25,534 nt of DNA, taken from a virus. Taxonomy: Duplodnaviria > Caudoviricetes. The notes under the pieces are model-generated. The model saw only the letters and a program-made list of their open reading frames with translations. It was not told the DNA's origin and searched no databases. The DNA lies in the IMG/VR virus record IMGVR_UViG_3300031965_000329, positions 1 through 25,534 of that record; one strand, given 5' to 3'. Position 1 is the stretch's first letter. Every line of letters begins with the position of its first letter. Position numbers and translations under genes: made by a program. This document shows positions 1 through 25,534 of the stretch, one piece after another.

Positions 1-2
1 AT

Positions 3-701
3 GAGCCAGTCGCAATTGTGGCATTCGGACCTAGTTTGCGTCATACATGGACGCAGTTGTCCAACTTTAAAATCATTTACACCTGTAGTGGCGCACATAG
101 GTTCCTCGTTGAGAGAGGCATGGTGCCGACTTATCATGTTGACTCCGACCCACGCGCCTACAAGGCTGATATCCTCGGCGAACCACACAGAGACGTAGAA
201 TATCTTATCAGTTCCATTTGTCACCCAACTTATTTCGACAAGCTAGAGCTGCATCGCTCCAAGGTCAAGCTATGGCACATGTTGTTTTTAGAGCCGGAGA
301 TTTTCACCTTCTACCCGAAGATGGAATGGATCATGACGGGCGGACATACGGTTGGACCCCGGACGATCAAACTTGCCCGGATCATGGGACATGCCAACCT
401 GCACATGTTTGGTTTCGACGGATCGGTGGACGGAGAGGGCCGGACCCACGCTACGGAGCATCCGCACCCGCCCCTAGATATGGACTGGATTCAGTATGAG
501 GGCAAACGCTACTACACCAACCGTAACTGGGAAGATCATGCGGCGATTTTGCTCAACGACCTAGACCGCATGCCGGAAGTTAGAACGATGTTTTACGGAG
601 ACGGGCTAATCCAGGAGATGGCCAAGCGACATATCCCCGTGACTAGGGCGCCTCAGCCTATACGTGTCTACAAGGATGAAAAAGGTCAGTGCATGTGGTG
701 A
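3..701 (+). CDS. MptE-like / DUF115 (Maf-type) domain protein, 5' truncated by the window edge
   Basis: The frame is open from nt 3 (EPVAIVAFGPSL). Motifs AIVAxGPSL, CSGAHRFL, YHVDSDPR, GGHTVG and HMFGFD are typical of the family. Confidence 0.65.
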   Translation, partial: EPVAIVAFGPSLRHTWTQLSNFKIIYTCSGAHRFLVERGMVPTYHVDSDPRAYKADILGEPHRDVEYLISSICHPTYFDKLELHRSKVKLWHMLFLEPEIFTFYPKMEWIMTGGHTVGPRTIKLARIMGHANLHMFGFDGSVDGEGRTHATEHPHPPLDMDWIQYEGKRYYTNRNWEDHAAILLNDLDRMPEVRTMFYGDGLIQEMAKRHIPVTRAPQPIRVYKDEKGQCMW

Positions 702-702
702 T

Positions 703-759
703 CCCCTCTTTTCCCTTCCCTGACCCCCAATGTACAGGGGTGGGGTGGTGGGGCGTGGG
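703..759. other. Intergenic C-tract/G-tract element (hairpin or G-quadruplex potential on both strands)
   Basis: Four C-runs at 703-728, then TGTACA at 731-736, then four G3-4 runs at 737-759. Confidence 0.45.
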
Positions 760-790
760 AGGTCCGATCTTTTCTTTCGAGGTTTAGAAG

Positions 791-1567
791 ATGGAAACGA
801 ATATCGCTTTTGGTGCTACGGCGTATGGTCCAATGTGGGCGCCCGCCGTCGCAAGCTGGCTCCGGGTAGTCGGCTACACGGCCAGGCATTTTGCCTGCCA
901 GCAGGTCGGCAAGATTGGTGGTGCAGGCGTCACGGATCGCACGTACACGGCCAATGCGGAGAATCAGCTCGCCGAGGAAATGTTACAGGACGAGTCCTTC
1001 ACCCATCTCTTCATGACGGAGATGGACATGATTCTACCGCATGACACTATCACGAAGCTAGCAGAGCTGGACAAGGACATCGCTGGGGGCGTCTATTTCC
1101 TGCGGGGCGAAGTGCAGCCGGCTCGTGGCCAGCCTTGCCTTTACAAGAAGGCCCCGGCCATCGAGTGGGATAAGCGACGAATCGCGCATGAGAGCGGCAA
1201 ATATCTGCATACACCCGTGAGCCTCTTCCCACGCGATACGGCGTTCCCGGTAGATCATATCGGTCTCGGTTGTGCCTTGATCAAGCGCAAAGTGTTCGAG
1301 ACCCTAGCCAAGCCTTGGTTTGACGTGAAGTCAGCTACCGCCCAGGAATACAGCGGCTACGGCTCCGACATGTACTTCTTCACCAACGTCAAAGAGGCCG
1401 GCTTCGAGGTATGGTGCGACCCAACCGTCATCTGCGGCCAGATCGACTACTACGTCACGGATATAGACGACTACATGTGGCAGCTTGAGAACGATCCTAA
1501 GTTCGCAGGGCGCGGCTATATCGTCGGTGCTGGCGGTCCCAAGCTGGTGGAACATAAGTACGACTGA
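791..1567 (+). CDS. GT-A fold (GT2-like) glycosyltransferase
   Basis: THLFMTEMDMILP (DxD position), GGVYFLR, GLGCALIKRKVFE, GSDMYFF and GFEVWCDPTV; GAGG upstream. Confidence 0.75.
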   Translation: METNIAFGATAYGPMWAPAVASWLRVVGYTARHFACQQVGKIGGAGVTDRTYTANAENQLAEEMLQDESFTHLFMTEMDMILPHDTITKLAELDKDIAGGVYFLRGEVQPARGQPCLYKKAPAIEWDKRRIAHESGKYLHTPVSLFPRDTAFPVDHIGLGCALIKRKVFETLAKPWFDVKSATAQEYSGYGSDMYFFTNVKEAGFEVWCDPTVICGQIDYYVTDIDDYMWQLENDPKFAGRGYIVGAGGPKLVEHKYD

Positions 1568-2292
1568 TGCAAAAGCTCCCTAGCCTCAACATCGGCGCAG
1601 GCCGAACGCCGAAAGGAGCCCTGATCAACTGCGATCTATATGGAGCACCAAACATCGATATCGTCTTTGACGCCTGTAAGCCTTGGCCGTTTCCAGACTC
1701 TAGTATCGGAAGCGTGGAAAGCCACCACTGCTTCGAGCACTTGTCCGACGTGTGGACTTTCATCCGAGAGGCTCATCGCGTTCTTGCTCAGTCTGCACTC
1801 CCAAATCTCACGCTCCGGCTACCCTACGGACCTGGGATTGGCGGCCTCGGCGATATTACACATCTCCGACAGTACTTGCCGTACTCCTTCTGCTGCTTCC
1901 AGCCCGGATATGGAAGCCACACCATGAATCCGCAGCATGACGCATGGGATGCCCCGTTTAGCGTCATGGGTATCTACATGCGCATTAACCCACGCCTGCG
2001 ATGGATGACAAAACCACTCATACGGCGATGGGGCGTGCCAGCGGTGGAATTCCTGTGGGATGGCTTCATCGAGATGATCGTCGGCATGCGGGCGCTCAAG
2101 ACCAAAGCCGAGGTGGACGCCTGGCAAGCCGTCTATAGCGCCGACATGATCCCGATGGCTCCCTGCATGTACGAACATGAGTATAGCGGTAAACCGCTGG
2201 CCCCAGGCGAATCACCACGGCTCAAGTTCTTTGGCGAGTCCGCCAAGGTGCTTCAACAACTATCAGACAAGGAAAAAGGAGTAATGCAATGA
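1567..2292 (+). CDS. Class I SAM-dependent methyltransferase (Methyltransf_11-like)
   Basis: LNIGAG motif I, INCD, WPFPDSS, HCFEHL and REAHRVL; TGATG coupling to the glycosyltransferase. Confidence 0.8.
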   Translation: MQKLPSLNIGAGRTPKGALINCDLYGAPNIDIVFDACKPWPFPDSSIGSVESHHCFEHLSDVWTFIREAHRVLAQSALPNLTLRLPYGPGIGGLGDITHLRQYLPYSFCCFQPGYGSHTMNPQHDAWDAPFSVMGIYMRINPRLRWMTKPLIRRWGVPAVEFLWDGFIEMIVGMRALKTKAEVDAWQAVYSADMIPMAPCMYEHEYSGKPLAPGESPRLKFFGESAKVLQQLSDKEKGVMQ

Positions 2293-2600
2293 TAAACGCG
2301 ACAAGTTCAGATGTTGTCGTCCACGTTCCTGTTACACAGGTCACGATCCGGTGGCAAGGCGCTGAACGAAAGGTGTTCCAGATGGGTCAAGGGTTTGCTC
2401 ATGCTGAGTATAATGACAGTAATGTGCATGCTATCAGTAATCCACTAGAGGATTGGTTACGTACTTCAGCGGGTGGTATCGAGCAGGTGGATCCCATGTC
2501 GAACGTCTATTTCATCTTCGAACAGGAAGGCGAACGAGGTAATCCAGGTCTGGATGACAAGTCTCGGTCTTTGACTGACTTGCAGGTGCCGTTATCATAG
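2289..2600 (+). CDS. Hypothetical protein (103 aa)
   Basis: ATGA overlap with the methyltransferase stop and AGGAG SD; fills the operon gap. Confidence 0.65.
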   Translation: MINATSSDVVVHVPVTQVTIRWQGAERKVFQMGQGFAHAEYNDSNVHAISNPLEDWLRTSAGGIEQVDPMSNVYFIFEQEGERGNPGLDDKSRSLTDLQVPLS

Positions 2601-3550
2601 AGTCTATCACCGACCGTATCGACGCAATCACGCTCATCAAGCCGGAGTATCTACAAGTCGCTCCGCCCGCGCCCAAGTCAGTTAAAATAGAGCTTACGCA
2701 ACGCTGCAATTACCGCTGTGCCTTCTGTGCTTTGCAGTTCCGCGAGACATCGACGACCGACCTCGATTGGGAGCTTTTCAAACGCATAACCAAGGAAATG
2801 CGCGAGGCTGGCGTGGTCGAGATCGCCCCGTTTTATATCGGCGAGAGCTTTGTCGATCCCAAGCGCCTGGTAGCCGCCATCCGGTGGCTTAAAGAAGATC
2901 TTGAAACGCCATACGTGTTCCTGACTACCAACGGGAGTCTCGCCAACCCGGATGTGGTCGAACAGTGCATGAAGGCTGGCTTGAACAGCCTTAAGTTCAG
3001 CGCTACCAGCGCGGACGAAGAAGACTTCAAGAAAGTCGTCCGGGTTTCGCCTCGGCTCTTCCACAAGGCGATAGACAATATCAAGCATGCCCGTGAAATC
3101 CGCGATAAAGGCGGTTACGAAACTCGGCTCTACGCCTCCTCTATCAAGTACGACGGCGAGCAGGCTGCCCGGATGGAGTCCTTCTTGGCTGAGCACATCA
3201 TTCCCTATGTCGATCAGCATTATTGGCTTCCTCTCTATACCTTTGGAGCTATGACAGATCATGTCACAGAGAAGCTGGATTATCAACCCACGCCGGGAAA
3301 TATGGGAAGAATCGGAGCGTTGCGCGATCCTCTGCCCTGTTGGTGTGTGTTTACTGAGGGACATGTATGCGCTGACGGAATGCTCTCAGCTTGCGGATTT
3401 GACGCAACCTCCAAGTACACCGTAGCCGATCTAAACAAAGTCTCGTTCATGGAAGGCTGGCATTCGGCTAGCTTTCAAGAGTTGCGAGGCGCTCACCTCA
3501 GAAAAGACGTGAAAGGAACCGTATGCGAGGACTGCGCTTTATACAAATAG
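2597..3550 (+). CDS. Radical SAM protein with SPASM/twitch domain; probable non-canonical ATA start
   Basis: IELTQRCNYRCAFC (CxxxCxxC) lies upstream of the TTG at 2732 used by the ORF track. Also YIGES, LTTNGS, and C-terminal PCW...DGMLSACGFD...CEDC. There is an in-frame stop at 2576-2578 and no ATG/GTG/TTG/CTG before the motif. Confidence 0.85.
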   Translation: MESITDRIDAITLIKPEYLQVAPPAPKSVKIELTQRCNYRCAFCALQFRETSTTDLDWELFKRITKEMREAGVVEIAPFYIGESFVDPKRLVAAIRWLKEDLETPYVFLTTNGSLANPDVVEQCMKAGLNSLKFSATSADEEDFKKVVRVSPRLFHKAIDNIKHAREIRDKGGYETRLYASSIKYDGEQAARMESFLAEHIIPYVDQHYWLPLYTFGAMTDHVTEKLDYQPTPGNMGRIGALRDPLPCWCVFTEGHVCADGMLSACGFDATSKYTVADLNKVSFMEGWHSASFQELRGAHLRKDVKGTVCEDCALYK

Positions 3551-3921
3551 GGTTGTTGCTATTCGCGTTTAGCTGTACAACCGTTAATCCCATCGTTCAC
3601 TTCGAAGCTATGCCGAAATTCGATTCGGTCAAGGCCGATACCGCCTATACAGAAATCTTAAAGCTTGAAGATTTGTATAGACAGATAGGACAGGCGATCA
3701 TATTTGCCGTTATGATGAGTGGAGTAGACATCGCCGAGTCCGATGTGTCGTTCTTTACGGGCCAGGAAGATATCTTTTTATATCATAAGTCCGTAGCAGC
3801 GCTCGCAATATATCATAGCGAAGAGACGGCATTTGCTCTACATCTAGGTAAGGCTCAGATGGCTCTAGACCTTGTTCAAGAACGTCTAGAGCAGTTAATC
3901 GAAACGCGAAGGTCTATTTGA
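3523..3921 (+). CDS. Putative lipoprotein / exported helical protein
   Basis: AAAGGA SD; basic N-terminus and hydrophobic stretch ending AFS-C (imperfect lipobox). Confidence 0.55.
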   Translation: MRGLRFIQIGLLLFAFSCTTVNPIVHFEAMPKFDSVKADTAYTEILKLEDLYRQIGQAIIFAVMMSGVDIAESDVSFFTGQEDIFLYHKSVAALAIYHSEETAFALHLGKAQMALDLVQERLEQLIETRRSI

Positions 3922-3922
3922 C

Positions 3923-4600
3923 ATGACCCGTGAAGAAATTCAAGCCCGTATCCTCGAAGGTATTGGAGACGATCCCGATACGCCGGTCTTCTTTTCCCAG
4001 ACGCAGCTAAACGCTTTGACAGACGAAGCGCAAGAAGTCTTGACTGAGGACGTGAGGGCTGTGCGACGTACAGCGCTTATACCACTCAAAGAAGGGGTCG
4101 GCTTCATCTATACGCCAGCCGTCGACCCGGACTTCATGGCGCCAATTCGCGTCTGGAACCACCAGAACTCGACGCGGCTAACGTGCCTCTCGATGGCCGA
4201 GTTGGACGTAATCAATATCCGCTGGCAACAGACCACGGGGCAGTCCGAGGTATGGTTCCCCGTGTCCTGGGACCTGTTCGGTCTCTATCCCAAGCCGGCG
4301 GCGGCTAGCGGAGTGCTGCGAGTGGATTATCTCGCGTGGCCTCGTGCGCTAATGGACGCCGACGACCGCTCCGAGCTGCCGGAAGCGACCCACGACGCCT
4401 TGACCCTCTATGGCCAATACATGGGCTGTCTCAAGAAATGGGACTCGGAGGCGGCGATGATCCCTCTCAAAGCTCTTCAACTACACAGAACCGTGGCACA
4501 GGCCCGCTCCGGCATTTCTCGCATCTCGGTTCGCTCATTCCAACGTTCGCATGTGGTGAATAGCGGTTCGTCACCTTCATCTTATCAAACAAGGAGTTAG
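3923..4600 (+). CDS. Putative head-tail adaptor (tail tubular A-like), paralogue 1
   Basis: N-terminal helix pattern MTREEIQARI..FSQTQLNALTDEAQ, GLYPKP, LRVDY, and DDRSELPEATHDAL; position in the late operon. Confidence 0.65.
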   Translation: MTREEIQARILEGIGDDPDTPVFFSQTQLNALTDEAQEVLTEDVRAVRRTALIPLKEGVGFIYTPAVDPDFMAPIRVWNHQNSTRLTCLSMAELDVINIRWQQTTGQSEVWFPVSWDLFGLYPKPAAASGVLRVDYLAWPRALMDADDRSELPEATHDALTLYGQYMGCLKKWDSEAAMIPLKALQLHRTVAQARSGISRISVRSFQRSHVVNSGSSPSSYQTRS

Positions 4601-4601
4601 T

Positions 4602-4937
4602 ATGGCTCAAGATTATCCGACGGAATTAGCTCAAGGGGTTGTGCAAGAACTCAACCCAGTAGGTGCATCTGGACCCTTCAGTAAACTAGATCCGATGCAG
4701 TTGTTACAATATTTACAACAACTGCTAGGTGGCGGTGGTGGTGGGGATCAGCCTCAATGGGCTCCCCGTGGTGGACCTATGGACCCCGGTGGATCGGCTA
4801 TGGGTGGCAGTTTAAAAGACGCGATGCTAATGCCACAACAGCCGCCTTTACCTACGTTTGAGGAAAATCCAGAAGACTTTCAGAGACGTACTGGTCAACG
4901 AATGCGTCCACCTGGACGTGGCGTCTCTATTCCGTGA
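4602..4937 (+). CDS. Low-complexity Gly/Pro/Gln-rich hypothetical protein
   Basis: AAGGAG SD; GTGA coupling to the next gene. Confidence 0.6.
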   Translation: MAQDYPTELAQGVVQELNPVGASGPFSKLDPMQLLQYLQQLLGGGGGGDQPQWAPRGGPMDPGGSAMGGSLKDAMLMPQQPPLPTFEENPEDFQRRTGQRMRPPGRGVSIP

Positions 4938-6244
4938 TCAGTGATATCCTAGACCAAGCCCAAGAATTCCTACACGACGACGGAGCCATTTGGCCCCGCG
5001 CTGAATTACTCAATTGGGCTAACGACGGTTATCGGCAACTGCTTGCGCAGTCGCACGCAGTGGTACGTCCATTCCAACTCGATGTACCGGGTCGAACCGC
5101 ATGGTCCGGCACCCAGGAATGGGAAGATCGTCACGGTCAGGGCACCTGGCGACTAGCCGCCTATCACGTTCGAGCCGCCTCCATTTCAGCGACTTTCCAG
5201 TGGGAAGCCCAGACCCTCGAAGGCATCTCGCCGACCGCCTCGACCGATGCCATCACACACCTGTGGGAGCTATACTTCGCCTCCTCATTTGACCAACACT
5301 GCCGACTTGTGCTATCAAAGCAGCATGAACGACCACTCAAAGTCTACCACGACGACAAGAGGCTCATCGGAGCCTCTACTCGGGAACTCGACACGTTGCA
5401 AACCGAGTGGTGGCAACAGCAGGGCGACCCCATCTTCTGGTTTCCATCGTCGGGGGGTCGAGACGGGAGCTACGAAATCTATGAAATCGCCTCAGCTTAT
5501 GCTCAGTCTTACGACCTGCAAGCCGCCGAATCCGGTATGCCCCGCCTGTTCAGCGGAGATCGTACCTATACCGTGGAGTCTGCGGTTGATCGATGGGACT
5601 ATTCGTATAGTGGGGATGGGGACCTTGCTATGGTTCTTGGTCTGGGCTATCGTTTCACAAGTCGAACTGATGACTCGACCGTCGACGCGACTTTTCCATG
5701 GGAGCTTGCGCAGCTCAACGATGGGACTAGCTCCGACTCCGCAGCGGCGGTACCAGTAGGAACGGCATGGTGGGAAGATGAAGTTGAAACGACGGCGGAA
5801 GAAATCGAGCTTGCGGTTGGACTCGTTCGAGCAATTAGCAGCCCAGATCGACAGTATGCAGCCGCACCTTATGCAACTGCGGAATTCTCAACGCTTGGTA
5901 TTGGGCGTGACTTTAAGTCTAGTACAGACGCCATCACGATTTGGGAGATCATTGTCAGCGCAACGGAGCTTGACGAAGATGATGGACTGAGCCTTATCCC
6001 GGCCCGAATGGCCAAATACCTCAAGTTCTATGTGCTCTCCCGTGCCTTCAGCCGCAAAGGCCAAGGCTTCCGACCTGACATAGCTCAGCATTTCACTACG
6101 CTTTTCCAGATTGGGGTAGCCCTCTTCACGAAGATTGGCAACCTCGGTTTCATTGACCGCACCTACGCCCGCGAAGCGATTACGCCGACGCGGGGTTATC
6201 GTCCGCCACAGGTGCAGCTACCGCCAGAATTCGAGCGTTTCTAA
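4934..6244 (+). CDS. Putative head-tail adaptor paralogue 2 with large insertions
   Basis: DGAIWPRAELLNWANDGYRQL, WWQQQGDPIFW, and IPARMAKYLKFYVLSRAFSR; same scaffold as 3923..4600. Confidence 0.65.
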   Translation: MISDILDQAQEFLHDDGAIWPRAELLNWANDGYRQLLAQSHAVVRPFQLDVPGRTAWSGTQEWEDRHGQGTWRLAAYHVRAASISATFQWEAQTLEGISPTASTDAITHLWELYFASSFDQHCRLVLSKQHERPLKVYHDDKRLIGASTRELDTLQTEWWQQQGDPIFWFPSSGGRDGSYEIYEIASAYAQSYDLQAAESGMPRLFSGDRTYTVESAVDRWDYSYSGDGDLAMVLGLGYRFTSRTDDSTVDATFPWELAQLNDGTSSDSAAAVPVGTAWWEDEVETTAEEIELAVGLVRAISSPDRQYAAAPYATAEFSTLGIGRDFKSSTDAITIWEIIVSATELDEDDGLSLIPARMAKYLKFYVLSRAFSRKGQGFRPDIAQHFTTLFQIGVALFTKIGNLGFIDRTYAREAITPTRGYRPPQVQLPPEFERF

Positions 6245-7020
6245 TGCCCTTCCCTTGGCAAACCACCGGCGCCCTTAGAGGCGGAGTTCCAAACCAAATG
6301 AATGCTTCTACACCACAAAACGCAGAAGGTCTCGGCGTACCTTGGGGCAAGGCTATGTTCAACTTGCCACGCTACCAGATGCCTGGGTCTACTGTAAACT
6401 TCGGTGGCGGATTCGGTCTCTCTGGCGATATGGCTGGTGCGCCCAGTCAGTCTCAGACGGGAATGGCTCCCGGTGCAAACATCGGCAACGTTCGTTTCTC
6501 TCTTAGCAGACAGGCTAGCTCAGACCCCGTTCAGAACATCATTAACGATATTCAGAACCCACTTGGTGGCATGAGTCTGGGTTTTACCGGCGGGGGCGGC
6601 GTGGGTCAGGGACAGGACGCGCCTCAGCCAGGGCTAAGGAACAAAATGTTAGCTGGTTCAGGATACGGTAGCGGTCGAGATTTTCCCTCAGGTTTCCATA
6701 CGAATACAGCCGCACAATCACAATTCGGTCCGTCTGGACCCCCTAGCTATGCGGCTAATCCCATGAACCTACGAAATCAAATACTAGGACAAGGGATTGG
6801 TTCACCTACGGGTATCGGTGGAGCCCCTGAATTAGGTAGTGGTCGAGCCATCGCTGAAGGCATCTCTACTAATACGGCTGCACAATATGGTCAGTTTGGG
6901 CGCCCTAGCCCGGTACCACAGTACTTGGCTCAACAATATGCGGCTAGTCCCATGAGTCTACGAAATCAAATGTTAGGACAAGGGATTGGTTCGCCATTGT
7001 CGAACTTTTACTTCATTTGA
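6244..7020 (+). CDS. Disordered Gly/Pro/Gln-rich protein with internal repeats
   Basis: TAATG coupling; repeated LRN(K/Q)xL, GSGR, TNTAAQ and YAAxPMxLRNQxLGQGIGSP. Confidence 0.65.
   Translation: MPFPWQTTGALRGGVPNQMNASTPQNAEGLGVPWGKAMFNLPRYQMPGSTVNFGGGFGLSGDMAGAPSQSQTGMAPGANIGNVRFSLSRQASSDPVQNIINDIQNPLGGMSLGFTGGGGVGQGQDAPQPGLRNKMLAGSGYGSGRDFPSGFHTNTAAQSQFGPSGPPSYAANPMNLRNQILGQGIGSPTGIGGAPELGSGRAIAEGISTNTAAQYGQFGRPSPVPQYLAQQYAASPMSLRNQMLGQGIGSPLSNFYFI
6748..6992 (+). repeat. 56-nt imperfect direct repeat (6748-6803 and 6937-6992)
   Basis: tatgcggcta(a/g)tcccatga(ac/gt)ctacgaaatcaaat(ac/gt)taggacaagggattggttc. Confidence 0.9.
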
Positions 7021-7032
7021 GCAAGCTCAAAC

Positions 7033-7557
7033 ATGCCTGAACAAGTCAAGGAAATACTCCTACTTCGCGGCGTCAACCTGCGGCAAGAGGCCGCCGACGT
7101 AGAGGAGCCGGAATCTAGGAAGCTAGTCAACCTGGACCCGTTTCAACAACCTGGCGCACTTCGCGTGCGCAGAGGAAAGGAAGTGCTCGGTGGACCCTTA
7201 CAAGACGACCTGGTCAGAGCAATTGCACGCATCAATACCGTCCGTTATCAAGTCGCAGGACGACGACTCTATCGAGAGTTTACTGCAATCACTGGTCCCT
7301 ATTTGGCGGAAAACCAGAAAACCTCCTTCGCCGCCTTCCGGCCCCTTGACGATTCGGTGACGTGGGCGTTCGTGGCCGACGACGACTTTATGCTCAAGTC
7401 GGACGCTACGCGGCTCTACCAGTGGGGTATCGACGTACCGCTTTCGCCGGACCCGAAGGTGGCGAATCAGACTGGCAAGACGCCTGGTGATACGATTGCG
7501 GTAGGGACGTATAAGATCGCCATCACTCAGTTACGTTTTGACCACACCAATGGCTAA
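7033..7557 (+). CDS. N-terminal part of tail nozzle/stabilisation-type protein
   Basis: RGVN..., NLD...GALRVRRG, YQWGIDVP, VGTYKIAIT: the usual opening of podoviral tail tubular B / P22 gp10-like proteins, but it stops after 174 aa. Confidence 0.6.
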   Translation: MPEQVKEILLLRGVNLRQEAADVEEPESRKLVNLDPFQQPGALRVRRGKEVLGGPLQDDLVRAIARINTVRYQVAGRRLYREFTAITGPYLAENQKTSFAAFRPLDDSVTWAFVADDDFMLKSDATRLYQWGIDVPLSPDPKVANQTGKTPGDTIAVGTYKIAITQLRFDHTNG

Positions 7558-8716
7558 TTCCTTAGCCCATGAGGGTAATCCCAAGGAAGACGAGATAATC
7601 ATCACGGCAGGCGACGTGCTTTCCACCGCCCAGCTCGACATAGATTTCCAGTTCTTTGGACCAAACGTCCCAAATGTACCGTTATGGGCCGATGTTCCGT
7701 TTCGTATCTCATCGTCGTGCCCCAATGTCTTCACCTGGCCCGATGGTCGTGAATACATCCCGTTCAACTACAACGTCGTACAGTCTAGCGGCGCCATCAC
7801 GACGTTCACGGATCAGCTCCAAGAACAGCTTCAGAATACGACGTACTGGCTTGACCTGGATATCGAGTCTAAACCAAACTGTTGCGGCGCAGCCTACGTG
7901 CCGTTCCATATGGTCAACATCCCGACCATGAGCTTCACGACCGACCAGGTTTTTCCCGTCCACGACCTTCAGGTCTTTCGAGTCACGTTTCAAAGCGTGA
8001 CGGACACGCCGTACGCCGGCATCTGTGCTTGGGTCGAGGATGGCTCGACCTTCGACGATTTCACGGGCTACGTATTGGCCTGCAACTACGAACTAAGCGA
8101 GACGAAGTTTCTGAAGTACGTACATCAGTCGCTCTGCACCGAAGGCGAAATACTTGGGGTAATCAGCGCCGTACCGTCCGTCGCGAACAGCACGATCGCT
8201 ATCTCGGTCTACACGGACCCGAACGCGGCCTCAGCAGGCGATACGATTTGGCAGCTCGTGGCTGAGGTTAAGGACGAGAATGGTAGCCATCTTGGCAATA
8301 GCCCTATCGACTTGCAGGTTCACGACGACTTGATGGACGTTGTGTATACCGCCACCGGACGTGGAACCGAGTTCGACTCGTTCGATGCCATCCAGCACTA
8401 TACGCAAGTCAATGGTCGATGGGTCAAAGTTACTTCGGCGTTGGGTGGCAAGATCATTAGCGTTGATCCAAGCGATACGAAAGGCACTCCCACCCCTACG
8501 CCGTCCAGCGTGAACGTAGGCGCCCGCCACAACCGAGCCAACGTTGGCTTCGTGGCGCTTGGCAATCATCCTCTAGGTTCCGACACTCAGACGTTCTTCG
8601 GCGGTCAGAATGCCATCTACTTCGGTGGAACAGCCACGTTCGGCGCCTCGACCAACTTCTACGGTCTGCGCGCCGATCTGGATTCATACTCGTTTGGCAC
8701 CGGGACGCTGGCATGA
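7550..8716 (+). CDS. Tail-associated cassette protein A (beta-rich, possibly lectin-like)
   Basis: ATG at 7550 overlaps the upstream stop (ATGGCTAA); begins MANSLAHEGNPKEDEIIITAGDVLSTAQLDIDFQFFGP. Confidence 0.7.
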   Translation: MANSLAHEGNPKEDEIIITAGDVLSTAQLDIDFQFFGPNVPNVPLWADVPFRISSSCPNVFTWPDGREYIPFNYNVVQSSGAITTFTDQLQEQLQNTTYWLDLDIESKPNCCGAAYVPFHMVNIPTMSFTTDQVFPVHDLQVFRVTFQSVTDTPYAGICAWVEDGSTFDDFTGYVLACNYELSETKFLKYVHQSLCTEGEILGVISAVPSVANSTIAISVYTDPNAASAGDTIWQLVAEVKDENGSHLGNSPIDLQVHDDLMDVVYTATGRGTEFDSFDAIQHYTQVNGRWVKVTSALGGKIISVDPSDTKGTPTPTPSSVNVGARHNRANVGFVALGNHPLGSDTQTFFGGQNAIYFGGTATFGASTNFYGLRADLDSYSFGTGTLA

Positions 8717-8840
8717 GCACACTGGCTCATGAGGGTAATCCGACCGAAGACGAAATCATAATTACGGCGGGGGACGTTCTCTCGACGGCCCAGCTCGACA
8801 TAGATTTCCAGTTTTTCGGGCCAACCGCGCCGAACGTACC
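7562..8840 (+). repeat. About 120-nt direct repeat (7562-7680 and 8722-8840, offset 1160 nt)
   Basis: 26-nt identical core gcccagctcgacatagatttccagtt at 7628-7653 and 8788-8813; other differences are mostly synonymous. Confidence 0.95.
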
Positions 8841-9585
8841 CGTGGATAATAATAATCCGGCTAGCTATGCAGGCTGTACCTTCACTGAAGAATCTCGCTA
8901 TGAGGAACTGTGTCCGTTAGGGTTACGTGTAATCGACCGTTATGACCTAGGTTCCTACTCTGGCACGGACAAGCTACATGGGTCATTCGTTGGTTGTGGC
9001 GGCGATCCGGCAGGCGGTTTCGTATTCCAGCCAACAACGCCTTTCTTCTCGGTAGACGTGCTCTCAGGCCGGCGCGACTTTACGACGCAGCCGCAAGGGA
9101 GCTTCGCTGGCTTTAGCTTCGTTCAGGGTGTGGTGAATGCCAGTCATCTAGGCGACTTCCTAAGCGCGGCGGTACAGTATGATATCGTTAGTAGCGAGCC
9201 TGTATCAGGATTCTGTTTCTGGGTAGATGATAAATCGACTCCCTGCAACTTCACCGGCATGGTTGCAATCAACGACGTACAGAACGGCTATAGCTATGTA
9301 GGTTATTTCGTCAATGCCGATTTGCATAGTGACTCGCCAACGATTGTAGCGACTGGAACGATATGTCCCACGAATGAGATTCTCAGCTTCTTTACAGATG
9401 TTAGCGCAGGGACGTTCGAACTAAGTAAGGCCAGCGGTCTACTGCTATCAACTAGCTTAGCTGCCGTCGTACCAAGTGTTATCACCAACGATCCTAATTG
9501 GGGCCTGATTTGGCTTCCTAACAATGGCGGTGGCGTGCATCAATCGAAGTTAGGTTATGGCTTTTTGGCGTGGGATATATCGTGA
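8713..9585 (+). CDS. Tail-associated cassette protein B, paralogue of A
   Basis: ATGA coupling; begins MSTLAHEGNPTEDEIIITAGDVLSTAQLDIDFQFFGP; shares GxCxWVxDxST..FTG with A. Confidence 0.7.
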   Translation: MSTLAHEGNPTEDEIIITAGDVLSTAQLDIDFQFFGPTAPNVPVDNNNPASYAGCTFTEESRYEELCPLGLRVIDRYDLGSYSGTDKLHGSFVGCGGDPAGGFVFQPTTPFFSVDVLSGRRDFTTQPQGSFAGFSFVQGVVNASHLGDFLSAAVQYDIVSSEPVSGFCFWVDDKSTPCNFTGMVAINDVQNGYSYVGYFVNADLHSDSPTIVATGTICPTNEILSFFTDVSAGTFELSKASGLLLSTSLAAVVPSVITNDPNWGLIWLPNNGGGVHQSKLGYGFLAWDIS

Positions 9586-9680
9586 GATGCCCCCGTTGCG
9601 GCCACCGAATCGTAGGACGGAAAACTTGAAAGGGTATAACGTGGACCTGTAAGGTCTGCATTCGACAAGTCGAACGATGA
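9582..9680 (+). pseudogene. Micro zinc-ribbon ORF interrupted by an in-frame TGA
   Basis: VRCPRCGHRIVGRKT*KGITWTCKVCIRQVER*; GTGA overlap at the 5' end and ATGA overlap at the 3' end; internal TGA at 9627-9629. Confidence 0.55.
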
Positions 9681-11113
9681 GACTACTCTGGTACAACCTT
9701 CAAGACCCACTTGATCCTCAGGTAAACGGCTTCGCCTTCTACCGGACGGCGGTGGACGGCGTGATCTCGCTCCTGGTCGAGAAGAAGCATATCGGAGGAC
9801 GTTCCAACGCCTTCCCGTCTGTAGAGTTCGCTATCTGCCATCCGTGGGAAGCCGCCGACTGCGGGAACCAAGAACTGGTTCCGGTCTGGGCCAACCCGAC
9901 GCAATATACGATTGGGACAGATTCCGCGCCCACCGCCGCTACGTCTTCGAACACCTGGGAAGTAGACCCTATCGGCCATGGTAACGCCGAGGATACGTAC
10001 CGGGCTACCCAACCGTGGGAAATCGACTTCCTTGGGATTACCCAGGGTCACATTACATGGGCGTTCGCCTCGACGATGGAGGATAACGCTCTGGGCGCCG
10101 AAGTGGAGTTCGACAACGATCCACCCATTGGCAACCATCTCTGCATCAGTCATCAAGAACAGATGTTCACAGCCGGCGATCCTGAAAATCCTCACTACCT
10201 GTACTACAGCAAACGCTTCCGTCCCGAATCCTTCCCGACCGACAATTTCTTAGAGATTGGAACCGCCAATGATCCCGTCACTAGTCTCGTTTCAATTGCA
10301 GGCTTGCTTGGCCTATTTACGCGGGATACTAAATACCGTATCTCAGGAAACGCAAGTTCAGGCTTTACGAACTATGAAGCTATATCTCGACGTGGAACTA
10401 GAGCGGGTAAGTCAGTCGTGGCCTCGGACCAAGGAATCATCTTCGTCGCTAACGACGGAGTCTATACTACCAACCTGATCGGCCCCGACAAGAAGATCAG
10501 CGGTAAGATCGAGTCGATCTTCACGGGGGATACGGTCTCGGACGAAAGTCCGATCAACCAGGACGCCATGGACCAGGTGGCGGGAACTTATTATAAAAGT
10601 AAGTACTACTTCACCTACCCCACTGGAATCTCGACTATCCCCTCTCGAATGGCAGTTTACTCATTTGACACAGAAGACTGGACTATCTACGAACTCGGTG
10701 GTGGCTCGATGATCTATGAGCCGGACACGGATAATTTGGTCTTGGGCAGCGAGGATTCCTTCGTCTACATACTCGAAAAGGGGATATCCGATAATGGGTC
10801 GGCCATCTCTGTCGAGTTCAGGTCTAAGGATTTGCATGGTAGCTCCTACAATACTAATAACTTGTTCCTTTATCTCAAAGCCGATGTGGAAGTTGCCAAC
10901 GGTGCAACACTCAGGATCGAATTCTACGTCGATGATAAACTTGCTCATACGATTACCATAGCAGGCACAGCAACACGAGTCAATAACCTACACTCGCTCC
11001 CCGAAGGCACGTTCGGTAAGCGGTGGCGAGTTCACATGAGCTTTTCCGACGACAAGGGCACCACGGTGCTATACGGAGTAGCTGCGGTTTTCTTACCGTT
11101 AGCTAGCTCTTAG
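9677..11113 (+). CDS. C-terminal part of tail nozzle/stabilisation-type protein (beta-propeller-like)
   Basis: DPQVNGFAFYRT, DNDPP, LYYSKRFRPESFP, ISRRGT, FVANDGVY, and C-terminal FRSKD...GKRWRV. Confidence 0.7.
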   Translation: MRLLWYNLQDPLDPQVNGFAFYRTAVDGVISLLVEKKHIGGRSNAFPSVEFAICHPWEAADCGNQELVPVWANPTQYTIGTDSAPTAATSSNTWEVDPIGHGNAEDTYRATQPWEIDFLGITQGHITWAFASTMEDNALGAEVEFDNDPPIGNHLCISHQEQMFTAGDPENPHYLYYSKRFRPESFPTDNFLEIGTANDPVTSLVSIAGLLGLFTRDTKYRISGNASSGFTNYEAISRRGTRAGKSVVASDQGIIFVANDGVYTTNLIGPDKKISGKIESIFTGDTVSDESPINQDAMDQVAGTYYKSKYYFTYPTGISTIPSRMAVYSFDTEDWTIYELGGGSMIYEPDTDNLVLGSEDSFVYILEKGISDNGSAISVEFRSKDLHGSSYNTNNLFLYLKADVEVANGATLRIEFYVDDKLAHTITIAGTATRVNNLHSLPEGTFGKRWRVHMSFSDDKGTTVLYGVAAVFLPLASS

Positions 11114-11130
11114 GAGTTATAGGTCTCTAA

Positions 11131-12531
11131 ATGGCAAACCAAGGCGTCGGGCCATGGCATATCACCGAGGCCGAACCGTACACGATCAACGACGTGTTCC
11201 GCCAGATCGAGGAGCAGGTCAACCTACTTCGCGGTCTGGGTGCCTCGGTCTCGATCTCCATTGCGCTCCATACTCATGCCGGAGCAAGCTCCGGCGGCGT
11301 GCTCGACCATGGCGCCCTGGGCGGTCTAGCCGATAACGACCATCCACAATATCTTCTAGCCACAGCCGTCACGACCGACGAGGCCGTAGAAGAGGCAACC
11401 GGCCACGACCGCGTTTCCGATCAGGTCATGGTCGGAGACAATTTGACCCTGACCGAGCAAGCGGATGGTTCCGGCGACGCCGTCTTGTTGGACGTGAATA
11501 CGGCCACGGTTATCACCACGGCTAACACAGATTGGGTGGACCTAACCGACAGTGGGGCTACTACGCTCCATAGTCACGGCGGCGCTACCGCCGAGACGGA
11601 TCAAGCTCTCTATGACGCTCAGACTGCGGAGCACATAACCGACGAAGTCTTCGTAGACGACACCCTGATCTTGACCGAGCTGGCGGACGGCTCCGGCGAT
11701 GCAATCCAGCTTGCCGTACAGCCTAATCTTCTGCTCGATGATGCTCAAGCTGTATCAGGCCGTGTCAGCGATCAAGTGATGGTTGGCACCGGATTAACCC
11801 TGACGGAACTAGCCGAGGACTCCGGCGACGCTATCCAGCTTGCCGTTGATTCAACCGTCATCACTACGACGAACGCCGACTGGGTAGACTTAACGGATAG
11901 CGGGGCCACCACCCTACATTCCCATGCAGGCGGCAGCGAAGCATTCGACGTGGGGCTAGCGGAAGTCAACGACTATGGTACGGACGACTGGGAGCGGGTA
12001 TCCGGTGGTCTAGCAGACTTCGGCCTCGCTATCGACTCGACGAGTCGTCCGCACATCCAAGGGCAAAACCGCTTTCGTTATCTCAATTCGATGGTCCATG
12101 CGGAAAAGTCCACCACACAAACCATCAACAACAATACATGGACAGTGGTAACCTTTGACGTTGAAGAGTTCGATACGGACGGCTTGCACGACACTGTTAC
12201 TAATAATAGCCGTTTGACAGCACAGATTACCGGCAAATACATAGTAGCTTGCTGTTTGTCCTTCGCCTCTAATGCTACAGGTATAAGAAAACTAACAATT
12301 GAAAAAGGTAGCGCGGGGGTACAAACAAGTCTAAATATTGTAGGTATGAGTGGTACCTTCGCGACCACACCAGGTTCTGCATTTATGACCGTTGGTGCCG
12401 TGACGGAGCTGGCTGCCGGAGAGTATGTAGAGCTTTTTGGGTTTCAAAACTCCGGTGCCGGTCTTGGTATTGAAGGGGTAGGTACCTGGGGTCACGTAAC
12501 GTTTCTAGCCTTGATATACGTAGGGGAATAA
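11131..12531 (+). CDS. Tail fibre with internal repeats and C1q/TNF-like C-terminal domain
   Basis: DHGALGGLADNDHPQY, HxH motifs, and TWTVVTFDVEEFD...SRLTAQITGKY...LAAGEYVELF. Confidence 0.75.
   Translation: MANQGVGPWHITEAEPYTINDVFRQIEEQVNLLRGLGASVSISIALHTHAGASSGGVLDHGALGGLADNDHPQYLLATAVTTDEAVEEATGHDRVSDQVMVGDNLTLTEQADGSGDAVLLDVNTATVITTANTDWVDLTDSGATTLHSHGGATAETDQALYDAQTAEHITDEVFVDDTLILTELADGSGDAIQLAVQPNLLLDDAQAVSGRVSDQVMVGTGLTLTELAEDSGDAIQLAVDSTVITTTNADWVDLTDSGATTLHSHAGGSEAFDVGLAEVNDYGTDDWERVSGGLADFGLAIDSTSRPHIQGQNRFRYLNSMVHAEKSTTQTINNNTWTVVTFDVEEFDTDGLHDTVTNNSRLTAQITGKYIVACCLSFASNATGIRKLTIEKGSAGVQTSLNIVGMSGTFATTPGSAFMTVGAVTELAAGEYVELFGFQNSGAGLGIEGVGTWGHVTFLALIYVGE
11410..11934 (+). repeat. 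Protein-level tandem repeats in the tail fibre
   Basis: RVSDQVMVG.LTLTE.A.SGDA.L.V...VITT.N.DWVDLTDSGATTLHSH occurs at about 11410-11583 and 11761-11934, with a half copy between them. Confidence 0.85.
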
Positions 12532-12948
12532 ATGAAAAGCTGGATTGTCACTGGGGACTTTGACGGAGAGAAGTTCGCGGCTCGTTATGGGCTAGACGCC
12601 GTTAATGGCGACTTCTCCATGAACGGCAACGTCCTTACAGTGAAACCGGATCATCTAGTTACTGATGACCCGCCGATCTTCGAGCCGCCTGATCTGTTGG
12701 TGCCCGTGCCTGCGGGAATCCAGCTACATCACTGGCCAGAGATGCTAGGGTGGCAAGGTAATCATAAGGTTTTTGCAGACGAGAATGGCGGCGGCCCACA
12801 TCACGAATGTTACTACATCATTGCAGACAACCAGGCAACCTTGGATACGCTCAATGCGTTTCCTAACCTACAAATCGAGATAGGTCAAATGGCATATCTG
12901 AAGAACAAAAAAGGTCTCGTCTTTTGGGACGGGACGAAGTGGAGCTAG
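12532..12948 (+). CDS. Hypothetical protein, possibly a fibre accessory
   Basis: Abuts the fibre stop; GGGG SD; ends FWDGTKWS. Confidence 0.6.
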   Translation: MKSWIVTGDFDGEKFAARYGLDAVNGDFSMNGNVLTVKPDHLVTDDPPIFEPPDLLVPVPAGIQLHHWPEMLGWQGNHKVFADENGGGPHHECYYIIADNQATLDTLNAFPNLQIEIGQMAYLKNKKGLVFWDGTKWS

Positions 12949-13527
12949 ATGCAAGGCCAACACGTAACCCTCTGGATATACAGCCGTGGCGAGGCCGCCC
13001 GCGACCTGCCCTGGCAGCTCTGGCGCATGGTCGAGGATGCCGGCGACTGGCAACGTATCCTGTGGACCAACCCTTGGGTAGACAATCCAACCCGAGTGTC
13101 CCGCTTCGGCGACCTGGTGCACTGGACGGCCTTCATGCACGCCGATGGCGATCCCAAGATGTTCCTGCTTGTGTCGGACAACGAGACGGGCGACATAGCC
13201 GGTTTCATCTGGTTCAATCGGATCGTGGGCGTCGGCGACCGAAGCTCAGCCTACGGCTCGATCTGGATGGCGCCCTTGTACAGGGGTAGGCCCCATGTGC
13301 GCGAGGCGGGCATCCTGGGCTTAAACTGGGCACATTCTGTGATGGGTTGGAAAACGGTCTACACGATCACGCCGTGGCCCGACGTGCGTAATTTCGACAA
13401 GCGGATAGGGTTTCGAGAAGTGGCCTTCGTGCCCAAGCTAGCTGGGCCTGATGTGTGGCTATTGGAGCATGTGGAAGGCCACCCCACCCCCAACCCTACC
13501 CCCAGTACAATGGGAGAAAAGGAATAA
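12949..13527 (+). CDS. GNAT-fold acetyltransferase-like protein
   Basis: IAGFIWF, IWMAPLYRG and FDKRIGFREV; sits just before the ejection genes, as is common in podoviruses. Confidence 0.7.
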   Translation: MQGQHVTLWIYSRGEAARDLPWQLWRMVEDAGDWQRILWTNPWVDNPTRVSRFGDLVHWTAFMHADGDPKMFLLVSDNETGDIAGFIWFNRIVGVGDRSSAYGSIWMAPLYRGRPHVREAGILGLNWAHSVMGWKTVYTITPWPDVRNFDKRIGFREVAFVPKLAGPDVWLLEHVEGHPTPNPTPSTMGEKE

Positions 13528-13531
13528 GAAC

Positions 13532-14086
13532 ATGGGCAAAGGCGGCGGCTCAGTCAAGGTTAAAACCAGCCCCCTCGAAGAAGCCTCGGCGAAGATCGCC
13601 ACGCGGCAGGATAAGAGAGCGCAGATAATGGAGAAGCAGTACCTAGACCCCATCCGGGGACTAGTTACTCCTCAAATACTTCAAGCGCTTGGCACTAACC
13701 CGTTCCAGACCAGTTTGAGCGCAGCTGCACGGGCGCCCCTGGAAAGCCAGTATAACCAGGCCAAATCGGCCTTGATGAACACGGCTACACGGGGCGGCCA
13801 GCTACAATCGCTGCGATCCAGCTTGGAACGCGACCGGGCACAAAGCATCGGCAACGCTGCCAACCAGGCTAGAGAACAAGGGATTGGGCGAGCCCTTCAG
13901 TTTGCCAGTGGAGCCTTGCCAACCCAGTCCGGAGTTACTGGACAAACACAAACGGCTTTGCAAGGACTGTCTTCGGCGAATCAAACAGCCACGCAACGTG
14001 CTTTGGCGGAAGCTCAACAGCAACAGCAGTCCACCTCTGGAAAAGGATCGTTGCTTGGGACCATAGCCAAAGGCGCTTTTAAATAG
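13532..14086 (+). CDS. Putative small ejection/DNA-pilot protein
   Basis: AAGGA SD then MGKGGGS start; Q/A-rich helices; amphipathic C-terminus GSLLGTIAKGAFK. Confidence 0.65.
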   Translation: MGKGGGSVKVKTSPLEEASAKIATRQDKRAQIMEKQYLDPIRGLVTPQILQALGTNPFQTSLSAAARAPLESQYNQAKSALMNTATRGGQLQSLRSSLERDRAQSIGNAANQAREQGIGRALQFASGALPTQSGVTGQTQTALQGLSSANQTATQRALAEAQQQQQSTSGKGSLLGTIAKGAFK

Positions 14087-14106
14087 GTTTATGGAGGCGA
14101 TATAAA

Positions 14107-14346
14107 ATGGCGTTTGATTTTGGAGCGTTTGCAGGTGGGTTGTCTAAGGGTTTACAAGAGGACCCAATCCAAAAACTGTTAAAACAGCAGATGCTAAGGC
14201 AGCCAGCGCCCTTGGCTCCCGGTTACGAGGACCCGTCACGACAAATGTCCGTGGCTGGTCCGGAGGACTTCGCGGCTGGCCAGGCGCCACAACGTGGCAC
14301 TTTTGGTAGCCTGAAAGACTTGATGTTCCGGTTATTCAGTCAATAG
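14107..14346 (+). CDS. Small putative internal virion protein
   Basis: GGAGG SD; N-terminus FDFGAFAGGL is shared with the next gene. Confidence 0.7.
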   Translation: MAFDFGAFAGGLSKGLQEDPIQKLLKQQMLRQPAPLAPGYEDPSRQMSVAGPEDFAAGQAPQRGTFGSLKDLMFRLFSQ

Positions 14347-14355
14347 GAGAACGAT

Positions 14356-15657
14356 ATGGGTAGGTTTGATTTTGGGGCATTCGCTGGCGGTTTGGCTGAA
14401 GGTCTGAGTAGGGGCCAAGAGCTAAAGCTCCGCGCCAACGAGTCCAAGCTGAAGGCCAAGATGCTGGAACATCAGCTTAAGACGCAGGAGTTCGACCAGC
14501 AAGAGAGGGTACGCAAGTCGCAGGAGCAAGCGCAGCAACAGATAGAGCTTGGACGCTACGTGGACATGGCTACTACCGGCATGCCGGGCCAACCACCTGC
14601 ACCGTTACAGCCTGGCGCCGAAGGACCGGAGCCGGAACCAGGGTTTGAAGTACCACGTCGTCCAGCCACCTCGCAAGAGCTGCTAGGGCAAGGCTTGAAG
14701 TCGGTGCCTGCCACCAACCGTGCCAGCCTCATCGGGCAATCATTGAAGCCTCAAGCAGCTATGACTCGGCCCGTCAAGCCCGGCGACTTTGTGCCAGATC
14801 CAAACGATCCTAGCGGCTATCGACAGATTGGAACGCCATCTAAGGCGGGTGAAGAACGTTCATTGACTATAGGAGAAATTCAAAGACTTTACCCAGAACT
14901 ACCACCGGACCGGGCGCAAGTAGTATCCACCCTGCCAGCTAAGGCTCAAGAACGTACCCTGGATAACGTCCGTGCTCAAAGCAGACAAGAACAATCGACT
15001 ACTCGATTTGAGGCACGCGAGGATCGCCAGACTCAACAATTCAGAGAAGCGGAAGATCGTAGGGCTCAACAGTTCCAAGAACGAGAACGGGTTGAGCGAG
15101 AACGTATTCAGCTGCAAGAAGATCGGCTTGCGACTCCACCCTTGTCCGGCAAGGAATCCACCGACCTGACCAAGATTCGCGGGGCGCTTACAGATATTCG
15201 GCGAGCTAGGGATATCCTGAGTGGGGCTAAAGGCAAGTTTACCGGCCCGTTAGATACAAGGGCTCAAGATTTAAAGGGTGCCTTTAACCGAGCCCCCGCT
15301 GAATACAACGAGCTAACCACCATACTTGCTAAGCTGCGTAACCAAGCGCGTCATGAATCGTTTGGTTCTGCATTGACTAATCCGGAAATAAAAGAGTCTT
15401 TACGTGAACTGGTCGAAGAGCGCCAGAGTGATTCTAAGGTCAAGGCGAGAATTCAATTTATAGAGGAGAGGTTTGCACGAGAGGAAGCAGGTTTATCCAA
15501 TCGTGAACAGTTTTGGAAACAGCGAGGTGGTGGTCGTGGGCCGGCGCCAACTCAAGGTAAAACCGGGGGCGCCCCGGTCGGCACAACCAAGAAACTTGGT
15601 GGCAAGACTTTTCGCAAGACTGGCCCTGGTGAACTGGATTGGGACGTGGTGCAATAA
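14356..15657 (+). CDS. Putative ejection (internal virion) protein, coiled-coil
   Basis: AGGAG SD; E/Q/R-rich coiled coils and Pro-rich linkers; gene position. Confidence 0.65.
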   Translation: MGRFDFGAFAGGLAEGLSRGQELKLRANESKLKAKMLEHQLKTQEFDQQERVRKSQEQAQQQIELGRYVDMATTGMPGQPPAPLQPGAEGPEPEPGFEVPRRPATSQELLGQGLKSVPATNRASLIGQSLKPQAAMTRPVKPGDFVPDPNDPSGYRQIGTPSKAGEERSLTIGEIQRLYPELPPDRAQVVSTLPAKAQERTLDNVRAQSRQEQSTTRFEAREDRQTQQFREAEDRRAQQFQERERVERERIQLQEDRLATPPLSGKESTDLTKIRGALTDIRRARDILSGAKGKFTGPLDTRAQDLKGAFNRAPAEYNELTTILAKLRNQARHESFGSALTNPEIKESLRELVEERQSDSKVKARIQFIEERFAREEAGLSNREQFWKQRGGGRGPAPTQGKTGGAPVGTTKKLGGKTFRKTGPGELDWDVVQ

Positions 15658-17198
15658 TGCCTGTATCCCCTGAAATGGCGTCGATCCTCAATGGCGGTAG
15701 CTATGGTGGTGGCGGAACGTTAGACGAGGCGAAGCGCGACCAAGATATTTGGGGTAAAAACAAGGCCAAGATGGACACAGCCGTTAAGCTGGGCATAACG
15801 CCATCCGAGCTAGAACAGCTTAATGCACCGGCCTTGGCCGGCGATGACCAAACTGAAGCTGCTATTGAAGCCGCAGGACGCGCACCGGGTCAAACTCCTA
15901 CACGACCTAAGTCGTTCGGTGACCAGGCTGGTCAGTTTGTAAAAGAGTCTATTGGCCCGGCGGCAGGCGCTTATGGCGGCGCCAAGGCCGGGGCTGCTGT
16001 GGGAACTGCTATATCTCCTGGACTAGGAACGGCTATTGGTGGCATTGGTGGTGGCATACTTGGCGGTATGCTTGGTGAATATGGTACGCAGAAGGCCGGT
16101 ATTAAACCGGAAAGCACCGAAGATATCCTAATGACTGGCGCTACAGAAGCAGCTTTCCCGATAGCTGGCAGGGTCGCGAAAGCTGGCTATGGCTTAGCCA
16201 AGAAGGTTGCACGACATATTCCAGGTGTCCCTATCGCCCTGAAACAACCGTTAATTACTAGAATGCGTGCTTTGGCGGCTAAATTTGGCCCTGAAACGCC
16301 GTCTTCACAGCTATACGACGAGTTAGAAGCAAGTGGTGACGTGTTCATCCCTACGCGACATTCAAGGGAAACTCTTAGCAAACTCGGCAAAAAACAGCCG
16401 GGTCTAGACCCTTCCCTACGCGATGCCAAGATTATGCGTGACGCTAAAGCCGTCGATCAAGTCTATCCGATCACAGGCAAGAGGTTTTCTGAAGCTAGAA
16501 ATGTACTCCGTGAACTGAACGAAGATATCGGTGCAGCCAAAGCCAAGGGTGGCACACGGCTGCATAACCTAACACAACGTCGCCAAGCGTTACTAGCCGA
16601 TATGGAAGCTGCTGCTGAAAACAACCCATTATTGAAGCAGGCCAACAAGAATTTCAAACAAGAATCTGCTGTAAACGAACTAAAATCCATGACGGCAGGG
16701 GCCGTGAAAACTATCGAGAACGCTCCTTTTGTCAAAGGTAAACGATCTCCTGTAGACTTTGACGCCCGTGGCATGTTGGATCAGTTTCGTAAAATCACTA
16801 ATCCGCGCAACCCTCTGGATTACGATCAGCTTTTTGTAGAAGGGTTAGGTTCAAAGAATATCAAAGAAGTCACCGAATATCTAGAAAAACTGAGCGATAT
16901 AGGTAGGGTACGTATGGGTTTATCCGGTGGTGGCTCTCTAGTGGCACAGGGAGCCATAGCCGGCGCCGTTGGCGCGGCGGGTGGCGCATTGGTCGGTGAT
17001 GAAGGTGGCGCGCTGACCGGCGGGTTGCTTGGTGCGGCCAGTCCCGCGATTCTATCTCGTGTTCTGCTCAACCGTTCAGCTCGTGCCTTCTTGTTGCGAA
17101 CTTTAAAGGAGAGTAAAGGAACAGTAACGAATCCCGATGCTCTCATGGCTGCCCTTGGCGCTATAGTGCAAAGAACACCTACCCTATTAGGAGAATAA
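15657..17198 (+). CDS. Putative ejection protein with two glycine-zipper segments
   Basis: TAATG coupling; GAAVGTAISPGLGTAIGGIGGGILGG and GAIAGAVGAAGGALVG. Confidence 0.7.
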   Translation: MPVSPEMASILNGGSYGGGGTLDEAKRDQDIWGKNKAKMDTAVKLGITPSELEQLNAPALAGDDQTEAAIEAAGRAPGQTPTRPKSFGDQAGQFVKESIGPAAGAYGGAKAGAAVGTAISPGLGTAIGGIGGGILGGMLGEYGTQKAGIKPESTEDILMTGATEAAFPIAGRVAKAGYGLAKKVARHIPGVPIALKQPLITRMRALAAKFGPETPSSQLYDELEASGDVFIPTRHSRETLSKLGKKQPGLDPSLRDAKIMRDAKAVDQVYPITGKRFSEARNVLRELNEDIGAAKAKGGTRLHNLTQRRQALLADMEAAAENNPLLKQANKNFKQESAVNELKSMTAGAVKTIENAPFVKGKRSPVDFDARGMLDQFRKITNPRNPLDYDQLFVEGLGSKNIKEVTEYLEKLSDIGRVRMGLSGGGSLVAQGAIAGAVGAAGGALVGDEGGALTGGLLGAASPAILSRVLLNRSARAFLLRTLKESKGTVTNPDALMAALGAIVQRTPTLLGE

Positions 17199-17199
17199 C

Positions 17200-18201
17200 T
17201 TGGAAACGCTGAAATTTTCCCGCATTGGCGCCGAAGACCTGAAAACCGGACGTAGCACGTTTGAAGTCACGCTTGGCGATGGCGCCGTGGTGCAGCTCTC
17301 GGAAATCAATCTTGATTCGTTTGACGGACTGCTTTCGAAGGATGACGCTTCAACGTCGAGCACAACCAACCTTCTAAATCTCCGGCATACCACAACCGGT
17401 ACTCCCGCTGCCGGTCTAGGGGGAAAGCTAACTCTACAAGGTGAGTCCGTAGACGAGAATCCATCGGATATGGCTGCTCTAGAAGCAGCCTTTGACGACG
17501 TGGCTGCTGGGTCGGAGGATTCGACGTTCTATGTATGGCTCCGACGTGCGGGCAACGCACTGTCCAGGGCTTTTGCATTCCGCAATACCGGCAACTTCCA
17601 ACTATTGATCTCAGCGGCTTTGACTGCTGCACGTACCCTCACTATTCCCGATGCCACGACTACCCTCGTGGGCACCGACACGACCGCCACGCTTACGAAT
17701 AAAACCCTGACCGATCCTCTCATCAACGGTGGCGGCGGCTCCCAGACCGTCAAGCCGATGGGTGCTAAGATCGATACGACCGCTGGCTCGACTACCGCCG
17801 TCGTGACGGAAGAAGACCTGATTTCCTACACGCTACCAGCCTCTTCGCTCGACGCTACCAACCGTGGCCTGCGGGTCAAGGCTGCTGGCACGTTCGCGGC
17901 CAACGGCAACACCAAGACGATCCGTCTGTACTTTGGCTCCACGGTCATCATGTCGAACAACGTGACGGCGGCTCCGAACAACGCAGGTTGGGAGCTGGAA
18001 TACGAGATTTTTCGCACATCGGCTACAACGGAAAGGGCGATAGGTCGTGGCACCGTAGGTTCCGTTCAACAGACTACGACCTACACAGGTGTCGGTGAAA
18101 CCCTCACTGGCGCACTTGCAGTCAAGGTGACGGGCCAGAACGGGACCGCCGCGGCTGCCGATATCGTGGCTCAATTGCTCTCCGTGACGTTTATCAATTG
18201 A
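17200..18201 (+). CDS. Second tail fibre/spike-like protein
   Basis: AGGAG SD with TTG start; Thr/Ala-rich; RTLTIPDATTTLVGTDTTATLTNKTLT fibre motif; beta-sandwich-like C-terminus. Confidence 0.7.
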   Translation: METLKFSRIGAEDLKTGRSTFEVTLGDGAVVQLSEINLDSFDGLLSKDDASTSSTTNLLNLRHTTTGTPAAGLGGKLTLQGESVDENPSDMAALEAAFDDVAAGSEDSTFYVWLRRAGNALSRAFAFRNTGNFQLLISAALTAARTLTIPDATTTLVGTDTTATLTNKTLTDPLINGGGGSQTVKPMGAKIDTTAGSTTAVVTEEDLISYTLPASSLDATNRGLRVKAAGTFAANGNTKTIRLYFGSTVIMSNNVTAAPNNAGWELEYEIFRTSATTERAIGRGTVGSVQQTTTYTGVGETLTGALAVKVTGQNGTAAAADIVAQLLSVTFIN

Positions 18202-18337
18202 GCCAATCATCTTGCCATTTTCCACAACGTTTACATTGACGCCGTTGTCTAGTTTCAAGGAGATAACCTGTCATTGGTTCAACCAACCGATACCTTTCCC
18301 ATTTCATCCATTTATGTAACCAGAACAGGCACCACAT
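18194..18337 (-). CDS. 47-aa Cys/His zinc-finger protein (DUF1660-like), not in the ORF track
   Basis: MWCLFWLHKWMKWERYRLVEPMTGYLLETRQRRQCKRCGKWQDDWLN; GGAGG SD. Confidence 0.65.
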   Translation of the reverse strand: MWCLFWLHKWMKWERYRLVEPMTGYLLETRQRRQCKRCGKWQDDWLN

Positions 18338-18488
18338 GAAAGAAATCCTCCAATTCGTCAAGGAAGTTGGCCTTCCAGCCGCAATTGCCTTCTACGTGCT
18401 CATGCGCCTCGAACCGGCCATCGCAGCTAACACCAAGGCTATCGTAGACCTGAGCCAGTTGGTTCAGGTCTTGCTAATAGGACGTTGA
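18336..18488 (+). CDS. 50-aa YvrJ/BhlA-like membrane protein, holin candidate, not in the ORF track
   Basis: MKEILQFVKEVGLPAAIAFYVLMRLEPAIAANTKAIVDLSQLVQVLLIGR; one TM helix plus coiled coil at the end of the late region. Confidence 0.65.
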   Translation: MKEILQFVKEVGLPAAIAFYVLMRLEPAIAANTKAIVDLSQLVQVLLIGR

Positions 18489-18507
18489 ACGACTACCAAG
18501 ACGTTCA

Positions 18508-18663
18508 TTAATTGATGACGTTCGCCATCCTCAATAAGATGCCAATGATAAGAACATCAAATACAATCTGAAAAGCCGTGAATATACATAACCATTTAGC
18601 GCGGTCATGTAATTCATTAAATATGATTGTAATCTGTCTTTTTTGTTTATAACCGTTACCCAT
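18508..18663 (-). CDS. 51-aa membrane protein, not in the ORF track
   Basis: MGNGYKQKRQITIIFNELHDRAKWLCIFTAFQIVFDVLIIGILLRMANVIN; AGGAGG SD; AT-rich. Confidence 0.6.
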   Translation of the reverse strand: MGNGYKQKRQITIIFNELHDRAKWLCIFTAFQIVFDVLIIGILLRMANVIN

Positions 18664-18685
18664 ATGAAAGAAATCCTCCTATCTC

Positions 18686-18982
18686 CTACCAATCCGTCCC
18701 ACTATCCGCTACAACGAACCTGATACCGAAATGCTGACCATCTTGCCATGCCTCGAACCCGCCGGTGCCATGTTCTCGATAACCACTTTCCAACATCTCT
18801 GTAAGTAAGCTCCTGGCAGTCTCTTTCATTTGAACTAAACTTGGTACTTGTGCAGGAGTGCCCCATGTCCAATCGGTGAGATTCATCACTTTGACAATCT
18901 TGTCGAAGTCTAAGTTGGCTATCAGACCTTCAATTATTAGTTCGTGGTTTGCAGGTACCTTCATAGCTACCACCGCCCCCAT
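18686..18982 (-). CDS. Phage hypothetical protein (start may be 18964)
   Basis: DFDKIVKVM..WTW...TGGFEA pattern; abuts the DUF3310 stop. Confidence 0.7.
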   Translation of the reverse strand: MGAVVAMKVPANHELIIEGLIANLDFDKIVKVMNLTDWTWGTPAQVPSLVQMKETARSLLTEMLESGYREHGTGGFEAWQDGQHFGIRFVVADSGTDW

Positions 18983-19195
18983 CTAGCGTTCCGCCGCCTT
19001 CAATCGCTCGATTTCTGCCGAAATATACCAGATGGCCTTTCCTAAATCTTCTATCGCGGGACCTTTATTACCAGCCCGCCAAATATATTTGATAGCGTTT
19101 CCAAGACAGAAGTTCATGTGTTCTGTGATCCTGATGCACTCTATTCCAGACGGATGGTTAGTATAGTGCGCAGGGCAATTAACTGGATCGTTCAT
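18983..19195 (-). CDS. DUF3310 family protein (T7 gp1.7-like)
   Basis: DPVNCPAHY, IECI and FCLGNAIKYIWRAGNK; ATGA coupling and GGAG SD. Confidence 0.85.
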   Translation of the reverse strand: MNDPVNCPAHYTNHPSGIECIRITEHMNFCLGNAIKYIWRAGNKGPAIEDLGKAIWYISAEIERLKAAER

Positions 19196-19725
19196 ATCAG
19201 CTCCTTGTATTCTGAGAAGCGCCTCAAAAACTCCTCCACGCAAGGCCCATCAGGGTTGATGCAATCAGACGGCGAATAGAGCCCCAAATACCTCCAAACT
19301 AGTTTCCTAGCATCGTGGTCCTGTGGATAGACGCCTCTTAGAGATACGGTGCCCACCGAATGTACCTCGCCATGAAGAGCACGAACGTCTGCGTCGTGGA
19401 CTGCTTTACGGTCGAAACATGGGTTGACGCTTAGTTCTCGATAGATCGCGTCTTGCAGCTTGTCTTCCAGCAAAGATATTTCGGTAGACTTGGCAGGCTT
19501 CGGTATGTCGCCGGTTATACACTCCGCAGCGTCGTGAAGCAGGCCATGTATCTTGAGCTTGTCCGGTAATAAGTCGCAAACCACGAACGTGTGCAGGGCC
19601 ACGGGCCACCAGTAGAGGCTAGCGCCAGCATAACGCGACTCCCGCGCCAAAGACACGGCGATCGACTTGATCGACGGTGCCGAATCTGGAAACGTCACTC
19701 GCCCTTCGTAGGTATAAAAGTCCAT
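19192..19725 (-). CDS. HD-domain phosphohydrolase (YfbR/YfdR-like deoxynucleotidase)
   Basis: IAVSLARESRYAG, VALH, GLLHDAAE, GDIPKP and HDAD; TAATG start. Confidence 0.85.
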   Translation of the reverse strand: MDFYTYEGRVTFPDSAPSIKSIAVSLARESRYAGASLYWWPVALHTFVVCDLLPDKLKIHGLLHDAAECITGDIPKPAKSTEISLLEDKLQDAIYRELSVNPCFDRKAVHDADVRALHGEVHSVGTVSLRGVYPQDHDARKLVWRYLGLYSPSDCINPDGPCVEEFLRRFSEYKELI

Positions 19726-19844
19726 TATAGCAACACCCTCCAAAGTAGAATCAGGCTCGTCGCTATCGTGCCGGCTAGCACCAAATTCGTCGGCAACGCC
19801 TGGTTAAGCAGGATTACGGCTACGAAGTACAAGTAGAGGCTCAT
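19725..19844 (-). CDS. 39-aa hydrophobic membrane peptide, not in the ORF track
   Basis: MSLYLYFVAVILLNQALPTNLVLAGTIATSLILLWRVLL; GGAGG SD; ATGA and TAATG overlaps. Confidence 0.65.
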   Translation of the reverse strand: MSLYLYFVAVILLNQALPTNLVLAGTIATSLILLWRVLL

Positions 19845-19960
19845 TTCACCCTCCAAAGACACCAGCCACATCCCATTCCTATGCACTTAAACGCATAGCC
19901 TGGACCAAACTTGATCCGCCATAGCGTACAGCGAAAGCAGCGTGGGCATGTCTTTTTCAC
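19841..19960 (-). CDS. 39-aa Cys-rich zinc-ribbon peptide
   Basis: MKKTCPRCFRCTLWRIKFGPGYAFKCIGMGCGWCLWRVK; GTG start overlaps the upstream TGA. Confidence 0.6.
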   Translation of the reverse strand: MKKTCPRCFRCTLWRIKFGPGYAFKCIGMGCGWCLWRVK

Positions 19961-20100
19961 CTCGACCACGACCACGATCCCGACCACGATCCCGACCCCG
20001 ACCACGACCGCGACCCCGACCCCGACCACGACCCCGACCGCGACTGCGACCGCGACCGCGATCCCGACCACGACCAATAGATTAGCCAGACTGGTATCAT
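19957..20100 (-). CDS. (Ser-X)n repeat peptide 2 (47 aa), not in the ORF track
   Basis: MIPVWLIYWSWSGSRSRSQSRSGSWSGSGSRSWSGSGSWSGSWSWSR; ATGA overlap with the Sm-like stop and GTGA overlap downstream. Confidence 0.75.
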   Translation of the reverse strand: MIPVWLIYWSWSGSRSRSQSRSGSWSGSGSRSWSGSGSWSGSWSWSR

Positions 20101-20486
20101 TTCAATATACCGAACGACTCAATAGAAGCCCTTGTTACATACCATTGATTCGGAAGCGGTTGTGCATCTTGCCAAGTTTTCGTTGTTAGTGGTCCTGTTT
20201 CAAATACGATTTGAGGCTTATCTAGCAAAACACAATCGGTATTTACGCCAATCAGTTTGCCTGTGTAAATATAACGCATACAATACAGCGTTATCGTTTG
20301 ATCAAGCAAGGCTTCTAGACCTTCACCTTCAACTTCTGTCACCGTTACTACCTTTTTCATTACGACCTCCGTTTGTTATGCACGTTTATATTCACCCGAC
20401 CCCGACCTCGACCACGACCGCGACCCCGACCGCGACCACGACTCCGACCGCGACCGCGACTGCGACTGCGACCACGATCCCGACCA
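19960..20486 (-). repeat. Two degenerate hexamer arrays, consensus NGGTCG (about 19960-20076 and 20395-20486)
   Basis: 19 and 15 TCG-containing units; the first 30 nt of the two ORFs are 29/30 identical. Confidence 0.95.
20097..20360 (-). CDS. Putative Sm/LSm/Hfq-fold protein
   Basis: GGAGG SD; LEALLDQTITLYC.RYIYTGKLIGVNTDCVLLDK resembles Sm1, and WYVTRASIESF resembles Sm2. Confidence 0.6.
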   Translation of the reverse strand: MKKVVTVTEVEGEGLEALLDQTITLYCMRYIYTGKLIGVNTDCVLLDKPQIVFETGPLTTKTWQDAQPLPNQWYVTRASIESFGILK

Positions 20487-20513
20487 ATAGATTCGCCAGA
20501 CTGGTATCATCAT
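20376..20513 (-). CDS. (Ser-X)n repeat peptide 1 (44-45 aa), not in the ORF track
   Basis: (M)MIPVWRIYWSGSWSQSQSRSRSESWSRSGSRSWSRSGSGEYKRA; GAGG SD and ATGA overlap with the phosphoesterase stop. Confidence 0.75.
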   Translation of the reverse strand: MMIPVWRIYWSGSWSQSQSRSRSESWSRSGSRSWSRSGSGEYKRA

Positions 20514-21988
20514 CCAAACCTCTTCTTCAAGAACTTCATCGACACGAACATAGGATCGAAATTGCCGTTCCGGACCTCGTGCAGCATGACGATGCCACGC
20601 CAGTGCTGATTTCCCAAAGGAGTTAGGTATTTTTCCTTGTGTTGGTAGAACGAATTGTGATGTGGATAGCCTTCGATGATATAGGTGCCAGTGCTGATTC
20701 GTGATCGCACGATATCACGATCACCTAGAAAGTCGATAGATATTACAGTATCGTTCATGTGGTTTGGGCTAGAGATAGAAGCTAATAATTCAGGCCGAAA
20801 TTTAGCTAGTAATCGTTCGGGACGTATCTCGCCTAGTACCTTAGCAATATGCGTAGTACCGCCTTGAATTCTTAGTTGCTTCACGTCACGATGAGTATCC
20901 CAATTTTTACTTGTACGACCACAAAGATTCTCGATTGTAGATTGAATTCGATCTAAAGTTGGCCCTTTCTTTTGATAAATACTAAGCTGCATACATGTTC
21001 CACCCGTAGTTTCTCTGGTATAAAGCGACCCTTCGCCATCATACATACCGGCTAACCAACCTGCTTCATAAGAACGAAGTGGTTCCCAATAATCCAGGAA
21101 ACGTGGAATAGTTGCCCCTATCCAAAGCTCGGCAGTGGTACGCCATTTATAACCTGTTCCGATTTTCACCAACCATTGATGATCTAGCGTAACCTTAAAT
21201 TCTTTACCCGATTGAAGTTTGACGGAGTACACACCCGCCGTATCTAAATCGACCGCCTCGACAATGCCGGTGCGAAAACGCCGCTTTCTCGGTAATGCTT
21301 CTTCGTCAAAGCTAACTACTTTATCGCCGACTTGAAGATTGCCAAGTGGTATGTAATGCAGATCGGCGGTTAAGACTTTATGGTCTGGCGTGAGACACCC
21401 CGCGATGATCGCCGTGATCCGTCCACCGTCCGCCTTGTCGGCGTAGGCAACGTCGAGTCCTTGCTGGTGGCCGGCGACGCAGGAGGTGTGATACGTTGAT
21501 ATAATCTTTCGAGCCGTCGTACATGGTCGTCCCATGACGCCACTAGGGAAGTAGTGAGCGAAGTGGACGCCACCGACTTTGATCGGCTTGAGATACGGGA
21601 CGACTTGCCAGCCCGCCTCTTCGTACTGCAAGTCTTGGAGTCCGATGGTGCCATCAAGCTTAGCATCCGATTCAACAGCTCTAAGGATTCTCTCCTCATG
21701 GTTGCCAAGAGTGAGAATCCGTCTAGGCTTATAGCGTTGCTTTTTGCGAATAGGGTTAAGAAGTAAATCCATGCCTCGGTGAGCTGCGTCAACATCTTTG
21801 CGATATCGTCGTCCTTCATAGGATTTTTTCCCCTTGTCATAGTCTGCAAGGCTTGGCATATCGACGAAATCACCGCCTTGCACGATCACGTCCGGTTCTT
21901 TCTCGGCCAGGTACTTGCCGCACCATGTCAGGTGGTCTAGGGAGATACCATCCTTGACCTGGGTGTCTGGAATATACGCTATCTTCAT
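20510..21988 (-). CDS. Calcineurin-like metallophosphoesterase, intein-containing (about 244 aa after splicing)
   Basis: IPDTQ, GGDFVD, LGNHE, FAHY and AGHQQ motifs. Confidence 0.9.
   Translation of the reverse strand: MKIAYIPDTQVKDGISLDHLTWCGKYLAEKEPDVIVQGGDFVDMPSLADYDKGKKSYEGRRYRKDVDAAHRGMDLLLNPIRKKQRYKPRRILTLGNHEERILRAVESDAKLDGTIGLQDLQYEEAGWQVVPYLKPIKVGGVHFAHYFPSGVMGRPCTTARKIISTYHTSCVAGHQQGLDVAYADKADGGRITAIIAGCLTPDHKVLTADLHYIPLGNLQVGDKVVSFDEEALPRKRRFRTGIVEAVDLDTAGVYSVKLQSGKEFKVTLDHQWLVKIGTGYKWRTTAELWIGATIPRFLDYWEPLRSYEAGWLAGMYDGEGSLYTRETTGGTCMQLSIYQKKGPTLDRIQSTIENLCGRTSKNWDTHRDVKQLRIQGGTTHIAKVLGEIRPERLLAKFRPELLASISSPNHMNDTVISIDFLGDRDIVRSRISTGTYIIEGYPHHNSFYQHKEKYLTPLGNQHWRGIVMLHEVRNGNFDPMFVSMKFLKKRFG
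20654..21397 (-). mobile_element. Intein (248 aa) with a LAGLIDADG motif
   Basis: N-terminal G|CLTPDHKVL, block B VTLDHQW, WLAGMYDGEGS, and C-terminal YIIEGYPHHN|S. Confidence 0.92.
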
Positions 21989-22395
21989 AACCCCTTGCTC
22001 CGCCCATGCGGCCTAGCCATCACGGTATAACGTTGTCCTGATCTCACGACCTTTTTATTCCGGACGTAGTCAGCATCCAACCCTAGCATATCGCAGACCC
22101 ATTCAAAATCGCCTGGCTCGGCGCCCGTTGCGGCGAACCATGCTTTGGCATCGTCGGCATGCAGACGCTTACGTTTAGAGCACCCCGCAGTCTCGCCTAG
22201 TGCTATATCCATAAAAGCCTGTCTCAAGACGCAACTCCATAAAATAGCTTCCTGGGAAGGTCGTGAAGTCGGATCGTTCAGGTTGCCAGCACTTCTAGCC
22301 CCTAAATCCACGTCTGGGAACCCATGCTTTTTCCAATCACGTTTATAACCGTCGATGACGTCTTTCGTTATTAGCGTATCAGTTTGATCGTACAT
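21985..22395 (-). CDS. Phage hypothetical protein, possibly a transcriptional regulator
   Basis: LWSCVLRQAFMD...AKAWF...FEWVCDMLGLDADYVR pattern; AAGGGGG SD; ATGA coupling. Confidence 0.7.
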   Translation of the reverse strand: MYDQTDTLITKDVIDGYKRDWKKHGFPDVDLGARSAGNLNDPTSRPSQEAILWSCVLRQAFMDIALGETAGCSKRKRLHADDAKAWFAATGAEPGDFEWVCDMLGLDADYVRNKKVVRSGQRYTVMARPHGRSKGL

Positions 22396-22407
22396 CGCTA
22401 AGCCCCC

Positions 22408-22581
22408 TTATTTCAATTTGAAACTCCTCGCCTCGGCGAGCGCCTGTCCGCTCTTCATCTCGTCTCGACCCGGTCCAGTGCGCCCTTGATGTCTCAGTCC
22501 ACATTTTAGACAGTGCCAATCCCACATACCCTCGACGGTCGCCTGCTGTATCATGTTGATATAACAGCGAGAGCATTTCAC
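22408..22581 (-). CDS. Small zinc-ribbon protein (start uncertain: GTG 22581 or ATG 22623)
   Basis: KCSRC...WHCLKCG. Confidence 0.55.
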   Translation of the reverse strand: MKCSRCYINMIQQATVEGMWDWHCLKCGLRHQGRTGPGRDEMKSGQALAEARSFKLK

Positions 22582-22606
22582 CCCACGTCCGGTGGCTGTC
22601 TGTTTC

Positions 22607-22819
22607 TTACCGATGGTCTTCATCGAGTAATTCAATCCCCTGTACTCGTCTATCAGTATAGATATCGTCACGTTTCGCTCGAAGGAACGCTTCTACTTCT
22701 TTCAGTTCGACGTCGAACGTCTTATAGTCAGTAACCACAGGACCGCCGACGTGAGAAGCCATGTAATCATTACACGTTCTAATGATGATTCGAATCATGT
22801 TCATCCTCTTCCGATTCAC
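22607..22819 (-). CDS. Hypothetical protein
   Basis: Abuts the RuvC stop; alternative starts at 22804 and 22798. Confidence 0.6.
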   Translation of the reverse strand: MNRKRMNMIRIIIRTCNDYMASHVGGPVVTDYKTFDVELKEVEAFLRAKRDDIYTDRRVQGIELLDEDHR

Positions 22820-23347
22820 TCATAAAGACATCCCCCTCTTGTTCAATCCTAGCAATGCTAGCCCTGCTGCATCGTACAGGTCATAGCCCTTCTTCTCGTC
22901 GCCAGGGAAGGAAATGCCGAACCGGGCTGTGATTTCCTGGGCTACCGTTGCCTTGTCCGCCGTTCCTTTCATGGTGATAACCTTCTTCATGTGCGTAGGC
23001 GAAGACTCAAGTTGTGGTATACGGTGGAGGTCGAGTACGGCCTTCACGACTCCATTCAGTTCTTGAAGCATCGTGAGCACACGGATGCCTCGCTTGCGCT
23101 CAGATCCATGGGTGTAGCGCCCTGCTCGCTGGATAGAACCTTCGATAACGGCCAGGTCTGGCTTTGGCGATGTATCTAAGGCTTTATAGAACAAAGTTTG
23201 TATTCGACCCATGCGCCATTCGCCTGGTGGTATAGCAATGGTCTGATATTGTGATAATTGTGGTATATCAGATTCCCACTCCCATGCCCATTCTAGCCAG
23301 ACGAGGCCCGACCGCGTGAAACTTAAATCAAGTCCTAAGACGATCAC
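22820..23347 (-). CDS. ruvC: RuvC-like Holliday junction resolvase
   Basis: VLGLDLSFTRSG, AVIEG, PTHMKKVITMKGTADK and DLYDAAGLA; GTGA start overlap. Confidence 0.85.
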   Translation of the reverse strand: MIVLGLDLSFTRSGLVWLEWAWEWESDIPQLSQYQTIAIPPGEWRMGRIQTLFYKALDTSPKPDLAVIEGSIQRAGRYTHGSERKRGIRVLTMLQELNGVVKAVLDLHRIPQLESSPTHMKKVITMKGTADKATVAQEITARFGISFPGDEKKGYDLYDAAGLALLGLNKRGMSL

Positions 23348-23838
23348 GTCGCTCCCATGGAGCGAACCCACGGAATCGCTTTAGCGTTAAAGATATAATC
23401 GTGACGGCGATCTACCTGACCTCCGTTATATGCACGCCACCAGTACATAGCCCTGGCCTCTATACCATCTTCCAGCTTAGGCAACCGCATTGGGTTGACG
23501 AGATAGCGCAGGCGGCAAGCTACCACATTCAGCCGCAAGTCCCAGGCTAGCTCCTCGTATGAATGTAACCCTAGCATATGACGGACGCGATCCTTCTCCT
23601 TGAGCCAATCCCATGTAGGCTGCTCAATCGACGCGACCCCAAGCCCCGGTCCGAACGGTCCGTGTTCCGTTACGCCCCCTCGGGGGTACTGACCCAGGGC
23701 TCGGAGTCGGTCGCTCTCGTGCCAAATGGTCTCAGACACGAGAAGGTCCGCGATGGCAGTGTAGGGGATCACTGGACCAAGTAGGAGTAGACTTGGCTTA
23801 ACCACCCCGGCATGAAACTGTGTGAAATTGATACTCAC
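23344..23838 (-). CDS. Lysozyme-like / lytic transglycosylase-fold protein
   Basis: TIWHES (catalytic Glu position), GPGLGVASIEQPT, ACRLRY and AMYWWRAYN. Confidence 0.6.
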   Translation of the reverse strand: MSINFTQFHAGVVKPSLLLLGPVIPYTAIADLLVSETIWHESDRLRALGQYPRGGVTEHGPFGPGLGVASIEQPTWDWLKEKDRVRHMLGLHSYEELAWDLRLNVVACRLRYLVNPMRLPKLEDGIEARAMYWWRAYNGGQVDRRHDYIFNAKAIPWVRSMGAT

Positions 23839-24090
23839 GGCTTACACCACGACGATGCTGCTTTTCCAGATAACATACATTCTACATAACCACCCTTACT
23901 GAAAATCTCGTTATTCTTCAACCAGAAGTTCAACGAGATGGTTGTAATTAGAACTGCAGCTAACGCTATGATACCTACACATACGGCCCAGCTTGTTTCT
24001 TCGCTCATATAACCTCCGTGATTCCGTGTAAAATTGATACTCATGTGTGAAATTGGCTCCTCATTTGTGATTTTGTGTGAAAGATAGACT
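23820..24090 (-). repeat. Repeated TGAGTATCAATTTYACAC motif
   Basis: Copies at 23820-23837 and 24026-24043 (17/18 identical), with degenerate copies at 24045-24063 and 24075-24090. Confidence 0.8.
23835..24044 (-). CDS. Small single-pass membrane protein (start 24044 or 24008)
   Basis: TM segment WAVCVGIIALAAVLITTISLNFWL; GGAGG precedes ATG 24008. Confidence 0.65.
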   Translation of the reverse strand: MSINFTRNHGGYMSEETSWAVCVGIIALAAVLITTISLNFWLKNNEIFSKGGYVECMLSGKAASSWCKP

Positions 24091-24294
24091 TGCCGCTAAA
24101 AATAGCTTTCGGCGAAAATCTAACTGTTTACGCCGTTTTTGTACACGCGCCAAACGCTTTAAATGCCGATTCTTAAGATTCAATATCTGATGCCTAATAG
24201 TGCACGGTTCACAATGGTCATAAAGCCATAAAGGCTGCGGTTTCTCTTCGCAACACTGGCAAGTTTGGCTATCTTTTGAATGTGATGATATCAT
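24061..24294 (-). CDS. Basic Cys-rich hypothetical protein
   Basis: CQCC...HCEPC followed by a K/R-rich helix; ATGA coupling. Confidence 0.55.
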   Translation of the reverse strand: MISSHSKDSQTCQCCEEKPQPLWLYDHCEPCTIRHQILNLKNRHLKRLARVQKRRKQLDFRRKLFLAASLSFTQNHK

Positions 24295-24506
24295 TTCGAC
24301 TGCCCAAAAACGTCTTCGAGTAATAGGAAGACTTCATATCCTATGTCAATGTCTTTTGAGTATTCATGTATTAAGTTCGCTTCAAAATAATCCTCTCGTT
24401 TATTTGGTGACGATTTCCCAAGCGCAGCCCAGACGTGCATAGCTTCGTCCTCGCTTAAAACAAGCGTAAATGTACGTTTAGGTGGTGTAATCTTTAGTTC
24501 AGCCAT
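24291..24506 (-). CDS. Hypothetical protein
   Basis: AAGGAG SD; 71 aa. Confidence 0.7.
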   Translation of the reverse strand: MAELKITPPKRTFTLVLSEDEAMHVWAALGKSSPNKREDYFEANLIHEYSKDIDIGYEVFLLLEDVFGQSK

Positions 24507-24516
24507 GTCATGCTCC

Positions 24517-25086
24517 TTAAAACGGTACTTCGTTCTTGCTCTTACGGGCGTCTAGGCCCCAAACGTTCTTGCGATAGCCCGTCTCGCCGTTTTGTTTGGG
24601 ATATGAATCAACCTTGACGTTCAAACCCATCTTGCGCCCAACTAGCTGTCGGAATAGTGTCACAAGTTTGTCGTAAGCTTCGTCGGTACTGAAGTTTAGA
24701 AGACCATTAGGCCATTTCGTGGACGCCTTATAGCCCTTCTCGTTGAACGTAACCCACTGACCTGTAGCATGAACCAGGGTCTTGAGGCGGTTTAGTTGGA
24801 CCGAGTAACGCTTCTCCGCCTTCTCGTCGCCGCCAGAGGACTCAGGCAAACTCGGCGCATCCACGAAGAATGTAAAAGCCATCCCTTCGTCGCCCTTCAG
24901 GTCTACCTTCAGCGTGAGGCTATGACCGAAGTCGTTGGCGATCTGCGGCTCCACGTCACGTAAGATGGCATTAGGCCAGCGTCCTACGCCGTATTTGGGG
25001 TCAAAGTCGCGTTTCTGAGCTTCTTCCTCGTCAAATGCGTCGTTCTCGAACATTGCTGCTAATTGAGGGTCTGTTTCCATTTTCAT
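24517..25086 (-). CDS. Putative single-stranded DNA-binding protein
   Basis: C-terminal EVPF tip, OB-like beta pattern, AAGGAG SD and replication-module context. Confidence 0.5.
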   Translation of the reverse strand: MKMETDPQLAAMFENDAFDEEEAQKRDFDPKYGVGRWPNAILRDVEPQIANDFGHSLTLKVDLKGDEGMAFTFFVDAPSLPESSGGDEKAEKRYSVQLNRLKTLVHATGQWVTFNEKGYKASTKWPNGLLNFSTDEAYDKLVTLFRQLVGRKMGLNVKVDSYPKQNGETGYRKNVWGLDARKSKNEVPF

Positions 25087-25358
25087 CTCCTTCTCGGGTT
25101 AGGGGTTGACATTGTTGCTGCTAGACATAAGAGCAAGACTCTTAGGTTACGACAATCATTATCACGTTCAATCTCTAGTTGAAAGCTATATCTATCTGTG
25201 AATCCGAAGATTTTCTTATAATCTCGCGCAAGTGGAATTTGCATATAAGAATCCTTATTACCCGGGTTGATGACATGCTTGATAGCTATGCACGAGAAGT
25301 TCTCTTCCATCTCAGCAATACGTCTGGCGGCTTCAAGATACACTTCGCTAGGTTTCAT
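25083..25358 (-). CDS. Phage hypothetical protein
   Basis: MKPSEVYLEAARRI...SCIAI...RVLLLCLAA; ATGA overlaps at both ends. Confidence 0.7.
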   Translation of the reverse strand: MKPSEVYLEAARRIAEMEENFSCIAIKHVINPGNKDSYMQIPLARDYKKIFGFTDRYSFQLEIERDNDCRNLRVLLLCLAATMSTPNPRRR

Positions 25359-25534
25359 AGGATTCCACCTTTCTGAAAAAGCTTGTTCCAAAAGTTGTTG
25401 GTCCCTGATGGGCTCGCTCCTTGGAGCGTCACGTCTTCCACCGGAGCCAGCCCAAACCGCCCCGATCGCAACCCACGATACTTGGCGTACTTAGCCGTCT
25501 CAGTCGTCACCATCCAGTGCTTTCCGATTTCCCG
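25355..25534 (-). CDS. C-terminal 59 aa of a truncated gene, possibly an AAA/Sak4-type ATPase
   Basis: Open frame REIGKHWMVTTETAKYAKYRGLRSGRFGLAPVEDV...GGIL ending in an ATGA overlap. The family guess is weak. Confidence 0.5.
   Translation of the reverse strand, partial: REIGKHWMVTTETAKYAKYRGLRSGRFGLAPVEDVTLQGASPSGTNNFWNKLFQKGGIL

Follow-up and report, generated by a model that had tools for sequence, protein, structure and literature searches.

Organization of the locus

The window, i.e., the whole stretch of 25,534 nt that was analyzed, contains a short-tail module with the tail adaptor gene upstream of the nozzle genes, and relatives have the same order (Table 1). The nozzle is encoded in two separate parts. 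Platform and propeller start belong to the N-part, together with the opening strands of an inserted beta-sandwich that may be Ig-like, while the C-part holds the remainder of the inserted domain, the bulk of the propeller, and platform. All coordinates and peptides quoted in a preliminary description of this DNA are present in the sequence; the two ORFs that it placed between the nozzle parts are cassettes A and B, but a third, small ORF at 9582–9680 had been missed. Many genes in the window begin by an overlap of stop and start codons.

Table 1. Coordinates of the nozzle parts, cassettes, and neighboring features in the window
Feature	Position	Strand	Description
Tail adaptor protein (context)	3923..4600	+	PF24175 SU10_adaptor, E 1.8e-16
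Nozzle N-part	7033..7557	+	174 aa, C-terminal end ...VGTYKIAITQLRFDHTNG; unsplit-family HMM positions 9–169, E 2e-43
Cassette A	7550..8716	+	388 aa, ATG at 7550; leader, Pro-rich linker, predicted ConA/lectin-like beta-sandwich body
Leader A (LAHEGNP...FG)	7562..7660	+	segment absent from N- and C-parts, plus cassette-specific extension
Cassette B	8713..9585	+	290 aa; leader as in A, distantly paralogous body with predicted ConA-like fold
Leader B	8722..8820	+	16 synonymous and 1 non-synonymous codon differences from leader A over 33 codons
Zinc-ribbon-like ORF (CxxC-16-CxxC)	9582..9680	+	GTG start, in-frame TGA at 9627–9629
Nozzle C-part	9677..11113	+	478 aa; unsplit-family HMM positions 195–575, E 1e-140; phrog_511, E 1e-13

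A tail nozzle divided in one branch of its family

The model of an unsplit homologue (P0070, pLDDT 92.8) matched the Pa223 tail nozzle (Foldseek E 4e-18, Z 31.6, rmsd 2.7, 439 aligned), further structural matches were the nozzles of GP4, SU10, VP1, crAss001, P22, and T7, and the top 24 VIA rows were phage tail nozzles. Sequence identity to the single-chain nozzles is only 9–14%, and the homologue is predicted from its model to be a podophage tail nozzle with a platform beta-sandwich and a beta-propeller. The two cuts fall at residues ~170 and ~192 of this model, between propeller-like repeats, and the joining segment of ~20 residues is predicted to form strands 172–176 and ~186–191 within the inserted beta-sandwich; the strand pairings and an Arg–Glu contact remain putative, because DSSP strings rather than coordinates were examined.

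The preliminary description had proposed that the nozzle is split in three, with its middle segment (the leader) carried by alternative cassettes, and that the GxYxYxxT...YRT region is normally contiguous in such tail proteins. The first proposal is supported. A HEGNP-type segment lies exactly between the N-matching and C-matching parts in all 74 full-length unsplit homologues. The two window proteins tile the unsplit HMM, and the gap between them is where the leader maps. Stand-alone C homologues (n = 42) begin at the same point as the gene at 9677, and the leader motif is absent from 53 of the 54 stand-alone N homologues. The split is thus real and inherited, in one branch of the family. In a quick, midpoint-rooted version of the tree (25 rows left out), 42 split forms and P0045 are separated from 49 unsplit forms by a branch with SH-aLRT 100; P0124, an unsplit form on a long branch, falls outside the unsplit group. 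The best-conserved stretch of the C-part is its half-domain (residues 1–33; 0.77 vs. 0.57–0.71 elsewhere), and R168 of the N-part is invariant (alignment A7).

No tblastn match was obtained in INPHARED (50,697 phage records) and no cultured relative was found; scans of viral contigs (queries: C, N, and the split alignment) and a genome scan also yielded no relatives. A DNA pattern for the C start matched 10 loci, none of them related, and one for the leader matched 12 loci, of which one was a true cassette (L030) and 11 were chance matches.

The leader segment

In an hhalign comparison with the unsplit nozzle, the leader matched residues 171–184 over only 14 aligned columns (probability 72, E 3.3e-5), and in all 55 proteins with the leader motif the best match of an HMM of the unsplit segment lay within the first 30 aa. 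Residue E8 of the leader does not vary among the 26 cassettes that a whole-protein search retrieved; the 100% value for this Glu in the 54-leader profile is circular, as the rows were chosen by that motif. On its own, the leader of cassette A was modeled as disordered (AF2 pLDDT below 50). A second conserved stretch (G-x-V-L-S-T-A-x-L-x-I-x-F) is without a clear counterpart in unsplit nozzles, and the geometry may therefore differ from simple gap filling; this stretch might duplicate the first strand of the C-part. Variants of the leader motif occur in L014 and L018. In P0158 it is bacterial Ig repeats that hold the match to the leader profile, which hints, though weakly, at an Ig-type hairpin.

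Diversity and exchange of the cassettes

At least 51 separate cassette proteins open with the leader, which is conserved while their bodies vary, and these 51 form 25 clusters at 40% identity. Matches to the leader profile numbered 43, and three long repeat proteins (P0158, P0170, and P0176) were excluded from the cassette count. Cassettes A and B had been described as diverging past a common leader. The leader is indeed common, but the bodies are, by sequence comparison, distant paralogues and not unrelated (243 aa aligned with 33% identity including the leader, ~26% for the bodies alone).

The body of cassette A (model pLDDT 64.6 overall) resembled the thrombospondin C-terminal domain (Z 12.7, rmsd 2.8, 171 aligned), CBM66 (Z 12.6), and both peanut lectin and the TM4 phage receptor-binding domain (Z 11.5). 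For cassette B, an Atlas model of poor quality (pLDDT 0.48) matched PF06439-type sandwiches (TM 0.62); Pfam gave no match for the cassettes. Both bodies are predicted to adopt ConA/lectin-like sandwich folds, and from the fold only they may bind a host receptor or sugars.

Cassette swapping between close relatives is evident from the alignments. The N- and C-parts of L004 and L020 are 91% identical and the bodies of their cassettes are without a BLASTN match, and homology of the window with L003 and L005 ends at the end of leader B (8819–8840) and resumes at the C-part. Such swaps suggest that recombination at the leader operates on an evolutionary time scale.

Gene order in related loci

Among 22 non-self loci, 11 were split and reached upstream of the C-part, 7 were unsplit, and 4 were uninformative. 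A cassette or part of one was present in all 11 split loci, and a cassette-type leader in none of the 7 unsplit ones. The order is permuted in one relative that is represented by two contigs, not one record: in L030 a cassette directly follows the gene that normally precedes the N-part, while in L022 the C-terminus of a cassette stands immediately before the N-part and no cassette lies between the N- and C-parts (10 nt are shared by the contig ends, and each end matches P0166). A leader encoded ahead of the N-part would have to work in trans. Payload-free leaders of ~60 aa were found in L010 and L013. Two fusions are known from a single record each, namely P0226, in which a cassette-type leader is fused in frame to the N-part (maybe cut by the 1414-nt contig), and P0045, in which the strand plus the segment are fused to the C-part.

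Proposed assembly of the nozzle and alternative explanations

We infer strand complementation as the best reading of these data: the N-part, the C-part, and the leader of a cassette probably assemble as separate chains, whereby each nozzle subunit would show one exchangeable, predicted sugar-binding domain. The N- and C-parts would pair via their shared propeller and platform, and the leader would occupy the vacant stretch of the inserted domain, where a contact between its invariant Glu and the invariant Arg at the end of the N-part would be preserved. For the six sites of a hexameric nozzle there would be competition between cassettes A and B, joined in two relatives by a payload-free leader, with mixed virions or a mixed population as the outcome, and the bodies would bind host surface glycans. 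The overlapping stops and starts could couple the translation of four or five ORFs, and new cassettes likely arrive by recombination, with the leader-coding DNA as crossover point. More tentatively, and with the balance tipping slightly against it, the nozzle tip could be viewed as a socket and the excised strand pair as a portable tag, in which case any protein bearing the tag would load onto the virion. Two payloads, or a payload and a blank plug, encoded by one genome would then be distributed over six sockets, and the resulting virions would have mixed specificity and tunable avidity. The zinc-ribbon gene, expressed solely through UGA readthrough, might determine the dose of the C-half or of the cassettes.

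The cassettes might instead be virion receptor-binding proteins on which the nozzle-derived leader serves as an ordinary anchor or oligomerization tag that attaches to the nozzle surface, the adaptor, or other cassettes but does not complete the nozzle fold, and the N- and C-parts assemble unaided. Phages usually mount variable receptor-binding domains on conserved N-terminal anchors, and the conserved extension of the leader, absent from unsplit nozzles, would agree with such a role. We consider this unlikely, however, since the leader matches exactly the stretch that is missing from the N- and C-parts, the flanking strands on both parts are strongly conserved, two divergent phages keep leaders without payload, and natural fusions put the leader on the N- or C-part at its ancestral place. 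Recombination between the leader repeats, one of the alternatives in the preliminary description, is consistent with the cassette swaps over evolutionary time, but nothing pointed to a programmed deletion of 1160 nt. If it were a host-range switch between an A+B and a B-only state, such a rearrangement would draw on the 116-nt direct repeat that the leaders form with 81% identity at a spacing of 1160 nt, on the interrupted homology with L003 and L005, and on the number of cassettes, which varies from one to two per locus. It is nevertheless very improbable: the repeats are only 77–81% identical with perfect runs of 14 to, at the longest, 26 nt, nearly all differences between them are synonymous, a sign of selection on the protein, the 1160-nt joint was absent from the contigs listed in three runs (contigs drop rare variants), and none of the ORFs scanned stood out as a recombinase. 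The route of the segment into the nozzle would also stay unexplained, and a rearrangement could at most be added to assembly by strand complementation.

A fusion of the N-part to cassette A, or of N-part, leader, and C-part, by frameshifting, readthrough, or RNA splicing would fit with the 8-nt overlap between the N-part stop and the cassette A start, with the N-leader fusion P0226, with the TGA that is apparently recoded elsewhere in these phages, and with L004, L020, and L008, where the cassette is in frame behind the N-part stop. It had also been remarked that no SD is visible before 7550; by eye there is none, but this is not special, as 7033, 8713, and 9677 are likewise without one. The +1 frameshift proposed earlier for this junction conflicts with the phases of the junctions and with the permuted order in L022/L030, where the cassette precedes the N-part. 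At eight N-to-cassette junctions, the offsets were −8, −4, −1, −1, +3, +3, +9, and +160 nt, so that phases 0, 1, and 2 occur in 3, 2, and 3 cases, N-part stops are TAA, TAG, or TGA, and every cassette has its own start codon. Fusions of the lambda G-T type arise by programmed ribosomal frameshifting; a conserved phase and a slippery site were not found here, the eight junctions covering three phases. Rfam gave no match at E ≤ 1 in 6900–11200, and we regard a fusion of any of these kinds as extremely unlikely. There is practically no probability left for breaks caused by assembly or sequencing errors or by decay of a dead prophage gene. The N-part of the window ends in NG while that of P0182 (99% identical) ends in QD, and the run contigs listed over the N/A junction are variants and not the exact letters of the window. 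Against this, the same breaks occur in many independent assemblies, as seen from stand-alone homologues of several origins (42 for the C-part and 53 for the N-part), and difference-free contigs span the A/B junction in run X1, which may be the source sample, and the B/zinc-ribbon/C junction in run X3, which is from another study.

Comparison with known systems

Platform, beta-propeller, and an inserted domain are common to the unsplit homologue and the single-chain nozzles (Pa223, GP4, SU10 gp17, VP1, P22 gp10, T7 gp12, and the crAss001 muzzle), which are one polypeptide, whereas the nozzle of the window is divided. Ig-like nozzle domains of SU10 gp17 are inserted between blades 2 and 3 (PMC9509320). 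The nozzle of the Pseudomonas podophage A1002 (PMC13730344) is split into gp42 (nozzle-base) and gp39 (nozzle-rope) and completed by strands of the second protein; the cut there affects the platform and propeller blades 1–2, the tip domain is intact, and fibres dock as separate dimers on the rope. Both phages have divided an ancestral nozzle among genes, with the split serving receptor-binding attachment, although rejoining by strand complementation is only proposed for the window. Unlike in A1002, there are two cuts, both inside the inserted domain, and the excised segment is covalently built into a putative receptor-binding protein that has several exchangeable versions, including payload-free ones. 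With cuts at ~170 and ~192, the window nozzle does not belong to the A1002 type, and the likeness is one of proposed working only.

In chaperone-usher pilins, folds are completed by donor-strand complementation. As in our proposal, an N-terminal extension completes the Ig-like fold of another protein and attaches a lectin-like tip domain, but here there is no chaperone or usher, the acceptor consists of two chains, and the cassettes have no evident acceptor groove and therefore would not form a polymer; homology to the pilins is not claimed. Phage fibres and spikes are modular, with a constant N-terminal piece, C-terminal receptor-binding domains that can be swapped, and sharp boundaries of the swaps. 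Conserved N-terminal anchors are also described for modular tail fibres and spikes in a preprint (bioRxiv 10.64898/2026.05.12.724579). The cassettes resemble them in the constant N-terminal piece, the swappable C-terminal domains, and the sharp boundaries, and differ in that the anchor is a ~30-aa excised internal piece of the nozzle and the bodies are single, predicted ConA-like sandwiches with no sign of trimeric fibre folds.

Literature searches, which covered few subscription papers, brought up no nozzle that is split three ways and takes exchangeable plug-in cassettes, and no split nozzle besides A1002 was among the literature matches listed. If true, the proposed assembly would be a new route to varying phage receptor-binding domains while the tail core stays unchanged, and a natural split-domain plug and socket at the tail tip with at least 25 payload clusters. 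It would extend the split nozzle of A1002 to a three-chain, multi-client system, for which virions with mixed tips are predicted, and would provide a natural pair of a ~30-residue tag and its acceptor, testable with purified proteins.

The zinc-ribbon-like ORF and its in-frame TGA

The small ORF overlaps the stop of cassette B and the start of the C-part, and an in-frame TGA is found at the same place in all six loci that have the ORF (the window, L002, L004, L022, L020, and L008). The ORF varies mainly at third codon positions, both before and after the TGA, and the TGA is likely read through. In run X3 a 151-nt contig is identical to positions 9550–9700, and a DNA pattern for the zinc ribbon with its TGA matched no loci. 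A general reassignment of TGA was rejected, as 9 of the 22 listed genes in the window stop at TGA and the stop codon of cassette A, unchanged in position, is TGA, TAG, or TAA in relatives. Neither the window nor 14 of 23 loci contained a tRNA, and thus no suppressor tRNA was seen there. No significant conserved hairpin was detected at the C start (z −1.6 to +1.9), leaving an RNA switch at this place unsupported, and a SECIS-like hairpin that seems possible by eye in the window is absent from the other five loci.

Mu Com is a zinc-ribbon translational activator. The ORF is at most a candidate for a protein of this kind: in the six loci it has a CxxC...CxxC pattern and overlaps the start of the next gene, and Pfam matches to generic Zn-ribbons were all below cut-off. 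UGA readthrough in a phage zinc ribbon was not among the literature matches listed, a coverage with few subscription papers. The conserved in-frame UGA is a separate, testable recoding candidate in a phage that otherwise stops at TGA.

Gene layout and identity of the nozzle

Re-reading of the sequence bore out the ORFs, coordinates and peptides that the preliminary description had placed at 7033-11113, i.e., separate genes for the N- and C-parts of the nozzle with cassettes A and B between them, and added a 32-codon ORF that joins the B stop to the C start. A and B do share their leader (a HEGNP-type N-terminal segment), as had been described, but what follows in them are distant paralogues (33% identity across 243 aa when the leader is counted, about 26% for the bodies alone).

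A protein search with C gave 123 matches, 120 of which were listed and classified as full-length (N, segment and C in one chain; n = 74), starting at the C start point (n = 42), or others (n = 4). All 74 full-length proteins among the matches listed carry a HEGNP-type motif between the N-matching and C-matching parts, in agreement with the earlier view that the segment belongs at the break. In the HMM of the unsplit family, N covers positions 9-169 and C positions 195-575, and the leader profile aligns with unsplit nozzle residues 171-184 (E 3.3e-5, probability 72, 14 columns). The predicted fold of an unsplit homologue, P0070 (pLDDT 92.8), has strands 161-169, 172-176, and 186-198 surrounding both cuts and matches the podophage nozzles of Pa223 (Z 31.6), GP4 (29.2), SU10 (28.8), P22 (26.7), and T7 (21.4); a SU10-type adaptor gene lies upstream of the nozzle genes. 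Going by this modelled strand pattern and the SU10 report (PMC9509320), the cut region would be an inserted Ig-like domain.

Coordinates of the features in the window and in related loci on other contigs (L-numbers)
Feature	Sequence	Position	Strand
Nozzle N-part	window	7033-7557	+
Cassette A	window	7550-8716	
Cassette B	window	8713-9585	
Nozzle C-part	window	9677-11113	+
Zinc-ribbon ORF	window	9582-9680	
Zinc-ribbon ORF	L002	99-221	
Zinc-ribbon ORF	L004	1370-1495	
Zinc-ribbon ORF	L022	819-944	
Zinc-ribbon ORF	L020	about 7874-8044	
Zinc-ribbon ORF	L008	7735-8004	
Cassette moved upstream of N	L030	672-1	-
Cassette moved upstream of N	L022	2-274	
Payload-free leader, directly before C	L010	5481-5681	
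Payload-free leader, directly before C	L013	6934-7110	
Small ORF behind cassette	L010	5140-5505	
Small ORF behind cassette	L013	6587-6970	
Small ORF behind cassette	L008	7735-7947	
Frame break within A-type cassette	L023	about 300-340	
Nozzle gene with second-site extra domain	L004	1446-3242	
Nozzle gene with second-site extra domain	L014	1105-4131	
Nozzle gene with second-site extra domain	L018	9-2156	
Upstream gene block	window	3-3550	+
Adaptor	window	3923-4600	
Second adaptor-like gene	window	4934-6244	+
Repeat array	window	19945-20112	
Repeat array	window	20385-20522	
Metallophosphoesterase with intein	window	20510-21988	-

Inheritance of the split and cassette content

The split nozzle with leader cassettes is a real, clade-wide feature. 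The HEGNP-type motif is missing from 53 of 54 stand-alone N homologues, most of which stop 3-15 residues past the last strand, and in a tree built with a quick method (94 rows, 25 rows left out, arbitrary root) 42 split forms and P0045 fall together on one side of a branch (SH-aLRT 100), with one long-branch unsplit row misplaced. Contigs of sequencing run X1 (possibly the source sample) span the A/B junction without differences, as do contigs of run X3 for the junction of B, the zinc-ribbon ORF, and C; the exact N/A junction had no confirming contig among the run contigs listed, and an N record 99% identical to that of the window has a different end. Assembly errors had been a concern, but the recurrence of stand-alone N and C forms and the spanning contigs mark the breaks as inherited, and we regard an artefact as practically out of the question. 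Five split forms (P0040, P0042, P0045, P0046, and P0047) make up a sub-branch with a longer first loop, in which P0045 is cut one strand earlier and retains the segment on C.

The leader profile retrieved 43 proteins, 40 of them matching at the N-terminus; after exclusion of three repeat proteins, these matches and an earlier cassette search gave 51 cassettes of 200-500 aa, which form 25 clusters at 40% identity and 5 at any detectable similarity. Among 22 non-self loci (11 split and informative, 7 unsplit, 4 starting inside C), a cassette or cassette part was present in 11/11 informative split loci and a cassette-type leader was absent from 7/7 unsplit ones. Two payloads (cassette bodies) occur in the window, L003, and L005/L006, a single one in L004, L020, and L008, and one payload plus one payload-free leader of about 60 aa in L010 and L013. 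L004 and L020 have N and C 91% identical and bodies that cannot be aligned, and homology of the window to L003 and L005 ends at the end of leader B. An A-type cassette in L023 contains an internal frame break (error or pseudogene).

In the predicted model of A alone the leader is disordered. The A body has the predicted fold of a ConA-type sandwich (Z 12.7), probably shared by B according to a low-confidence model, and cassette bodies are predicted to bind glycans. The small ORFs behind the cassettes of L010, L013, and L008 have similar N-termini and no Pfam match above the cut-off, and are possibly assembly chaperones. Extra in-frame domains at a second site (P0016, P0018, P0020, P0022, and P0028; L004, L014, and L018), in nozzle C-parts and unsplit nozzles, indicate that simple insertion is a further way in which this family diversifies its tip.

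Assembly of the nozzle

Rather probably, N and C would pair via propeller and platform, the leader would complete the inserted domain, and a proline-rich linker would tether the lectin-like body to the nozzle; support for this assembly by the leader is good but indirect. Residues 1-33 are the most conserved stretch of C, the Arg at the end of N shows no variation in the alignment, and a leader Glu is invariant across 26 cassettes, so the flanking strands are still under selection. Against strand completion, the homology of the leader to the unsplit segment is short, and the leader has an extra conserved strand that is unaccounted for and could be a copy of the strand with which C begins. Many phages combine variable receptor-binding domains with a conserved anchor, and that the leader is just such an ordinary anchor is a minority reading, roughly a one-in-seven prospect. 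The same combination is described in a preprint (bioRxiv 10.64898/2026.05.12.724579).

An alternative is a single chain, fused by recoding or splicing. Single records do show the leader fused to N (P0226) or the segment fused to C (P0045), so either of the flanking parts can carry the segment. The N-to-cassette offsets at eight junctions (-8, -4, -1, -1, +3, +3, +9, and +160 nt), together with the occurrence of all three stop codons, nevertheless fit no single recoding event. Moreover, the cassette lies directly behind the gene usually preceding N in L030 (88% identical to L020), and its C-terminus just before N in L022, where no cassette separates N and C and a four-codon remnant ORF is left at the usual place; the two loci each match P0166 and overlap at their ends by 10 nt. 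A colinear N-leader-C chain is untranslatable in this order, though the cassette is kept. Offsets and permuted order contradict the +1 frameshift from N into A considered earlier, and fusion in general is highly improbable. Programmed deletion, for which the 116-nt repeat formed by leaders A and B (81% identity, spacing 1160 nt) could be invoked, is slightly less remote yet still very unlikely; codon differences between the leaders are 16 synonymous and 1 non-synonymous, hence constraint acts on the protein.

Under assembly by the leader, A, B, or payload-free leaders are predicted to share six nozzle sites as mixed occupancy. Donor-strand complementation in pilins is a generally known analogy for this mode of assembly. 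The split-nozzle principle is already in print, since phage A1002 encodes its nozzle in two genes and completes platform and propeller by strand complementation (PMC13730344); the A1002 cut-site feature is absent from the window locus, which is not of this type. A three-way split with exchangeable leader cassettes was not found in the literature searched, mostly main texts of open-access papers.

Zinc-ribbon ORF and other features of the window

The extra ORF, which overlaps the C start, encodes a putative zinc ribbon with a TGA between two Cys pairs in 6/6 loci that have it (in L020 the first of these pairs has degenerated); in L008 the small ORF behind the cassette continues into it, and it is not present in L003, L005/L006, L023, L010, and L013. 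Variable columns at codon positions 1, 2, and 3 in four alignable copies number 4, 5, and 12 of 14 before the TGA and 5, 4, and 8 of 10 after it, a third-position excess by which the downstream part appears coding. TGA serves as a normal stop in these phages, and a tRNA scan of the window and 14 of 23 loci saw none. Programmed UGA readthrough is the probable explanation, with a chaperone function or translational control of C as candidate roles.

The second adaptor-like gene is twice as long as the adaptor, and its first 40 residues match phrog_399, as does the adaptor. Just upstream of the tail genes are MptE-like, methyltransferase, and radical SAM/SPASM genes and, by eye, a glycosyltransferase-looking gene; a similar block was found in relatives, and these genes possibly modify the virion. 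An intein containing a LAGLIDADG-like domain interrupts a metallophosphoesterase (Pfam matches are weak), and short, degenerate repeats form two arrays, related to each other, that would translate as Arg-Pro or Val-Ala repeats, depending on the strand.
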